DNA of 64,000 nt from an uncultured Ruficoccus sp. (GTDB lineage Bacteria; Verrucomicrobiota; Verrucomicrobiia; Opitutales; Cerasicoccaceae). The DNA is taken from NCBI GenBank assembly GCA_965140785.1, contig OZ223481.1, positions 288,001 through 352,000 of the forward strand, given 5' to 3'. Below are positions 1 through 64,000 of this stretch, piece by piece (the stretch's first letter is position 1; the number at the start of each line of letters is the position of its first letter). Under the pieces are notes generated by a model, which saw only the letters and a list, made by a program, of their open reading frames with translations, was not told where the DNA came from and searched no databases. The translations under genes were made by a program, and so were the position numbers.

Positions 1-3
1 GCT

Positions 4-3000
4 ATGAATTGGACTGCTACCCTATTAACTGTTGCTTGTTGCGCACCGTTGATATCCCAATCACTGCTCGCTGACAGCCTAGTGGCCACGGCCCCTACCG
101 AGTCTGTCGGGTCGAAATACCGGAAAATCGGACTCAATGGCTATCCGATGCCAGATCAGAAGCCGCAGAATGAGGCGGAAACTGATTATCAGGATGAGGA
201 AACCTATATCGATGCGCTAGATCTCACATTGCGCCACAGTGTAACGGATATTTATATTCCCATTCCCGGCAGTGACCTATCGCTATCAGTGCGAAGAAAT
301 TACAGACCGGAAACGTGGAGTGACCCAGAGGCGCAGTACTTTCTACCCGGTGAGGCCCCTGAGGATGCTTTCGGTGCTTGCTGGTCGACCAATTTGACGC
401 CTCATGTCAAGATGGAGGCTACGCAAAGCTGCTTCGGCACAAGTAGCAGCTATAGTTTCACCCGGTACATTACAGTGGTTGATGAAAATGGGGCATCGCA
501 TCGGTTTCTCATGCTGCTTCCTTCTGGAAATAGCTATGAGTTTTGGACTCAAAGCGTACAAAGTCCTGAAGGTTGGTGGATGACCTTTGATTTGAACACA
601 ATACCAGACGATGCGCTTTTTTACCCCTATCCTTCTTCTGATGAGGCCTTGGATACTCTGCAAAGTAAATTGACCTATGATCCAAATGCGGAAGAACTTA
701 CTTTTACAAAGAAATACGGGACGACTATTGTTTTTTCAGATAGTGGGTTGGGGCTCGAGGATCAGTTGAAATATACTGAAGAGGAGAATTATCTAGGGAA
801 CGCAATTGATCAGTTTGGAATCACCAGACAGCAACTTGGTGATGTTTCTAATCACCCAAAGTTTGTCGAACCATTTGGTTCTATCAATCTAGCTCGTGGC
901 CCGTCTCCAGTTTCATCCATTACGAGGAAGTCGTATCGTTATTTTAGGGCAGTATCTATTCAGGATCGCAATGGAAATTTCCTAAATTATTCTTATGATT
1001 CGGATAATTATACTCTGGTTCCAAATCACATATTTCTTAACGAGTCTATATTTCATGCGATCACGGTCCATCTGTCGCCAGGGAATACATTGCCTATATT
1101 AAGTGTTGAAGATCCATTGGGTAATGTAATAAGTTATGTATACAATGAAATTGGGTATACTTACATGGAAGCTAATGTAAGTTATGATAGGCCAATTGCT
1201 GTGCTAGATTATGTCGAAAAATCAGGCCCGGATGGTATAGAATGTAAGACAGATTATGACTACGTTTACAGCTTGGAGGCGGACCAAACACCACAGTACC
1301 TACAACCAATACGCGCTACAGGAAGCTTGAATCCTAAAGCTTATTGGAAGGAGCTTCCTGCCAGTCATATAGACATTGAGTCCATATCACAGATTGTGCC
1401 GGACGGCGCAGATGATGTTGAAGAGTATGAATACGCTTTTGAGTATGTGTTCAATGACCATATGGAGTCCTATGAAATAAATGATTCACCATATTCGCCT
1501 TTTATCGGTTACTATCAGTCCATTGGCCTTCCATCCCAAGTGTCGGCAGTCACCCTGCCCAATGGTTCGGAAGCAACATTTACATCTTATGGTCAGGTGA
1601 AGGCGGGTTTTGCGCACGGCGCCGGTGTAGAAACATTCGTTGATGGATACTTAGTGCCGAATGTGACTATCGTGGGTGATCGCGAAACTGTTGTTATCGA
1701 TACGGAAGGCAATGAACGGACATATCGATTTAAAAATTACGACTACATCAAATTGTACGAATATTTTACGGCTATCCCCAATTACCGTAACTTAAGAACC
1801 CCGCCTACGATCCTGTTTTATGAACTGATGGAGATCGTCCATCCGGGTAACCTTGTCGAGAAAGTTGTCTATGATAGTGAAGTTGGTAGCATGCCTATTG
1901 AGGTTTACGATGTTTACGGAAATAAAACTACTTTTGAATACGGTGAGCCTATCGAGGCTAATACGACTGTCCTGGGGGTAAACGGACAGAATAATACTTT
2001 TTCTGCCTACAGCCCCGACCCAACAAAGCAAATCAATGCGCTGGATGATGAGCAGGTCTTTGCCTACGATGTGGATCTGGATGGTGTCGCGCTGCATGCC
2101 CCTGCGGATTCATACCATCTGATGACAACGTTCATCGACGAGGAAAACCGCATAACATATACTCCTGTCGATGCATTGGGGCGTCGTGAGACTCAGGAAA
2201 TATATCAGCCGGATGGCTCAGGCGGTCATGAGCTTGTCCAGCGAACCCAGTATGAATATGGGCAAGACTTTGGTGGTATTGTCAAATACAAGGGTGTGGT
2301 GACGAGAGAGACCTTGGAGTCGCTTCCCGGGGATCCTGATTGGGCGGAGGATTTGGTAACCGAGTACACCTTGTACGATGAGGGGGAGGCGAATGGCTTT
2401 CCGGGTAAGATAAAGGAAATGACTGTCGATCCGGGAGGGCTGAATCTCAAGACAGTTTATACCTATGATGCGAACGGCAATCGGACATCGATGACGTCGC
2501 CACGTGCTTTTGATACCGCCGATCCGCTCTATGGGGGAAATTTTACGACCTACTATGTGTATGATGCCCGAAATCGCTTGACGGATATTGTTTATCCGCC
2601 GGCCTCAAGTGCGACTGATATGGGCGCGCCTCGCACGACCTATGTCTATGATTGGCGTGGGAAACAGGTTGGGGTGATTGACGAGGAGGGGGGCGTCACG
2701 GTTAAGCACTATGACGCACTGGGACGGCAAATTAAGGAGATTGTCGTCATGGGGCCTGCGTCCGGTTTTGATACGAGTGACCCCCAGACGTTTCTGTCAT
2801 ACACTCCCGATCAAGACGGGGTGATGCCAGACGATATCGTGACCTCGATGACGTATAATAATTTAAATGCAAAGCTGACGGAGACTGATCCGAATGGGAA
2901 CGTGACCGAGTTTTTTTATGACGATTTAAACCGCGTCATCGCCACCCGAAAGAGCACTGTCCGGGAAGTTGATTATACCAATGCGCAGGATCGTAATGTT

Positions 3001-6000
3001 CAGCCCATCACGTGGTTTTACTACGGGGAAAATAGCGGTTCGGGATCGATTTTTAAGGGGGAATCCTTCAAGCCAACTCATACGATTGATATGCGTGGCT
3101 ATCTGACGGTGGCCGAGTACGACGAGCTTTATCGATCGACGGCGGTTGCCCAGCAGTATGATCATCCGGTTAATATTACATCGCTTGATCCGCATGTCTT
3201 TCCATTAACCCCTCCAAGTATCGGTAGTCTGGCAGCCGCTGACTATGCTGTGACTACTTACACCTATGATGATGTCGGTAACCCCTTAACGGTTACGGAC
3301 GATTTAGGTAAGACGACAACGACACAGTACGATGCGCTTAATCGTCCAGTGAAAGTTATTTTCCAAGATACTTCTGAAGCTGAAACCAGGTACACATCCA
3401 CCGGGCTGAAGTATGAAAATGAAGATGAGCTAGACCGTTTGACGACAACGGAGTATGACGCAGCAGGACGAGCTGTTGCTGTCCTTCAACCGACGGTGTT
3501 CGATGCTGCCGCTGGCCAAGACGACACTCCGGAGACCACACAGGCCTATGATGCCAATGGCAATATGATTGCCATGACCAACCCATTGGAGGCCACTTGG
3601 AACTATGAATATGATGTGCGCGATCGCCGTATCAAAGAAATATTACCCGCGGTCGATTACATCAATGAGGCCGGAGGCTGGAGTGACGATAATCCTGTTC
3701 GGCCGGAGATTGAAACGACCTACGATAACGTAGGAAACGTGATTGCCGTCACTGATCCGCGCGATAAAACAACCCACACCCGCTACGACCCTGCGAAGCG
3801 ACCGATTTTTGTCATTTCGCCGTTGGTGGCTCTGGCCGACTCGAGCTCGCTTCGTCCGGTGGCGATTACCGAGTATGACCTCAACGGGAACATTCTTTAC
3901 CAGAAAACGGGTAGCTTGTCCGCTGGGGCTGATCCTGCTGAGGATACGCCTTCCGAGGTGCGGACAGAGGTTACGAACACCTGGGATGCGCTGAACCGGC
4001 TCACTGCCACAGAGGATGCGAATGCGATCGTGGTGCAAAATACCTACGACCTGGCCGGGAACCTGACGTCTGTCACAGACGGGGAGGAGCAGGTGACGAA
4101 ATTCGAATACGATGGGCTCAACCGCAATACCGTCACCGAGTACGCCGATGGCGAGCAGAAGGTTGTTGCGTTTAATGGGGTTAATCAGGTCACGCGCACG
4201 GATGAAAACGGGGTCGTCACCCGCTATGGCTACGATGACCGTCACCGCCTGGAAACAGTCGATTACGAGGACGATAGCTCCGTTGACAGAAGTTACACCT
4301 ACGACCTGGTAGGTAATATCCTCGGCGTGGAGGAGTCCGGTGACCATGGCGATTTGCGGAAGGTGAAGTATGTCTATGACGGTCTTAACCGCATTGGTGG
4401 GGAGAAGTCGGCCGGGCTCTGGCACGTGTACCGGTATGATTTGGCGGGTAACAGGTTGTTTGCGGGATACGGGGCTGCCCTGAGCAGTGATCCGGCTACC
4501 GTGGAGGCTGCTTACCAGGTGTCCTCGTCCGAGTTTGATACGCAGCTTCGCTCGACCTATGACGCGTTGAATCGCACCGCCACGATCTATGAGGATACTG
4601 ATGGTGACGGCACCTACACGACCGGCGAGCGGGAGAGTGGCTACCGTTATGACCTGGCGGGAAATATCCGGCAGAAGCTTCAGGCTAACGGGCACATCGT
4701 GCTCAAAACCTACGATGCGCTCGGGCGCGCCTCGGTCATCACGGGGCCCAATGGCACCGATACGCAGCCCCTCTACCGTTACGCTAACTTTTACGATATC
4801 TACGGCAACCTCAAGCGCATCGAGGAAACCTACCCCAGTGCGGCTGCGAAGATCGATGACCGCACGGTGACCAACACCTACGACGCGTCTAATCGCCTGG
4901 AGGTCGAGTCCATCACCCAGGGGAGCGACACGATTACCACGACCTACGCCTATGACGACGCGAACAACCGCGTGCTGCGCGAAGTGACGACCAACGAGAC
5001 TGTCGATGAGCGCAAGCGCTACGTGTATGAGAACGACCTGAACCAGCTCACCTACTGGTATGAGGACTGGGACGACGATGGCGCCTGGGATGAGGACACG
5101 GAGGTCAAGGTCGGCTTCACCTACGACGACAATGGCAACCGCGTCACGAGTACGCGGGTCGATGGCTCGTCCACGACCACGGTCACCTATGGCTATGACT
5201 GGGAAAACCGCCTGCTGAGTTTGGCTGAGGAGAAGCTGGTCTCCAATCAGGTCAACCTGCACGCCGGCACGCTGGCCACCGGGGAGCCGACGGCTGTCGT
5301 GACCTATCACTTTGTCGAAAATCAGGCCTATGCCTACGCCTACGATTATCGTACCCGGCGCGTGCTCCGGGACGAGTCCGGGGCGGACGGGGATTTGACG
5401 TATATTGTTTTCTCGGGCGGCACCAGCGCCCAGGAGTACACCGAGGCCGGGAGCGTGCCCGGTCTGGACGGAGCTGACACGCTGGCTGTCCAGTATGTGC
5501 GCGGGAGCGACTATGGGGGTGGCGTGGGGGGCATTCTTTATACCTTGCGCTCGGGGTCGGCCTCCTTTAAGCATTACAACAGTCGGGGCGACGTTGTTGC
5601 CGCGACCGATGGTTCTGGTTCTTTGACTTATCAGGCGGCTTACGAAGCCTACGGCAAGCACGGGGATACGTCTTCGTCGCAGGAGTGGGGCGATACGAGC
5701 GACCGCCAGCAGGCCAACACCAAAGACGAAGACCCGACGGGACTCCTGAACGAAGGCTTCCGCTACCGCGACCTGGAAACGGGCACCTTCATCACCCGCG
5801 ACCCACTCGGTTTCGTTGACGGCCCCAATGTCTACACCTACGTCAACCAGAATCCCTGGACCAAGTTCGACCCACAAGGGCTGGAGAAAAAGAAAGACAA
5901 AAAGAAACCAGAGCAGGAGGCTGATGGTAGTTCAAGCACTCAGGATGTGAAGACTGATAGTGTTGATGCGGGTACAAATCAATCTCCATCGGACTCAACG

Positions 6001-6615
6001 GATGCTACATCTGAAAAGGTCGGTAAGTTTAACGCTGCTACATCTGAGGCGACGAAAGCAAATGATTCCTCGGAATCTGCACGTTCTGAGGCAGAGCCAT
6101 GGATAAATGAAGTCCAGTTGTTTGGCGGGATAACAGGTACGATTGGGAAATTTATGTATGCTCATGGCGAGACTAACTTGGGAGTCTCAGTGCCGACATA
6201 TTCTGATGGCATTTTAAATACCATTTTGGATACAAAGTTATTTTTTCATGCTCAAGGAGCACTTATGGGTGGCGTTGGACCAGCTGCTGAACTTGGTGGG
6301 CAATTTGGAGGGGGACTGTCCTTCGATGATGTGGAATCAGGTTTATCTACGTTTAATACCATTCATTGTGAGGGACAAGGGGGTGTTGGCAGTACTTTTG
6401 GTATGGCCGTAGATGTCGACATTGAAAATACAGCTTTTTCAGGAGGAAAAGGAAGAGTTGAGGTTGGTGCTTCTGCTTATGGTGCTGCTGGGGCAGCAAA
6501 AAATGTTATGGTAGTAACCCCATCCTTAAGGGAGATATCGGATGCGTCTATAAAGGCACAAACCCAAATACCACTCATGTTACCATTGTGGAATCTGTTT
6601 GGAGGGGATGAGTGA
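4..6615 (+). CDS. RHS/YD-repeat polymorphic toxin with N-terminal signal peptide and variable C-terminal domain
   Basis: 2203-aa ORF; many YDxxGN/YDALNR repeats; Rhs core end FITRDPLGFVDGPNVYTYVNQNPWTKFDPQGL (DPxG at 5869-5880); hydrophobic N-terminus. Confidence 0.95.
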   Translation: MNWTATLLTVACCAPLISQSLLADSLVATAPTESVGSKYRKIGLNGYPMPDQKPQNEAETDYQDEETYIDALDLTLRHSVTDIYIPIPGSDLSLSVRRNYRPETWSDPEAQYFLPGEAPEDAFGACWSTNLTPHVKMEATQSCFGTSSSYSFTRYITVVDENGASHRFLMLLPSGNSYEFWTQSVQSPEGWWMTFDLNTIPDDALFYPYPSSDEALDTLQSKLTYDPNAEELTFTKKYGTTIVFSDSGLGLEDQLKYTEEENYLGNAIDQFGITRQQLGDVSNHPKFVEPFGSINLARGPSPVSSITRKSYRYFRAVSIQDRNGNFLNYSYDSDNYTLVPNHIFLNESIFHAITVHLSPGNTLPILSVEDPLGNVISYVYNEIGYTYMEANVSYDRPIAVLDYVEKSGPDGIECKTDYDYVYSLEADQTPQYLQPIRATGSLNPKAYWKELPASHIDIESISQIVPDGADDVEEYEYAFEYVFNDHMESYEINDSPYSPFIGYYQSIGLPSQVSAVTLPNGSEATFTSYGQVKAGFAHGAGVETFVDGYLVPNVTIVGDRETVVIDTEGNERTYRFKNYDYIKLYEYFTAIPNYRNLRTPPTILFYELMEIVHPGNLVEKVVYDSEVGSMPIEVYDVYGNKTTFEYGEPIEANTTVLGVNGQNNTFSAYSPDPTKQINALDDEQVFAYDVDLDGVALHAPADSYHLMTTFIDEENRITYTPVDALGRRETQEIYQPDGSGGHELVQRTQYEYGQDFGGIVKYKGVVTRETLESLPGDPDWAEDLVTEYTLYDEGEANGFPGKIKEMTVDPGGLNLKTVYTYDANGNRTSMTSPRAFDTADPLYGGNFTTYYVYDARNRLTDIVYPPASSATDMGAPRTTYVYDWRGKQVGVIDEEGGVTVKHYDALGRQIKEIVVMGPASGFDTSDPQTFLSYTPDQDGVMPDDIVTSMTYNNLNAKLTETDPNGNVTEFFYDDLNRVIATRKSTVREVDYTNAQDRNVQPITWFYYGENSGSGSIFKGESFKPTHTIDMRGYLTVAEYDELYRSTAVAQQYDHPVNITSLDPHVFPLTPPSIGSLAAADYAVTTYTYDDVGNPLTVTDDLGKTTTTQYDALNRPVKVIFQDTSEAETRYTSTGLKYENEDELDRLTTTEYDAAGRAVAVLQPTVFDAAAGQDDTPETTQAYDANGNMIAMTNPLEATWNYEYDVRDRRIKEILPAVDYINEAGGWSDDNPVRPEIETTYDNVGNVIAVTDPRDKTTHTRYDPAKRPIFVISPLVALADSSSLRPVAITEYDLNGNILYQKTGSLSAGADPAEDTPSEVRTEVTNTWDALNRLTATEDANAIVVQNTYDLAGNLTSVTDGEEQVTKFEYDGLNRNTVTEYADGEQKVVAFNGVNQVTRTDENGVVTRYGYDDRHRLETVDYEDDSSVDRSYTYDLVGNILGVEESGDHGDLRKVKYVYDGLNRIGGEKSAGLWHVYRYDLAGNRLFAGYGAALSSDPATVEAAYQVSSSEFDTQLRSTYDALNRTATIYEDTDGDGTYTTGERESGYRYDLAGNIRQKLQANGHIVLKTYDALGRASVITGPNGTDTQPLYRYANFYDIYGNLKRIEETYPSAAAKIDDRTVTNTYDASNRLEVESITQGSDTITTTYAYDDANNRVLREVTTNETVDERKRYVYENDLNQLTYWYEDWDDDGAWDEDTEVKVGFTYDDNGNRVTSTRVDGSSTTTVTYGYDWENRLLSLAEEKLVSNQVNLHAGTLATGEPTAVVTYHFVENQAYAYAYDYRTRRVLRDESGADGDLTYIVFSGGTSAQEYTEAGSVPGLDGADTLAVQYVRGSDYGGGVGGILYTLRSGSASFKHYNSRGDVVAATDGSGSLTYQAAYEAYGKHGDTSSSQEWGDTSDRQQANTKDEDPTGLLNEGFRYRDLETGTFITRDPLGFVDGPNVYTYVNQNPWTKFDPQGLEKKKDKKKPEQEADGSSSTQDVKTDSVDAGTNQSPSDSTDATSEKVGKFNAATSEATKANDSSESARSEAEPWINEVQLFGGITGTIGKFMYAHGETNLGVSVPTYSDGILNTILDTKLFFHAQGALMGGVGPAAELGGQFGGGLSFDDVESGLSTFNTIHCEGQGGVGSTFGMAVDVDIENTAFSGGKGRVEVGASAYGAAGAAKNVMVVTPSLREISDASIKAQTQIPLMLPLWNLFGGDE

Positions 6616-6818
6616 TGAAAACACTTATATCAGCATATATATTCTCTGGATGTCCGTTTTTGCTTATCGCTGTTTTTATTCTTATTGCTGGCGATGGTAA
6701 GCAATTAGGGATTGCAGCTTTATTCTTGGTGATTTTTTTAATTTTCCCATTGATTCCTTATTCTAGCGCTAGGCGTAAGATCAAGAATGATAAGAATAAC
6801 ACCAACGGCAGAACCTAA
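6615..6818 (+). CDS. Small two-TM protein, putative cognate immunity protein of the Rhs toxin
   Basis: TGATG overlap with the Rhs stop codon; two hydrophobic segments and a basic tail; AT-rich like the toxin tip. Confidence 0.7.
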   Translation: MKTLISAYIFSGCPFLLIAVFILIAGDGKQLGIAALFLVIFLIFPLIPYSSARRKIKNDKNNTNGRT

Positions 6819-6850
6819 CCCTATGGGTGCCAGACGAACCCGAAGAGGGG

Positions 6851-6882
6851 GAACCAGAAGGGGTCAGAACCAGAAGGGGTCA
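6851..6882 (+). repeat. 16-bp tandem direct duplication GAACCAGAAGGGGTCA x2
   Basis: Exact copies at 6851-6866 and 6867-6882. Confidence 0.9.
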
Positions 6883-6958
6883 TGTCAATAATTTAAATGT
6901 TGGTTGCTGTCTGACTTGTGTAGTTATTCTAAATTATTGACATGACCCCTTCGGGTTC
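6867..6958. repeat. Palindromic element, copy 1 (MITE/REP-like)
   Basis: Perfect 23-bp inverted repeat 6873-6895 / 6930-6952, extending to 28/29 bp (6867-6895 / 6930-6958), around a 34-bp spacer. Confidence 0.9.
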
Positions 6959-7139
6959 AACATCTACGTTCATGGCCGGCTTCGGTGTTGGATACAACAC
7001 CGAATTCAACGCTGATGCTAGTGGCGACTTAAGTCTTTCTGGGCATTATCTTACGATGCCATACGAGTGCGGAAGCCTTGCTGGATCAATTATGTCAGAG
7101 TCAAAAAAGAAATTTTCGGATAATGAGGATGATGAGTGA
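6942..7139 (+). pseudogene. Orphan, 5'-truncated toxin C-terminal remnant
   Basis: Open frame of Gly/aromatic beta-strand character ending ...DDE*; same stop/start junction as the main Rhs; its ATG lies inside the palindrome arm. Confidence 0.55.
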
Positions 7140-7453
7140 TGAATATATTGTTATATACGCTGATGCTTTTTTTTATGGGGTGGGTGCTCGTTTTTAAGGT
7201 TATTAGATTGAATGCATCTTTGTTTGGTGTTGTGTCTAATGTTCTTATGATGAATATAGCCGCGCTTTTGTGGGTTATTATTGGGTCTGTGTTAAAATTT
7301 CCTATATATACATTTAATGGGACGTTGAGTTCTTATGACTTCGTTGAGCCAGGACTGATTTTGTGTGTTATACTAACTCCTGTTAGCGTTATTTCTTTGG
7401 CTTATTTCAAATGGAAGAAGGGTGACGAGTTTACTATTCGAAAAAAGAAATGA
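7139..7453 (+). CDS. Three-TM membrane protein, putative orphan immunity protein
   Basis: TGATG overlap with the upstream remnant; three hydrophobic segments; Lys-rich C-terminus; very AT-rich. Confidence 0.7.
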   Translation: MNILLYTLMLFFMGWVLVFKVIRLNASLFGVVSNVLMMNIAALLWVIIGSVLKFPIYTFNGTLSSYDFVEPGLILCVILTPVSVISLAYFKWKKGDEFTIRKKK

Positions 7454-7501
7454 TTACGGCTTGATGCCCCCCTTCGCCTTCCGTCCCGTCCCTTGAGGCT
7501 T

Positions 7502-7633
7502 GCCATACGGGCTGGCACAACTCGTCATTATGTCAAAATTGCGTCGTGGGAGAGTGAGATTGGCGAACGAATCGACGTGGCCGCGAGGCCGAGCAACTTG
7601 GGCATAATGGTCCGTTGTGCGCGAGCGTATGGC
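7502..7633. repeat. Imperfect 41-bp inverted repeat with dif/Xer-like boxes
   Basis: Arms 7502-7542 and 7593-7633 match at 30/41 positions, in blocks GCCATACG, GCACAAC, CATTATG and TTGC; 50-nt loop. Confidence 0.75.
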
Positions 7634-7722
7634 CCGTTCTTTTGTTTGGGGGCGTGGCGGATGGCGGCAGGGGCTGCTCCACGGAATGGGGGTTGAATCC
7701 CCCCTCTCTTATGGGAAACCCT

Positions 7723-7799
7723 GAAGGGGTCATGTCAATAATTTAGAATAACTACACAAGTCAGACAATAACCAACATTTAAATTATTGACATGACCCC
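7723..7799. repeat. Palindromic element, copy 2, inverted relative to copy 1
   Basis: Equals the reverse complement of 6876-6952 with 2 mismatches in 77 bp. Confidence 0.9.
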
Positions 7800-8019
7800 G
7801 TGTTATTTGACCAGCACGGTTTCGCTTTCCTCCCGGGTCATTTCGGAGGGAAGCTCCAGCGGGAGTTTAATTCGCTTATTCCCTGATCGAGCCAAATGTA
7901 AAAATGTTGCCCAAAAACAGGGGGTTTTTCTGGATTTACCCGGATTTCGTTGGACTTGGGGTCTTGAGGGGTGTTGCCTTGCAAGTCCCTATTTATCAGG
8001 GAAATCCCCAGAAATAAAA

Positions 8020-8097
8020 TGGTCGGGGCGATAGGATTCGAACCTACGACCCTCTGCTCCCAAAGCAGATGCGCTAACCAGGCTGCGCTACGCCCCG
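8020..8097 (-). tRNA. tRNA-Pro (anticodon TGG)
   Basis: Reverse complement CGGGGCGTAGCGCAGCCTGGTTAGCGC...TCTGC-TTTGGGA-GCAGA...GGTTCGAATCC...CGCCCCGACCA; full cloverleaf with encoded CCA. Confidence 0.98.
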
Positions 8098-8345
8098 ACT
8101 CGGAACGGGCAACCATCCTCGCGGCGGGCCTGAAAGTCAATGCTTACTTGGCGCGGTACGTAGGGACGGCGAGGGGGGATGCGTGATTGGAGGTGGGCCG
8201 CCCGTTGCTGGTGGGTGTAATCGCAGGTGGGTGTTTGGGCCCAGGGCGGGGAAGAAATATCCTGGATATGAATAGGCTCCACAAAGCCCGCCCTCAGCGA
8301 GAATGCGGCTTGCCCCGGAGACACCGAAGGCTCTAGGCTCGCAAA

Positions 8346-9008
8346 ATGGACGACGTATCCGACTCGTTACTGGACGCTGGCGATGGCAACCGCGGCGGTA
8401 TGCCGATTTTTGTTCCCATCGCCCTGGCGTTAATCGGGGTGGCCCTCGGGGGTCTCGCGCTCTACTTCGCCCTGACCGGGGGCAAGGAGGACGAGTTCAG
8501 CGCGCGCCTGAGCGAGAGCGGCAGTCAGGTCGCCCAGCTCGAAAAGACGATCACCGAGCTCAACGCGCAAAACGAGAAACTCCGGCACGACTACGAGGCG
8601 CTGGAGAAACAGGTGCGTTCCATCGCCGGGCAGACCCAAAACGCGCTCAACCAGGTCGGGCAGGAAATTCTCAGCACGCGCCGCCAGATTTCCGACAACG
8701 GCGAGGCCTTGCGCAAGGTGGTCGAGGCCCTCAACAGCGGACAAGCCCGCCCGAGTGCTTCGCGGCCCGCTGCCGCCTCGGGGAGTGCTTCGAGCGCGAG
8801 CGGGTCGGCCACGGCCACCTCTCCCGCCGAGGAGGCCGCCACGTCGGGCACCCGCACGCATGTGATCGAGTCCGGGCAGACGTTCGCCAGCATTGCGCAG
8901 CAGTACGGCGTGCCCTTGCAGAAGGTGCTGGAGGCCAATCCCGACGTGGACCCGCGCCGCCTGCGCATCGGCCAGAAGATTCAGGTTCCGCTTCCTGGCA
9001 ATGAGTGA
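8346..9008 (+). CDS. Membrane-anchored coiled-coil protein with C-terminal LysM domain
   Basis: TM helix, heptad region, LysM motif HVIESGQTFASIAQQYGV...ANP...LRIGQKIQVP. Confidence 0.9.
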   Translation: MDDVSDSLLDAGDGNRGGMPIFVPIALALIGVALGGLALYFALTGGKEDEFSARLSESGSQVAQLEKTITELNAQNEKLRHDYEALEKQVRSIAGQTQNALNQVGQEILSTRRQISDNGEALRKVVEALNSGQARPSASRPAAASGSASSASGSATATSPAEEAATSGTRTHVIESGQTFASIAQQYGVPLQKVLEANPDVDPRRLRIGQKIQVPLPGNE

Positions 9009-9561
9009 GCGGGTCCCGAGTCTGTGGGTCCCCGGCGAGGAGAGCCTGCACGCGCAGTGCAAGGTCTATGACGTTTACAAGCGGCATTACCACCATCCGG
9101 GCGACAACCGCAGCGGCGATTTTTACATCATCCGCTGCAATGACTGGGTGCAGACAATCCCGCTGACCGGGGACGGCCAGGTCGTCCTCGTGCGCCAGTA
9201 CCGATTCGGCACGCAGGAGCTGTCCTGGGAGGTGCCCGGCGGCATCATCGACGACGGCGAGGAGCCGGTGGAGGCCGGGCTGCGCGAATTGGCCGAGGAG
9301 ACCGGCTACCGTTGCCGAAGCTCCCGCCTGCTGGCCCAGTGCTACCCGAATCCCGCCTTGCAGGAGAACCGGACCTTCTTCGTCCTGGCCGAGGGCTGCA
9401 CGCTTCAGAGCGGGCAAAATCTCGACCACCACGAGGAACTGGAGGTCAAGGTCTTCCCCATGGCCGAAGTCAGCGCCATGGCCCGCAACGGCGACATCAG
9501 CCACGCCCTCGCGATCAATTCCGTCTTTTTCCTGGAGAATTATCTGGGCTCACGGGCATAG
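9001..9561 (+). CDS. NUDIX hydrolase (ADP-ribose pyrophosphatase-like)
   Basis: Nudix box GGIIDDGEEPVEAGLRELAEETGY; LVRQYR motif; ATG at 9001. Confidence 0.92.
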   Translation: MSERVPSLWVPGEESLHAQCKVYDVYKRHYHHPGDNRSGDFYIIRCNDWVQTIPLTGDGQVVLVRQYRFGTQELSWEVPGGIIDDGEEPVEAGLRELAEETGYRCRSSRLLAQCYPNPALQENRTFFVLAEGCTLQSGQNLDHHEELEVKVFPMAEVSAMARNGDISHALAINSVFFLENYLGSRA

Positions 9562-9614
9562 GCCAGGTGGAGCAGGATTGGATTTTACAGGCAGGCCGGG
9601 AAGCACGAAAAGTC

Positions 9615-10019
9615 TCAGGGCCGGGCATCCAACCACGTCTCGCCTTCGATGCGGATGCCGCCTAGTTCGCGGATTTTAGCAGGGAGCATGACATAGGCCC
9701 AAACTTGGCCGAGGGAGGTTCCATGTTCGTCCCAGCATTCGACTTGGCGGCGCTGGTACTCGTTGTCGGCCTCGGGCCGATCGGGCGCGTAGCCCTCCAA
9801 TTCGTCGAAACCTTGCAGTGCCGCTTCGTCCTTGAGCGTGAGCAGGACGCCGTGGGCCCAGCCTTCGCCCTCGCGCAGGCCGGGGTAGCCGGGCTTGAGA
9901 TCGTAGAGCACGCCCCGGACGCGGGCGGGCTGGTGGGCGGCGACTTTTCCCTCCGCGTAGCGGGGCCAGTAGTAGCCGCCGGGCTTGAGGGTGCCGTAAA
10001 CGAAAACGCGCAGGTCCAT
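9615..10019 (-). CDS. Gamma-glutamylcyclotransferase (AIG2-like) family protein
   Basis: VFVYGTLKPG, YPGL and DELEG motifs. Confidence 0.9.
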   Translation of the reverse strand: MDLRVFVYGTLKPGGYYWPRYAEGKVAAHQPARVRGVLYDLKPGYPGLREGEGWAHGVLLTLKDEAALQGFDELEGYAPDRPEADNEYQRRQVECWDEHGTSLGQVWAYVMLPAKIRELGGIRIEGETWLDARP

Positions 10020-10027
10020 GGCCGGGT

Positions 10028-10969
10028 TCAACGGAAAGCGCGGGTGCGGTCGCGGTTTTTCACCTGATGCTTGGGGCCGACCACTTCCGGGTCCTCGAAG
10101 TCGGGCGTACGGGGCGCCGCAGGGAGCATGTTGGTGCCGGTCTCGGTGGTGGCGGTCAGAAAGATCATCACACGTTGGCTGGTGGACTGGCGGGCTTCTT
10201 CCAGAGGGATCAGGGGCACACCTTGGCGGGCGTTGCCGTCCTGAGTGGTGGCGGAGCCACCGATGGCGATGGTGCCGCCATTGGGGACGACGACGTGGGT
10301 GGCGGCGGTGCGGGTCGTGATGTCTTCGCCCTTGCCACTGCGGCTGACAGTCGGGGTGAGCGCGACATCGATCGAGCCGTCGGGCTTGACACGCGGCTGG
10401 ACGGCCAGCATCTGCCCGACCGGCACGCGTTCATAGACCGTGTCGGTCATGCCCCAGCGGTTGGTGCTCTCGGCCAGGGTGACGAACTTGTCCGTGGAAA
10501 TCTGCAAATAGGCGGGGCTGCCGCTCATGGTGGTGACCGTCATGTAGTTCTCGATGCGTCCGTTCTGCTGGCGGTCGAGCAGGTCCAGCACCACCTCGAA
10601 CTGCGTCTGGTCCATCACCGTGTAGCCCGAGAGTTGCAGGCCGTAACGCTGCTCCAGCGCTGTATCCACCTCGGTCACATACACGGTCAGGGCGACCTGC
10701 TTGAGCGCCCCGTCGAGTTCGGCCAGGATTTTTTCCAACTGCTCAAGCTGGGCGGACGTGCCGGTGGCGACGATGGCATTGGTCCGGGCGTCGAGGCTGG
10801 CACTGCCGCCGGGGCTGACCATCTCCTGGGCCAGCGAGAGCAGCTCGGCCGCGTCGCGGTTCTCCAGCTTGAAGATCTTCGCCTCGGTCGTGCCCTGGGC
10901 GTTGGCGCTCAGAGCGAACAAAATCATGGCGAGGGCGGTCAGACAGAGGGAGCGCATGGAAAGAGTCAT
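10028..10969 (-). CDS. Short secretin-family protein (NolW-like repeat plus secretin domain)
   Basis: Signal peptide; IFKLENRDAAEL...DARTNAIVATG...LEKILAELD; C-terminal VQPRV...ATHVVVPNGGTIAIGG; start uncertain. Confidence 0.75.
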   Translation of the reverse strand: MTLSMRSLCLTALAMILFALSANAQGTTEAKIFKLENRDAAELLSLAQEMVSPGGSASLDARTNAIVATGTSAQLEQLEKILAELDGALKQVALTVYVTEVDTALEQRYGLQLSGYTVMDQTQFEVVLDLLDRQQNGRIENYMTVTTMSGSPAYLQISTDKFVTLAESTNRWGMTDTVYERVPVGQMLAVQPRVKPDGSIDVALTPTVSRSGKGEDITTRTAATHVVVPNGGTIAIGGSATTQDGNARQGVPLIPLEEARQSTSQRVMIFLTATTETGTNMLPAAPRTPDFEDPEVVGPKHQVKNRDRTRAFR

Positions 10970-11090
10970 AGATTCGTAAACGGGTAAATTCAAGCGTTAG
11001 GCGCTTTTCGGTTATCAGGGGAGGTAGCTTCCCGGCGATCAACACTTGAACTCATGCGCGTTTAAGCTTATCTACTAGCGCCTTTTCACC

Positions 11091-12482
11091 ATGAACCGCG
11101 TCCACATCAAGACCTACGGCTGCCAGATGAACGAGCGTGACTCGGAGGCGGTGGCCGCCATGCTGCGCGCTCGCGGCTACAGCGTTGTGGACGACGAGGG
11201 TGAGGCCGACGTGGTGCTGCTCAACACCTGCTCGGTGCGCGACCAGGCCGAGCAGAAGGCCATCGGTAAGGCCGGGCACCTCAACCGGCGCAAGAAGAAG
11301 AACCCGAACTTTCTCGTCGGCGTCATGGGCTGCATGGCCCAGAACCGCGGGGCGGACCTGCTCGACCGCCTGCCCGATCTCGACCTGCTGGTGGGCACGC
11401 AGAAGTTTCACACCGTGCCCGACCACCTCGACAACTTGATCGCCAGCCTCCAGGGGCAGGGCCCCCGGCCCGCGACTCTGGTGGACCTGGAGGAGGAGGC
11501 CGGCTCGCAGAACACCATCCGCGACCACGTGCCGGGGCAGCGGCAGGTCTCGGCCTTCGTCAGTATTATGCAGGGCTGCAACATGAAGTGCAGCTACTGC
11601 ATCGTCCCGAAAACCCGCGGCCCCGAGCGAGGACGGCCCATCGACGACATTGTGGCCGAGGTCGAGGAGTTGGCCGCCGCCGGGACGAAGGAAGTCACCC
11701 TGCTCGGCCAGATCGTCAACCAGTACGGCGTGCGCGAGTTCCCCTTTATCGATGGGAAAAGCCCCTTCGTGCAATTGCTGGAGCGCGTCAACGCGGTCGA
11801 GGGGATCGAACGCATCCGCTTCACCAGCCCGCACCCCTCCGGCTTCAAGCAGGACCTGATCGACTGCTACGGGCGCTTGGAGAAGCTGTGCGAGTACATC
11901 CATTTCCCGCTCCAGAGCGGCTCGGACCCGATTCTCAAGGCCATGCGCCGCCCCTACACGGTGGAGAAGTTTCGCCGCATCCTGGACGCCATGCGCGCCC
12001 GCTGCCCGGACCTGTGGGTCTCGACCGACGTCATCGTGGGCTACCCCGGCGAGACCGAGGAGGATTTTCAAAAAACCTGTGACGTCTTCGACCAGATCGG
12101 CTTCGACATGGCCTTTATCTTCAAATACAGCGTGCGCCCCGACACCAAGGCCGCGCCGCTGGGCGATCCAATCCCCCAAGAGGTCAAGGAAGCGCGCAAC
12201 CAGATCCTGCTGGAAAAGCTTCAGGCCCGCTCACTCGTGCGCAACCGTTCGCTGGTCGGGCAGACGCTGGAGGTACTGGTCGAGGGACCGGCCCGGCGCG
12301 GGGAGAACCGCTTCATCGGACGCACCCGGGGCTACCGCAAGGTGGTTTTCTCCGGAACGGAGCGCCTCATCGGCCAGCTCGTGCCGGTGCGTATCCGGGA
12401 GGCGACCGTCACCACCCTGGACGGAGAGCTCGTTTTGAGCGGCGTCGATCTTGACACCGTCGAGGCGGCCCCCACGCTCTGA
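11091..12482 (+). CDS. miaB: tRNA-2-methylthio-N6-dimethylallyladenosine synthase
   Basis: TYGCQMNERDSE, NTCSVRDQAEQK, radical-SAM motif CNMKCSYC, C-terminal TRAM domain. Confidence 0.96.
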   Translation: MNRVHIKTYGCQMNERDSEAVAAMLRARGYSVVDDEGEADVVLLNTCSVRDQAEQKAIGKAGHLNRRKKKNPNFLVGVMGCMAQNRGADLLDRLPDLDLLVGTQKFHTVPDHLDNLIASLQGQGPRPATLVDLEEEAGSQNTIRDHVPGQRQVSAFVSIMQGCNMKCSYCIVPKTRGPERGRPIDDIVAEVEELAAAGTKEVTLLGQIVNQYGVREFPFIDGKSPFVQLLERVNAVEGIERIRFTSPHPSGFKQDLIDCYGRLEKLCEYIHFPLQSGSDPILKAMRRPYTVEKFRRILDAMRARCPDLWVSTDVIVGYPGETEEDFQKTCDVFDQIGFDMAFIFKYSVRPDTKAAPLGDPIPQEVKEARNQILLEKLQARSLVRNRSLVGQTLEVLVEGPARRGENRFIGRTRGYRKVVFSGTERLIGQLVPVRIREATVTTLDGELVLSGVDLDTVEAAPTL

Positions 12483-12485
12483 GGG

Positions 12486-13559
12486 ATGCCCTTTTTTGAG
12501 GAACCCGTCGAAGTCGGCACGCCCTACCGCGCCGCATATTTCCAGGGAATGTTCGCCGCGCTCGAGCAGCGCCAGGAGCAGAGTCACGCCCGGCGACGGG
12601 AGTTCTTTTCTCCGGCCTGCACTTCGCCGGAAGCCTATGAGGCCAGCCTGGAGCCGCTGCGGGCCGAGCTGGTCAAGATGCTCGGTTGGCCGCTGACCGA
12701 TTCTTCTCTACGGATCGGCATGCCCGAACTCCTCTCCGAGACCTTTGTGGCCGAGGACGAGTGCAGCCGCATCTACCGCCTGCAGTGGGAGGTGTTGCCC
12801 GGCGTGCCGTTCTACACCCTGCTTTTCCTGCCCAAGATCGAGGGACCGCATACGCTGGTGATCGCTCAGCACGGTGGTCAGGGCACGCCGGAGCTTTCGG
12901 ACGGGTTTTACAACGAGTCGGGCAACTACCACTACATGACTCGTCGCTTGCGCCAGCGAGGCTTCGCAGTCCTCGCGCCGCAGTTGTGTCTGTGGGCCCC
13001 CGAGGCTGGGCCCGGGCGTGACCGCTCACTGCTAGATCGGCGTTTTAAAGAGGTTGGCGGTTCGCTGGCGGCCTTCGAGTTGTTCTGCCTGCAGCGGGTG
13101 CTCGACGGAATGCTCGCCCGAGAGGATATCCGGACCGAAGGACCGGACGGCGCCCCGGCGCCGGTCGGCATGTGCGGGCTCTCGTATGGCGGTTTTTATA
13201 CGTTGTACCTGACCGCGCTCGATACCCGCATCCGGGCCGCCGTCTCCTCCTGCTTCTTCAACCAGCGCTATGCAGTAACGGGAGATTTTTATGACTGGGC
13301 CTGGTTCGGCTCGGGGCTGCGGTTTCAGGACGAGCAATTGGCCGGGCTGGTCTGCCCGCGCCCTCTCTATGTCGAAGTCGGGCGCAACGACGACCTGTTC
13401 CCCGCTGACAAGGCGATCGAGCTGGCCCCCCGCGCTGCCGCTTGGTGGGAGGCGGTCGGGAAGACGGAGGACTTTGTCTTCCACATTCACGAAGGCGGGC
13501 ACGACTTCGACACGGCTGACGAAGGACTCGATTTTCTGGAGCGGAAACTAAGGACATAA
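12486..13559 (+). CDS. Alpha/beta hydrolase (dienelactone hydrolase/esterase-like)
   Basis: IAQHGG, nucleophile elbow GLSYGG, PRPLYVEVG.ND, HEGGH. Confidence 0.8.
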   Translation: MPFFEEPVEVGTPYRAAYFQGMFAALEQRQEQSHARRREFFSPACTSPEAYEASLEPLRAELVKMLGWPLTDSSLRIGMPELLSETFVAEDECSRIYRLQWEVLPGVPFYTLLFLPKIEGPHTLVIAQHGGQGTPELSDGFYNESGNYHYMTRRLRQRGFAVLAPQLCLWAPEAGPGRDRSLLDRRFKEVGGSLAAFELFCLQRVLDGMLAREDIRTEGPDGAPAPVGMCGLSYGGFYTLYLTALDTRIRAAVSSCFFNQRYAVTGDFYDWAWFGSGLRFQDEQLAGLVCPRPLYVEVGRNDDLFPADKAIELAPRAAAWWEAVGKTEDFVFHIHEGGHDFDTADEGLDFLERKLRT

Positions 13560-13674
13560 CCTTAGCTTTACGGAGGCTCTCCTGCCGGGGTAGTATAGTG
13601 GGTTTACGATATTTTTACAATTCCTGTCGGGCTCGTGCTTGATTCCCGGGAAAGCTTGACCCACATTCTGCGCC

Positions 13675-14697
13675 GTGAGTGAGAAATGGGAGAATTTTCA
13701 GGCCTTCATTGCGCGGTGCGGCGGTACCGTGACGTTTGAGCGTTTCATGCGCGAGGCGCTGTACCATCCCGGCAGCGGTTACTATTCCCATCACATCTCG
13801 GATGTGGGCCGGAGTGGGGATTTTTCCACCAGTGCGACCCTGAACGCTATATTGGGCGACGCCGTGGCCGCCTGGCTGCGGACGCGTCGGCGCGAGCACT
13901 TCGGCGACACCGCCTGCGCCGTGATCGAGCTGGGCCCCGGCAACGGTTCCCTCATGCGCCGGGTTGTCCAGGCTTTGGAGAAGGCGGGTGAGCGGGAGCT
14001 GTTCAAGTTCTGCGCGGTGGAGACCTCGCCGATCTTCCGGGCCGCGCTCAAGCACGGTTTTTTCGAAACGGGGCTCGAAGTTCACGACACGCTGGTGCAG
14101 GCCCTGGAGAGCTGTGACGGGCGCGCGCTCATCTACTCCAACGAGTTTGTGGACGCCTTCCCGGCAGTCCAGTTGGCCTGGCAGGACAACGAATGGCGCG
14201 AGGTTTACATCGGCCTGGAGGACGGCCTGCCGCGTGAGTGGACCAAGCCCCTGCTGCGCGGGATCGACGCCGACGCGCCCAACCGCGTGCGCGATGACCT
14301 GCGCATCTTTGTCCACCCCGCTTTCCACGGCTGGCTGCGGCGCAGCCTCTCCCACCTCAAAGCCGGGGCGGTCCTGACCATCGACTACGGCCGCGCCTAT
14401 CCCTCTACCGAGTGCCGGGCCTATCGGGGGCACGAGCGGCTGGAGGGCTTCGACATTTACGCGTACATGGGCGAGCAGGATGTGACCTGCGACGTCAACT
14501 TCACCGACCTCCAGCGCTGGGGCGAGCAGCTCGGCCTGCGCACGCGAGAGCTGGGCACGCAGGCGCAGTTTCTTCAAAAATGGCTGCCCGACCTCGAAGC
14601 CCGCACAAAGGCCAGCCCGGCGGCGGCCTTCCTCGCCAACCCCCTGGGGGCCGGCGGGGCTTTCTGCGCGCTGGAGCAGGTCAAAGAATGCCGTTGA
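13675..14697 (+). CDS. SAM-dependent methyltransferase, MidA/NDUFAF7 family
   Basis: FMREALYHP..GYY, GDFSTS, IELGPGNG, SNEFVDAFP, IDYG, QDVTCDVNFT. Confidence 0.92.
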   Translation: MSEKWENFQAFIARCGGTVTFERFMREALYHPGSGYYSHHISDVGRSGDFSTSATLNAILGDAVAAWLRTRRREHFGDTACAVIELGPGNGSLMRRVVQALEKAGERELFKFCAVETSPIFRAALKHGFFETGLEVHDTLVQALESCDGRALIYSNEFVDAFPAVQLAWQDNEWREVYIGLEDGLPREWTKPLLRGIDADAPNRVRDDLRIFVHPAFHGWLRRSLSHLKAGAVLTIDYGRAYPSTECRAYRGHERLEGFDIYAYMGEQDVTCDVNFTDLQRWGEQLGLRTRELGTQAQFLQKWLPDLEARTKASPAAAFLANPLGAGGAFCALEQVKECR

Positions 14698-14916
14698 CGG
14701 TGCGGGCGGGAGCGGCTTGTGTCTTTGGCATCGTATGAACCACGCTGATCCGCGCACCGCACTTAAAGGAAGCCGCGCCCTTATGATTTGGGTGCCGACG
14801 GCTCTCCGGTGACGCTGCGCGCATCTGCCGGAGGCGACCTGACGGTTCAGGGCTCTTCCGCACAGTTGCGTGAATCATTCATACCGCCGGGTCGTTTTCG
14901 CTAACGCGAAACTGCC

Positions 14917-15826
14917 ATGACACGACCCGAAATTCCCACCTCACCGCTCGACGGACATCGCCGGGGCCTGATCCTGATGACGGTCTCCATCCTCTGCTTC
15001 GCCGGGGGGAGCCTCATCTTTAAGGCCGCCGGAAACATGGCCGGGGTGACCGGCTGGACGCTGACCATTGCCCGCGCGGTGATGGGCCTGTTTATCGTGT
15101 TTGTGGTGTTCTGGCCGCGGGGCAGTTTCGAGCCCGCCCATCTGGTCAAGAACCCGCTGCTGATCCTGCGCGGGGTGCTCGGCGGCGGCAACCTGGTCAT
15201 CCTCTACCTCGTCCTGCTCAAGCTCGGGGCGGGCCGGGCCGTGGTGCTCAACTGCATGTACCCGATCTTCGCCAGCCTCCTGGCGGCGATCTTTCTGAAG
15301 GAAAAGCTGCGCCCGGTGCAGCTCTTCTGGATGGGGCTGGCCTTCTTCGGTCTGACCCTGATCACCGGCGTCTGGCAAAACGGCGGCTCCATCAACGGCT
15401 ACTACGCGCTCGGCATTCTCGGGGCGTTCATTGCCGGGTGCGTGGTGGTGACAGATCCGCCACCTCTCGCGCCAGGAGCACACAGCCACGATTTTCTCCG
15501 CCCAGTGCTTTTACGGGCTGCTGGCGGCATCCGGTCCGGTCATCGCGCACCCCACCGCGCCCGCTCCGCTGGCGCTGGGCGTGCTGGTCTTCGGCGGGAT
15601 TGTGGTCAGCGTCGGTCAGCTCACCATGACGCGGGCCTATCTGCACTTGCCCGTGGCGCAGGGGGCGAGCATGCAGCTCTCCCTGCCGGTGGTGACGGCG
15701 CTCGGGGCCGTGGTATTCCTCGGCGAGCGCTTCACCCTGCTCGACATGCTCGGCGCCGCCCTGATCGTGCTGGGGTGCCTCCAGATGGTCCGGTTCAAGT
15801 ACCGGCCTGCTCCCGACAGTAAGTAG
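14917..15826 (+). pseudogene. DMT/EamA-family transporter, frameshifted near 15451-15455 (possibly sequencing error)
   Basis: First EamA repeat (YPIFASLLAAIFLKEKL); continues in another frame as IRHLSRQEH...GQLTMTRAY...VFLGERFT. Confidence 0.85.
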
Positions 15827-15894
15827 TGCGATACCGTTTCGCCGCTGTGATGATAAGATAATCAGCCACAGATATTCTGGCGGACTTCCGCTCT

Positions 15895-15974
15895 TAGGGC
15901 CTGTTGGCGCAATGAGAAAAGTGGATAAAAGATGGATTTTTCGCCGATTTGAGTCGTTGCGTTAACAGACCCTA
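15895..15974. mobile_element. Miniature inverted-repeat element (MITE-like) with TA ends
   Basis: TAGGGCCTGTTGGCGCAATGA ... TCGTTGCGTTAACAGACCCTA, 17/21-bp inverted repeat between convergent genes. Confidence 0.55.
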
Positions 15975-15999
15975 GTTTTTATCGGCGTTTCATCGCGGC

Positions 16000-17026
16000 T
16001 CATTCATAGTCAGGCGGACCCAGCCGTTCGCGCAACCGGCCCAGCGCCCAGCGGGCGTGTTCGGCGATGACCGGGTCGGGGTCGGCAGCGGCCTGCTCAA
16101 GGACGGGCCGGTCCTCGGCGGTGCCGGTATTGCCGAGCACGACGCAGATGTTGCGCTTCCAGCGGGTCAGGCCGCTGCGGCGCATGGGCGTGCCGGCGAG
16201 AGTTTCATTAAAGGTCGCCTCGTCCCAGGCGAGCATTTCGCGCAGGTCGGGGTAGGGGCGGGGGGCGAACTTCGCCTCCTGCGTGCGCTGGGCCCATTTG
16301 TTCCACGGGCAAACGTCGAGGCACTCGTCGCAGCCGAAGAGCCGCCCGCCGATGGCGGTGCGGAATTCCTCCGGGATGGAGCCCGTGTGCTCGATCGTCA
16401 GGTATGAGATGCAGCGCCGGGCGTCGAGCTGGAAGGGTGCGGTGATGGCCCGTGTGGGGCAGGCGTCGATGCAGCGGGTGCAGGAGCCGCAGCGCTCGGG
16501 CGGCGGCGCGTCGGGCTCCAGTTCGACGGTGGTAAAGATCACCCCCAGGAACAGCCAGGTGCCGTGGGTCGGGTTGAGCAGGATGGTGCTCTTGCCCTGC
16601 CAACCGAGTCCGGCCTGCACGCTGATGGGTTTTTTCCAAGACCGGACCGGTATCGACGTAGGGCTTTTGGCTGCCGCTGTACTCCTCGCGCAGGAAGTCG
16701 CAGAGCTTCTTCAGTTTTTTCAGGAGGACTTTGTGATAATCGCCCCCGAGCGCGTACTTGGCGATGCGCCCGCGCCGCTCCGGCTCCGGCTGCCAGTAAT
16801 TGATCCCCGCGCAGAGGATGCTGCGGGCCTCGGGCAGGATGCGGGCGGGCTCCAGGCGGCGCTCGTTGTTGCGCTCCATCCAGGCCATCTGGCCGTGTTG
16901 GCCGTCGGCGATCCATTTGCGGTAGTACTCGCGCCGCAGGGGAGGATCGACGGGGGCCACGCCGAGGGCGTCCAGCCCCAGTTCGCGGGCCCGGCTGCGC
17001 AGCCTGTCTTTGATCTCCTCCTGCAT
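16000..17026 (-). pseudogene. queG: Epoxyqueuosine reductase QueG, +1 frameshift in an A6 run (16630-16635), probably sequencing error
   Basis: GRIAKYALGGDYH, YVDTGPVLEK, AGLGWQGK, CGSCTRCIDACPT, RCISYLTIE, GCDECLDVCPWN. Confidence 0.92.
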
Positions 17027-17187
17027 CCGGCTAATGTGCAGTATCAGCGCGGCAAATGCCAGCCTTCGCTGGAAATGTCCCGGCGACCCCGGCGGGCGGT
17101 CCCGAGGCAGGGCGCAAGAGCCCCGCGCGCCGGCCCTCTCATTTATGGCGTTGCCCCGCACGGAGGTTATAATGTATTTTGTCCCCA

Positions 17188-19051
17188 ATGAAGCCCCTCG
17201 ATGTGCGTGACTGGCCGAAGCTTGTAAGGCCGGGGAGCCGCGTCTTTATCGGTTCGACGGCCGCCTGCCCCCATGCCCTGGTGGCCTCGATGTTGCAGTG
17301 CCGCGAACGGCTCAGGGATGTCGAGCTGGTGCACATCTTTGTGCTCGGCGGAGCCCCCTGGGCCGATGACAAGTACCGCGACACGTTCAAGGTCAACTGC
17401 TTCTTCCTCAGTACCGGCACCCGCGAGTCGGTCAATGCCGGTTGGAGCGACTACACGCCGAGCTTTCTGAGCGACGTGCCCGCCCTCTTCAAGGAGGCGA
17501 TCCTGCCGCTGGACGTGGCCTTGATCCAGGTCTCCCCGCCGGACCAGATGGGGTTCTGCTCGCTCGGGGTAAGTGTGGATGTCGTGCCCGCCGCTGTGCA
17601 GAGCGCCCGCTGCGTGATCGCTCAGGTCAACCCGAAGATGCCCCGCACCTCGGGCGAAAGCTTCCTCCATATCGATGAGATCGACTACTACCTGGAGGCC
17701 GAAGCCGACCTACCCGAGTGGCACCCGGCTCCCGGTGCTGGCGAGGCGGGTCGTGATCGCCAACTACGTGGCCCAGTTGATCGAGGACGGCAGCACCCTT
17801 CAGCTCGGCGTGGGCAACATTCCCGACCAGGTCTGCCGCGCCCTCAGCGGCCATCAGCACCTCGGCGTGCACACGGAGATGTTCAGCGACGGGGTTATGC
17901 ACCTGATGCAGTCCGGGGTGATTGACAACAGTCGCAAGACCGACCACCGCGGGCATACCGTGTCGTCCTTCTGCATCGGTAGCCGCGAGCTGTACCGCTT
18001 CGTCGATGGCAACCCGCACATCCACTTCTTGCCCACCGAACTGACTAACAACATCACCAATATCGCCCGCAATTCGCAGATGGTGGCGATCAACAGCGCG
18101 GTTGAGGTGGACCTGACCGGGCAGGTGGCCGCCGACTCGATCCGGGGCCGCTTCTACAGCGGTATCGGCGGGATGGTGGACTTCATGCGCGGAGCCGCCC
18201 TGAGCAAAGGCGGCCTGCCCATCATCGCGCTGCCCTCTACTGCCGAGGACGGCAAGACCTCGCGCATTGTGGCGCGTTTGAGTCCGGGGGCGGGCGTAGT
18301 CGGCAGCCGGGCCGACGTGCACTTCGTCATAACCGAATTCGGCATAGCGACCTTACGCGGACGCAGTATCCGCGAGCGTACGCTCGAACTTATTCAGGTC
18401 GCCCATCCGAAGTTTCGGGATGAGCTGTTGCATTTTGCACGCGAACAGTGCTTCGTACCCGCCTATCAAAAGCTCGTGCCGCGCCCCACCCGTGAAATCG
18501 GCGGGGTGGAATTTGAGCGGGTCCGGTTGGCCAATGAAGAATTTGTACTGCGCCCGCTACACCCCTCTGACGAGCGCCGTCTGCAGGAATTTTTCTATTC
18601 GCATACGCCCGAAACCGTCCAGAAACGCTATGGTTATAACATCACCAGCATGACCCGTGAGCGGGCCCACGAGCTGGTTAGTGTCAATCAGGACAAGGAC
18701 CTGGCGCTGGGTATTTTCGAAATCAAGGGCCCGCGGCAGCGAATTCACGCGGTCGGACGCTACTATCTCGACCAGAACGAAGAATCGGCGGAGATCGCCT
18801 TTGTCGTGCGCGAGACCAAGCGCCGGCACGGCATGGGAGGGCTCTTGTTAGGCCGGATGATCGAGATCGCCCGTAAGCGGGGGCTGAGCCAGCTGTGGGC
18901 CTTTGTCTCCCGCAGCAACGACCCCATGCTTCGGCTTTTCTACAAGCACGGTGGCAAAGGCGAAGGGGTAAAGGATCAGGAAGAGATGCGCGTTATTTTT
19001 AATTTGAAAGAAGAAGCGACAGAGTCTCTCCCCTCCGGAAACGATACGTAG
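17188..19051 (+). pseudogene. Acetyl-CoA hydrolase/CoA-transferase fused to a C-terminal GNAT domain, frameshifted near 17750
   Basis: DVALIQVSPPD..GFCSLG; TLQLGVGNIP; LGVHTEMFSDG; SGIGGMVDFMRGA; GNAT VGRY...AEIAFVVRE..RRHGMGGLL. Confidence 0.88.
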
Positions 19052-19241
19052 ACAATTGCTCGCGAGGTAAGGAAAGTTCCTTATAGATATTAGTGTGATC
19101 CCTATAGATAAATGCGGTGTTGCTTGTGCAAATAGCGATATGCAAAAGGCATGCAGTAGACTAAATGTTAATAAAGGCTTGCTTTAACGTGGGTTCTGGA
19201 TAGCTGTTAATCCTCTAAACGGTATTAACCTAAGTGAAACT

Positions 19242-19625
19242 ATGAGTATTGATAATGAATTAAAGCGTATAGAGAAAGCCGCGGAGAATCTGGCTAAGCA
19301 GAAAAAGAAGCTGATCGAGCAAAAGAAAAAAGAAAAGGCTGCTCACGCTAAATTGGACGCGGTAGTCAAGCAGAGCGGCTTCGATACGCCGAAGGAATTG
19401 GTCGAAGCGCTGATTGAAAAGTACAACATCCGGCTGCACCGCCGCCGCGCCGCCGCCGCGACCCCGTCCGGCCGCCGCAAGCGCACCAAGATCACTCCTG
19501 AGCTGCGCGACCAAGTTAAGGCCAAGCTGAAGGACAGCTCGATGAACAAGGTCTCCAAGGAGATGGAAATCAGCTACGCCGTGATCGCCAAGATCGCGAA
19601 GGGTGCCTACGACAAGGCCAAGTAA
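19242..19625 (+). CDS. Small basic coiled-coil/HTH protein, candidate nucleoid-associated protein
   Basis: 127 aa, very Lys/Arg-rich; N-terminal coiled coil, Arg/Ala linker, HTH-like C-terminus; AT-rich upstream region and own terminator. Confidence 0.7.
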   Translation: MSIDNELKRIEKAAENLAKQKKKLIEQKKKEKAAHAKLDAVVKQSGFDTPKELVEALIEKYNIRLHRRRAAAATPSGRRKRTKITPELRDQVKAKLKDSSMNKVSKEMEISYAVIAKIAKGAYDKAK

Positions 19626-19653
19626 CCATCCTCACGCTGGCTCCCGATTTTTC

Positions 19654-19684
19654 ATCCGCAGGTCTTCGGCCCTGCGGATTTTTT
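19654..19684 (+). terminator. Rho-independent terminator
   Basis: ATCCGCAGG-loop-CCTGCGGAT followed by a T run. Confidence 0.85.
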
Positions 19685-19823
19685 ATGGGCATTTCGCTTA
19701 ACCTCTCATGCACAATCTCGCTCATGGTGGATTAATCGAAATGCCTTTGTGCCTCGGCTGCGCGCAACGCGGGTTTTGACAACCGGCTCGGGATGGCATA
19801 GGCTATGCTAACTCTGACTCATC

Positions 19824-20513
19824 ATGCGGCTCGTACTACCGAGATGCAGGCAGCACCTCACCCGCGAGGATGAAAACTTCCTGGCGGAGACGCTGGCTGC
19901 TTCCCCCGCCTCCCGCGAGGCTGTGGCGGAGCTTTTAGCCGATCCGCCCATGCGGGACCTGCTGTTGGACGAGAAGGAGGTTTTCCAGATCTTGCTGGAG
20001 TCGCCGCAGTCCCTGGCGGTGTCCCCGAATCTTTACTTCTACGTCCTCGTGCGCCACAGCCTGAAGGACAACGGCGTGGACGACCGCGAGCTGGCCGACT
20101 ACCTGGCCTCGCTCTTACTGGCTTACCTGATGGAGCGCCAAAGCGGCATGCACGTGCCCTATGTGGGCGAGTGCATGAGCGAGATCGCCGCTTCCGCTGG
20201 GGCGGACCGGTTCTTTCTCGTGGTTGAGCTGGCCGACCGCCTGCTCTTTCTGACCGGAATCTTTCCGGCGCATTTCGAGCATCGGCGGCAGCGGCGCGGG
20301 GCGCCTCCATTGGACTTTTATGAAAACGTCGGCGTGGCCCAGTACCGGACGGCCAGCGGACACGCTCTGGCGCGTGAGTTCTGTCTGGAGCCGATTTTTC
20401 AGGCGCTGGGCGAAGCCTTTCACGAGATCCGTCTCGGGCTCAACCGCATCGGCGACACCCTGGCCTTTACCGGCGACGACGGCCCTTCGCCGGGGCGTTA
20501 CCTGCTTAACTGA
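19824..20513 (+). CDS. Hypothetical protein
   Basis: 229-aa ORF with genome-typical codon usage; LADYLASLL and ADRLLFLTGIFP segments. Confidence 0.75.
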   Translation: MRLVLPRCRQHLTREDENFLAETLAASPASREAVAELLADPPMRDLLLDEKEVFQILLESPQSLAVSPNLYFYVLVRHSLKDNGVDDRELADYLASLLLAYLMERQSGMHVPYVGECMSEIAASAGADRFFLVVELADRLLFLTGIFPAHFEHRRQRRGAPPLDFYENVGVAQYRTASGHALAREFCLEPIFQALGEAFHEIRLGLNRIGDTLAFTGDDGPSPGRYLLN

Positions 20514-20736
20514 TTCTGTAAATAAAGGCCTGTTTAGTGCGGTTTAAATGAAGTCGTGGCCATCGCTCCCTTAACTCTGTGTCTTCGCATCTTTGTGGTG
20601 AAAAAAAGATGAGCTACAGAGAGCACAGAGGATTTTTAAAAGTGAACATCACTGCCATGCGCGTGTTTTTCGATCTTTCCGGCCTTCCTGTTAAAAAAAT
20701 CGAAGAGGAAGCGGATTTCTTTACCAGTAAGGGGGT

Positions 20737-20772
20737 AAAAAAAGACCGCCCGGTTTGTTCGACCGGGCGGTC
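20737..20772 (-). terminator. Rho-independent terminator of the minus-strand sugar cluster
   Basis: GACCGCCCGGT / ACCGGGCGGTC stem preceded by A7 on the + strand. Confidence 0.85.
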
Positions 20773-20805
20773 CGTGCAAAGGGTTGAGTGAAGGGTGCGC
20801 TTCGC

Positions 20806-21594
20806 CTACAGGCGCGGCAGCGTGAGCCCGCCGTCCACCATGATGACCTGACCGGTGGAGTACGGGAAGTCGCCGCGGGCGAGCGAGGTGACAGCCTTGC
20901 CGATGTCGTCCGGGAAGCCCCAGCGGGGCGTTACGCACAGGCCATCGGCAATGAGCTTGTCATACTTTTCCGTTACACCGGCGGTCATGTCGGTCTTGAT
21001 CACGCCGGGGCGCACTTCATAGACCGGGATACCGTACTCGCCCAGGCGCACGGCGAAGAGCTGAGTCGCCATCGACAGGCCGGCCTTGGCCACACAGTAT
21101 TCGCCGCGGTTGATCGAGATGACCGTGGCCGAGATCGAGCTGACGTTGATGATGGCGGCGTGGAAGTTTTCGTCAGCCTCTTTCTGCTCGACCATCCAGC
21201 GGGCGGCGCCCTGCGTGAGGAAGTACGCCCCCTTCAGGTTCGTGCCCACCACGTAGTCGAAGCTCTCTTCGGTGGCCTCGAGTAGGTCGAGCCGTTGCTT
21301 CGGGGCGACCCCGGCGTTGTTGACGAGGACGTTGAGCTTGCCGAAGCTCTCGCGCACGACGGCGAGAATGCCCTCCCGGCTTTCCTTGGAGCCGATGTCG
21401 CCGCGGGCGTAGGCGGTGCGGGCACCGAGGTCCTGCAGAGCCTTGAGCGCGTCGCCGACCGACTCCTCGGGGCGCATGCCGTTGATGACCAGGTCGAATC
21501 CGGCCTTGGCCAGGTGCTCGGCGCAGCCGAAGCCGATGCCACGGCTGCCGCCGGTTACCAGAGCGACGGGTTTGGAGGTGTTGTCAGTTTTCAT
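20806..21594 (-). CDS. SDR-family oxidoreductase
   Basis: TGGSRGIG, NNAG, YCVAK catalytic motif, VRPGVIKTDMT. Confidence 0.93.
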   Translation of the reverse strand: MKTDNTSKPVALVTGGSRGIGFGCAEHLAKAGFDLVINGMRPEESVGDALKALQDLGARTAYARGDIGSKESREGILAVVRESFGKLNVLVNNAGVAPKQRLDLLEATEESFDYVVGTNLKGAYFLTQGAARWMVEQKEADENFHAAIINVSSISATVISINRGEYCVAKAGLSMATQLFAVRLGEYGIPVYEVRPGVIKTDMTAGVTEKYDKLIADGLCVTPRWGFPDDIGKAVTSLARGDFPYSTGQVIMVDGGLTLPRL

Positions 21595-21690
21595 AGCTAA
21601 TGGATGGGTGGTTCAAGTGTGGGTTGTCGCCGGTGCACCGGAAGCAGCTCCATCCATCGCCATGAAAACTGACCGATGGGTGGGCGGCTT

Positions 21691-22639
21691 TTAGCTGCCG
21701 ACGATGTCCTGCAGTTCGCTCAACAGGGTCGGGTCGGCGGGATGGCCGAGCCAGAGCACTTCGCCCTCGGGCGAGATAATGGCGACCTGCGGGATGGAGG
21801 TGATGTTGAGAAGGTCGGAGAGTGGATAGTCCTTGGTTTCGAGCAGCCACTTCAGCGGGGTGCTGGCGATGTTCTGATCGGTGTAAACTTTCGAGGCGGC
21901 AGCCTGGTCCTCCAGGTTGACCGCGGCGAACACGATGCCCTCGGAGGAGTACTCGGCGGCGCGTTCCTTCAGCTCGGGCATGGCGTTCATGCACGGGCCG
22001 CACCAGCTGGCCCAGAAGTCCAGGTAAACGGCCTTCTTACCCCTTGGCCAGATCGGCCAGGGTGACGGTCTTACCCTCTTCGGAGACGACGCCCAGCGGT
22101 TTGTCCATCGGGACGGTCAGGCCGTCCATGAGCTTGGCCTGCCAGTAGTCATTGACCCACTGGCCGGCGACGCCGTTGGCGATTTCTGGCATCTGCACGA
22201 AGGCCTTGCCGATCTCGGTTTCGGCGGACTCGATGTCGCCCTTGTCCCAGCTTTTCTTGGCATCGGCCATGATGATAATGGCGCGGGCGGCGCGGGCGTT
22301 TTCGGAGTTCACGCCGTCTTGTTTTTCAATGCCGGGGATGGCCTTTTCGATGGCGGCGATCTTGGCGGCAGCCTGTTCGTCCATGCCGAGCTGGTAGTAG
22401 GCCATGGTCTCGATCAGGAGCAGTTCGGTGTCGGAAGCACCCTGGCTCTGGAGCTGCTGGAGCTGCTGCTCGATCATGGCCAGGCGCGGGTCCTGCATGC
22501 TGGAGTCGGCGGAGGCTGCGGCCACCGGCGCGTCAGAGGTTTTGGAGGCCGGTGCGGCTTCCTGGGCAAAGACGGGCTGTGAGAGGGAGAAAAGCGTGGC
22601 CGAGGCAACGCCTGCGAGAATGAGAAGCGGTGATTTCAT
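21691..22639 (-). pseudogene. Exported TlpA/ResA-like thiol-disulfide oxidoreductase, +1 frameshift in a G4 run (22040-22043)
   Basis: Signal peptide and helical N-domain; removing one G gives AKGKKAVYLDFWASWCGPCM continuing into ORF 21691-21990. Confidence 0.85.
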
Positions 22640-22760
22640 AGGTGATTTTATCCGGTGTTAATGATCGAATGAGCGGAGTACACCTTGCCCATGACGGGGG
22701 TCATGGGCAAGGCTTTCCTCGCGTCGATACTTATGCGGGTGACCGGATAAAGACAAGGAC

Positions 22761-23912
22761 CTACGCCTTCAGTTCCGGCAGTTCGATCCACTGACGGGCG
22801 TCGCTGCTCTTGATGCCGTACTCGGCCAGCTGAACGCCCTTGGCGCCCTCCAGCAGGGTCCAGCGGAAGGGCTCGTCGAGCACCACGTGGCGCAGGAACA
22901 GCTCCCACTGCACCTTGAAGGCGTTGTCGAAGCTCTCCTGCTCGGGCACCTTGCTCCAGCCATTGAAAAAGTCGATGGGCTGCGGAATGTCCGGGTTCCA
23001 GATGGGCTTGGGTGTGTTGCCGTAGTGCTGGATCCACACGTCGCGCAGGCCGACGATGGCGCTGCCCTTGGTGCCGTCCACCTGCATGGTGAGCAGGTCG
23101 TCGCGGCGCACGCGCACGTTCCAGGAGGAGTTGAAGTGGCAGACGACGCCGTTCTCCAGTTCGAAGGTCGAGTAGGCGCTGTCGTCGGCGGTGCACTTGT
23201 AGGGCTTGCCCTGCTCGTCCACGCGCTCGGGGATGTGGGTGGCGGCCAGGCAGGAGACGCTCTTGACCGGGCCGAAGAGGTTGTCGATCACATAGCGCCA
23301 GTGGCAGAGCATATCGACGACCATGCCGCCGCCGTCTTCCTTGCGGTAGTTCCAGGAGGGGCGCTGGGCCGGGATGGTGTGGCCCTCGAAGACCCAGTAG
23401 CCGAACTCGCCGCGCACGCTGAGGATGTCGCCAAAGAAGCCGTTTTCCTTCAGGCGCATGAACTTGAGCATGCCGGGCAACCAGAGCTTGTCCTGCACGA
23501 CGCCGTTCTTGACCCCGGCGTCGCGGCAGATCTTGTACAGCTCGTAGGCGTCCTCGGTCTTGATCGCGGTGGGCTTTTCGCAGTAAACGTGCTTGCCCGC
23601 CTCGGCGGCTTTCTTGACCGCGTCGAAGCGCTGGAGCGTGCCCTGCGAGTCGAAGTAGATCGAGAAGCGCTCGTCGCTCATCACGCTGTCCAGGTCGGTC
23701 GTGTACTCCTTGACGCTGCTGATCTCGGTCAGGTGCTTGAGCTTGTTCTCATTGCGGCCGACCAGGATGGGGTCGGGCATGATGACCTCGTTCGGGCTGA
23801 TCTTGACGCCGCCCTGTTTGATGATCGCGTCGATGGAGCGCAGCAGGTGCTGGTTCGTGCCCATCCGGCCCGTGACGCCGTTCATGATGATACCGACTTT
23901 GTGTGTTTTCAT
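22761..23912 (-). CDS. Gfo/Idh/MocA-family oxidoreductase
   Basis: [22 protein letters not shown]-terminal NGVTGRMG. Confidence 0.92.
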
Positions 23913-23974
23913 CTTAATGTAATGGTTGATTGCTGATTGTTAATTGTTGGAAGTGACTGTTGCCTGTATCCAGA

Positions 23975-24808
23975 TTATGAATACTGAAGGTAGGCGTTCT
24001 TGATCTGGTCGAGGAACTTGTTCTGATCTTCCTTCCACCAGCGGTTGGAGAAAATCTCGACTTCGTTGTAGCCGCTGTAGCCGGTGGCCTCGACCCAGGA
24101 GCGGATCTCACGGATGTTGATCACGCCTTCGCCCATCAGGCCGCGGTCCAGGAGAAAGTCTTCCGTCGGGCTGCGCCAGTCGCAGATGTGAAAGGCGAAG
24201 AGCTTGTCCAGCTCGCCGCAGCGGGCGATTTCGGCCTTGAGCATATCGTCCCACCACAGGTGATACACGTCCACCGCGACGCCGACGTGGTCGTCGTTGA
24301 TGGCTTCGCACATGTCGTTGGCCTGCTTCATCGAGTTGACCGCGGAGCGCTCGGCGGCGTACATCGGATGGAGGGGCTCGATGGCGAGCTTGACGCCCTT
24401 GTCCTTGGCGCGGGGGAGGACGGCGCGGATGCCGTCGGCGATCTGCTGGCGGGCCTCGGGCAGCGGAATGCCGGGCACAGCACCGACGACGAGCACGATC
24501 ATGGGCGCGCCCAGTGCGGCGGCCTCGTCAATGCACGTCTCGTTGTCGGCGATGGCGGCGGCGCGGTCGGCCTCGCTCTTGCCGGGGAAGAAGCCCCCCC
24601 GGCAGTACGAGACGATGTCGAGGCCGTTGTCGCGGATCATTTTCCCGGCGTCGGCGTGGGTCATGTCCTTGACCGCGTCACGCCACACGGTGATGCCGGG
24701 CACGCCCTCGCGGGCAAAACTTTGCACGGTCTGCTTGAGGCTCCAGGGCTTGTGCGTGATGGTGTGGATGCACAGGCGGGAGAAGTCGGTGAAGGGTTTT
24801 ACGCTCAT
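23975..24808 (-). CDS. Sugar phosphate isomerase/epimerase (xylose-isomerase-like TIM barrel)
   Basis: LAIEPLHP, VDVYH, FHICD, RGLMGEGVI and EVEIFS metal ligands; ATG at 24808. Confidence 0.9.
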   Translation of the reverse strand: MSVKPFTDFSRLCIHTITHKPWSLKQTVQSFAREGVPGITVWRDAVKDMTHADAGKMIRDNGLDIVSYCRGGFFPGKSEADRAAAIADNETCIDEAAALGAPMIVLVVGAVPGIPLPEARQQIADGIRAVLPRAKDKGVKLAIEPLHPMYAAERSAVNSMKQANDMCEAINDDHVGVAVDVYHLWWDDMLKAEIARCGELDKLFAFHICDWRSPTEDFLLDRGLMGEGVINIREIRSWVEATGYSGYNEVEIFSNRWWKEDQNKFLDQIKNAYLQYS

Positions 24809-24821
24809 GAGTTGGTATGGG

Positions 24822-25985
24822 TTAAAGATCGGAAGGGCTGTAGGGCTGGAGATTATCCCCGGTCCACAGGCGTTGGGAAGTGAAGGGGCGATCCGGCTCG
24901 GTCCAGAAAGCGTGCGTGGGGTCAAGCCCAAGCGGGAGGAAAATGGTAGAGGCGAGGTAGAGGCTACCGGTGCTGATGTAATGCTGCGCGGCGGCTGGCT
25001 GGTGGCCAACGATCCCCAACTGCAGCCAACCTTCCTCGTCGTAAGTGCCCGGGGCGCTGAGCATGCGGTTCATAACGATAGAGAGGGCGTGGCGCGTCTG
25101 TCCGTAGGGCAGGGCTTTCGGCAGCTCCTTGCGCAGGATGATCTGGCAGAGGGTCTGGAACGCCCCGGTGCGGTAGCACATGGAGCGCCCTGTCAGGGGA
25201 AATGTCCCTTCAGGCGAAATCAACTGCTCCTGCATGAGCGCATAGTGCTGGGCGCGCTTCAGTAGGACGGGCCATTTTTCCTTCCACGCCGGCGGGATAC
25301 GCTCATCATCCCGGTGCCGCAACTGATCGACATTATCCAGCAGCATGGGCTGGATGACGTAGCTGTTGTAGTAGTCCCAGTGGAAGCTGGGGCCGTCGCC
25401 ATACATACCGTCGCCGAGGTAAAATTCCTCGTGGCTGTTGAAGGCATGTTCGATGGGCCCGGGCTGCCAGTCCGCCCCGGCCATGCACAGGAAGCATTCG
25501 ACGGTGGAGGAAAATAGCAGCCAGTTGTTATTGTTGGGTTTGATATTGCGAGTGGCGGCAGCCTCCTTGATGAGTCGCGTGCGGCTAAGCTCATCCAGGC
25601 TGTGCCACAACTGCTGCGGTGCACGGAGCATGGCCTGGCAGAGGAAGGCCGTATCCACTAGTGACTGCCGTTCACCGGAGAAGTTCAGGTAATCCGTTGC
25701 ATCCGGATCGACGGCCCGGGCCAGCCCCTGGCGGGTAAGCTCGCGGAATTCCGCTTGCAGTGTCTGTTCGGCCTGCGGGAAGTCCGCTTCCAGTTCCAGC
25801 CAGGGTGCAATTCCCACCAGCACGCGGGCAACGGCTTCCAGGTGGCTGACGTTTTCACGGGAGTCGGTACACGCGGGAGCTATTTCAACAGGCATCCGCT
25901 CCCGGAGCCGGCCATGGGCCAGGGCTTCGAGGACAGGTCTGGCCATCGTCTGAAGATGGGCCAGCCATAGCGAACGCGTATCCAT
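24822..25985 (-). CDS. DUF2264-family protein
   Basis: SHLEAVARVLVGIAPWLEL, NNWLLFS, YLGDGMYGDG, DYYNSYVIQP, GRSMCYR, YISTGSLYL. Confidence 0.85.
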   Translation of the reverse strand: MDTRSLWLAHLQTMARPVLEALAHGRLRERMPVEIAPACTDSRENVSHLEAVARVLVGIAPWLELEADFPQAEQTLQAEFRELTRQGLARAVDPDATDYLNFSGERQSLVDTAFLCQAMLRAPQQLWHSLDELSRTRLIKEAAATRNIKPNNNNWLLFSSTVECFLCMAGADWQPGPIEHAFNSHEEFYLGDGMYGDGPSFHWDYYNSYVIQPMLLDNVDQLRHRDDERIPPAWKEKWPVLLKRAQHYALMQEQLISPEGTFPLTGRSMCYRTGAFQTLCQIILRKELPKALPYGQTRHALSIVMNRMLSAPGTYDEEGWLQLGIVGHQPAAAQHYISTGSLYLASTIFLPLGLDPTHAFWTEPDRPFTSQRLWTGDNLQPYSPSDL

Positions 25986-26040
25986 TTTATTAATACCTAG
26001 AGAGGATGGCGGGAGGCTCCGGGGCGCACTTCTCGCGCAC

Positions 26041-27411
26041 TCAATTAAAGAAGCGGTAGTAGGGCTCGTCCTTGAGCATGCGGGTGACCAGGAGGGCGGC
26101 TTCACGCATGTGGTAGTCGCCCCACATGGAGGACTCGCCGCAGGCGATCTTCTGCCCGGCGGGGACGTGGTCCCAGCCGTTGGGCTCGTGGTAAATGCTG
26201 TGCAGGGTGAGGCCCTGGTGCTTCTCGTCGGTGGAGAGGTAGGGCTCGTCGAGCAGGGTCTTGAGCGAGGTCAGCCCAGCCTGCCAGTAGCGCTCGGCGT
26301 CAGCGGTCTCGCCCTTGTCCTTGAGGTACTTGCCCAGGCGCAGGAGGCCCTGGACGCCGATGGCGGCGGCGGAGGAGTCAACCGGCTCCCAATCGTTGAA
26401 CGGGTCGGCGGGGCGTTCGGTGTAGTTGCCGAGTTGATACAGCTTGGGCGCGCCGGTGTCCCAGTACGGGATGCCGTCGGAGGCGGTGTTGGCGATAAAG
26501 AAATCGTTGGTGGCTTTGGCGGCCTTTAAGAGGAACGCCTCGACCTCGGCGCGACCACCGAGGGGCTCCAGCGCTTCGTCCGGAACCTCGGCGACGAACT
26601 CCAACTGCTCGGGGAAGCCGAGCATGGCCCAAGACAGGCCGCGGGTCCAGGTGGTGAAGCCGGAGAAGCCCTGCTGCGAGTTGGGGCAGCGGAAAGCCCC
26701 GTCGTTGATGTTAAAGATGGCCTCGTGGGCGGTGCGGCCCCACTCGTCGTACTTGTCGCGGCCCTCGCCGTAGAAGACGTTGTAGGCGGCGTTGGAGCGG
26801 GCGTGGTTGAGAGCGCGTTCGAGCAGGTTGATCTCGGCGTCGTTGTCGGTGAGGAGAGAGTGGCCGAGCAGCCAGCTCATTTCAACGGCGCGGATGGTGC
26901 GTACGGTGTCGATGAAGAGCGAGTGCGGCCCGTTAAAGGAGTAGAGGTAGCCGCCCTTGTCGTTGGGGCTCCAGCGCATGGCCTGAACCGCGCCGGAGGC
27001 CTTGAGAGCCATGTCGTAGAAATTCATCTCCCACTCGTTCTGCGGGATTTTGCCCTCGCGCATGAGGCGGCGCAGGTTGCCGTAGGTGGAGACGTTGTTA
27101 AAGCCGTGGTCGTGCACGCCCTTGTGGGTGATGTGCGGGGCCATGACGGCGAGCGTCTGCTCGCGCCCGTAGGTGAGGAAGCTCTCCTCGCCGGTGGCGT
27201 CGAACTGGAGAATGGCCGAGCCGAACTGGAAGCCCTGCGTCCACTCGGTCCAGCCGCGCGTGGTGTACTTGCCCTCGACGGTGAAGACGGGCGAGCCTTG
27301 CGAGGTGTCGTACTCGGCCTCGATCAGCTTGATCTTCTGGCCGGAGATGTCCCAAAAGCGATCCAGCGCCGGTTTCAGCGCCTGGGGGGTGAGAGAGGTG
27401 TCGATGTTCAT
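26041..27411 (-). CDS. Glycoside hydrolase family 88-like (unsaturated glucuronyl hydrolase)
   Basis: EWTQGF, HDHGF, TWTRGLSWAMLGF, IPYWD, DSSAAAI, SMWGDY. Confidence 0.85.
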   Translation of the reverse strand: MNIDTSLTPQALKPALDRFWDISGQKIKLIEAEYDTSQGSPVFTVEGKYTTRGWTEWTQGFQFGSAILQFDATGEESFLTYGREQTLAVMAPHITHKGVHDHGFNNVSTYGNLRRLMREGKIPQNEWEMNFYDMALKASGAVQAMRWSPNDKGGYLYSFNGPHSLFIDTVRTIRAVEMSWLLGHSLLTDNDAEINLLERALNHARSNAAYNVFYGEGRDKYDEWGRTAHEAIFNINDGAFRCPNSQQGFSGFTTWTRGLSWAMLGFPEQLEFVAEVPDEALEPLGGRAEVEAFLLKAAKATNDFFIANTASDGIPYWDTGAPKLYQLGNYTERPADPFNDWEPVDSSAAAIGVQGLLRLGKYLKDKGETADAERYWQAGLTSLKTLLDEPYLSTDEKHQGLTLHSIYHEPNGWDHVPAGQKIACGESSMWGDYHMREAALLVTRMLKDEPYYRFFN

Positions 27412-27498
27412 GAGAAGTTTTTAATGGGTGTTGGTTTAAAAGGGTTGGAGAAAAAGGAGTGGGCGTATCGGAAAGGCGGAACTGCGGGGGCCGTTTGT

Positions 27499-28059
27499 CT
27501 AGAAGCGATTTTCTTTGCGCAGGTGGACGATGATCAGCTCGGAGTCCTCCAGCGCCTCGTAGGAGTGCTCCAAAATGGCGTCGAACTGCACGGCCCGTCC
27601 GGCCTTGACGAGGCGGGTCTCGGAGGGGAGGTTGATCTGGATTTCGCCCTTGAGCACCCAACAGGTCTCGAAGTCGTCGTGGTGCATCTCGGGGCGGGTA
27701 ATGTGGCTGCCCCTGGCCGCGCGACCATAGAACATACTCGCCTTTCCGTAGGTGATGCGGCTAAATACGAAGCCGTCATGCTCGTAACCCTCCGCCTTCA
27801 CCTCGTGCGCGAAGCGCGCCTCGGCCAGTCCGAGCAGCTCCGCCGCGCTCATGCCGAAGACCCGCGCGAGCTTGTAGAGGGTTTCCAGTTCGGCGCTGGA
27901 CTGGTTGCGCTCCAGCTTGGAGATGACCGCCACGGACACGCCCGAGCGCTCGGCCACCTGCCCCAGTGTCAGCGACTCCCGCTTGCGCAGGGCGCGCAGG
28001 ACCGAGAAATCGTAGAGCGGGGCAGATTCGCCCCCGGGACTGGTGGTAAGCGTGGGCAT
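27499..28059 (-). CDS. XRE-family transcriptional regulator with cupin domain
   Basis: LRALRKRESLTLGQVAERSGVSVAVISKLERN HTH; C-terminal cupin HHDDFETCWVLKGEI. Confidence 0.92.
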   Translation of the reverse strand: MPTLTTSPGGESAPLYDFSVLRALRKRESLTLGQVAERSGVSVAVISKLERNQSSAELETLYKLARVFGMSAAELLGLAEARFAHEVKAEGYEHDGFVFSRITYGKASMFYGRAARGSHITRPEMHHDDFETCWVLKGEIQINLPSETRLVKAGRAVQFDAILEHSYEALEDSELIIVHLRKENRF

Positions 28060-28123
28060 GATTAAATTTTCGCTTGCGATAAAAAATAGATAGTTTCATA
28101 TTGTCAAAGAAAAATTCAAACCC
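28060..28123. promoter_or_regulatory. Divergent AT-rich promoter region between the XRE regulator and eda
   Basis: TTGACA on the minus strand (28102-28107); TTGCGA-N17-CATATT on the plus strand; short palindrome TCGC-TT-GCGA. Confidence 0.5.
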
Positions 28124-28765
28124 ATGAGTGAACATCCTGCCGTAACCCTGCTCCAAGAAAAACGCCTGCTGCCTGTCGCCGTCCTCGAGGACGTGGACGC
28201 CGGGCTCAAAACCGCCGCCGCGCTGCGTGAGGGCGGGCTGAACCTGATCGAGGTCACCCTGCGCAATCCCGCTGCCAAGGACGTCATCGCCGCCATCCTG
28301 AAGGAATTTCCGGACATGATCGTCGGGGCCGGAACGGTCCTCGACCCGGCCATGGTCCAGCCGCTGGCCGACATGGGCGTGCAGTTCTTTGTCGCGCCCG
28401 GCCTGAACGAGGAGGTCGTGGAAGCCGCGCACAATGTGGGCTGCCCGATCACGCCGGGGGTCGTGACCCCGAGCGAAGTGGATCGCGGCATCCGCCTGGG
28501 CTGCAAGGCCCTGAAGTTCTTCCCGGCTGAGCCGGCGGGCGGCGCCAAGATGCTCAAGGCGCTGACGGCGGCCTTTGGCCACACGGGCGTGAAGTTCATC
28601 CCGACCGGCGGCATCGACCTGGCCAAGGCCCCCAGCTACTGGGCGCTCAAGAGCGTGCTCGCCGTGGGCGGCTCGTGGTTTGTGGCCGGGGATCTGGTCA
28701 AGGCGGGCAAGTTTGACGAGATCGCCCGCATGACGAAGGAAGGCCTCGCCGCCGCCCAGGGCTGA
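28124..28765 (+). CDS. eda: KDPG/KHG aldolase
   Basis: IEVTLRNP, VGAGTVL, PGVVTPSEV, LKFFPAE, FIPTGGI, VGGSW. Confidence 0.95.
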   Translation: MSEHPAVTLLQEKRLLPVAVLEDVDAGLKTAAALREGGLNLIEVTLRNPAAKDVIAAILKEFPDMIVGAGTVLDPAMVQPLADMGVQFFVAPGLNEEVVEAAHNVGCPITPGVVTPSEVDRGIRLGCKALKFFPAEPAGGAKMLKALTAAFGHTGVKFIPTGGIDLAKAPSYWALKSVLAVGGSWFVAGDLVKAGKFDEIARMTKEGLAAAQG

Positions 28766-28987
28766 TTGCTCTCAGCCACCGGCATCTCCATTCTTTATCT
28801 GACAACCTTGTCATTTTCGGGCTCCCGGTCTGCCGGCCGGGAGCTTTTTACGCGCCTGTCGCTGGGTTTTCCGTATTGGCGGCTTGCGCGGCGGTAGGAT
28901 TTTATAGATAAAAGCATCACGCGCCCTTTCGCCATTCCGCCCATCGGCGAAAGGTGCGCGAACGAAATCTCCTACTGTCTTATCCTT

Positions 28988-30013
28988 ATGCGCAAGCTCC
29001 TGCCTCTGTTCATCGTCCCTCTCCTGATCGTACTCGCGGCTGGTCCGGGCTGCTCTAAAAAAGAAGAAGCGCCGGAGCAGGCGACATCGGCAGAGAAGCC
29101 TGCAGAAAAGAAGAGCTCGAAATCGCTGGCCGGGTCGTTGATCGAGCGGATCACCCAGCCGGAAGAAAAAACCGAGCCTGAAGCAGCGGCCGAACCTTCC
29201 ACCTACCAGGTCCGCTACCCGGACATTCGCCAGTATCTGGGAGGCGAGCCGGTCGTGGTGCAGAGCGAGCCGCTCAAAGGTGACCTGCACACGGCGATGG
29301 AGCGGCAGATCATGCTATTTAAGAGCCTGATGCAAATCGGCGATGGCGGCGGGGACTCTGCCGAGCGGCAAAAACTCCAGCGGAAGCTCGATGAGCTGCG
29401 GTATGCTTTTCCAGTGCCGGGGAGCGGAGACAAGTATGTCTATGAGCAGCCCTCCGACGCCGACTCTTCCCTCAATTTCTACCGTTATCCGGTTCGGGAC
29501 TACACCAACGCACGGATGGTCGAGGATTTCCGCCGTACAGCCGAGGGTGCACAACTGGACCAGATCGAGCAGGCCATCGACGCCCTGAATGGCGACCTGA
29601 ACAAGTGGGAGCGCCACATGAGCAAAGTTTCCGACCGCAGTTCCAACTATGAACGCTATAAGCAGTTGAAGGCCGACAACAGATTTCTCGATTACATGCC
29701 GACATATCTTGAGGAGTGGACCAGCTTGGCAAAGCAGGTGGCCGCGCTCAAACAGGACGCACCCGACCCCGCCGAAGCCCGCCGCCAGTGGGCTCAGTTT
29801 GAGCAGCAGGAGCTGCCCGAGTTGAACGCCTATATCGAGAAATGCTGCGTCAACCGCTGGCCGGTCAACGCCAACAACCGGACGCAGGCGGCGGTTTCCC
29901 GCGACGCGACGCTGTACCTCTGCCTCAATGTGGCCAACCGCCAGCTGTACTTCCCGCTCCAGCCGACCTGGGATCAGGGTCTGGGCATGACCATTGCGCA
30001 GGTAGGAAACTAA
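28988..30013 (+). CDS. Hypothetical lipoprotein
   Basis: Signal peptide ending at a Cys (LAAGPGC-SKK); low-complexity linker; helical body. Confidence 0.7.
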   Translation: MRKLLPLFIVPLLIVLAAGPGCSKKEEAPEQATSAEKPAEKKSSKSLAGSLIERITQPEEKTEPEAAAEPSTYQVRYPDIRQYLGGEPVVVQSEPLKGDLHTAMERQIMLFKSLMQIGDGGGDSAERQKLQRKLDELRYAFPVPGSGDKYVYEQPSDADSSLNFYRYPVRDYTNARMVEDFRRTAEGAQLDQIEQAIDALNGDLNKWERHMSKVSDRSSNYERYKQLKADNRFLDYMPTYLEEWTSLAKQVAALKQDAPDPAEARRQWAQFEQQELPELNAYIEKCCVNRWPVNANNRTQAAVSRDATLYLCLNVANRQLYFPLQPTWDQGLGMTIAQVGN

Positions 30014-30183
30014 GTTGAATATGGCCAGTGATTTTCTCAAGACGTGGAGCCTGTGGTTGCTGTTGCTGCCTTCGCCCATCGCAGAGACGATGCAGTAAGC
30101 ATCGGAAGTGCAGGCTATGCCTGCCGCGGGCGCGGGCTGCGTAAGCCCGCAATCAATATGCCGCGAACTTCAAACTCGGGACA

Positions 30184-30795
30184 CTAGGCGGTAGCGCCGC
30201 TGGGGCGCGGCGGGCGTCCGCTGCGGCGGAAGCGTTTGATCAGCTTCACACTGAGCCAGAGGACGATACACAGCACGATGATCCCGATCAGGATGGGGAT
30301 CACCAGGGCCAGAATGGCGGTTACGAGGGAGCTGCCCGCCTCGACCGTGGAGACGATGGGGTTGCCCATGCCACCGGTGGTGGCGGTGGAAGTTCCACGG
30401 GTAAGGACCGTCCCGGCCTGGACGACACCGGCGGGGCCCCCGCCCATGAGGGCCGCCAGCGTCCATTTGACGCCGGGGTTCATGTCCGGCAGGACGGCAG
30501 CGGAAATGACCGTGCCGGCCACCAGCGCCGCCGGGGTGGCGATGCTGTCGAGCGCGTTGTCCACCCACGGAATGTAGTAGGCGGCGATTTCGGCTAGCGT
30601 GGCGGTGCACAGGCCGACGAGGGCAGGCCAGCTCTGTAGCCACTGGAAGCTCTCGCCCAGCTCGATCACGCCGCTACGGCCCGCTATGCTCAGCACCAGC
30701 ATGGGAATGAACACGCGAAAGCCCGCGGCGGCACTGAGGCCGATGCCCGCGACGACAGCGACAATGCCGGTTAGCGTTCCCTGGTCCATTTCCAT
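30184..30795 (-). CDS. DUF4126-family membrane protein
   Basis: GIGLSAAAGFRVFIP, EIAAYYIPWVDNALD, TGGMGNPIVSTVE. Confidence 0.9.
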   Translation of the reverse strand: MEMDQGTLTGIVAVVAGIGLSAAAGFRVFIPMLVLSIAGRSGVIELGESFQWLQSWPALVGLCTATLAEIAAYYIPWVDNALDSIATPAALVAGTVISAAVLPDMNPGVKWTLAALMGGGPAGVVQAGTVLTRGTSTATTGGMGNPIVSTVEAGSSLVTAILALVIPILIGIIVLCIVLWLSVKLIKRFRRSGRPPRPSGATA

Positions 30796-31020
30796 GATAA
30801 CTGATCTGCGTCGGTAATAACGTTTAGCAGATATCGGTCCGTTTGCAAAGGGCATAAGCGTTAACCGGGTGGGGGAGCAGGAGCGCCTGCGTACACGGCC
30901 TAGCCTGGGGTAGTCGTCTTCTATTGGTAGAAGTGCGGAGCCCCTTTTAGCACCGGCGCAGCCCGGTTTGAGAAAGCAATGGGCTTGCCTCGGGGGCGGG
31001 CATTACTTAGCGAATGGGGC

Positions 31021-31956
31021 ATGAGCAAACCTCAGAGGCACGCCGAGCATCTGCTGCGCCGGCTCAGTTGGGAAGAACTGGACCCCGCCTGGCTGCGGCG
31101 CCTGATCGAGATGGCCCGCGACGAAGACCTGGACGGGGCCGGGCTGCGCAAGCCGGCCACTCCCGGCGGCGACGCTACCACGGACCTGCTGGCCGCCGAC
31201 ACACGCGGCACGGTGGAGCTGGTCGCCCGCGAGCCCATGCGGCTCTGCGGCCTGCGGCTCGTTCCGCTGATTCTGGAGGTTTACGGTGGCGGCTGTGACT
31301 GGAGCCCGATGGCTCGCGACGGCACGCCGCTGGATGAGGGGGCCTTGATCGGGCGGATCGCCGGGCCGGTGGGGACTCTTTTACGGGCCGAGCGCGTCAT
31401 GCTGAACTTCCTCCAGCGCCTGAGCGGGATTTCCACCACGACGGCGCATTATGTCACTCTTCTGGGACAAAATGGACCGCGCCTGCTCGATACCCGTAAG
31501 ACCACGCCGGGCTTTCGCGTGCTGGAGAAGTACGCCGTCGCCACCGGCGGCGGGTGGAACCACCGGCTGGGGCTGTTTGACCGCATTATGTTGAAAGACA
31601 ATCACTTGGCCGCGAACGACGCCAGCGCGGGCGAGCGGCTGGCCGCGACTGTGCGGGCAGCCCGGGAGCGGCGCCCGGACCTCGCGGTCGAGGTCGAGGT
31701 GGACCACCTGGAGCAGATTCCGCCGGTGCTGGAAGCAGGGGCGGATGTGATTATGCTGGATAACTTTACTACCAAGGGCCTGCGCGAGGCCGTGGCGCTG
31801 ATCGGTGATCAAGCCTGGACCGAGGCCAGCGGCGGGATCAACGAAGCCAATGCCAAGTCCCTGTCCGGGCTCGGGCTGGACTTCATCTCCAGCGGGGCGG
31901 TCGTGCACCGCAGCCGCTGGATGGACATCGGGCTGGATTGGAGCGATCATGGGTGA
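31021..31956 (+). CDS. nadC: Quinolinate phosphoribosyltransferase (decarboxylating)
   Basis: ERVMLNFLQRLSGI, DTRKTTPG, NHRLGLFD..MLKDNH, EVEVD, IMLDN, EASGGI. Confidence 0.96.
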   Translation: MSKPQRHAEHLLRRLSWEELDPAWLRRLIEMARDEDLDGAGLRKPATPGGDATTDLLAADTRGTVELVAREPMRLCGLRLVPLILEVYGGGCDWSPMARDGTPLDEGALIGRIAGPVGTLLRAERVMLNFLQRLSGISTTTAHYVTLLGQNGPRLLDTRKTTPGFRVLEKYAVATGGGWNHRLGLFDRIMLKDNHLAANDASAGERLAATVRAARERRPDLAVEVEVDHLEQIPPVLEAGADVIMLDNFTTKGLREAVALIGDQAWTEASGGINEANAKSLSGLGLDFISSGAVVHRSRWMDIGLDWSDHG

Positions 31957-32938
31957 GGTCAGCGACGCGGAAATCCTCGCCGCCTTCCTCGCCGCCGGGG
32001 ACGAGTATGTCTCGGGGGCGTCCATCGCCGAGGATACCGGGGTCTCCCGGGCGGCAGTCTGGGGGCGGCTGGATCGGCTGCGCTCGGAGGGTTTCGCTTT
32101 CGAGGCGGTGCGAAACAAAGGTTACCGATTGGAGACAATTCCCGATGTTTTGCATCCGGCTCTGCTGGCTGCTCACCTCCTGAGACTGGCCTGCCCGGCC
32201 AATTTGCACTACCTGGCCGAGACCGACAGCACAAATAGCCAGGCCGAGCGCCTGCTGGCCGACGGCGAGCATACGCCCTTCGTCGTGGTGGCGGGTAAGC
32301 AGACCGCCGGGCGGGGGCGGCGGGGGCGCGTGTGGTTCAGCGAGGACCCCGGCAACCTGACCCTGAGCCTGGCCCTGCGGCCCCAGCTCCCCCCGGCTCG
32401 GATGCAGACTTTTACGCTGTGGATGGGGCTCTCGACCTGTTTGGCCGTCAACGAGTTATGCGGCGTGTCGCTCAAGGTCAAGTGGCCCAACGACCTCCAC
32501 TGGAACGGCAAGAAGGTGGCCGGCATGCTGACCGAGGCGCGGTCGGACTCGGAAATGCTCCGCGATCTGGTCTTTGGGATCGGTTTGAATGTAAACGGTG
32601 TCACCGACCAGTTTCCCCCGGAGGTCCGTCAGGTGGCGGCCTCCCTGCGCGAGGCGGTTGGGCAGCCCTTCGATCTCAACGCCACGGCGGCGAAACTGAT
32701 TCTGGCGCTCCTGAAAGCCTGCGATGCTTTTTTGGAGGACCGTTATCGGGAGACATTTCGTGAGCAGTGGCCGCTGCATGACGCCCTGACAGGGCGGACG
32801 GTGACGGTTTCGCAGGCCGATCAGGTCATCAGCGGCGAGTATCTGGGCATCGACGAGACGGGAACCCTGCGCCTGCGTTTGCCTGACGGGACGGAACGGC
32901 CGTTTGCGGCGGGAGATGTCACTTTGAAGAAACAATGA
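31949..32938 (+). CDS. birA: Biotin--[acetyl-CoA-carboxylase] ligase with N-terminal HTH
   Basis: SGASIAEDTGVSRAAVW HTH; DSTN; QTAGRGRRGRVW; KWPND; KKVAGML. Confidence 0.95.
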   Translation: MGEVSDAEILAAFLAAGDEYVSGASIAEDTGVSRAAVWGRLDRLRSEGFAFEAVRNKGYRLETIPDVLHPALLAAHLLRLACPANLHYLAETDSTNSQAERLLADGEHTPFVVVAGKQTAGRGRRGRVWFSEDPGNLTLSLALRPQLPPARMQTFTLWMGLSTCLAVNELCGVSLKVKWPNDLHWNGKKVAGMLTEARSDSEMLRDLVFGIGLNVNGVTDQFPPEVRQVAASLREAVGQPFDLNATAAKLILALLKACDAFLEDRYRETFREQWPLHDALTGRTVTVSQADQVISGEYLGIDETGTLRLRLPDGTERPFAAGDVTLKKQ

Positions 32939-33687
32939 GCGTTTTATGCATTGATATTGGCAATACCCGGCTTCACCTAGGCCGGGTGGACGGGCAAACG
33001 GTGTCCGGAACCGAGGATTTGCCCACGCCGGAGATTCCCCGGCTGCTGCCTGAGCGGCTGGCGGCGGGCGGTTTCGAGGGCGTGGCCTACTGTTCGGTGG
33101 TGCCCACGGCCACAGCTGAGTTGGAGGGCGCCTTGAAAGCGGCTGGGATCACAGCCGCGGTGCGACTGGACCACGACTGCTGCCCGGGGCTGAAGATCAG
33201 CTATCCGCATCCGCCCGAGATCGGTCCGGACCGACTGGCCAACGGGATTGGCGCTCAGGTGGTTTGCGGGGCGCCTGCCATTGTCATCGATACTGGCACG
33301 GCTACGACTTTTGACCTGGTGACACAGGGCGGCGGCTACATCGGCGGCATCATCGCGCCCGGTCCGGCCATGATGACCAAATACTTGCATGAAAAAACTG
33401 CCCTCCTGCCCGAGCTCAGTCTGGAGGAGCTGAAGGACCCGGGCCGGATCGGGCGTTCGACTCGCGATGCGATGAAGCTCGGCTGCGTGGTCGGCTACGG
33501 CGGGATGATTCAGGCGCTGTTGGCGCGTTCGCGGGAGGAATTTTCCGCCCGGGGCGAGTCCGCGCCCACGGTTCTGGCCACCGGCGGGGGCACTGTGGTC
33601 TGGATCGATCAGTTGACGGAAAAAATCGAGTTCGTCCCACACCTGAGCCTGCTCGGCCTGGCCGCCGGTTACGCCCGCTCCCGGTGA
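32935..33687 (+). CDS. coaX: Type III pantothenate kinase
   Basis: IDIGNT, SVVP, IGPDR, IDTGTATTFD, GGIIAPG, ATGG. Confidence 0.95.
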   Translation: MSVLCIDIGNTRLHLGRVDGQTVSGTEDLPTPEIPRLLPERLAAGGFEGVAYCSVVPTATAELEGALKAAGITAAVRLDHDCCPGLKISYPHPPEIGPDRLANGIGAQVVCGAPAIVIDTGTATTFDLVTQGGGYIGGIIAPGPAMMTKYLHEKTALLPELSLEELKDPGRIGRSTRDAMKLGCVVGYGGMIQALLARSREEFSARGESAPTVLATGGGTVVWIDQLTEKIEFVPHLSLLGLAAGYARSR

Positions 33688-33937
33688 GGAGCGCCTCTGC
33701 GGTTAGGATTGGTCTGGGGTGCCGCGAGAGGGCAGCGGGAATAACACCGGGAAGCTTGTGGAGCCCGGGAGCGTCTGCCTTACCTTTCTTTTTGATCTTC
33801 TCGGCCTTCCTGCCAAATTCCTCCCTTTTTATCCAGCCAGGGTGAACGTGGCATTATTCGCCGGGCGAATCGTGCTTTTCTGGGGTTGCCAGAGGGCGAG
33901 TTCATGTCTCATGGTGGTAGGATACAGCCATGAACCC

Positions 33938-35002
33938 ATGGCGAACCCTTTTGCTGTCAACGAGTCTAATCCTCTATCCTTGGAATCCGAGCAACCAGCT
34001 ATTGAAGTTCTTGATCTGACGAAGCGTTACGGCCCGCGCAAGGCGATCGACCACGTCAGTTTCGAAGTGGCGCGCGGGCAGGTCGTCGGCTTTCTCGGCC
34101 CAAACGGGGCGGGCAAGAGCACGACCATGCGCATTCTGTGCGGAATCATGCCGGCTACCTCGGGCATCGCCCGTGTCTGCGGCATCCCGGTGGCCAGCCA
34201 GTCCGGCGAGGTCAAAAAGCGCATCGGCTACATGCCCGAGTCCAATCCGCTGCCGGAGGACATGCGGGTGATTGAATACCTGCGCTACCGTGCCCGCCTG
34301 AAGGAAATCCCTGCCCGCCTGATCCGCGACCGGGTGGAGGAGGCGATGGAGGTATGTGAACTGCACCGCAAGCCCCGCCGCCGCCTGATCAGCACCCTCT
34401 CCAAGGGCTACCGCCAGCGCGTGGGCATCGCCGACGCCATCCTGGCCAAGCCCGAGGTCATCGTGATGGACGAGCCGACCATCGGCCTGGACCCGCACCA
34501 GATCCTCAGCATTCGCAACCTGATTGACGCCCTGCGGGGGAATATGACGGTCATCCTTTCCAGCCACATCCTGCCCGAGATCGAAATCTGCTGCGACCGC
34601 GTGATCATCATCAATCAGGGCCGGGTCGTGGCCAATGGCACCTCCCAGAGCCTGCGCGAGCAGTTCCTGCCCATGACCCGCTACCGGGTCCGCACCGCCC
34701 TTGAGCCCGAGCAGATGGGCTCGCTCCTGCCGACGATCAGCCCCGAGCTGACGCTGGAGAGCGCGAGCGAGGCCGACGGGCTGCACGAATACCTGATGGA
34801 GGCACCTTCGCGCCTGGATTTGACCGAAGCCTTTATCGACGGCCTGCGCGAGCGCCGGGCGCGTATCCACGAGGTGGCTCGCCTGCAGCCGAACCTGGAG
34901 GACATCTTCATGTCCGCCACCAAACGCAGTTGGGATGAGACCCTGCCTGCGGGCAAGGAATCGTCGTCCCCGGAACCTGTCGAAGCGTCCACCCCGTCCT
35001 GA
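33938..35002 (+). CDS. ABC transporter ATP-binding protein (ABC-2/GldA-like)
   Basis: GPNGAGKST, LSKGYRQRVGIA, MDEPTIGLDP, SSHILPE; start uncertain. Confidence 0.93.
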   Translation: MANPFAVNESNPLSLESEQPAIEVLDLTKRYGPRKAIDHVSFEVARGQVVGFLGPNGAGKSTTMRILCGIMPATSGIARVCGIPVASQSGEVKKRIGYMPESNPLPEDMRVIEYLRYRARLKEIPARLIRDRVEEAMEVCELHRKPRRRLISTLSKGYRQRVGIADAILAKPEVIVMDEPTIGLDPHQILSIRNLIDALRGNMTVILSSHILPEIEICCDRVIIINQGRVVANGTSQSLREQFLPMTRYRVRTALEPEQMGSLLPTISPELTLESASEADGLHEYLMEAPSRLDLTEAFIDGLRERRARIHEVARLQPNLEDIFMSATKRSWDETLPAGKESSSPEPVEASTPS

Positions 35003-35016
35003 GTTATCCTGCACCG

Positions 35017-35781
35017 ATGCGACATTTTCTGACCCTGTTTTCCCATGAGCTGCGCATGCTGCTGATCGCGCCGGCCACCTACGTGGCCTCCGTGCTGTTT
35101 CTGCTGCTGATGGGCTTGATTTATCTGCTCGTGCTGAACGAGGCGGGCGCGCGCGAGACGGACCTGCCACCCTCGGTCTTGTTTTTCCAGGTCTTCTGGA
35201 TTCCGGTCTTTTTCATGGTGCCGCTGTTGACCATGCGTTCTATCGCCGAGGAGCGCCGCCTGGGCACGCTGGAGACGCTCATGACGACCCCGGCCAGCGC
35301 CTTGCAGGTGGTGCTGAGCAAGTTCCTGGGGGCGTATGTCTTTTACCTGCTGCTGTGGGGGCTGACCATTTGTTTCCCCTTCATCGCGGCCTACGGGCTT
35401 CCGAGCACGGCGGACAAGGCCGTGGTGCTGGAGTTGGCCCCGATGCTGGGCGGTTATCTTTTTGTCGCCCTGAGCGGAGCGCTCTACATCGGGCTGGGGA
35501 TTTTCGCCAGCAGCCTGACCCGCAGCCAGCTGGTGGCGGGGATGCTGAGCTTCAGCATGCTTTTTATCATCATTATCAGCGGGCAGCTTCTGCTTCGCTT
35601 GCCGATCCAGGAATACTCGTGGATGCACTGGCTGGAGTCGCCGCTGGAGTACATCCGCTCCTTCAAGCACCTGGAGGACTTCAGCCGCGGGGTGATCGAC
35701 ACCCGGCCCTTCATGCTCTACCTCAGTAACGCCGCCCTTCTGCTGGGCATCACCACGCTCGTCGTCGAGTCCAAAGCCTAG
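35017..35781 (+). CDS. ABC-2 permease (GldF-like)
   Basis: PLLTMRSIAEERRLGTLETLMTTP, LSKFLG, SSLTRSQLVA; about six TM helices. Confidence 0.9.
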   Translation: MRHFLTLFSHELRMLLIAPATYVASVLFLLLMGLIYLLVLNEAGARETDLPPSVLFFQVFWIPVFFMVPLLTMRSIAEERRLGTLETLMTTPASALQVVLSKFLGAYVFYLLLWGLTICFPFIAAYGLPSTADKAVVLELAPMLGGYLFVALSGALYIGLGIFASSLTRSQLVAGMLSFSMLFIIIISGQLLLRLPIQEYSWMHWLESPLEYIRSFKHLEDFSRGVIDTRPFMLYLSNAALLLGITTLVVESKA

Positions 35782-35790
35782 AAGAACGCT

Positions 35791-37275
35791 ATGAGCCGAA
35801 TGGAAGAGTTCAGTTACGCGCGCTGGGTCCTGCGGATCAACCGGCTGGTGCAGATTTGTTTGTTCGTCCTGCTGGTGGCGGCGGTGAATTACATCGCCTC
35901 ACGTTCGTTCGAGCGGTTCGACCTGACCCGCAACAACCGCTACTCCCTCTCGGCGGAGACGCTGGCCTACCTGGACCAGGTCAACCAGCCGGTGCGGATT
36001 ATCGTGACCACGCCTCCCGAGTCTGCCCCCGAGGAGATGCGGTTTATTTTCCGCCAGGTCAGCCGCTTGCTGCGCGAGTACGAGCTGGCCAGCCGCCAGG
36101 ACAAGGGCGGCGAGCAAATGATCGACGTGGAGTACGTCAATGTCTATCGCCAGAGCGAGAAGGCCGAGGAGCTGGTCAACAAGTTCGGGATCAGTCCCGA
36201 CCAGGACAACGTCATCGTGGTCAGCAGTGGCGCCCGCTACAAGCAGGTGCTGCCGCTGGATGTTTGGAAGACCGACGAGAGCGGCGTGAGCGCCTTTCAG
36301 GGCGAGCAGGCCTTTACCTCGGCCATCTTGGACGTGACCAACCAGAACGCCAAGACCATCTACCACCTCTTCGGCCACGGGGAGATGCGGGCGGACGACG
36401 TCGATCCGCTGCGCGGTTTTTCGCGGGCCTCGTATTATCTGCGGCAGCGCAATTTCAAGCAGGAGCCGCTCGATCTGATGGAGGTGCCGAAGGTGCCCGA
36501 GGATGCCGGGCTGGTCATCATCGCCGGGCCGCAGACGCAGTTGCTCCCGCCCGAGCAGGAGAAGCTCCGCCGCTACCTGACCGAGGACAATGGCCGCCTC
36601 CTGGTCCTGCTGGAGCCGGGAAATCCGCACGGCCTGGACGATCTCTTTTATGACTGGGGCGTGCTGGCGGACGACATGCTTGTGCTGGAGAACTCCAATG
36701 AGTTCCTCGCCTCCGAGGGCGACTCGCTGGTGGGCAACTTCACCGACCACCCGATCACAAAGATCCTTTACGACAACAAGCTCAAGGTGCTCGTCGGGCT
36801 GAGCCGTCCGGTGCGCCAGGACATGGGGGCCCCGCTGGACAACAGCCTGGAGATCACCCCGCTGATGGCCTCTTCGCCCGAGAGCTGGGCCGAGCGGGAC
36901 TACCTGCGCACGCCCATCCAGTACAACGAGGAGACGGACCTGGCCGGACCGATCACGCTGGCTATGGTTTCGGAACGCTCGGCCGGGAGCCGTTTCGGCT
37001 TAAACATCCCCGGCGGCAAGCTCGTCGTCTTCGGCAACGCCGGTATGTTCAGCAACAACCGCTTCGCGGCGGCGGCCAACGAAACACTCTTCCACAACGT
37101 CATCCACTGGATCCTCGACCAGGATTCGCTGGTCAACATCGAGCCCCGCAAGCTGGAGAACTACAAGATCAGCCTGAGCCGTCAGGATCTGATCGACACC
37201 GGGCTTCGCCTCTTGATTTTGCCCGGTGCGGTCGCTTTGCTCGGGGTCATGATAACTTTTATCCGCCGCCGTTAA
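35791..37275 (+). CDS. GldG-family ABC auxiliary protein
   Basis: RFDLTRNNRYSLSAET, GEQAFTSAI, GHGE, VIIAGPQ; TM helices at both ends. Confidence 0.88.
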   Translation: MSRMEEFSYARWVLRINRLVQICLFVLLVAAVNYIASRSFERFDLTRNNRYSLSAETLAYLDQVNQPVRIIVTTPPESAPEEMRFIFRQVSRLLREYELASRQDKGGEQMIDVEYVNVYRQSEKAEELVNKFGISPDQDNVIVVSSGARYKQVLPLDVWKTDESGVSAFQGEQAFTSAILDVTNQNAKTIYHLFGHGEMRADDVDPLRGFSRASYYLRQRNFKQEPLDLMEVPKVPEDAGLVIIAGPQTQLLPPEQEKLRRYLTEDNGRLLVLLEPGNPHGLDDLFYDWGVLADDMLVLENSNEFLASEGDSLVGNFTDHPITKILYDNKLKVLVGLSRPVRQDMGAPLDNSLEITPLMASSPESWAERDYLRTPIQYNEETDLAGPITLAMVSERSAGSRFGLNIPGGKLVVFGNAGMFSNNRFAAAANETLFHNVIHWILDQDSLVNIEPRKLENYKISLSRQDLIDTGLRLLILPGAVALLGVMITFIRRR

Positions 37276-37287
37276 TTCCTCCCTGTC

Positions 37288-39294
37288 ATGCGCGTTAAAC
37301 TCACCATAGTCCTGGTCATCCTCAATCTGGCGGCGTTCTACTGGATCTACGTTCTGGAGAAGCAGTCCGACCCGAAGGAGGCGTACCTGCAGGAAACGGT
37401 CAATATCCTCTCCAACGCCTCGGGGGTGGACCAGATCAGCATCCAGGTCAAAACCGCCCAGCGCCAGGAGGAGCGGGTCATTGCGCGTACGCGCAACGGC
37501 TGGGAAATCACCAGCCCCTACGTCTGGCCCGCCAATGATAACGCCGTCCAGCGTATCCTGACTCAGTTGCAGTTTTTGGAGAAAGAGGTCACCATCCCGC
37601 TGGACGAGATCAAGCGCAGCGGGCAGACCCTGGCCGATTTCGGCCTGGAGGACCCGGCCATCATCCTGAGCTACAAGATGGGCGAAAAGAAAGTCGTTCT
37701 GAAGATCGGCTCGCCCACCCAGCTCGGCAAGCGTGTGTACCTGCTGCCGCCCGACGGTGACGCCGTGCTGGTGGTCAGCGACGAGTTGCTCAAGGCCATC
37801 ACCATCGGGCTGGCCGACCTGCGCAGCGACCGGGTCTTTGACATTCCGCTCTTCGAGGTGCGCTCGCTCACCATTGAGCAGGGCGAGCAGCGGTACCGCT
37901 TCGAAGAGAGCGGGGACGATTGGTGGCTGGAGTCACCCATCCGCGTCCGGGCCGACAACGCCAAGGTTGATACCGCCCTGGGCCAGTTGACCGCTCTGCG
38001 CAGCGTCCACATCGTCCGCGACCTGCCCAGCGGGGGCGAGAATGCCGTCTTTGCCCAGCCCTACATGCGGATCACTCTCGGGGGCAACAACCGCCGCCGG
38101 ACCCTCCTGGTCGGTGCGCCGGTGCCGGAAGTTCTAGAGGGCGAAGCGCCCCAGCGTTATGCCCGGTTGGAGAACGACCCGGCTTCGGGCACGATTTTCA
38201 CCGTCGAGCAGAAGCCCCTGGAGCGCCTCAGCGACCCGGCGGATCGCCTGCGCCAGCGGTATTTCTTCGTCTTCGATCCGACCCAGGTCAACGCCATTGA
38301 GATCACCGAGGACGGGCGCAGCCTGACCCTCCAGAAGCTCGAAAAACGCCAGGCTGACGAAAAGCCGAGCTGGCAGATTTTCCGCAAGGAGGCCGGGGGT
38401 AAGATCGTTACCCAGCCTGCTGACGCCGAGGTTATCGGCCAATTGCTGACCTCCTTGCGCGGGCTGGAGGCCAAGTCCTTCGCCTCCGACGCGCCCTCCG
38501 GGCAGGACCTGGAGCAGTGGGGGCTGGCCAATGGCAAAACCCGGCGCGTGACCCTGCGCGGCGCCAGCGAGCAGACGCTGCTGCTCGGCGTCGATAAGCA
38601 AAGCGACGGCCTGTATGCCAAGCTCGCCGCCGAGCCTTTTGTCTACAAGGTCGGCAGCCTGATCCTGACGAAGATCAACTCCGACCCGCTGACCTACCGC
38701 AGCCGCCTGCTCGACCAGAGCATGGCCGGGGCCCGGGTGGTCGGGCTCACCCTGACCGACCTGAACGGCGATCAGAAGCTGCTCGCGGGAACTATCGATC
38801 CGCAAAAGGAGACCTGGAGCACGCACTGGGCTTCCCTGCCGGAGAAGGAGCGCGAAGCCGCTCTCGACTTGGTGGACCAACTGGAGAATTTCCGTGTCGC
38901 CGCCTACGAGGACAAACCCTTCTCGGCTTGGCCGGGCAAGACCTGGCGCTATCGCCTGAGCGTGGATTACTTCCTGCCCGGCAGCCAGGACGGCGCCACC
39001 ACGCAGCGCGAGTACGACTTTAGTGTCCGCCAGGAGGCCGATCGGCAGTTGGGCGGTTCCCCGGCCACGGGGCTCGCCTTCGAGCTGACCCAGCCGATGA
39101 TTGATGCGCTTTTTGTCCTGACCTTTGAGAAGGACGCTCCTGTCCTGCCGGATACGCCTGAAGCAGTGGAAAAGGCCGAGCCGCTGCCCCTGCCGGAGGG
39201 AGCGGGTCAGAAGCCGACAACGACTTCGCCGCCCGAGGCCGAGGCCGCTTCGTCCGCGGCTGGGAAGACACCGTCCGGGCAGCCAGCCCCGTAA
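37288..39294 (+). CDS. DUF4340-domain protein
   Basis: N-terminal anchor; repeated W.I.SP...AD...V...L..L and L..FGL..P units; typical position after gldG. Confidence 0.8.
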   Translation: MRVKLTIVLVILNLAAFYWIYVLEKQSDPKEAYLQETVNILSNASGVDQISIQVKTAQRQEERVIARTRNGWEITSPYVWPANDNAVQRILTQLQFLEKEVTIPLDEIKRSGQTLADFGLEDPAIILSYKMGEKKVVLKIGSPTQLGKRVYLLPPDGDAVLVVSDELLKAITIGLADLRSDRVFDIPLFEVRSLTIEQGEQRYRFEESGDDWWLESPIRVRADNAKVDTALGQLTALRSVHIVRDLPSGGENAVFAQPYMRITLGGNNRRRTLLVGAPVPEVLEGEAPQRYARLENDPASGTIFTVEQKPLERLSDPADRLRQRYFFVFDPTQVNAIEITEDGRSLTLQKLEKRQADEKPSWQIFRKEAGGKIVTQPADAEVIGQLLTSLRGLEAKSFASDAPSGQDLEQWGLANGKTRRVTLRGASEQTLLLGVDKQSDGLYAKLAAEPFVYKVGSLILTKINSDPLTYRSRLLDQSMAGARVVGLTLTDLNGDQKLLAGTIDPQKETWSTHWASLPEKEREAALDLVDQLENFRVAAYEDKPFSAWPGKTWRYRLSVDYFLPGSQDGATTQREYDFSVRQEADRQLGGSPATGLAFELTQPMIDALFVLTFEKDAPVLPDTPEAVEKAEPLPLPEGAGQKPTTTSPPEAEAASSAAGKTPSGQPAP

Positions 39295-39305
39295 CACCCA
39301 GAGCC

Positions 39306-42182
39306 ATGAGCGCACGGAGCCAAAACCCGGTCCGACCCTGGTGGAAGCGTCTTCTGGGTGGTCTCCACATTTTGTTCAATCTCGGGCTGCTGGCCGCGTT
39401 GATCGGGCAGGGAGTGCTCGTCTACCTGCTCTGGCAGGACGGCGAGGTGCCCATCCCGGCCTTTGTGACGGAAAAGATCGAGCACCGGCTGGCCGAGCAG
39501 GGCTTCGAGGTGGAGATCGGGACCATGAAGCTCGACCTGCGCGGCATCCTGCTGCTGAAGGAGGTCACTGTCAGCCTGCCCGGTTACCACGAGCCCATCG
39601 CCGAGGTGGACCTGATCCTGGTGGATTTCCCCCCGTGGGCGGTGCTGGACCGGCGTTTTCTGCCCAACGAAATCTGGGTCTCGCGTTGCCACCTGTTTTG
39701 CCCGACGGTTCTTTCGCCCACCGGGGTGCGCGAGCCGGTGGCGCAGGATATTTTTACCGAGGTCTCCATCCGGCACCGGCGCCTGGATCTGGACCGGCTT
39801 ATCCTGCGGCTTAGAGGGCTAGGCATCCGGGCCAGCGGCTCGCTTCCGGTGGACGATATCCGGACAATGATCGGTGAGCGGGACGAGGACCTGACGCAGG
39901 AGGAGAGCAACCGCCGGATCGCCGCCGGTTATGCCGGTTTTTGCCGCTCGGTGTTGGAGGCCGGGCCCTGGATCGAGCGTTTTACCGATCCGCGGGTGCA
40001 GTTGCAGATCCGTCCTGATGCGGCGACTCCCTCGGCGGGCGCGCGGGTCGTGGCCCAGTTTCAGGCAGAGGCCTTTAATCTCGGCCAGGGCCGTGAAGGC
40101 CAGCGCATGACCGCGCAGGTCGAGGCCACCGGCAAGGACGCTGATTCGGTCCGGCTCCGGCTGGCCCGGGCTCGCCTGCGGGGGCTGACCTGGGAGGATA
40201 AAGCCACGGCGAAGGCCGTCCAGATCGACGCCGTGATCCCCCCTCACGGCCTGAAAACCGCGCCCACGGCCTGCCACCTGGCGGCGGTCGATGTGGAGGC
40301 GGCGAACCTCACCCTCGACACCGTTGTCGGGGACCTGCATTTTGCCAACCGGTTGCAGCCACAGGGCTGGCTGCATTTCCAAAGCGGGACCAATTGGCTC
40401 ACCGTCAACGGCCAGGTCGATACGGAGAATGACACCGCCGCGCTGGCTGTCTCGGCCTGGTGGGATCCGCTGGATTTGCTCAAGATCAGCTTCCTGGAAG
40501 GGAAGTTCGAGCAGCCGCCGGACTTGGTTTGCTCGGAGCGCCCGCGCTGGAGCGGGCAGGTGGTACTGGGCGAGGACTTCACCTTTACCTCGGCTCAGGT
40601 CGGGCTGGACTTAGGGCGGACCCGCTACGAAACGCTGAACCTCGTATCCGCCTACGCCCGGGCCACCATTACGCCGAAGCTGATCGATGTGCAGCAGGCA
40701 GTGCTCACGACCGACCGCTATACGGTGGAGGGCTCGTTCCGCGAGGAGCTCGACACGCATCGTTACCGTTTCTTGCTGGAGGGTAATGTTGATCCGCTGG
40801 AGATCGACTTCCTGATCGACGCGGACTGGTGGAAACCGCTCTGGGAGGACTTCACCTTCCACGGACAGCTGCCGTACTCGAATATCGACATCCAGGGCAT
40901 TTTCGGCGAGGGCAACAAGGATAAGACGTTCTTCGGTTACAACGAGTTACGGGATTTGACCTATCAGGGCGTGGAGGTCGAGTCCTTCACCGCCATGCTG
41001 TGGCGCGAGCCGGCCCGGATTATCCTCTACGACATGCGGGGTCGGGGAGAGAGCGGCGCCTTTAACGCAGGCATCCAGTTCAACTATACCCCCGACGGCG
41101 AGGACCGCACCTCGCTCGCCTTCGCCGCAGCTACAACTCTCCCCTTACGCCAGGCCGCCGCTCTGGCCGGAAAGGAGGCCCTGAGCTACGTCGATGACTT
41201 TACCCTGACGGCGGCGCCCCGGCTCCAGGTCAACGGCCTGACCATCGATCAGCCTGGCGACAACGCGCTTTACCTGAAAATCATCGCGGACATGGACGCG
41301 CAGACGACCTACGAGGGCTTCGTGTTTGATCATCTGGCTTTTCACGGCTTCAAAAAGCCCGATGTCCTGCAACTGCGCCAGATCGTCTTCGGCATGGCCG
41401 GAGGCGAGGGGACCGGTCAGGCTGACGTCAAGCTGAGCGAGGGAGACGAGAGCAGCGAAATGGCGCTCGGGCTTTCGCTGCGCGGAGCCTCTTATACGAA
41501 GTTGCAGCAGGCCATCCCCCTGCTGGCCCGGCACGAGAAGGACCCCGTCGCCGGGGGCGCCGCGCCGGCAAAGGACGCCTCCGCGCAGCCCCCAAGTGCG
41601 GACACGGCCAGTGACAAGGCCGCCCGGGAGAAGGACTCCGACCTGGCCAAGATCGACTTCGACATCAACGCGCAGGGTAAGACCGGGGATGTGGCGACTT
41701 TCCGTGGCTACGGCCAGCTCGGCGTCCGCGACGCCCTGCTGGGGCAGTTTCACCTCTTCGGCGGTCTCTCCCGGGCGATGCAGGCTATCGGGCTGAACCT
41801 GGGGACGGTGGACTTCACCAAGGGGCAGGCGCCATTCGTTTTGGGCAAGGGCTACGCACACTTCCCCCGGGTGACGATTTCCGGCCCCACCGCCCGCATC
41901 GACGCCAACGGCAACCTGAATCTGGACACCAACGAGCTGGACTTTTACCTTTCGCTCTACCCGCTGGGAGGCATCGACGTACCGATCATCTCGCAGATAT
42001 TCTCTGCCATCAATCCCTTGACTGACGTGGTGGAGGCCCAGCTCGGCGGCTCTTTCAATAAGCCGGATTGGAAGGTGGACTTCCGCCCCATCGGTATCAT
42101 CACCGGCCAGAAAAAGGTCTCCAACCCCACGGGCGAGACCCTTCCCAAAAGCGGGCTGTATGAGATGCCCGACGACTCCTGA
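39306..42182 (+). CDS. AsmA-like (repeating beta-groove) envelope protein
   Basis: 958 aa; N-terminal TM; beta-rich; C-terminal ISGPTARIDANGNLNLDTNELDF...LGGSFNKPDWK. Confidence 0.75.
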   Translation: MSARSQNPVRPWWKRLLGGLHILFNLGLLAALIGQGVLVYLLWQDGEVPIPAFVTEKIEHRLAEQGFEVEIGTMKLDLRGILLLKEVTVSLPGYHEPIAEVDLILVDFPPWAVLDRRFLPNEIWVSRCHLFCPTVLSPTGVREPVAQDIFTEVSIRHRRLDLDRLILRLRGLGIRASGSLPVDDIRTMIGERDEDLTQEESNRRIAAGYAGFCRSVLEAGPWIERFTDPRVQLQIRPDAATPSAGARVVAQFQAEAFNLGQGREGQRMTAQVEATGKDADSVRLRLARARLRGLTWEDKATAKAVQIDAVIPPHGLKTAPTACHLAAVDVEAANLTLDTVVGDLHFANRLQPQGWLHFQSGTNWLTVNGQVDTENDTAALAVSAWWDPLDLLKISFLEGKFEQPPDLVCSERPRWSGQVVLGEDFTFTSAQVGLDLGRTRYETLNLVSAYARATITPKLIDVQQAVLTTDRYTVEGSFREELDTHRYRFLLEGNVDPLEIDFLIDADWWKPLWEDFTFHGQLPYSNIDIQGIFGEGNKDKTFFGYNELRDLTYQGVEVESFTAMLWREPARIILYDMRGRGESGAFNAGIQFNYTPDGEDRTSLAFAAATTLPLRQAAALAGKEALSYVDDFTLTAAPRLQVNGLTIDQPGDNALYLKIIADMDAQTTYEGFVFDHLAFHGFKKPDVLQLRQIVFGMAGGEGTGQADVKLSEGDESSEMALGLSLRGASYTKLQQAIPLLARHEKDPVAGGAAPAKDASAQPPSADTASDKAAREKDSDLAKIDFDINAQGKTGDVATFRGYGQLGVRDALLGQFHLFGGLSRAMQAIGLNLGTVDFTKGQAPFVLGKGYAHFPRVTISGPTARIDANGNLNLDTNELDFYLSLYPLGGIDVPIISQIFSAINPLTDVVEAQLGGSFNKPDWKVDFRPIGIITGQKKVSNPTGETLPKSGLYEMPDDS

Positions 42183-42187
42183 TCCGC

Positions 42188-42685
42188 ATGACCTTTGATC
42201 CGAAGCGCCTCAGACTGGTTTCTGGTGGTCAGACCGGAGTGGACCGGGCCGCGCTCGATGCGGCCCTCGCGGCCAAGGTCCCCTGCGGCGGCTTTTGCCC
42301 GAAAGGCCGACGGGCCGAGGATGGGGTGATCCCCGCCCGCTACCCGGTGCAGGAGTCCCTCAGCCGCAGCTACATCGTGCGCACAGTGCAGAACCTGCTC
42401 AGTACCGAGGCGACCGTTATTTTTCACGCCGGTCCCCTGTGCGGCGGCACCCGCCAGACTGCCGCCTATGCCCGGCTGCACGCCCGTCCGCTCCTGCTGT
42501 TGGATGCTGCCCAGATCGAGCCGGAGCAGGCCGCCCGGCAACTGAGGGCCTTCTGCCGCCGAGAAAAAGTCCGCATCCTCAACGTGGCCGGCCCGCGCGC
42601 CAGCCAGGCTCCGGCGCTGGGGGCCTTCGTCCGGCAGACGCTGGAGCGCTTTTTTTCACCCGCCAAAAAGGTAAAAAGCGTGTGA
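42188..42685 (+). CDS. Putative molybdenum carrier / cpYpsA SLOG-family protein
   Basis: SGGQTGVDRAALDAA, GGFCPKGRRAEDG, LNVAGPRAS. Confidence 0.9.
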   Translation: MTFDPKRLRLVSGGQTGVDRAALDAALAAKVPCGGFCPKGRRAEDGVIPARYPVQESLSRSYIVRTVQNLLSTEATVIFHAGPLCGGTRQTAAYARLHARPLLLLDAAQIEPEQAARQLRAFCRREKVRILNVAGPRASQAPALGAFVRQTLERFFSPAKKVKSV

Positions 42686-42899
42686 CAACAAAACGTTGCC
42701 CGCCGCCGTGAAATTCTCCTAGGCTGTGCCCTTAAATTACGCAACGCGCAGACAAAACCGGTTTTTGAGACCCAAAAAGCGGTGAGAATGCGACTTGAGT
42801 TAACTTGAAGATATAGCCTAATCTTCCAGCTTCCACTTTTCCGGGCCGACTTGCACTCGGTTTCGTCACGCACTATTCCGACCTAAACATTTTGCCGAT

Positions 42900-43367
42900 A
42901 TGGACCTCAAGGAAATCAAACAGATCATCGACCTGATGAAGCGCTCGGAGCTGACCGAGTTCGAGATCGAGGAAAAGGACCTCAAGCTTCGTATTTGCCG
43001 CGAGTCACAGAAGCCTGTGATGCTCGCCCCGGCCCAGGCGCCGGCCCCCGCAGCGGCTGCGCCCGCTCCGGCCCCGGCTGCCTCCAGCCCCGCCCCCTCG
43101 GCGGCCAAGCCCGCTGAGGAGCCCGGCACCGCGCTGATCAAGTCGCCCATGGTGGGGACTTTTTACCGCGCTCCCAGTCCGGACAGCCCGTCCTTTACCG
43201 AGGTTGGTGCCGAGGTGAAGCCCGACAGCGTCGTGTGCATCATCGAGGCCATGAAGGTCATGAACGAGATCCACGCCGAGGCCAAGGGCAAGATACTGGA
43301 GGTGCTGGTGGAGAACGGTCAGTCGGTCGAGTACGGCCAGCCCCTGTTCAAGATCAAGGCTTCCTGA
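42900..43367 (+). CDS. accB: Acetyl-CoA carboxylase biotin carboxyl carrier protein
   Basis: Ala/Pro linker, [22 protein letters not shown]. Confidence 0.97.
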
Positions 43368-43429
43368 GTGTTTACCCTGCCCAATGTTCATCCCGCCCCG
43401 CGTGAGCTCACGCGCACGCACGAGCACCC

Positions 43430-44809
<1,380 letters not shown>

Positions 44810-44926
44810 GCCGGACCGGCGGCATCATTTTTGCTTTGCCGATCCGGTAATTTCCCTCAAAAGTACTTCCAGCGCTTGCGCACCATTATTGCTCCCTCTG
44901 ATCTAACCTTAACCGAAAACAGCACC

Positions 44927-45393
44927 ATGCCAGCCAAGAAAACGTCCAAGCCCGCCGACGAGACTGATCCCAACACCATTCCCTCCCTGATCGAGGCGAC
45001 GGAAAACTCCGACGAGATCCACATCAACATCCCCGTGGTTGCGAACATTGTGAAGATGGCCGCGCTCCAGGTGGACGGTGTGTACTCGGTGGGCGGCACC
45101 TTCGCCGACGGCATCTGGGAAACCCTCGGCGCGAAAAAGATGGACCGCGGCGTGGAGGTCAAGGAGGACGAGGCCGAAAATTACCTCATCCAGATCCACG
45201 TCGAGATGCGCTTCGGTGTGAGCATCGCCACCACGGCCAAGATCGTCCAGCAGACTATCCGCGAGCAGGTCGAAGCCATGACCAGCAAGGCGTGGCCAAG
45301 GTTGAGGTCTTCATCGACGGCGTGCGCATGGAGCAGCCGGAGGGCGCTCCCCGGGAACAGGCCGAACAGTGGGACCAGCCCCACACAGACTAA
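44927..45393 (+). pseudogene. Asp23/Gls24-family protein, -1 frameshift near 45290
   Basis: VVANIVKMAALQVDGV...RGVEV...FGVSI...VQQTIREQVEAMT; continues in another frame as VAKVEVFIDGV. Confidence 0.85.
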
Positions 45394-45408
45394 TTTCTCT
45401 AACTATAT

Positions 45409-46176
45409 ATGCTCAACAAGCTTGAGAGTTTCTACCACGCCCAGATAGAGCCCTATCTGAGCGAGCGGGTGCTGGTGGTCAGCATCGTCATCATCCTGCT
45501 GCTGTTCCTGCTGGTAGTCCGGTCGCTGCGCCGCCGCTGGAGCCCGATCCGTGTGTTTAAGACCACCTCGGGCCGCGTGCAGGTTACCCGCAGCGCCATC
45601 CGCGACCTCGTGCTCAACGCCTGCCACTACGTGCAGGCTGCCCGCAAGCCCAAGGTCGTGATCAAGGCCCGGCGCGGACGGCTCTACATCCGCGTCGATC
45701 TCAAGCTCAACGAAGACCAGCGTCTCAGCGACGTCGCCGTCCAGCTCCAGACGCGCATCGAGGATGTGCTCCAGGACACCCTCAGCCTGGACCGGCGCAG
45801 CGTGCGCATCGACGTCGGCCTGAAGGGCATCCGGCACGTCAAGACACCCGCTTCCGAGCAGACTCAGGGCTCCCAGACACCGATCACCCCGGTGCCGGAT
45901 GTCGCGCCGGTCAAAAACGAGGAGGACGCTGTTATTTCCACCGCAGATGAACCCGAGGAGGGAGCCGTGGCTGTGGCCCCGGCGGAGACTCCGGAAGAGC
46001 CGGAGGAAAAGGAAGACGAGCCCAAGTCCAAGCGTGGCTTCCTGGGCTTTGGCCGGCGCAAGTCCGAGCCCGAAGCCGAGGAGGAGAAAGACCCGACGGA
46101 GTCGGACTACGACGCCGACGACGATCCTTTCGCCCCCAGCCGCGACACCCGCGAGGACGAAGAGAAAAAGCTTTAG
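45409..46176 (+). CDS. AmaP-like membrane anchor protein with acidic tail
   Basis: TM helix, then TTSGRVQVTRSAIRDLV...LQTRIEDVL (Asp23-like fold); directly follows asp23. Confidence 0.65.
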   Translation: MLNKLESFYHAQIEPYLSERVLVVSIVIILLLFLLVVRSLRRRWSPIRVFKTTSGRVQVTRSAIRDLVLNACHYVQAARKPKVVIKARRGRLYIRVDLKLNEDQRLSDVAVQLQTRIEDVLQDTLSLDRRSVRIDVGLKGIRHVKTPASEQTQGSQTPITPVPDVAPVKNEEDAVISTADEPEEGAVAVAPAETPEEPEEKEDEPKSKRGFLGFGRRKSEPEAEEEKDPTESDYDADDDPFAPSRDTREDEEKKL

Positions 46177-46209
46177 CTTTTTGCGTCATCGCTGACAGAG
46201 GCCCGGCCC

Positions 46210-46852
46210 ATGCCCGCGAATTTACAGGCGGCGGTTTTTTTACGCCATTCTTGACACCGGCTATGTTCCGCGCGAGAAGCTGGTGGATAAGTGCCGGGCC
46301 CTGCTGGCCGGGGGGGCGGACATTATCCAGCTCCGGGCCAAGCGGGAACGTACGACTGAGCGTATCGAAATATTGAATACGCTGGTGCCGCTCTGTGAAG
46401 GAACGGATGTTCCGCTGATCGTGAACGACGACATCGAGGCGGCGCTGGCCTTTCCGGGCCTGGGCCTGCACGTCGGCCAGGACGACCTTCCGCCGGATCA
46501 GGCGCGCGTGCGCCTCGGGCCCGGGCGGGTGCTGGGCCTGTCCACGCACTCGCCGGAGCAGGCAGCCGGAGCCATCGCCCATGCCGAGGCACTGGACTAC
46601 TTCGCGGTGGGGCCGGTTTTCGCCACTCCGACCAAGCCGGACTATACCCCGGTGGGCCTGGAACTGGTCCAGCAGGTGGCGGGCCTGGGGCCGCCACTGC
46701 CGTGGTTCGCGATCGGCGGGATCAAGCGCCACAATCTCGCTCAAGTGACGGCTGCCGGTGCTCGCCGCATCGTCGCTGTCTCCGATGCCCTGTGCGCGGA
46801 GGACTCCGCCGCCGTGGTGCGCGAGTACCGCGCGGCGCTTGAACGCGCTTGA
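46210..46852 (+). CDS. thiE: Thiamine-phosphate synthase; extra T in a T7 run (46235-46241) separates the ATG from the main frame
   Basis: FYAILD, IQLRAK, LIVNDD, LHVGQDD, GLSTHS, GPVFATPTK, AIGGI. Confidence 0.92.
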
Positions 46853-47144
46853 TTGATCTTTTGGCAGACGTTGTTTTTCTGTGTATCTGAATTCTGGATA
46901 CAACAGGTGCCTGTTCCTGAAACGTGCCCGGCGTGGCCACGGCTCCGAGCCGCCAGCGCGGCTGGAGTTGGCGGCCAGCCGGGCCAACGGCGTCCGCAGC
47001 GTAAAGAAGGCAGTGTCAGTATCGCGGAGCGCGACTGGCTTCAGGAGATGAAGGACGCGGCGAGAATGAGCGAAGCCAGCGGCGTGGCTGGGGTCCAGCC
47101 TCACGGATGGGGGAGGGGCGGCTGGCCGACGTATCCATGATTGA

Positions 47145-48024
47145 CTACATAAAGAAGCAGAGGTCGGCCCATTCGCCGTCCACCCGGGAGTCGGCCCGGC
47201 AGGTCAGCCCGGCCTCGATGGCTGCGAAGTTGAAGTGCTCGCGCACCTCGTCCAGCTCGCGGGCGAGGATACCGCTCAGGGCGAGCGTGCCGTGCGGAGC
47301 CATGGCGGCGAAGAGCCCGGCGGCGTGGATTTTTAAAATGTCGGCCTGGATGTTGGCCAGCATGAGGTCGGCTTTCCGGTCTTTAAGGCCGGACTCGATG
47401 CCCGCCTCGGCGAAGCTGACCGCCTCGGGGGCGATGCCGTTGGAGAGGGTGTTTCTCACGGCTGACGCGGATGGCCTCGGGGTCCTGGTCGAAGCCGTAG
47501 ACATCCTTCGCGCCGAGCAGGACGGCGGAGAGGGCGAGGATGCCCGAGCCGCACCCGGCGTCGATGATGTGCTGATCCGGGAAGGTCTCGCCGCGGGCCT
47601 CGGAAAAATCCAGCAGCCGCCGGGCCATGAGGCGGGTGGTCTCATGGCTGCCAGTGCCGAAGGCCATCCCGGCGTCCAGGTAGAGGGCGACGTGCCCGTC
47701 TGGCAGGGCGTAGCTCTCGCGCTCCCAGGCGGGCACCCAGTGCAGGCGTCCGCTGGACCACGGTTTGAGAAACTCCTTGTAAGCCTCCTGCCACTCGCGG
47801 TCCTCGATCTGCTCGCGGGCGAAGTCGGCGGGTAGCTCAGCAAAGGCTGCGCGCAGCCCGGCCAGCCCTTCGTCGGCCTCGGCTTCGGTTTCGAAAAAGC
47901 CTTTCAGGTGGAGGGGGCCGCCGGGGACGGATTCAATGCCCCATGCGAGCAGCCCTTCTTCACAGAAGTAGGCTTCGAGCGCGTCGGCCAGTTCGGCCGG
48001 GACTTCGGTTTTCAGGATAAACAT
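47145..48024 (-). pseudogene. prmA: Ribosomal protein L11 methyltransferase, +1 frameshift at 47452-47454
   Basis: DREWQEAYK, LDAGMAFGTGSHETT, IDAGCGSGILAL; second frame ADLMLANI...LALSGIL. Confidence 0.92.
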
Positions 48025-48042
48025 ACGGGTGTGGAAAAAAAC

Positions 48043-48639
48043 TTACTTGCGGGTACCGAGCATAAGCTCGTCGGCGAGTCGGCGGATGGTGGCGGGCAGC
48101 AGGCGGTGCTCGGCGGCGTGGACCTTCTCCTCGACGTCGTCGAGGGTGTCGCCCTTTTCGATCGGCACGTGCTCCTGGCCGAGGACTTCGCCCGCGTCCA
48201 CATCGGCGGTGACCCAGTGAACGGTGCAGCCGGTCTCGCGGTCGCCCGCCTCGAAGGCGCGCTGGATGGAGTGCAGGCCGGGGTGCTTGGGCAGGAGGCT
48301 GGGGTGGAGGTTGATGATGCGCCCTTTGAAAGCCTCGATGAACGGCGGCTTGATCACGCGCATGAAGCCCGCCAGCACGATGAAGTCCGGCTGCAGGCGC
48401 TGGATGGTCTCGATCCAGTGGGTTTCGGCCTCGCCCTCAAGTTTGGTCCTGAACTTGCCCGGATGCAGGTAAAAGGCGGGCACGTCAAAGCGCGGCCCGA
48501 GCTTGAGGATAGGGGCGTCGGGCTGGTCGCAGAAGACGCCGACGACCTGGGCCAGGCCGAGTTCACCGGCCTCCTGGGCCTTGAGGATGGCCTTGGCGTT
48601 ACTGCCGCGACCGGAACCGAGTATGACGATACGGACCAT
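48043..48639 (-). CDS. purN: Phosphoribosylglycinamide formyltransferase
   Basis: LGSGRGSN, LAGFMRVI, INLHPSLLP, TGCTVHWV..DVDAG. Confidence 0.96.
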   Translation of the reverse strand: MVRIVILGSGRGSNAKAILKAQEAGELGLAQVVGVFCDQPDAPILKLGPRFDVPAFYLHPGKFRTKLEGEAETHWIETIQRLQPDFIVLAGFMRVIKPPFIEAFKGRIINLHPSLLPKHPGLHSIQRAFEAGDRETGCTVHWVTADVDAGEVLGQEHVPIEKGDTLDDVEEKVHAAEHRLLPATIRRLADELMLGTRK

Positions 48640-48814
48640 GGGAATGGGTTAAAGGGCTGATTGTTGACGGTTAATGCTTGGCTGCTGCTGGGATGGCGCA
48701 AGGGAAAGGGTGGAAATGGATGCGTTAACTATCCGCCTGGGTTTGGGTGTCTGGCAATTATCTGACCCGATAAACTCCATAACAATTAACCATTCAACCC
48801 TTTAACCATTTCCT

Positions 48815-49321
48815 TCAAAACGTGTCGGCGGCGGCGCGGATTTTCGCGATAAGCGAGGTGGTGCTGTAGCCTTCGAGGAAGGGGAGGAAGCGGATTTCGG
48901 TGCCACCGGCTTCGAGCGCGGCACGCTCGCCGGCGTCGAGGCTTTCGATATTGTAGTCGCCGGCCTTGACGTAGAGGTCGGGGCGCAGGGTTTCGATTTC
49001 GCGGGTCAGGCGCGGCGTGTGAAAGACGACCAGTGTGTCGATAAAGGGCAGGCTGCCCATCAGGTAGGCGCGCTCCTGCTCGTTCTGGACGGGGCGGGTG
49101 GGGCCCTTAAGCGCCTGGACGCTGGTGTCGCCGTTGAGCGCGACGTAGAGCCGGTCGCCCTGCTCGGCGGCTTTTTTTAGAAAGAACAGGTGTCCGGTGT
49201 GCAGCAGGTCAAAACAGCCGTTGGTCAGGACGACCTTTTCCCCGGCCTGGCTGGCGGCTTCACGGCGGCGGGCAGCTTCGTCGAGGCTGAGGAGTTTGGG
49301 GATGTCGAGTCGGAGCGGCAT
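48815..49321 (-). CDS. rfaE2: ADP-heptose synthase adenylyltransferase (HldE/RfaE domain II)
   Basis: VLTNGCFDLLHTGH, LNGDTSVQALKGPTRP, PDLYVKAGDY, GYSTTSLI. Confidence 0.9.
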   Translation of the reverse strand: MPLRLDIPKLLSLDEAARRREAASQAGEKVVLTNGCFDLLHTGHLFFLKKAAEQGDRLYVALNGDTSVQALKGPTRPVQNEQERAYLMGSLPFIDTLVVFHTPRLTREIETLRPDLYVKAGDYNIESLDAGERAALEAGGTEIRFLPFLEGYSTTSLIAKIRAAADTF

Positions 49322-49450
49322 GCAGGCCCGCATATTCCGGGCGCAGCCCCGCAGGGTCAAGCTCAAGGCATGGGCGGTTGGCGCGGCCTTCCGCCAGTGC
49401 GTCAGTAAAATCGCTGGACAGCGGCGGGTAAAATTCGCTTGCTGGTACGC

Positions 49451-50536
49451 ATGAAGAGCGTGAGAGGGCGTATTGGATGGCTGGGGCTGACCTGGCTGGT
49501 ATTTCTGGGCTTGGGAATGCTGAGCGCGCAGGCGCAGTCCGACCTCGCGCCGGGGATGCCGAATCCGCCAGCCAGCCCGACGGTGGTCAAGGTGGGCGTC
49601 TTTCTCGCGGACATCATCAATGTGGACGAGCTGAACGAGACCTTTGAGGCCGAGCTGATCCTGACCGCAGAGTGGGAGGACCCGCGGCTGGCCTTCGACC
49701 CGGAGGAGGCAGGCACGCCGGTGAAGCTTTTCCAGGGGAACTTCCAGTTCAACGAGGTGTACGCGGCGTGGTGGCCGCAACTGCTTTTCGTCAACCAGAT
49801 CGGTAGCGGCGAGCTCAACGCGATTAAAATCAGCATCTACCCGGACGGGCGCGTGCGCTACCTGGACCAGCGTAATGTGCTGCTGGAGACGCCGATGAAG
49901 CTGCACTCCTTCCCCTTCGACACACAGCGTCTGGTGGCCAAGATCGTGTCCTTCGGCGACTACAGCGACTCGGTACAACTGGTCGTGGATGAGCGGGTGG
50001 AGGGCGCCACCGAGGAGTACGCCGAGGTGGACAAAAACGTGAACATCGCCGAGTGGCAGCTGCGCGGGGTCGAACTGGAGGCGGGCGAGGCCGACTTCCG
50101 CTACTACGGCGGGCGTCAGAGCTTCTCCGAGCTGACGCTCTCGGTCGTCATGGAGCGCAAGTCGGCCAACCTGATCTGGAAAGTGATCCTGCCGCTGATC
50201 ATCCTCGTGCTGCTGATGTGGGCGGTCTTCTGGATGGAGGTGGACAATCTCTCGGACCGGCTCAACGTCTCCTTTATCGGCATCCTCACCATCGTGGCCT
50301 ATCAGTTCCTGATCGACGGGGCGATGCCGCGCATCGACTACTTCACCTTTACGGACACGGTACTGCTGTACTCGTTTATCGTGATGTGTCTGGCGATTTT
50401 TGAGAGCCTGATCCTGTACTCGCTTTGCAAGAAAGACCGCCGCCCGCTGGCCGAAAAGATCGACCGCGCTTTTCACTGGCTCTTCCCAGTGCTATACTTC
50501 AGCGGGCTGGTGATCAGCTTCTGCTATTACGTGTAA
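49451..50536 (+). CDS. Pentameric ligand-gated ion channel (prokaryotic Cys-loop family, ELIC/GLIC-like)
   Basis: Signal peptide; WEDPRL; WWPQLLFVN; YPDGRVRY; FPFDTQ loop; four TM helices; M2 SDRLNVSFIGILTIVAYQF; PRIDYFT. Confidence 0.92.
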   Translation: MKSVRGRIGWLGLTWLVFLGLGMLSAQAQSDLAPGMPNPPASPTVVKVGVFLADIINVDELNETFEAELILTAEWEDPRLAFDPEEAGTPVKLFQGNFQFNEVYAAWWPQLLFVNQIGSGELNAIKISIYPDGRVRYLDQRNVLLETPMKLHSFPFDTQRLVAKIVSFGDYSDSVQLVVDERVEGATEEYAEVDKNVNIAEWQLRGVELEAGEADFRYYGGRQSFSELTLSVVMERKSANLIWKVILPLIILVLLMWAVFWMEVDNLSDRLNVSFIGILTIVAYQFLIDGAMPRIDYFTFTDTVLLYSFIVMCLAIFESLILYSLCKKDRRPLAEKIDRAFHWLFPVLYFSGLVISFCYYV

Positions 50537-50755
50537 GCCTGCCCGGAGGGCGCTTTAAATACAGTTGCAGTCATGCAACCTGAGCCCTCTGGAAAAACTA
50601 TCGGGTGGGCCGATGGCAGCCCAGCTCTTCGAGCATCCCTGCGATCTGGCAGAACCAGCATTGACAAGTATAAAGATACGCACTGCTTCTATAATACGGA
50701 AGCCAGAGGGCGACCGCCCCGTCGGCCTCCCGCCCTCGCCGCCCAATTGCCAATC

Positions 50756-51601
50756 ATGAATGAACACAACCACCTCCATCACCGTGTGAGCATCGTCCTC
50801 ACCTGCCTGTTTTTTATGACCGCTCAACCTCTCATCTCCCAGGAAACTTTCCGTCCGGCCTACGAAGAGGCCCTAAAGGCCCCGTGGCAGGAAACCTTCC
50901 ATGATTCCGGTCAGGACGACTGGCAGGATAAATGGTTCCTCGACGGGCGCAAGGCGACGGTGGAGAACACGGATGAGGGCATGTTTTTCGCCGCCGGCCC
51001 GATCGCCGGAGACCACGCCTCGCACGCGGTCCTGTGGACCAAGGAGAGCTTCGAGGGCGACCTCAAGCTCGAGTTCGATTTCACCCGGATGGACACGATT
51101 TACCACTACGTGTGCATTGTCTATCTCTACGCTACCGGAGCAGGTCCGGCTCCCTACACTGAGGATATTGAGGCGTGGCGCAACCTGCGCCAGATCCCAT
51201 TCATGAGGTCGTATTTCGACCACATGAATCTGCTTCACGTCAGCTTTGCGGCGTTCGGAAACAAGAGCAGTGACGGTAAGGACTCCGCCTATATCCGCGC
51301 CCGGCGCTACCCGCGCTCGCTTTTCGAGGGCGACTTCGCGAAAATGGCGCTTGAGCCGGACTTTTCGGCGGTGGGTCTCTTCGAGCCCGGCGTGCCGCAC
51401 CATGTCACCTTCATTCGCCGCGGCAACGAGTTTTTCATGAACGTCGAAAACCCCGAGGGCGAACACCTTTTCCGGTGGGACCTGTCCCAAATGCCTTCGG
51501 TGAACCAGGGGCGTATCGGTCTGCGTCACATGTACCAACGGGCCGGTATTTACCAGAATATCTCCGTCAGCCAGCCGGACGAGGACACCTCGGCGCAATA
51601 A
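50756..51601 (+). CDS. DUF1961/YesU-like lectin-fold protein
   Basis: HAVLWTKESFEGDLKLEFDF, LLHVSFA, YIRARRYP, GRIGLRHM; start uncertain. Confidence 0.75.
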   Translation: MNEHNHLHHRVSIVLTCLFFMTAQPLISQETFRPAYEEALKAPWQETFHDSGQDDWQDKWFLDGRKATVENTDEGMFFAAGPIAGDHASHAVLWTKESFEGDLKLEFDFTRMDTIYHYVCIVYLYATGAGPAPYTEDIEAWRNLRQIPFMRSYFDHMNLLHVSFAAFGNKSSDGKDSAYIRARRYPRSLFEGDFAKMALEPDFSAVGLFEPGVPHHVTFIRRGNEFFMNVENPEGEHLFRWDLSQMPSVNQGRIGLRHMYQRAGIYQNISVSQPDEDTSAQ

Positions 51602-51637
51602 CATCTCTCGGCGAGGGGGGCACGGGCTATGCCCGGC

Positions 51638-52771
51638 CTATTCGAACCACTTTTTGGCCTTTTCGAAAAAGCCCTCGCTCATGGGCTGGTCGGCGTCGCC
51701 ACAGGCGGTGGCGAATTCTTCCAGCTTGGCGCGTTGTTCGCCGTTGAGCTTTTTGGGCACCTCGATCTCGACCTGGATAAGCTGGTCGCCGTGGTGGCCG
51801 CCGCGCAGGGTGGGCATGCCCTTGCCGCGCAGGCGGAAGGTGGTGCCGCTCTGGGTGCCGGCGGGAATTTTTAGCGAAGCCTTGCCCTTGAGGGTGGGAA
51901 CTTCGATGGTGCCGCCGAGCGCGGCGAGGGTGAACTTGATCGGGATCAGGCAGTAAAGGTTCTGGTCGTGCCGCTCGAAGACCTCGTGCTCTTTGACGTG
52001 GATGATGACGTAGAGGTCGCCGGCGGGCGCACCGTTGGGGCCGGCCTCACCGCTGCCGGAGGAGCGCAGGCGCGAACCGGTATCGACGCCGGCGGGAATC
52101 TTCACCTTGAGCGTGTTCGTCTCGTCCACGACGCCGTGGCCGGAGCAGTTGGAGCAGGGCTTGTCCACCACCTTGCCGCGACCCTGGCAGGTCGGGCAGT
52201 GCTGGCGCACCTGGAAAAAACCGCGTGAGCTGATGACCTGGCCGGCACCGCCGCAGGTCGGGCAGACGCGTTCGCCGCTGCCGGGTTCGGCCCCGGAGCC
52301 GCTGCACTTGCCGCAGGCGGCCTGGCGGCGGTACTTGACCGTTTTCTCCACACCTTCGGCGGCTTCCTCCAGCGAGATCTCCAGGTCGTAGCGCAGGTCG
52401 TTGCCGCGCTGGGGGCCGCGTCCGCCACCACCGCCGAAAAACTCCTCGAAGATGCCGCCGCCACCACCGCCGCCGCCGAAGACCTCGCGGAAGACGTCGA
52501 AGGGGTCGTGGAAGCCGCCCGCTCCAGCCCCGGCCCGCCCGGCGCCCTGCTCGAAGGCGGCGTGGCCGTAGCGGTCGTAGGCGGCGCGCTTGTCCGGGTT
52601 GCTCAGGACCTCGTAGGCGTGGCCGATTTCCTTAAAACGGGCCTCGGCCTCGGCATCGCCCGGATTTTTGTCCGGGTGGTACTTCATGGCCAGCTTGCGG
52701 TAGGCCTTTTTAATGTCCTGCTCGGAGGCGTCCCGGCTGACGCCGAGTTCTTCGTAATAATCTTTCGCCAT
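51638..52771 (-). CDS. dnaJ: Chaperone DnaJ
   Basis: J-domain HPD, G/F-rich region, four CxxCxGxG motifs. Confidence 0.98.
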
Positions 52772-52780
52772 TTGCTGGGC

Positions 52781-53377
52781 TTACTCCTGGGCCGGCCCGG
52801 AAGAGACCACGACCGAGGCCGGTCGCAGCAGGCGTTGGTTGAGCTGATAACCGGCCCGCACGAGCGTGATCACCTGGTGGTCGTCAAACTCGTCGCTGGG
52901 CTGCTGGGAAACAGCTTCGTGCAGATTGTGGTCAAAGGCATCGCCGGGGGCTGGCTCAAGAATGGTCAGTCCGTGTTCGCCGAGGACCTGACGCAACTGG
53001 GCGGCCACGACCTCGAAGCCCTTGCTGACGTCGGCGGCTTCGGGGTGGTTGCCCGCGGCGGCGAGGCCGAGGCGGAAATTGTCGAGCGCGGGCAGGAGCT
53101 CTTCGATCAGCCCGGCATTGGCCAGCAGGCGGGATTCTTCTTTCTCGCGGGCGGCGCGGCGGCGGAAATTATCCAGGTCGGCCATGGCCCGCAGGTAGCG
53201 GTCCTCGTAGTCCTTGGCATTGGCCTGAGCCTTGTCCAGCTCTTCGAGCAGCTGCGCCGTCTCCGAGCCGGCTTCGGCGGAAGCCTTCTCAGGAGCGACC
53301 GTTTCTTCCGGGGTCTGAGCGGCCTGTTTATCGGCGGTGGCCGCTTCCGGTTCTTGGTTTTCGGGTTTCTCCTTCAT
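52781..53377 (-). CDS. grpE: Nucleotide exchange factor GrpE
   Basis: YLRAMADLDNFRRR, LLPALDNF, FDHNLHEAV, GYQLNQRLLRPASVVV. Confidence 0.96.
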   Translation of the reverse strand: MKEKPENQEPEAATADKQAAQTPEETVAPEKASAEAGSETAQLLEELDKAQANAKDYEDRYLRAMADLDNFRRRAAREKEESRLLANAGLIEELLPALDNFRLGLAAAGNHPEAADVSKGFEVVAAQLRQVLGEHGLTILEPAPGDAFDHNLHEAVSQQPSDEFDDHQVITLVRAGYQLNQRLLRPASVVVSSGPAQE

Positions 53378-53537
53378 AGACGTGTGGTGTCGGTAAGAGG
53401 GGAAACCATTACCCAATCCCGGCGAGATTCAAGGGCTTTTTTTGCGGGAAAGGCCGCGGAGGCCGTTATTTCCCAACAAAAACGGATGTTCGGACAGGCG
53501 GATCGGGGGGCGCCGGGCCGGGGCACTCGGGCGGTGC

Positions 53538-54345
53538 TCAGGGCTCCTGGGAGGGGCGCAGGGAGTCTGCGGCACGCTCGCGCAGACTCTGGGAGATGTC
53601 GTCGGAGAGATTATCGAGCCGGTCCCCCAGCAGGTCCGGCGCGGTGGGGGTAATATCCTCGAAGCACTGAACTGGCAGCGCCGCGAAAAGCGCCTGGAAA
53701 AAGGCGGGGCTGAGCCCGTGCAGGCCGCGGGCGCGCAGCTCACGCTCCACCTCGGGGAAGACCTCGGTGCTGCGGCTGACATCCGTAAAAACGCCTTCGT
53801 AGTCGAGCTTGACCCGGGCGATATCGGGGCGGCGAAAGGTGTGGTTTTCGATCACGGCTTCGTTGATATTCAGGCGGAAGCTCTCCAGTTGCAGGGGCTC
53901 ACCCGAGAGCGCCGGGGCGGCGGGCTGGTAATCGACCGCATCGATAAAGGCCGCGATGTTGCTGGGGGCCTTTTTCGGGGATGACGATAGTGATGGAGTC
54001 GATGTTCATCTCCACCGCGCGGGCGCGGAAGTCCCCGTCGGTCATCTCGGCTAGGGGGAGCTTGACCGCCAGTTTGCGGATATGCAGAAAACTCTCTTCG
54101 GGGAAGCCGGGCGGGTTTTCGACAACGACATCCTCGAACACCAGTTCGCGGGAGAGCAGTTCGAGGTTGGCGTCATCAATGCGCACCTCGAAGCCGCTGC
54201 GCTGCTCGATCCACCCGGCGGCAAACTTCGGCGTCCACGCCTCGGCCACCCAGAAGAGCACGATCAGGCCGATCGCTGCTATCACCAGCAGGACGGTCAG
54301 CATGCTGGCCAGACAACCGAAGGGCTTGAAGAGAAGTTTCAGCAT
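53538..54345 (-). pseudogene. Short AsmA-like N-anchored protein, +1 frameshift in a C5 run (53964-53968)
   Basis: TM, then IEQRSGFEVRI...VVVENPPGFPE; removing one C joins ORF 53899-54345 to ORF 53538-53855. Confidence 0.7.
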
Positions 54346-54366
54346 GAGGTGGGATGAATACGATTT

Positions 54367-54448
54367 CTCTCACAAAGACGGCAAAGAACACAAAACGGTC
54401 GCGCAAAAGTCTGAAAAGCCTCTGTGTTCTCTGTGCCTCCGTGTGAGA
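54367..54448. repeat. Degenerate inverted repeat of 9-bp-period CACAGAG/CTCTGTG units
   Basis: TCTCACAAAGACGGCAAAGAACACAAA ... TCTGTGTTCTCTGTGCCTCCGTGTGAGA; related units at 20575-20630. Confidence 0.65.
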
Positions 54449-54532
54449 AATCAAGTATTTGTTGTGGTTCCGGGGGGGATAGCGGCCTTTGTGGCCGCGT
54501 AAGGGGCGGAACCCCTTCAAGGTCCCGTGCGG

Positions 54533-55483
54533 TCACGCACCGAAGCCGTCGGTGATGATGACGGTGGTCGGGGCGATGGCCTCGAAGGTGAAAGCCTCGT
54601 TGTAGGGCAGCAGGACGTTGGCGCTGCGCGGCACGGTGTCGGCGTCGGTGGTTTCGCGCAGGGCGCCCTCGACCACCCCGAGCAGACGGGGCTGTTCTCC
54701 GGCAGGAAACTCCAGCTTCTCGCCCGGGTTGAGCGTGTGGCGAGTGAGGTTGAACAGCTCCGACTCGGCGATGACCTGGGTCTTGCCCTCGGGGCGCAGG
54801 AGGTCCGGCTCAAAGTCGTTGAAATCGATGCATTGGAGGGACTTTTCGATGTGGAGCTCGCGGGGCTTGCCGTCGAGCCCGACGCGGCCCCAGTCGTACA
54901 CGCGGTAGGTGGTGTCGGAGTTTTGCTGGATCTCGAGAATGAGGCAGCCGGCGTCGAGGGCGTGGAGGCGTCCGCTGCGCACAAACATCGACTCGCCCTT
55001 TTTGGCGGGGATGCGGTGCACGAGGGGTTCGGCCCGGTTTTCGTGCAGGGCGGTTTCGAACTGCTCGCGGGTGACGCCTTTTTTCAAGCCAACGAGCATG
55101 GCCGCGTCCGGTTCGGCCTCGGCCACGTACCAGTTTTCGGTCTTGGGCTCGCCGCCGAGGCTGGGGGCGATCTCCGCCGGGGGGTGGACCTGGAGGCTCA
55201 GACGGTCCTGGCAGTCCAGCCACTTGACCAGAATGGGAAAGGGCGTGGACGGATCGTAGCCGGGGCCCATGACGGAACCGGCGTGCGTTTCGAGCAACTC
55301 GCGCAGGGTCTTGCCCCGTTGTGGGCCTTCGGCCACCACGGACTGGGCCTCGGGCCGGTCCACGATCTCCCAGCTCTCACCGATAGGGGAGGAGCCGGGC
55401 AGGTCGCGACCGAGCTTCTCGGAGAGCCCGCGACCGCCCCAGACGCGTTCCTGATAGATGGGCTTAAAAGTGTACATGCGCAT
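54533..55483 (-). CDS. manA: Mannose-6-phosphate isomerase, class I
   Basis: ERVWGG, IGESWEI, FPILVKWLD...LSLQVHP, KTENWY, LEIQQNSDTTYRVYDW. Confidence 0.92.
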   Translation of the reverse strand: MRMYTFKPIYQERVWGGRGLSEKLGRDLPGSSPIGESWEIVDRPEAQSVVAEGPQRGKTLRELLETHAGSVMGPGYDPSTPFPILVKWLDCQDRLSLQVHPPAEIAPSLGGEPKTENWYVAEAEPDAAMLVGLKKGVTREQFETALHENRAEPLVHRIPAKKGESMFVRSGRLHALDAGCLILEIQQNSDTTYRVYDWGRVGLDGKPRELHIEKSLQCIDFNDFEPDLLRPEGKTQVIAESELFNLTRHTLNPGEKLEFPAGEQPRLLGVVEGALRETTDADTVPRSANVLLPYNEAFTFEAIAPTTVIITDGFGA

Positions 55484-55734
55484 GCCAAAAGGAATAGACG
55501 GCCCCCGCGTTCAGGTCAAGCAGCCGGACACTCCGGCTGGAGTAGCAATGATGGGGCAGAGCCCCGTGGCTGCACGGTAACACCGGGGATTCGCAAAATT
55601 GTTGGTCCCGGCTCTGGTCCTGAGGTGTTCGCTTCGCTCTACAGGCTTTTGGCCGGGCAATGTCATGAAAACACCGGGTTTCGGGGTTCGGACTTGTTTT
55701 TGAACATGCGCGGACTAGGATGGTCATTTTGGAA

Positions 55735-58320
<2,586 letters not shown>

Positions 58321-58535
58321 GTTTGAGAGTTTGAGCGTTGGGGAGCGGGCTGAGCGCGTGCGCGGAGATAGCCGTCAGGGGCGAGTTTTTTACACACGTA
58401 CAGAAGCCCGTGGGGTCATCGGGGGCTCTCGCCGCCGCTTGCGGTCCTTATCGCTGAGGCCGGAAATTCTCGTCGGCACGGGGGCGGAGCCTTAACGCCG
58501 CCGATGGCTAAATGCGCTTGGACCGGGTACCTGTA

Positions 58536-60521
58536 TCAATCCTGGGAAAGATAAGTGTTCTCGTTTAAGATGCGCTGGATATGTTGCTTGTACAGTTTAA
58601 GCGGCTTCAAGTCCATATCGACGTCGTGGTCGCTAAACTTTTCTATGCGGGCTGTTCCAGCTTTCATACGCTGTTCGCTGAATTTTAACTCGCGCAAGCG
58701 GGTATCCGATGCTTCTAAGAGATCATGGATCAGGGACAAAAATTCCAAGTCATCTTTAATACTCTGTCTCTCTGTCGGACTCATTTCAGCCGCCTTTTTA
58801 TTGGTCTGAACGAGTTGATATAAGGCATCAAATCCGGGGTTGGGCTTGTCAGTTTCTGCTGCCTTGAGTTCTAGCGCATCGCTAAAGATTTTTGTCATGT
58901 TCACCAATGAAGCGCTGGGCATGTTATCCAAATCGGACGAATAGATGAAACCATCCATCAGTTGAGTGCAGCCGGGGAACCTAAGCTCTAGTAATGTCAT
59001 GGCCAACGCGTAGCTGTCCATTTCAGAGCCATAATCATGGTCTGCCACCCCTAATCGGGTGTACTCAGAGCCGTCATGGCCTTCGAAAGAATAGAAGCTT
59101 TTCTCGTGCAACTGGTAGTCGCTACCTTCGGCTTGCTCTGATATATCCGGGCCCAGTTTCATCAGGTAACGGTGCCCGCCCAGAGTGATGTTGTTGCCAT
59201 CATAGAGGAGGCTATCCGGGCAGATGTGGTCGTGAAGGCAATTTCTCGAGGCTAAGGTGTTTAGGATATGCATGCATTGGGCGGCTATCTTCTTCAGTTG
59301 GAGATGTTCCAGTCCGCCGTAGCGCGAGAGCTCAATGCCGGTAGCTGTACGCAGCTCAATGCCGTTATCATCATCACTTAAATACTCTATTATGCTTTTC
59401 TGTTCTTTGGAAGGAACTGGAAAATATACTCCCACGATGGAGAGGCTTACCGGGTTCTTGGAGTTCTGGTCCTTGGGATGATTGGCGGGATCTAGAAACT
59501 CACGCACATTATTCCCCTCGTTTTTGACGAAAGTTAATGCACCTTTTTCCCTTTTCTTCATCTTTTGATCATCCTTAATCAGGTAGTACGCGGGGACTTG
59601 AATCCCATCGTCCTGAGGGAGATAGGTATAGGCTATAACCGCCGTTTGAATAGGAAAAGGGGAAAACTTTTCGCGATTTTCAAGCGTATCCAGGCAGTTG
59701 CTGTCTTGCTTCGTGTGAGCGTGGCGTAGTAACTCATACTGACGGTCTGGATTGTTTTTTTCGGCTATGCATTGAGGGAAGCCTGAGTAGTCTTCGGAAA
59801 TGGCTTTATCACCGTCGATAATCACAGGGCCTTTGTTGGCATTAACAGGCGGGACGTGTATGTCTGTGATCGTCTTACCGGGGTTGTTACGTGGGGATTC
59901 CTCAAAATCTATCTTAATCTCTTCCTCATTTTCGCGGGAGAAGGTCTCCATGTCTTCCTGGGTCTGCGCGGGGATATCCGGCTCTAACCGGGGAGACTCC
60001 CTGTCACGGCTTAAAAAAGGCTTGTCTTTCAATAACGAAAACAGGAGCCCGTCCTTGTGCTTGAGTGTGGCCAGGGCTTCGTCCACAGGCAGCTTTTTTT
60101 GGGAGACGGCGTCGAGTGTTTCCAGATAGGTGGCCAGGGAGCGCGTGCCGATACGGTTGTAGCGTTGCTCACAGTAGGAGGCGAAAACCTGTTGCAGCTT
60201 CCGGAGGGTGAGGGGGTTAATTTTGGAGCCGTAGGATCTCTCGATCAGCGTTTCCAGAACCTGGCGTGTCCGGGTCATGGCAGGTTCTTTTCGTGCGCAA
60301 ATCTGATACCATGACTTGCGTTCAAAGGCCAGGGTTTGGTTGGGGTCGTGGGCATGCATGACGCGCATGACCCCGCTTTTGACGCTGCCATCCGCGTGAA
60401 AAAGGTTTGCCCTCAAGCCCTGCAGAAGCGATTCGGCCTTGTCGGCAGAGACCTTCTGCAGACTCGGGTTGTCATAGATGTTTCCGGAGAATCCGGTGAC
60501 GCCTGTTATTTGGGTCGGCAT
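58536..60521 (-). CDS. AT-rich hypothetical protein with degenerate protein-kinase-like C-lobe (pseudokinase)
   Basis: 661-aa ORF; LKKIAAQCMHILNTLASRNCLHDHICPDSLLYD and GSEY...DYGSEMDSYALAMTLLEL follow kinase subdomains VIa-IX. Confidence 0.7.
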   Translation of the reverse strand: MPTQITGVTGFSGNIYDNPSLQKVSADKAESLLQGLRANLFHADGSVKSGVMRVMHAHDPNQTLAFERKSWYQICARKEPAMTRTRQVLETLIERSYGSKINPLTLRKLQQVFASYCEQRYNRIGTRSLATYLETLDAVSQKKLPVDEALATLKHKDGLLFSLLKDKPFLSRDRESPRLEPDIPAQTQEDMETFSRENEEEIKIDFEESPRNNPGKTITDIHVPPVNANKGPVIIDGDKAISEDYSGFPQCIAEKNNPDRQYELLRHAHTKQDSNCLDTLENREKFSPFPIQTAVIAYTYLPQDDGIQVPAYYLIKDDQKMKKREKGALTFVKNEGNNVREFLDPANHPKDQNSKNPVSLSIVGVYFPVPSKEQKSIIEYLSDDDNGIELRTATGIELSRYGGLEHLQLKKIAAQCMHILNTLASRNCLHDHICPDSLLYDGNNITLGGHRYLMKLGPDISEQAEGSDYQLHEKSFYSFEGHDGSEYTRLGVADHDYGSEMDSYALAMTLLELRFPGCTQLMDGFIYSSDLDNMPSASLVNMTKIFSDALELKAAETDKPNPGFDALYQLVQTNKKAAEMSPTERQSIKDDLEFLSLIHDLLEASDTRLRELKFSEQRMKAGTARIEKFSDHDVDMDLKPLKLYKQHIQRILNENTYLSQD

Positions 60522-60911
60522 AATGACTGAGGATTATTAATGCTCCACGATGGGCATAAGCTCGTCTATCTGTCCCTTGTAGGAATACTACAATGAGTCA
60601 GTTCTTATAGCCTGTCAATCACAGCCAGTGAGTATCGAATAAGATATATGCGCACAAAAACCAGGTCGAGTTAACTGATGTGAGCCACGAGGTTCGTCTG
60701 TCTGCTGGGTTGATAGAGGCGGGTGAGGTCAGCTTAAACGAACTTTCGGCACCTGCGTAGCGTGGGGTGAGATTTCTGTAGGCAAACGACCCTTGACTGC
60801 GAGCCACGGGGGCAACGCCCCATCCGAATGCGAAAGCATCCTGGGTGCGGGGCATGCCCTGCTTTCTGCCTTGCCATTGGTTGGGGAATTCTCACAGACT
60901 CAGGATTTTAC

Positions 60912-61808
60912 ATGCCTAACATCGGGGACAGATTAGAGGAAGCACGTAAGCGTCAGGGTATCTCCATCCGCGAGGCTGCCGAGGCGACGAAGGTCCGCAG
61001 CGACTTCCTGACGAATTTCGAGAACAACCAGTTCGACTTCGATCTGCCCGAGGTTTACAAGCGCGGCTTCCTGAAAATTTACGGCCGCTACCTCAAGCTG
61101 GACGAAGACAAGCTGATGACGGACTACAACGCCGTCCTGCTCGGCTCCAGCAAGGTCGCCTCCAAGCGCGAGAATCGGGAATTTTTCGGGCGGATGGATC
61201 TGCCCGATGAGCCCAAGACCCTTGGCAGCACCGAGTCGGCCCCGCCCTTTGGCGAGCACAGCGCCAAGGTCGTCAAGACCGCCAAGCTCAAGGACCGCCC
61301 CAGCTCCGGCCCGGCCGACCCGATGGAGCAGAAGACCGATTCTGCCCTGTACTGGAAGATCGGCCTGATCGTGGCGGGCACATTTGTGCTGGTCGGCCTG
61401 CTGGCCGTGTTGGTGAACATCCTGATCAGCCCGAGCGGTTCGGTGGAGCCCGTAGATGATGTGGCATCCACCCCTCCCGCCGCCGTGACCCCGGAAGTCC
61501 CGGCTGACTCGACGGTCAGTCCCGCCGCCATGAACCCGGCGGAGAACGGCGAGGTTACCATCATCGCCACCGGCGCCACACGCGTGATCGTGCGCCAGGA
61601 AAACAACGGTGAAAAACTTTTCAGCGCCTCAATGAACGCGGGCGAATCCGTTACCCTTGAGCGCAACGGCGTCATCCGGGTGGTCAGCCCCGAGATCCAG
61701 AATGTCACCGTTCAGATCGGTGGCGAGCGCTTCAAGTCCAACCAGAGCGGCCTGCGCCAGACCTGGTACGGGATGGACGGCCCCATTGCCCCGCCGACCA
61801 GCCGATAA
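60912..61808 (+). CDS. RodZ-like protein (HTH, TM, periplasmic beta domain)
   Basis: IGDRLEEARKRQGISIREAAEATKVRSDFL...YKRGFLKIYGRYLKLD; single TM; downstream of ftsK. Confidence 0.88.
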   Translation: MPNIGDRLEEARKRQGISIREAAEATKVRSDFLTNFENNQFDFDLPEVYKRGFLKIYGRYLKLDEDKLMTDYNAVLLGSSKVASKRENREFFGRMDLPDEPKTLGSTESAPPFGEHSAKVVKTAKLKDRPSSGPADPMEQKTDSALYWKIGLIVAGTFVLVGLLAVLVNILISPSGSVEPVDDVASTPPAAVTPEVPADSTVSPAAMNPAENGEVTIIATGATRVIVRQENNGEKLFSASMNAGESVTLERNGVIRVVSPEIQNVTVQIGGERFKSNQSGLRQTWYGMDGPIAPPTSR

Positions 61809-61826
61809 TTTAAAGCCCTTTTTCTT

Positions 61827-62297
61827 ATGAAAGCTAACACCCATCTGAGAATCCTCGGTTGGGTGTTCTGTTTGGGGATGGCGGTGACGGTAGCCCACGC
61901 AGAGTCCTCCCCGTCGGCTGACGCGACGACTGCCGAGAGTTCCCCCGATTCTCTCGCCCCTGTCGCGCCGGCGGTGACAGAGCCGGTAGCCACCGAGACA
62001 AGCGCGGATTTGCCCGAGGCCGAAAAGCCGCAGACGGGCAAGGTGACGCTCGTCTCAAGCGGCAATACTTACCTGCTCGTGCGCCAGGAAAAGGACACAA
62101 AGATCCTCTTCAAAGGCAGGGTCCATGCAGGCCAGACGATCGAACTGGAGCGCACCGGGGTCGTCCGCGTGGTCAGCCCCGAGATCGAGTGCATCGCCGT
62201 CAAAATCGGAGACAAGACCTACAAGTCCAACGACATCGGCCTGCGCCAGACCTGGTACGGCCTGGACGGTCCGATCCCCCCGCCGCAGGGCCAGTAA
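61827..62297 (+). CDS. Secreted paralogue of the RodZ-like C-terminal domain
   Basis: Signal peptide (AVTVAHA); shares VRQE, LER.GV.RVVSPEI and GLRQTWYG.DGPI.PP with the upstream gene. Confidence 0.85.
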   Translation: MKANTHLRILGWVFCLGMAVTVAHAESSPSADATTAESSPDSLAPVAPAVTEPVATETSADLPEAEKPQTGKVTLVSSGNTYLLVRQEKDTKILFKGRVHAGQTIELERTGVVRVVSPEIECIAVKIGDKTYKSNDIGLRQTWYGLDGPIPPPQGQ

Positions 62298-62370
62298 AGG
62301 TTGATGCGGCTGTTGCAAAAAGCTGGGCGCAGGAGCGTGTCTCCGTTGGCGCCGCCGGGAGAATATTCGC

Positions 62371-62493
62371 TGTCATCCTGGGCGAGCGTAGCACGTCGCA
62401 GGACCTCCGCGTATGAATTTCCCCGTGCCTGCCCGGCAGACCGTTCGGGGAGATCCTTCGGCGCGTCCGCAAGCGGACTTGCTCAGGATGACA
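62371..62493. repeat. 123-bp palindromic repeat element (TGTCATCCTG...CAGGATGACA type)
   Basis: Terminal IR TGTCATCCTGGGC / GCTCAGGATGACA; inner GGACCTCC / GGAGATCC; lies between convergent genes. Confidence 0.75.
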
Positions 62494-62567
62494 ACGGGCC
62501 CGGTTTCGGTTTTTCCGCCAAACCCGCCATCTGGCCAGACATCCTTCCCAAGCGGTCGTACTCCGGC

Positions 62568-63176
62568 CTATTCCTCGTCTTTTTCCAGAACGGCGGTCGG
62601 GGTCTTGTCGAAGCTGCGTTCCAGCTCCGCCATGATGTGGTTGAATCGCTGGAAGGCCGGATCGTAGTCGTCGCTCAAAACCGTGAAGCGCACTTTGAAG
62701 AAGCGGCCTTTGTAAGCGGTCAGGAAGGTGAAGGACTGGCGCAGGCCGGGGTCCTGCGTGCCGAGGATCGCATCGCCCTTTTCGGTCTGACGGTAGGTGA
62801 CGTGCCCGAAGAGGAAGGGAACGGTTTCGCCGGTCAGGTCGATCGTCCCCTGGCCGAACTGGGGCTTTGAAATGTCGGCGTAGAAACCGCGCCTGCCCAT
62901 GAGGTTAATGCTGGCGAAGACCGTAGCGAACTCCCGTTTGACGACCTCGGAGAGGCCGGTCCCCAGGTCGGTCTGACCGTTATTGTAGAAATAAATGTCG
63001 AACTTGTCCGAGCTTTGCGGGAGCTGGTAGCGCAGGCTGAACCCCAGGCCGGGGTCGTCATAGATACGCACGCCTTTCAGGGTCCAATCCCCGACATGCT
63101 CGGGAAAGACGCCGTCTGCGTGACAGAGCGTAAAGGTGAACAGGCAGGCGAGGAGGAGCAGCGATTTTCGGATCAT
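62568..63176 (-). CDS. Hypothetical exported protein
   Basis: Signal peptide MIRKSLLLLACLFTFTLCHA; ATG at 63176. Confidence 0.75.
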   Translation of the reverse strand: MIRKSLLLLACLFTFTLCHADGVFPEHVGDWTLKGVRIYDDPGLGFSLRYQLPQSSDKFDIYFYNNGQTDLGTGLSEVVKREFATVFASINLMGRRGFYADISKPQFGQGTIDLTGETVPFLFGHVTYRQTEKGDAILGTQDPGLRQSFTFLTAYKGRFFKVRFTVLSDDYDPAFQRFNHIMAELERSFDKTPTAVLEKDEE

Positions 63177-63231
63177 AGAGGAGCTGGGTTGAGGCACATC
63201 CATCCAGGCCAGACTCTCCAACTCTGAACCC

Positions 63232-63927
63232 TCAGACTTTCCAGTGCGGGTAGAGTTGGTCGTCGCGGCGCAGGCCGACGGGGGTGCCGAGAATTTCGTA
63301 GTGCAGGACGGCCTTGCGGAGGGCCAGCGGATCGCGCAGATCCTTGCGCAGGCTACCGGCGACCGAATTGACATAAGCGGTGTGATGGCGCTTGCGACGG
63401 GTGACCAGCTTTTGGGCGACCAGCTCCCGGGCCTGCTTGCGGGCGGCATCGGCTTTGCGCTCGGCGGCTTCGATCTCTCGCTGGCGCGCCTCAAATTCGG
63501 CCATGTAGTTGCGTGCCTCGCCGTAGGCCGGTTCACTGCTGGGGGCCGGCTGGGGAAAACGCTGGCGACGGTGGGCGACCTCGCGCGACGAGGTCATGGG
63601 GCGGGGAGCCTCCAGCGGGGAGGGCATGCGCTCGGGGCGGTGCAGGGGGGGCGGTCCCGGCTCGTCCGCCTGCTCGCGCGGGTAAACAGGGCCGGACTCC
63701 GCGCGCGGCTGGCCGGATTCGCCCCGCCGCTCGGCGATCTTGCGGCGGATTTCCTCCTGGATGCGGCGGGCGCGCTCGTTGTCGTCGTTGGCTGGGTGGT
63801 CGAGCGGGGTGTAGCGCCGGGAGCTGCCCTCGTCCGCGTCCTTCTTCTTCCCGAGCTGGATCGCCGCATTGATGGCCCAGATGATGAAGACCACGATCGG
63901 CACGAGCCACTCGGTGAGATTATCCAT
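63232..63927 (-). CDS. Membrane-anchored hypothetical protein (YqfB-like C-terminal motif)
   Basis: N-terminal TM, Pro/Arg-rich middle, C-terminal LRKAVLHYEILGTPVGLR. Confidence 0.75.
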   Translation of the reverse strand: MDNLTEWLVPIVVFIIWAINAAIQLGKKKDADEGSSRRYTPLDHPANDDNERARRIQEEIRRKIAERRGESGQPRAESGPVYPREQADEPGPPPLHRPERMPSPLEAPRPMTSSREVAHRRQRFPQPAPSSEPAYGEARNYMAEFEARQREIEAAERKADAARKQARELVAQKLVTRRKRHHTAYVNSVAGSLRKDLRDPLALRKAVLHYEILGTPVGLRRDDQLYPHWKV

Positions 63928-64000
63928 AATGGTGAAAGCGAGTTAGAGTCAGTCGGAACGGTCGCTAAGGCAGTGTCGGTCCGGAGCCTCAGCCCTGCGA

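Follow-up and report, generated by a model that had tools for sequence, protein, structure and literature searches.

Integrons and CALINs are built of co-oriented, promoterless gene cassettes, each with one hairpin-forming attC site that is recognised as single-stranded DNA and has the core-site consensus RYYYAAC ... GTTRRRY. Classical orphan modules of Rhs and CDI toxins keep a stretch of the core for homologous recombination, and Y1 transposases move the DNA that lies between their ends. Three further systems are close to the locus described here and are summarized from excerpts of the cited reports. The rAID-1 arrays of Bacteroidales contain co-oriented orphan immunity genes with a skewed, low GC content and repetitive intergenic sequence, an organization called 'reminiscent of integrons' (Ross et al., 10.1101/471110). 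In REPIN-RAYT systems, inverted doublets of a repeat form long hairpins that are presumed to be mobilised in trans by a Y1/HUH protein whose gene has inverted copies of that repeat on its two sides (Bertels and Rainey, PMC5581495). TIRtrons/TIRYTs carry a RAYT-like Y1 gene flanked by long, non-GTAG terminal inverted repeats, which have the motif GGGGWSAS in common and are found elsewhere in the genome singly, in dimers and in groups (Di Nocera et al. 2013, PMC3733652).

Here we describe palindromic elements behind an Rhs gene in the window, by which we mean the whole 64,000-nucleotide stretch of DNA that was analysed. The analysis establishes what the element is, which transposase is cognate to it, how it is distributed and where the breakpoints at its tips lie. 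In the Verrucomicrobiota genus studied, the elements occur where low-GC cassettes of horizontal origin are joined; most of these cassettes are orphan immunity genes and truncated tips of polymorphic toxins. The placement of the palindromes hints at a new way of collecting toxin-immunity genes.

Layout of the Rhs locus

The layout given in a preliminary description of the locus was borne out except for one element, a 'dif-like hairpin'. The features are listed below, with the evidence for each in parentheses.

4..5883, plus strand: Rhs core, YD repeats to DPQGL (profile matches, sequence)
5884..6615, plus strand: C-terminal Rhs tip, low-GC, glycine-rich, of no known family (GC fall; family and homolog searches)
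6615..6818, plus strand: putative immunity gene 1, ~67 aa, hydrophobic (position)
6836..6875, plus strand: outer arm tip with ~9 nt of flank, repeated in tandem, GAACCNGAA plus a GGGGTCA-like motif (repeat search)
6876..6949, plus strand: doublet 1, made of left arm, 36-nt loop and right arm, oriented like the genes (repeats, fold)
6950..7139, plus strand: remnant of an orphan ORF, perhaps the 3' end of a toxin tip (start at the tip of the right arm)
7139..7453, plus strand: putative immunity gene 2, ~104 aa, ~3 hydrophobic segments (TGATGA overlap as in module 1)
7454..7725, no strand: unique GC-rich spacer, GC 0.52-0.59 (GC, fold, genome search)
7726..7799, minus strand: doublet 2, same family as doublet 1, oriented against the cassette genes (repeats, loop orientation)
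8020..8097, minus strand: tRNA-Pro(TGG) (whole gene)

The Rhs ORF (4-6615) matches the RHS_repeat profile at 162.7 bits and is the genome's sole gene with an Rhs_assc_core domain (residues 1880-1960; 45.5 bits, cut-off 32.5). Its YD repeats and Rhs-associated core up to DPxGL, followed by a variable tip, give it the make-up of a polymorphic toxin. The expected cleavage site is present as DPQGL (5869-5883), and GC content falls from ~0.60 before this site to 0.43-0.49 directly after it. The 244-aa toxin tip follows as described; profile and homology searches returned no family and no homolog for it. The small, two-TM-looking ORF proposed as the first immunity gene was likewise present (6615-6818), with its start ATG overlapping the tip's stop TGA. 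It had no family match in the profile search, and its position suggests the immunity role.

The orphan ORF as called spans 6942-7139, the start ATG at 6942 being borrowed from the arm. Homology searches found no homologs for it, and the sole match to putative immunity gene 2 (7139-7453) was the gene itself. The stop/start joint GATGAGTGATGAA is identical in the main tip/immunity pair and the orphan pair, and this 13-mer has only two copies in the 4.36 Mb genome, both at these tip/immunity joints. The proposal of a truncated toxin tip with a second immunity gene is thus only indirectly supported, by a joint common to both modules, and neither ORF has a real homolog. Because the orphan ORF lacks one, its putative toxin nature is judged from its position and the shared 13-nt joint. 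It is also without core homology, as claimed (best BLASTP E 0.82, orphan ORF against the whole Rhs protein). The 'dif-like hairpin' was not supported: the region 7490-7630 folds with a z of -0.19, 85 of 200 shuffles fold as well, and a genome search found no second copy of the segment. The tRNA-Pro gene, previously reported as a 3' end, is whole, and since it lies on the minus strand its 3' end does face the locus. This gene and those to its right are syntenic in the sister species and mark the edge of the variable region.

The palindromes derive from a Y1 transposase unit

Each palindrome in the window is a 74-nt hairpin doublet. Copy 1 (6876-6949) has arms of 20 nt, which can be extended to 29 nt at 97%, and the tandem end-motif copies said to precede it are there (6836-6875). 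Copy 2 (7726-7799) is indeed the reverse complement of copy 1 (80 nt, 96%). Folded as DNA, doublet 1 reaches -28.3 kcal/mol (z -10.4) and doublet 2 a z of -5.8. An arm by itself shows no self-complementarity (MFE 0 kcal/mol), and the arm ends carry no GTAG. The repeated 19-mer occurs four times in the window versus 0.01 expected.

No Y1 transposase was found in the window, in agreement with the preliminary description, which had invoked an HUH/Y1 (RAYT-like) enzyme acting in trans. A profile search revealed exactly two Y1_Tnp genes in the genome, both outside the window; in each case the arms of the palindrome itself form the terminal inverted repeats on either side. The predicted enzyme therefore exists in trans, but there was no direct trace of its having moved or captured cassettes. 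The transposase unit is 997 bp long, with the palindrome arms as its inverted ends. Identity between its two genomic copies runs from AA/GGGGTCA to GACCCC/TTCGGCT (slashes mark the ends of the unit), beyond which the sequences are unrelated, and the two proteins are 99% identical (307 of 309 aligned positions, stop included). The transposase (308 aa) matches Pfam Y1_Tnp at 39.4 bits (cut-off 23). Residues H62, H64, Y121, H123, N125 and P126 are invariant across 13 homologs (37-84% identity); H62-Y-H64 is the HUH motif, and Y121 is presumably the catalytic tyrosine. Both this protein (67.4) and the L115 homolog (63.1 bits) score below the cut-off of 80 on NCBIfam REP_Tyr_transpos, and no solved structural relative was found by sequence. 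Inverted arms flank 19 of 27 transposase-homolog loci, 15 of the 19 starting GGGTCAG, and the 181-bp doublets of the sister species G003 retain the first codons of the transposase. The doublets are hairpin-forming, non-autonomous, cut-down derivatives of the 997-bp unit.

Element and transposase fit the TIRYT/TIRtron class, a relative of RAYT/REPIN systems. As in TIRtrons, a RAYT-like Y1 transposase gene encoding HUH and tyrosine is flanked by long inverted repeats unrelated to GTAG REPs, and the repeats recur in the genome as doublets, solo arms and full units. The GGGGWSAS motif is found in the arms as GGGGTCAG in the C10 unit and most relatives, its last position departing in the C43 unit and the window copies (GGGGTCAT). 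The excerpted part of PMC3733652, however, says nothing on the neighbours of the repeats, which here lie at toxin/immunity joints and behind Rhs, nor does it describe tandem tip copies or tip-side cargo. The pairing of two inverted repeats into a hairpin doublet is shared with REPINs. In contrast to a REP, which is a short palindrome with a GTAG tag, the arms have neither property, and there are 12 doublets rather than tens to hundreds. The transposase also differs from a RAYT in its 180-aa C-terminal extension, its REP_Tyr_transpos score and its presence as two near-identical copies at unrelated sites instead of as a single-copy, vertically inherited gene.

Distribution of the arms and breakpoints at their tips

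Searching the genome at two or fewer mismatches gave 26 arm matches (reversed control, 0), which fall at eight loci, all in or beside low-GC islands. The inventory comprises 12 doublets, five solo arms and two full units. Of 31 arms, 27 have a low-GC window no more than 150 bp away, and such windows cover 4.8% of the genome. Seven of the eight arm loci are without an Rhs gene, so the cassettes extend beyond the Rhs locus. Arrays are short (1-5 cassettes) and have co-oriented low-GC genes (at least two), immunity families included, with repetitive intergenic sequence. Five of 15 scanned ORFs in arm-linked islands scored above a family cut-off (Imm30 at 53.9 bits, DUF4274, Sel1, DUF3997 and HEPN), and Imm22/DUF4284 (29.2 bits) and DUF2750 were detected in sister species. 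About 190 further low-GC islands are free of arms; 78 ORFs from such islands gave no match to an Imm or toxin family. Eleven of the 12 doublets have the same orientation as the cassette genes, doublet 2 of the Rhs locus being the lone exception, and the lower-GC side is at the tip in 28 of 31 solo arms. Tandem tip copies were found at 11 of 31 arms genome-wide (~0.07 expected per arm) and also occur in G002, G003 and L115.

The outer arm tip (..GAA/GGGGTCA) is a recurrent breakpoint. The ORF at C39:143668 begins in the right arm and has 77% identity over 81 aa with the C-terminal domain of an RHS protein; it is a bona fide toxin tip of the Rhs type in truncated form. Another case is an integrase fragment, without profile positions 1-110, whose start lies ~30 nt past an arm. 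At the HAD locus, the right arm (a remnant in G001) lies 12-27 nt after the stop codon in genomes G000, G002 and G001, which differ in having 3, 1 and 0 cassettes, respectively, and homology ends at CCCC/TT. The comparison of orthologous loci suggested earlier thus places the break in sister-species homology exactly at the arm tip, and the palindrome is tied to variable cassettes and to a transposase, so the outcome named earlier as refuting the proposal did not occur.

The order Rhs, immunity gene, tandem tips, left arm, transposase recurs in G003 and in a distant genome whose transposase is 37% identical; the sister genomes are related, so counts from them are not independent. A right arm, cargo and left arm frame arrays in G000 C12, G002 C11 and G401 L144, and arrays often end in a left arm with the transposase or its remnant. 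In G003, a doublet with its cassette is present twice. Among 32 transposase loci of other genomes, only one has an Rhs core within 6 kb. The low-GC neighbours found in more distant genomes are of defence type (NACHT, SMODS, RT-nitrilase, PIN), which points to a link with accessory 'conflict' cargo and not with immunity genes as such. A genome-wide search found no cassette common to two loci, no tip-to-tip 'empty' junction was seen among the arms of the genome, and no circle was seen among public-run contigs, which break at repeats.

Origin of the cassette joints

We consider it probable that miniature Y1-element doublets lie at the joints of acquired cassettes and take part in cassette turnover. 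The preliminary description had favoured integron-like capture, with the Y1 transposase cutting tips in folded single-stranded DNA and joining foreign single-stranded DNA, and cassettes excised or moved as units. Much of the arrangement would agree with this: there is one repeat per cassette joint between co-oriented genes, cargo adjoins the tip in the 28 of 31 solo arms, and the framing of arrays by right and left arms, their frequent ending in a transposase, the excess of tandem tips and the repeated doublet and cassette in G003 are all in line with it. We nevertheless regard it as unlikely, because no shared cassette or empty site came to light in the genome, and no circle among contigs that break at repeats; the transposase unit, in its two recent copies, moved as arm, gene and arm without cargo; and the cargo lies outside the element ends, unlike in usual Y1 transposition. 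Moreover, the doublet is part of what is duplicated in G003, so unequal homologous recombination would account for the duplication equally well. Similarly doubtful is the idea that TIRYT transposase and hairpin arms form a single-stranded-DNA cassette platform, in which a tip is cut, foreign DNA is joined, and toxin-immunity and defence arrays are built and reshuffled; the element behind Rhs might then supply the right-hand border for swaps of tip-immunity modules. Were this true, the system would resemble an integron in which an HUH transposase does the work of the tyrosine recombinase, and a function would be found for a class of 'domesticated' transposases that lacks one. At the other extreme, the doublets may be selfish miniatures that survive only in dispensable, AT-rich, horizontally acquired DNA and have no part in turnover. 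Every arm locus is a low-GC island, the copy number is low and the neighbours in distant genomes are assorted accessory genes, all as expected from passive accumulation. We give this reading little credence, since the arm-free low-GC islands differ in the kind of ORF they hold, truncated genes start at the tip at several loci, homology between species breaks there, and the orientation of solo arms is strongly asymmetric.

Hairpin-forming repeats between co-oriented low-GC cassettes could also be recombination sites of a tyrosine recombinase, as in an integron/CALIN or a rAID-1-like array. The likeness to integrons and CALINs lies in one imperfect palindrome per cassette, and that to rAID-1, as excerpted, in co-oriented, low-GC arrays that include immunity genes and have repetitive intergenic sequence; two G001 arrays even adjoin integrase-like ORFs. 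These ORFs, however, either have no match or reach at most 18.8 bits on Phage_int_M (cut-off 27), and of the 17 Phage_integrase matches in the genome none is intact beside an array. A truncated fragment is the only one to adjoin an arm, which tells against the tyrosine recombinase once proposed to act in trans. There is no IntI, attI or attC core site in the arms, which are the ends of a Y1 transposase unit, and the candidate enzyme is an HUH transposase. The rAID-1 arrays have a XerD-like recombinase at the array 5' end, absent from the arrays here, which are dispersed over eight loci in a different phylum. We find this explanation scarcely credible. Somewhat less remote, though still very unlikely, is that the opposed doublets, complementary over 80 nt at 96%, allow homologous recombination to invert the 776-bp orphan module. 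The opposite orientation of the two window doublets, with doublet 2 the sole reversed one of 12, would suit an invertible segment. No inverted joint was seen among the contigs compared, which by their nature cannot exclude one, and promoter logic is not evident (4 promoter-like sites versus 4.1 expected).

In the turnover model that we prefer, the hairpin, in single-stranded DNA, would be the substrate on which the transposase acts in trans, spreading doublets to sites with a tip-like motif. Tip cleavage, or homologous recombination and deletion between dispersed copies, could then truncate, remove or exchange cassettes. At the Rhs locus, doublet 1 would mark the end of the present tip-immunity module, and the orphan module behind it would begin at the arm tip because it was joined at that point. 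When a tip-immunity module is replaced, the Rhs core may act as the left-hand anchor and the conserved element that follows the Rhs immunity gene as the right-hand one. Like a classical Rhs/CDI orphan, the module combines a displaced tip fragment with an immunity gene and follows the main toxin-immunity pair; whereas the classical orphan keeps the core up to DPxG, this one is coreless and starts at a transposon arm.

Organization of the Rhs locus

The preliminary description had read this locus as an Rhs gene with its toxin tip, small ORFs, palindromes, and a tRNA-Pro gene, and this layout proved largely right. Its features, in window coordinates, are:

4-6615: Rhs ORF (RHS repeats, 162.7 bits)
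5869-5883: DPQGL-coding sequence
6615-6818: imm1, a small hydrophobic ORF whose ATG overlaps the TGA of the Rhs tip
40 nt between imm1 and palindrome 1: short repeats of the palindrome outer end
6876-6949: palindrome 1
right edge of palindrome 1 to 7139: orphan ORF, an open frame
7139-7453: imm2, a second small hydrophobic ORF
272 nt between imm2 and palindrome 2: unique GC-rich DNA
7726-7799: palindrome 2
8020-8097, minus strand: tRNA-Pro(TGG)

The Rhs-associated core domain occupies residues 1880-1960 of the Rhs protein (45.5 bits; cut-off 32.5), and the GC content falls from about 0.60 to 0.43-0.49 immediately downstream of DPQGL. The 244-aa Rhs tip that follows (5884-6615) matched no Pfam or NCBIfam family, a search for long proteins returned the tip itself alone, and protein-atlas scores of at most 0.85 yielded nothing usable. 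Searching 401 order-level genomes with the orphan ORF gave just three weak matches (E 0.003-0.008), and its two matches among 1.84 billion representative proteins were to long tandem-repeat proteins with 17-22 matched stretches and were taken as artefacts. The homologue search with imm2 returned only imm2. The tip and the orphan ORF gave no alignment with each other, nor did imm1 and imm2. The stop/start joint GATGAGTGATGAA, in which TGA and ATG overlap, is identical at 6607-6619 and 7131-7143, and these are the only two copies of the 13-mer in the 4.36-Mb genome. This shared sequence suggests that the main and orphan modules are distant relatives in organization, though their proteins do not align.

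A promoter scan of the locus gave no excess, and an Rfam scan identified the tRNA alone; a miRNA-precursor match was sub-threshold (22.6 bits versus 100) and merely mirrors the hairpin. A search of the genome carrying the window (G000) for direct repeats of the tRNA 3' end found none. The possibility that a right palindrome half and its flank mimic the DPxG coding sequence was ruled out, since the orphan ORFs lie in another frame. The N-terminal part of the Rhs gene is also low in GC (0.43; window 401-2100, G000 C10:288401-290100), and the delivery end may have been exchanged too. An antisense 744-aa ORF within the Rhs gene (3643-5877, minus strand) is most probably the kind of artefact that GC-rich coding DNA commonly yields.

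The palindromes derive from a Y1-transposase element

The two palindromes are reverse complements of each other (80 nt, 96%), and both fold as single-stranded DNA far better than shuffled sequences (z = -10.4 and -5.8 for palindromes 1 and 2). The "dif-like hairpin" of the preliminary description folds no better than its shuffles (z = -0.19). The 19-nt palindrome half, or arm, has 26 matches in the genome at up to 2 mismatches (reversed control, 0), spread over eight loci. Among its copies are 12 doublets of 74-75 nt, each made of a left arm, a loop, and a right arm, and five solo arms. At two sites, one on contig C43 and one on contig C10 some 192 kb downstream of the window, arms in inverted orientation bound a 997-bp unit that encodes a 308-aa protein. 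This protein is a Y1/HUH transposase (Pfam Y1_Tnp, 39.4 bits; cut-off 23) that scores 67.4 bits on the NCBIfam REP-associated tyrosine transposase model, under its cut-off of 80. The genome contains only these two Y1_Tnp genes, and the key prediction made from the window, a Y1 enzyme in trans, holds. The two transposases are identical at 307 of 309 aligned positions, stop included, and the units match from AA/GGGGTCA to GACCCC/TTCGGCT (slash, unit boundary) with unrelated sequence beyond, which argues that the unit moved recently as arm-gene-arm.

In a sister-species genome (G003) the doublets are 181 bp long and retain the 5' leader and first codons of the transposase gene, indicating that doublets are internal-deletion derivatives of the unit. 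Transposase homologs (37-84% identity) were found at 32 loci in Verrucomicrobiota/Opitutales assemblies; inverted arms flank 19 of the 27 loci examined, 15 of them starting with GGGTCAG. Residues H62, H64, Y121, H123, N125, and P126 are invariant across 13 aligned homologs, and no related solved structure was found by sequence or by profile. The palindromes are non-autonomous copies of an element whose transposase gene lies in trans; the enzyme has retained catalytic-type motifs, and its cognate ends show deep conservation.

In 20 of the 31 arms the flank on the outer side has GAA at its end, so the palindrome extends a few bases past the 19-mer. One to three extra copies of a heptamer resembling the arm's outer end (the arm tip) lie within 60 nt outside 11 of the 31 arms, against 0.07 expected per arm. 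Usually a unit made of some 9-12 nt of flank together with GGGGTCA is repeated in tandem. Such copies also occur in the sister genomes G002 and G003 and at L115, a locus from a more distant genome; their number varies among the G003 copies. The sole explanation we can offer is that they would arise incidentally when the element itself cleaves and joins DNA. In two genomes, IS66-family elements lie at or inside the left arm or a transposase remnant (L040, G003:C4, 1-2400; L053, G003:C51, 840-3150; L143, 5688-7142), and contigs of G003 end at such insertions.

Arms border low-GC gene cassettes

Low-GC DNA, defined as 400-bp windows with GC below 0.45, makes up 4.8% of the genome, a background inflated by very-low-GC blocks of 13-44 kb. 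These blocks, all outside the window (GC 0.23-0.39, assembly GC 0.59; C20:59701-93750, C39:275701-305850, C28:1-13050, C9:1-44150, and C41:1-20250), probably reflect mis-binning, chimeric contigs, or large foreign elements. A low-GC window lies within 150 bp of 27 of the 31 arms detected at up to 3 mismatches, and the other four are in the same eight loci. The lower-GC side was the tip side for 28 of 31 arms without a recognizable partner, a crude count that takes in arms with a decayed partner and related genomes. In the arm-linked islands, small ORFs form short arrays, every joint of which carries a doublet, and 11 of the 12 doublets are co-oriented with the cassette genes, doublet 2 of the window being the exception. 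Of 15 island ORFs, five match families above cut-off (Imm30 at 53.9 bits, DUF4274, Sel1, DUF3997, and HEPN) and two more do so below it, including an AHH nuclease fragment. The repeat was found in all four sister genomes searched (7, 7, 11, and 1 matches at up to 3 mismatches), where it likewise borders low-GC cassettes encoding Imm22/DUF4284 (29.2 bits), DUF2750 (99.5 bits), and, below cut-off, an Imm74-like protein.

The control set comprised 78 ORFs taken from low-GC islands (600-10,000 bp) that carry no arm, one further ORF inside the Rhs gene having been removed before the scan. None matched an immunity or polymorphic-toxin family, which argues that the repeat does not simply occur in any AT-rich DNA. 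Genes of these islands included TIR-STAND, Mrr, restriction-modification, AbiU2, Abi_C, reverse transcriptase, and phage Rep genes.

Arm tips are breakpoints

Arm copies mark the joints between cassettes, and their tips are breakpoints. Several ORFs start within a right arm, whose sequence supplies the ATG. One of these, at C39:143668, shares 77% identity over its residues 79-159 with a 650-aa RHS-repeat protein (residues 514-594), and the same stretch also matches the C-termini of Hcp-, PAAR-like-, and FhaB-fused proteins; judged by these similarities, the ORF is a genuine toxin fragment. The homology stops at a frameshift in the ORF (WPGGG; G000 C39:143668-144442). The orphan ORF of the window, noted earlier for its abrupt start at the palindrome, indeed shows no similarity to the Rhs core, and with the C39 fragment the core-less orphan tip starting at a palindrome becomes a repeated pattern rather than a peculiarity of the window. 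An overlapping +1 ORF (193 aa) in the same C39 interval has a weak Kelch-type match (26.8; cut-off 50) and may be an immunity gene. On C10, an integrase fragment from which the initial 110 profile positions are missing begins about 30 nt past the right arm of the transposase unit.

A comparison across strains had been proposed in the preliminary description; between species, the best test came from the locus after a HAD-type gene. In G000 a right arm lies 27 nt past the stop, followed by three cassettes, tandem tips, and a left arm, and the array ends with about 30 decayed transposase codons. G002 has a right arm 14 nt past the stop, one different cassette, and a left arm; G001 has only a right-arm remnant 12 nt past the stop and no cassette; in G003 and G004 the locus has no arm. 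Similarity between species ends at CCCC/TT. The Rhs site itself yielded no clean empty site, because sister species share the tRNA-Pro side and their left side is rearranged or different.

Among the eight arm loci of G000, only the window locus has an Rhs gene. In other genomes the same order is found again behind Rhs genes. In G003 a 2525-aa Rhs gene, with a tip and small hydrophobic ORF that differ from those of the window, is followed by that small ORF, one copy of the tip motif, a left arm, and a transposase gene with an internal deletion. At L115 the order is an Rhs ORF (1714 aa or longer; Rhs_assc_core, 79.6 bits), an ORF of 174 aa, tip motifs in two tandem copies, a left arm, and a transposase only 37% identical to ours. 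Its genome has 12 arms at five loci, with a PIN pair and, at a contig end, a second apparent toxin-immunity pair (judged by eye; no Pfam family) on the tip side. Also on the tip side in this genome (G401), at L144 (6230-9256), a 1008-aa reverse transcriptase-CN-hydrolase (nitrilase) fusion of lower GC than its surroundings lies between a right arm and a left arm whose tips point towards it. In other genomes, only one of the 32 transposase loci has an Rhs core within 6 kb, which counts against a tight link to Rhs; other neighbors include NACHT, SMODS, and Band_7 genes.

Relation to known systems

The TIRYT/TIRtron class comprises RAYT-like genes flanked by long inverted repeats that share GGGGWSAS and also occur as singles, dimers, and groups (Di Nocera et al., PMC3733652). 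The element described here is a member of that kind rather than of the classical REP/RAYT kind, as a single arm has neither self-complementarity nor GTAG, and it works similarly to REPIN/RAYT systems. The gene stockpile resembles the rAID-1 arrays of Bacteroidales, in which co-oriented orphan immunity genes of low GC are separated by integron-like repeats and accompanied by a tyrosine recombinase (10.1101/471110). Our arrays lack the XerD-like recombinase that, as described there, defines rAID-1, and the system is not an integron. Among the papers listed by our literature searches, judged by titles and the beginnings of abstracts, none made a link between a Y1-transposase repeat and toxin/immunity cassette arrays, one of them behind an Rhs toxin. 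The findings bear both on the role of RAYT/TIRYT-type transposases and their repeats and on how stockpiles of orphan immunity genes and spare tips are assembled. Here, in a different phylum, a stockpile comparable to that of Bacteroidales is interspersed with sites cognate to a transposase of single-strand DNA, and the breakpoints fall exactly on the tips of these sites, offering a concrete, testable candidate enzyme and DNA site.

Cassette turnover and movement

On balance, we favor a reading in which the transposase would spread doublets as folded single strands to sites bearing tip-like motifs. Either cleavage at the tips or ordinary recombination and deletion among the scattered copies would truncate and exchange cassettes. 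At the Rhs gene, the element lying behind it would provide a conserved right-hand border, so that the tip-immunity module could be replaced between core and arm. The integron-like capture first envisaged, in which the enzyme itself would acquire cassettes, is unproven as a mechanism, and no direct trace of movement was seen: each cassette is unique within G000, none is shared between loci, and the genome has no tip-to-tip "empty cassette" junction. We regard such capture as unlikely. A purely passive association of repeats with cassettes is about equally improbable in our judgment; were it correct, the repeats would still represent a clean TIRtron family with miniature derivatives in Verrucomicrobiota. 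Little weight is given to a tyrosine-recombinase system or to an inversion switch between the two inverted palindromes.

Two public runs of one study contain the stretch, as contigs only, which end at repeats. Contigs of run X2 leave 7016-7722 uncovered, a gap that carries no information. One contig of run X1 has an Rhs core end that differs at 10 positions over 93 nt, together with a joint 5867->6873 with 30 letters on the short side. The same run has joints 6817->6874 and 6954->6874/6877; all X1 joints involve the multi-copy repeat and are given no weight. At a locus in G001 (L047, G001:C1:1031000-1044000), a partial copy of the tRNA-Pro 3' half (6203-6262, 93% identity over 60 nt) has an integrase-like ORF on one side and an array of two cassettes with doublets on the other, and resembles the scar that an integrative island leaves at its attachment site.

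Follow-up and report, generated by a model that had tools for sequence, protein, structure and literature searches.

The hairpin at positions 7502 to 7633 of the window (the whole 64,000-nucleotide stretch of Ruficoccus DNA analysed here) belongs, by its sequence, to a family of paired, inverted dif-like sites in Opitutales. On balance, we lean towards the reading that it is an orphaned copy of this family behind Rhs toxin-immunity genes, and that such copies serve as Xer-type sites on a folded strand, recombining with sister copies and not with dif. This reading draws on the geometry of the hairpin and its match to the host dif, on spacer ends that change in a compensatory way, on the genes nearby and on one self-closing contig. 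Where intact, a copy marks the end of a unit made up of a repressor, a primase, a XerC-like recombinase, a toxin tip and an immunity gene. The window copy is likely the leftover folded-strand site of a toxin-swapping element and not a trace of phage entry, since its relatives lie behind toxin genes and some of them in recombinase-bearing mobile elements.

Paired sites in the window and the host dif

The original prediction described a hairpin of two inverted dif-like sites, and the arms stand as it drew them (7502-7542 and 7593-7633; 41 nt each, 73% complementary, 50 nt between them). The parts of the hairpin are as follows.

7502..7633, no strand: imperfect hairpin; when folded, spacer positions 1, 6 and 7 are paired and positions 2-5 mismatched
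7469..7673, no strand: longer outer stem from fold prediction, with a C-rich left flank and a G-rich right flank, as in relatives
7510..7538, plus strand: left dif-like site, from sequence and comparison with the host dif (XerC-type arm 7510-7520, 7-nt spacer 7521-7527, XerD-type arm 7528-7538)
7597..7625, minus strand: right dif-like site, inverted, from sequence and comparison with the host dif (XerC-type arm 7625-7615, 7-nt spacer 7614-7608, XerD-type arm 7607-7597)

The left core consists of GCACAA (7515-7520), the spacer CTCGTCA and TTATG (7528-7532), and the right core, read on the other strand, of GCACAA (7620-7615), the spacer CGGACCA and TTATG (7607-7603). Compared with the host dif arm, the XerD-type arm carries two mismatches on the left and three on the right.

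The host dif reads TTTCGCACAA TAAACA TTATGTCTAAT, and the pattern GCAYAA-N6-TTATG occurs once in the genome, on contig C39, the hairpin being on contig C10. The same dif is single-copy in four of five relatives tested and is present in further genomes of the order. Its assignment is supported by filamentous prophages that flank the site in a second genome (G001; Zot and Rep Pfam matches), together with a similar-looking prophage, as read from sequence, at dif in the window's own genome. The boxes had been likened to the E. coli dif arms; the host dif, once located, proved to carry the inner box GCACAA and not the E. coli-type GCATAA, so that the likeness is closer than first noted, the boxes being identical to the inner arms of the host site. 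As the single dif site of the genome carries these same boxes, we equate the hairpin boxes with the inner arms of dif. Moreover, at least one XerD-type arm lies within two mismatches of TTATGTCTAAT in 17 of the 19 hairpins tabulated, and the genome encodes XerD (above cut-off) and a XerC candidate (below cut-off). The hairpin itself is not a chromosomal dif or pdif site, which would consist of one linear site whose 11-bp arms are separated by a 6-bp centre; it has 7-nt spacers, paired inverted copies and degenerate outer arms.

Filamentous prophages at dif were seen in several Opitutales (G000:C39:265286-272000; G001, L025:2090-18640; G698, L090:9780-16400), with G001 carrying two, one on each side of dif, each ending in a linear half-dif site. 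Just past the dif prophage of G000, at the end of a 60% GC contig, about 30 kb (C39:276001-305856) have a GC content of 20-28%, representing either an AT-rich island or misjoined foreign DNA.

The box pair in the window is not a chance occurrence. It is the sole inverted box pair in the 4.36-Mb genome (at most one mismatch per arm; equal spacers of 5, 6, 7 or 8 nt), and in a looser scan that returned three inverted pairs it alone was free of mismatches. A profile from 16 hairpins of other genomes found the window copy as its sole significant match (E = 6.6e-6; next match 4.4) and, because the profile was built without the window copy, this beyond-chance match places the copy in the Opitutales family. 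BLASTN with the window hairpin found no second copy in its own genome or in five relatives. The contigs of three sequencing runs had no joint at the hairpin, a result that carries no weight either way. The folding energy of the window hairpin is at chance level as DNA (z = -1.05; 33 of 200 shuffles equally stable) and no better than chance as RNA (z = -1.14).

A hairpin family with compensating spacer ends

The strict 7-nt pattern was found in 3 of 301 genomes of the order and, in a larger draw, in 4 of 401 (the window's genome included), with no matches in controls; across the phylum it occurred in 2 of 401 genomes, both Opitutales. In a species-wide genome collection it matched at eight places, four of them titled Opitutales. 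Two of the eight, a Bacteroides and a Clostridium match sharing one sequence, were dropped for lack of an in-register stem. Spacer length and boxes vary within the family. In G698, where the hairpin terminates a longer element represented by about 15 pieces, the spacers measure 6 nt and the boxes occur as the variants GCCCAA and GCCCTA; this pattern was present in 2 of 301 genomes (control 0). Six-nt spacers were found in G698 and G693, and the hairpins of G152 have 5/7-nt spacers. A covariance model of 16 copies, including that of the window, matched in 13 of 150 genomes of the order, nine of them new.

Viral contigs gave no match with GCACAA boxes, two low-complexity matches with GCATAA boxes and no relative of the element recombinase discussed below. 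A metagenome scan gave six matches, mostly perfect palindromes or low-complexity sequence, of which one (L043) is of the same type. Outside Opitutales, this metagenome sequence (L043:148-240) and a Hyphomicrobiales record (L035:172-272) each contain a strong hairpin with these boxes and a mismatch at the spacer centre; no dif carrying the hairpin's boxes was found in the genome of the L035 record. A Patescibacteria record (L031:5001-5083) has a hairpin of this geometry just before the apparent tail of a recombinase gene, with a putative dif-like sequence some 190 nt away.

Across the family, the first and the last two bases of the spacers are paired between the two sites in 47 of 48 cases (16 distinct spacer pairs), by three to four different pair types per position. 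None of the 16 spacer pairs is fully complementary, and the third spacer base is paired once. When partners were shuffled, a mean of 17.4 end pairs was obtained and none of 20,000 shuffles reached 47; a reduced set of eight spacer pairs, one short of the nine planned, gave 23 of 24 end pairs against 8.9 after shuffling (2 of 20,000), although these tests overstate the signal because copies within a genome are kin. The mismatched centre of the original prediction was therefore borne out at the level of the family, as compensatory changes at the spacer ends combined with a kept central mismatch, and ends that pair around centres that never pair fully support folding of a single strand. The C box also covaries on both arms, which is partly circular as the boxes were used in finding copies. 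TTATG and CATAA form a bulge-free pairing in 15 of the 16 aligned copies, the remaining one having a mismatch, and three copies have a spacer of 6-7 nt opposite one of 11 nt. Covariation of this kind reflects single-strand pairing and fits DNA and RNA alike; the identity of the boxes to dif suggests that the folded strand is DNA. On sequence and covariation, with the fold predicted, the family hence shares with CTX-type attP two inverted dif-like sites and a mismatched centre.

Toxin genes and the recombinase-primase unit

The hairpin lies at the end of a low-GC region that contains an Rhs gene, between two inverted repeat copies and beside a tRNA gene. The neighboring features are as follows.

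4..6615, plus strand: Rhs protein of 2203 aa, with the core at about 5641-5883, the sole Rhs-core match in the genome
6612..6818, plus strand: small membrane-type ORF that overlaps the stop codon of the Rhs gene; by its position likely an immunity gene, no family match
6876..6955, no strand: palindromic repeat, copy 1, made of the ends that flank the genome's two Y1 (RAYT-type) transposase genes
6942..7139, plus strand: 65-aa ORF, possible orphan toxin-tip remnant, no family match
7136..7453, plus strand: 105-aa hydrophobic ORF, likely immunity gene, ending 62 nt before the left box
7720..7799, no strand: palindromic repeat, copy 2, inverted relative to copy 1 and 96% complementary
8020..8097, minus strand: tRNA-Pro(TGG), at the border of the low-GC region

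The DNA at the 3' side of tRNA-Pro differs in all four same-genus genomes compared, each with a different insert, as at an integration hotspot. The Y1-end palindromic repeat forms clusters on contigs C43, C39, C12, C48 and C10, and similar palindromic repeats interrupt or bound the hairpin element in G152.

The original prediction had placed the hairpin within a toxin cassette, a link that holds across genomes. We examined 17 new covariance-model matches, of which two were dif or dif-derived and the other 15 were counted. Eleven of these 15 follow an Rhs core, within about 5 kb downstream and on the same strand; three lie near a recombinase fragment, two behind other long-gene cassettes and one near none of these, so that 12 of 15 are near an Rhs core or a recombinase fragment. 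A position this near downstream of an Rhs core is rare in the window's genome (0.06% of positions), in which the sole Rhs core precedes the sole hairpin by 1.6 kb. The copy in G116 follows an Rhs gene whose core is 85% identical to that of the window. No primase match was found near any of the 17 model matches examined.

In G698 the element begins at the stop codon of two-gene cassettes, several of which have DUF900 hydrolase or carboxypeptidase-regulatory-like matches below curated cut-offs. A recombinase fragment follows in two contigs and belongs to a 340-aa family whose best score is to NCBIfam PRK01287 (XerC-like); among twenty integrase-bearing G698 contigs, no full-length member of this family was found beside the element. 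The recombinase family occurs at 13 places in 9 of 251 genomes of the order. Usually it lies ahead of an Rhs-type tip with its partner gene, and on contigs that extend far enough it comes after a CHC2/Toprim primase and an XRE repressor. The order recombinase, toxin tip, immunity gene, hairpin was found in G693 (starting from the hairpin side), three times in G152 and once in G026. Overall, a hairpin is present at 4 of the 13 recombinase loci (three of them in one genome), six loci are without one and three are cut short by a contig end. The G026 copy has its hairpin arms in reversed polarity: the XerD-type arms lie outside and the XerC-type boxes beside the loop (L145:4950-5080, G026:C88), behind the recombinase, toxin and immunity genes. 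At another recombinase locus (L138:12194-19143, G170), the recombinase is followed, in alternating orientation, by four Rhs tips and their partner genes; a phospholipase A2-like match was found in one of the tips, and no hairpin was detected.

One G152 contig (C44, 9093 nt) has a 95-nt terminal overlap and closes on itself, which fits a circle or a collapsed tandem array alike. Other copies in this genome lie between a long Rhs-like ORF with its partner gene and the next repressor-primase block or the contig end, and a long, conserved and structured stretch starts at the hairpin and precedes the genes for repressor and primase. In both G152 and G698, variable cargo gives way to conserved DNA about 170-230 nt upstream of the hairpin and not inside it; hence, no crossover was mapped to the spacer.

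Primase relatives were found in 34 plasmid records. In annotated plasmid records this gene order recurs, at times in tandem, after long genes that are Rhs-like, haemagglutinin-type or from Leptospira, and a circular Lonsdalea record of 11,289 bp consists mainly of the same primase, xerC, repressor and toxin-immunity genes. Such modules of primase, "site-specific tyrosine recombinase XerC" (PRK01287) and XRE/SymE genes, which follow toxin genes of the Rhs, CdiA-like and Leptospira kinds and are annotated as single genes in public plasmid records, share gene families and gene order with the Opitutales units but differ in that no inverted dif pair was found at any of eight primase-recombinase loci outside Opitutales (a looser single-site scan covered seven of the eight). 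The hairpin is therefore not essential to the module in general. Two Burkholderiales elements share a CACACATGACGCACGC motif upstream of the repressor-primase block (L183:7650-7680 and L184:7790-7815), a candidate origin or end motif.

The window copy departs from the intact units. In its genome (91% complete), no element recombinase was found (best matches XerC/XerD at 35%) and no element primase (best match 29% over the first third), and the copy is likely an orphan of both genes. Its fold is weak (core only, DNA; z = -1.2 to -1.6 against -4.4 to -7.2 in three Opitutales relatives), and it scores as inverted relative to the family (flanks -6.8 vs -18.6; XerD-type arms 11.4 vs -1.6). With flanks and inner arms both scoring as inverted, a flip of the whole site is indicated and not an inner inversion. 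Given the weak fold and the inverted orientation, the tie to the adjacent Rhs gene may be secondary; the copy is likely inactive or decaying, and may be what remained when a convergent unit was deleted at the neighboring repeat.

The mechanism that we propose for intact units goes beyond the sequence pattern and gene context. The site would be masked in double-stranded DNA and become an Xer-type site once a strand is exposed, for which the element primase may be responsible. The element recombinase, probably with host XerD on the conserved XerD-type arm, would then exchange one strand pair with a sister copy, and replication would resolve the strand-exchange junction. Units could in this way be excised as circles or amplified in tandem, and circles may re-enter rhs genes through homology in the conserved core, thereby swapping the toxin tip. 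The stronger version of this proposal, in which a small replicating element with its own Xer-like enzyme acting on a folded, bulge-free dif mimic forms a self-contained system that excises, amplifies and delivers toxin tips to rhs genes, we put forward only tentatively.

Related systems and competing explanations

To our knowledge, recombination on a folded strand is established only for CTX-type phages and integrons, and the hairpin family was compared with both. Like CTXphi attP(+) and CTX-type IMEX, it has two inverted dif-like sites 60-90 nt apart (PMC3089051, PMC3442271, PMC9226527), with conserved inner boxes, degenerate outer XerD arms and a mismatched or forked centre on folding; the fork of 7 vs 12 nt in the CTX attP spacers (PMC3089051) resembles the 6-7 vs 11 nt of some family copies. 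This geometry, the identity of the inner boxes to the host dif and the presence of host XerD and a XerC candidate favour a stranded CTX-type attP, that is, a folded site inserted by host XerC/XerD at the chromosomal dif, and integration of this type was what the original prediction had proposed. That proposal was not supported. For CTX to integrate, Watson-Crick or wobble pairs must form with the dif centre beside the XerC cut (PMC3089051, PMC3442271, PMC9226527), and when this rule was applied to three bases, with either strand folded and each copy set against its own host dif, none of 17 copies passed on the XerC side. The family sites, unlike CTX-type sites, thus cannot pair with the host dif centre there. 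They also differ in lying neither at dif nor on a filamentous phage, and in being tied to Rhs cassettes and an element with its own recombinase and primase. The window copy is on another contig than dif with no filamentous-phage gene found adjacent, and none of 18 window ORFs scanned had a Zot or Rep match. CTX-type elements lack their own integrase, and intact hairpin relatives encode a recombinase. Twelve of 12 purposely examined dif regions contained no convincing inverted pair, in G001 the filamentous prophages beside dif terminate in linear half-dif sites, and the viral contigs lack a match to the GCACAA pattern. The exception, and a point in favour, is G140, where dif itself is paired with an inverted degenerate copy next to an AT-rich array of small genes. 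We consider a stranded CTX-type attP very improbable. At the G140 locus (C1:727580-727689; L230:7581-7690) the inverted copy lies about 40 nt from dif, beside small genes with a GC content of 0.24-0.31, possibly a cassette stack at dif.

The integron attC site offers a second likeness, namely an imperfect two-box hairpin with an unpaired centre and a variable loop after the cargo stop codon (PMC4792948). In G698 and G152 the hairpin is repeated behind different cassettes, with many copies and two in tandem on one contig, but most contigs end there; the window's genome has a single copy. The family differs in lacking a conserved AAC triplet and an extrahelical box base, and in having boxes that are sequence-conserved and dif-like. 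The window copy has the AAC/GTT crossover triplet of the attC R box, which is not conserved across the family: the box is followed by C, G or T and itself also varies. In addition, none of the extrahelical bases of the attC L box were found. For the linked recombinases the best score is to PRK01287, at 333-418 bits, and as integron integrases they fall far below the cut-off. An attC site was ruled out by the lack of a conserved AAC, an extrahelical base and an integron integrase.

Xer-family recombinases have been reported beside immunity arrays (bioRxiv 10.1101/471110), among them polyimmunity loci (PMC3482391; Martinkus et al. 2026, as cited in 10.64898/2026.07.13.738213), and effector clusters of Neisseria are flanked by dif sites (PMC10210955). 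The rAID-1 clusters of Bacteroidales similarly combine a XerD-family recombinase, toxin-related gene arrays and repeated intergenic motifs (bioRxiv 10.1101/471110). Unlike in rAID-1 and polyimmunity loci, the toxin tips here are accompanied by a primase as well as by their immunity genes, and the repeated motif is a folded dif-like pair, a hairpin that the available parts of those sources do not describe.

Three further explanations were weighed against a folded-strand Xer-type site. A replication or control structure, in which the hairpin would be part of a 300-700 nt folded region serving as primase origin or terminus and Xer would bind without recombining, accords with the long conserved structured region that the G152 hairpin starts before the repressor and primase, with the lack of any crossover mapped inside the hairpin and with the primase being the core gene of the element. 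We nevertheless regard it as unlikely, as most copies are orphans with a primase match near none of the 17, elements outside Opitutales keep the primase without the hairpin, and a kept central mismatch with paired spacer ends is the signature of folded recombination sites (PMC3089051, PMC4792948). If instead the hairpin were a pair of ordinary Xer sites, inverted to each other and acting as double strands (as a switch for inversion or an array for accessory binding, with folding incidental), the dif-length 6-nt spacers of G698 and G693 would be expected, and the departure of the window and G026 copies from the family in orientation or arm polarity would find an explanation. Yet the two spacers are never identical (0 of 16) while their ends match (47 of 48), many spacers are 5, 7 or 11 nt long, and double-stranded exchange normally needs a shared 6-bp centre (PMC9226527); the scores of the window copy also point to a whole-site flip and not to an inner inversion. 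This makes ordinary double-stranded sites distinctly unlikely.

The remaining alternative, in which the hairpin is a chance palindrome or else an RNA structure, such as a terminator, downstream of the toxin-immunity operon, has in its favour the position 62 nt past a stop codon, two weak terminator-like matches that touch the right arm and a folding energy at shuffle level. The Rfam scan that the original prediction called for gave no credible match over the hairpin: at curated thresholds only tRNA-Pro was found in the window, and permissive settings added over the hairpin only a weak 3-nt overlap with an unrelated lncRNA model. The hairpin does not have the features of a structured RNA or an intrinsic terminator, only weak partial terminator-like matches being found; its loop of 50-70 nt, the T-run not kept in relatives, the inversion of the window copy relative to the family and boxes identical to the host dif, needless for an RNA, all argue against this reading, which we consider the least credible and scarcely probable.

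The acquisition of Rhs toxin tips is usually ascribed to unspecified recombination with orphan modules. The literature covered, with subscription papers largely outside it, contains no description of this hairpin with Rhs genes (Martinkus et al. 2026, Current Biology, may bear on this), nor of an element formed by the primase-recombinase-toxin module. Integrons have been speculated to have a Xer-like, phage-like origin, and CTX is noted to be without an integrase of its own (PMC4792948); a folded site together with an element-coded Xer-like enzyme would make the question of integron origin directly testable. The window copy, likely a relic, has its value as a pointer to intact units. Reading the family as folded-strand Xer-type sites, it points to a concrete vehicle for toxin tips, composed of primase, Xer-like recombinase, tip and immunity gene, with a testable DNA site. 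If true, the self-contained system would be a natural intermediate between CTX-type attP, which relies on borrowed enzymes, and integrons, which have their own, and would represent a dedicated vehicle for the exchange of polymorphic toxins.
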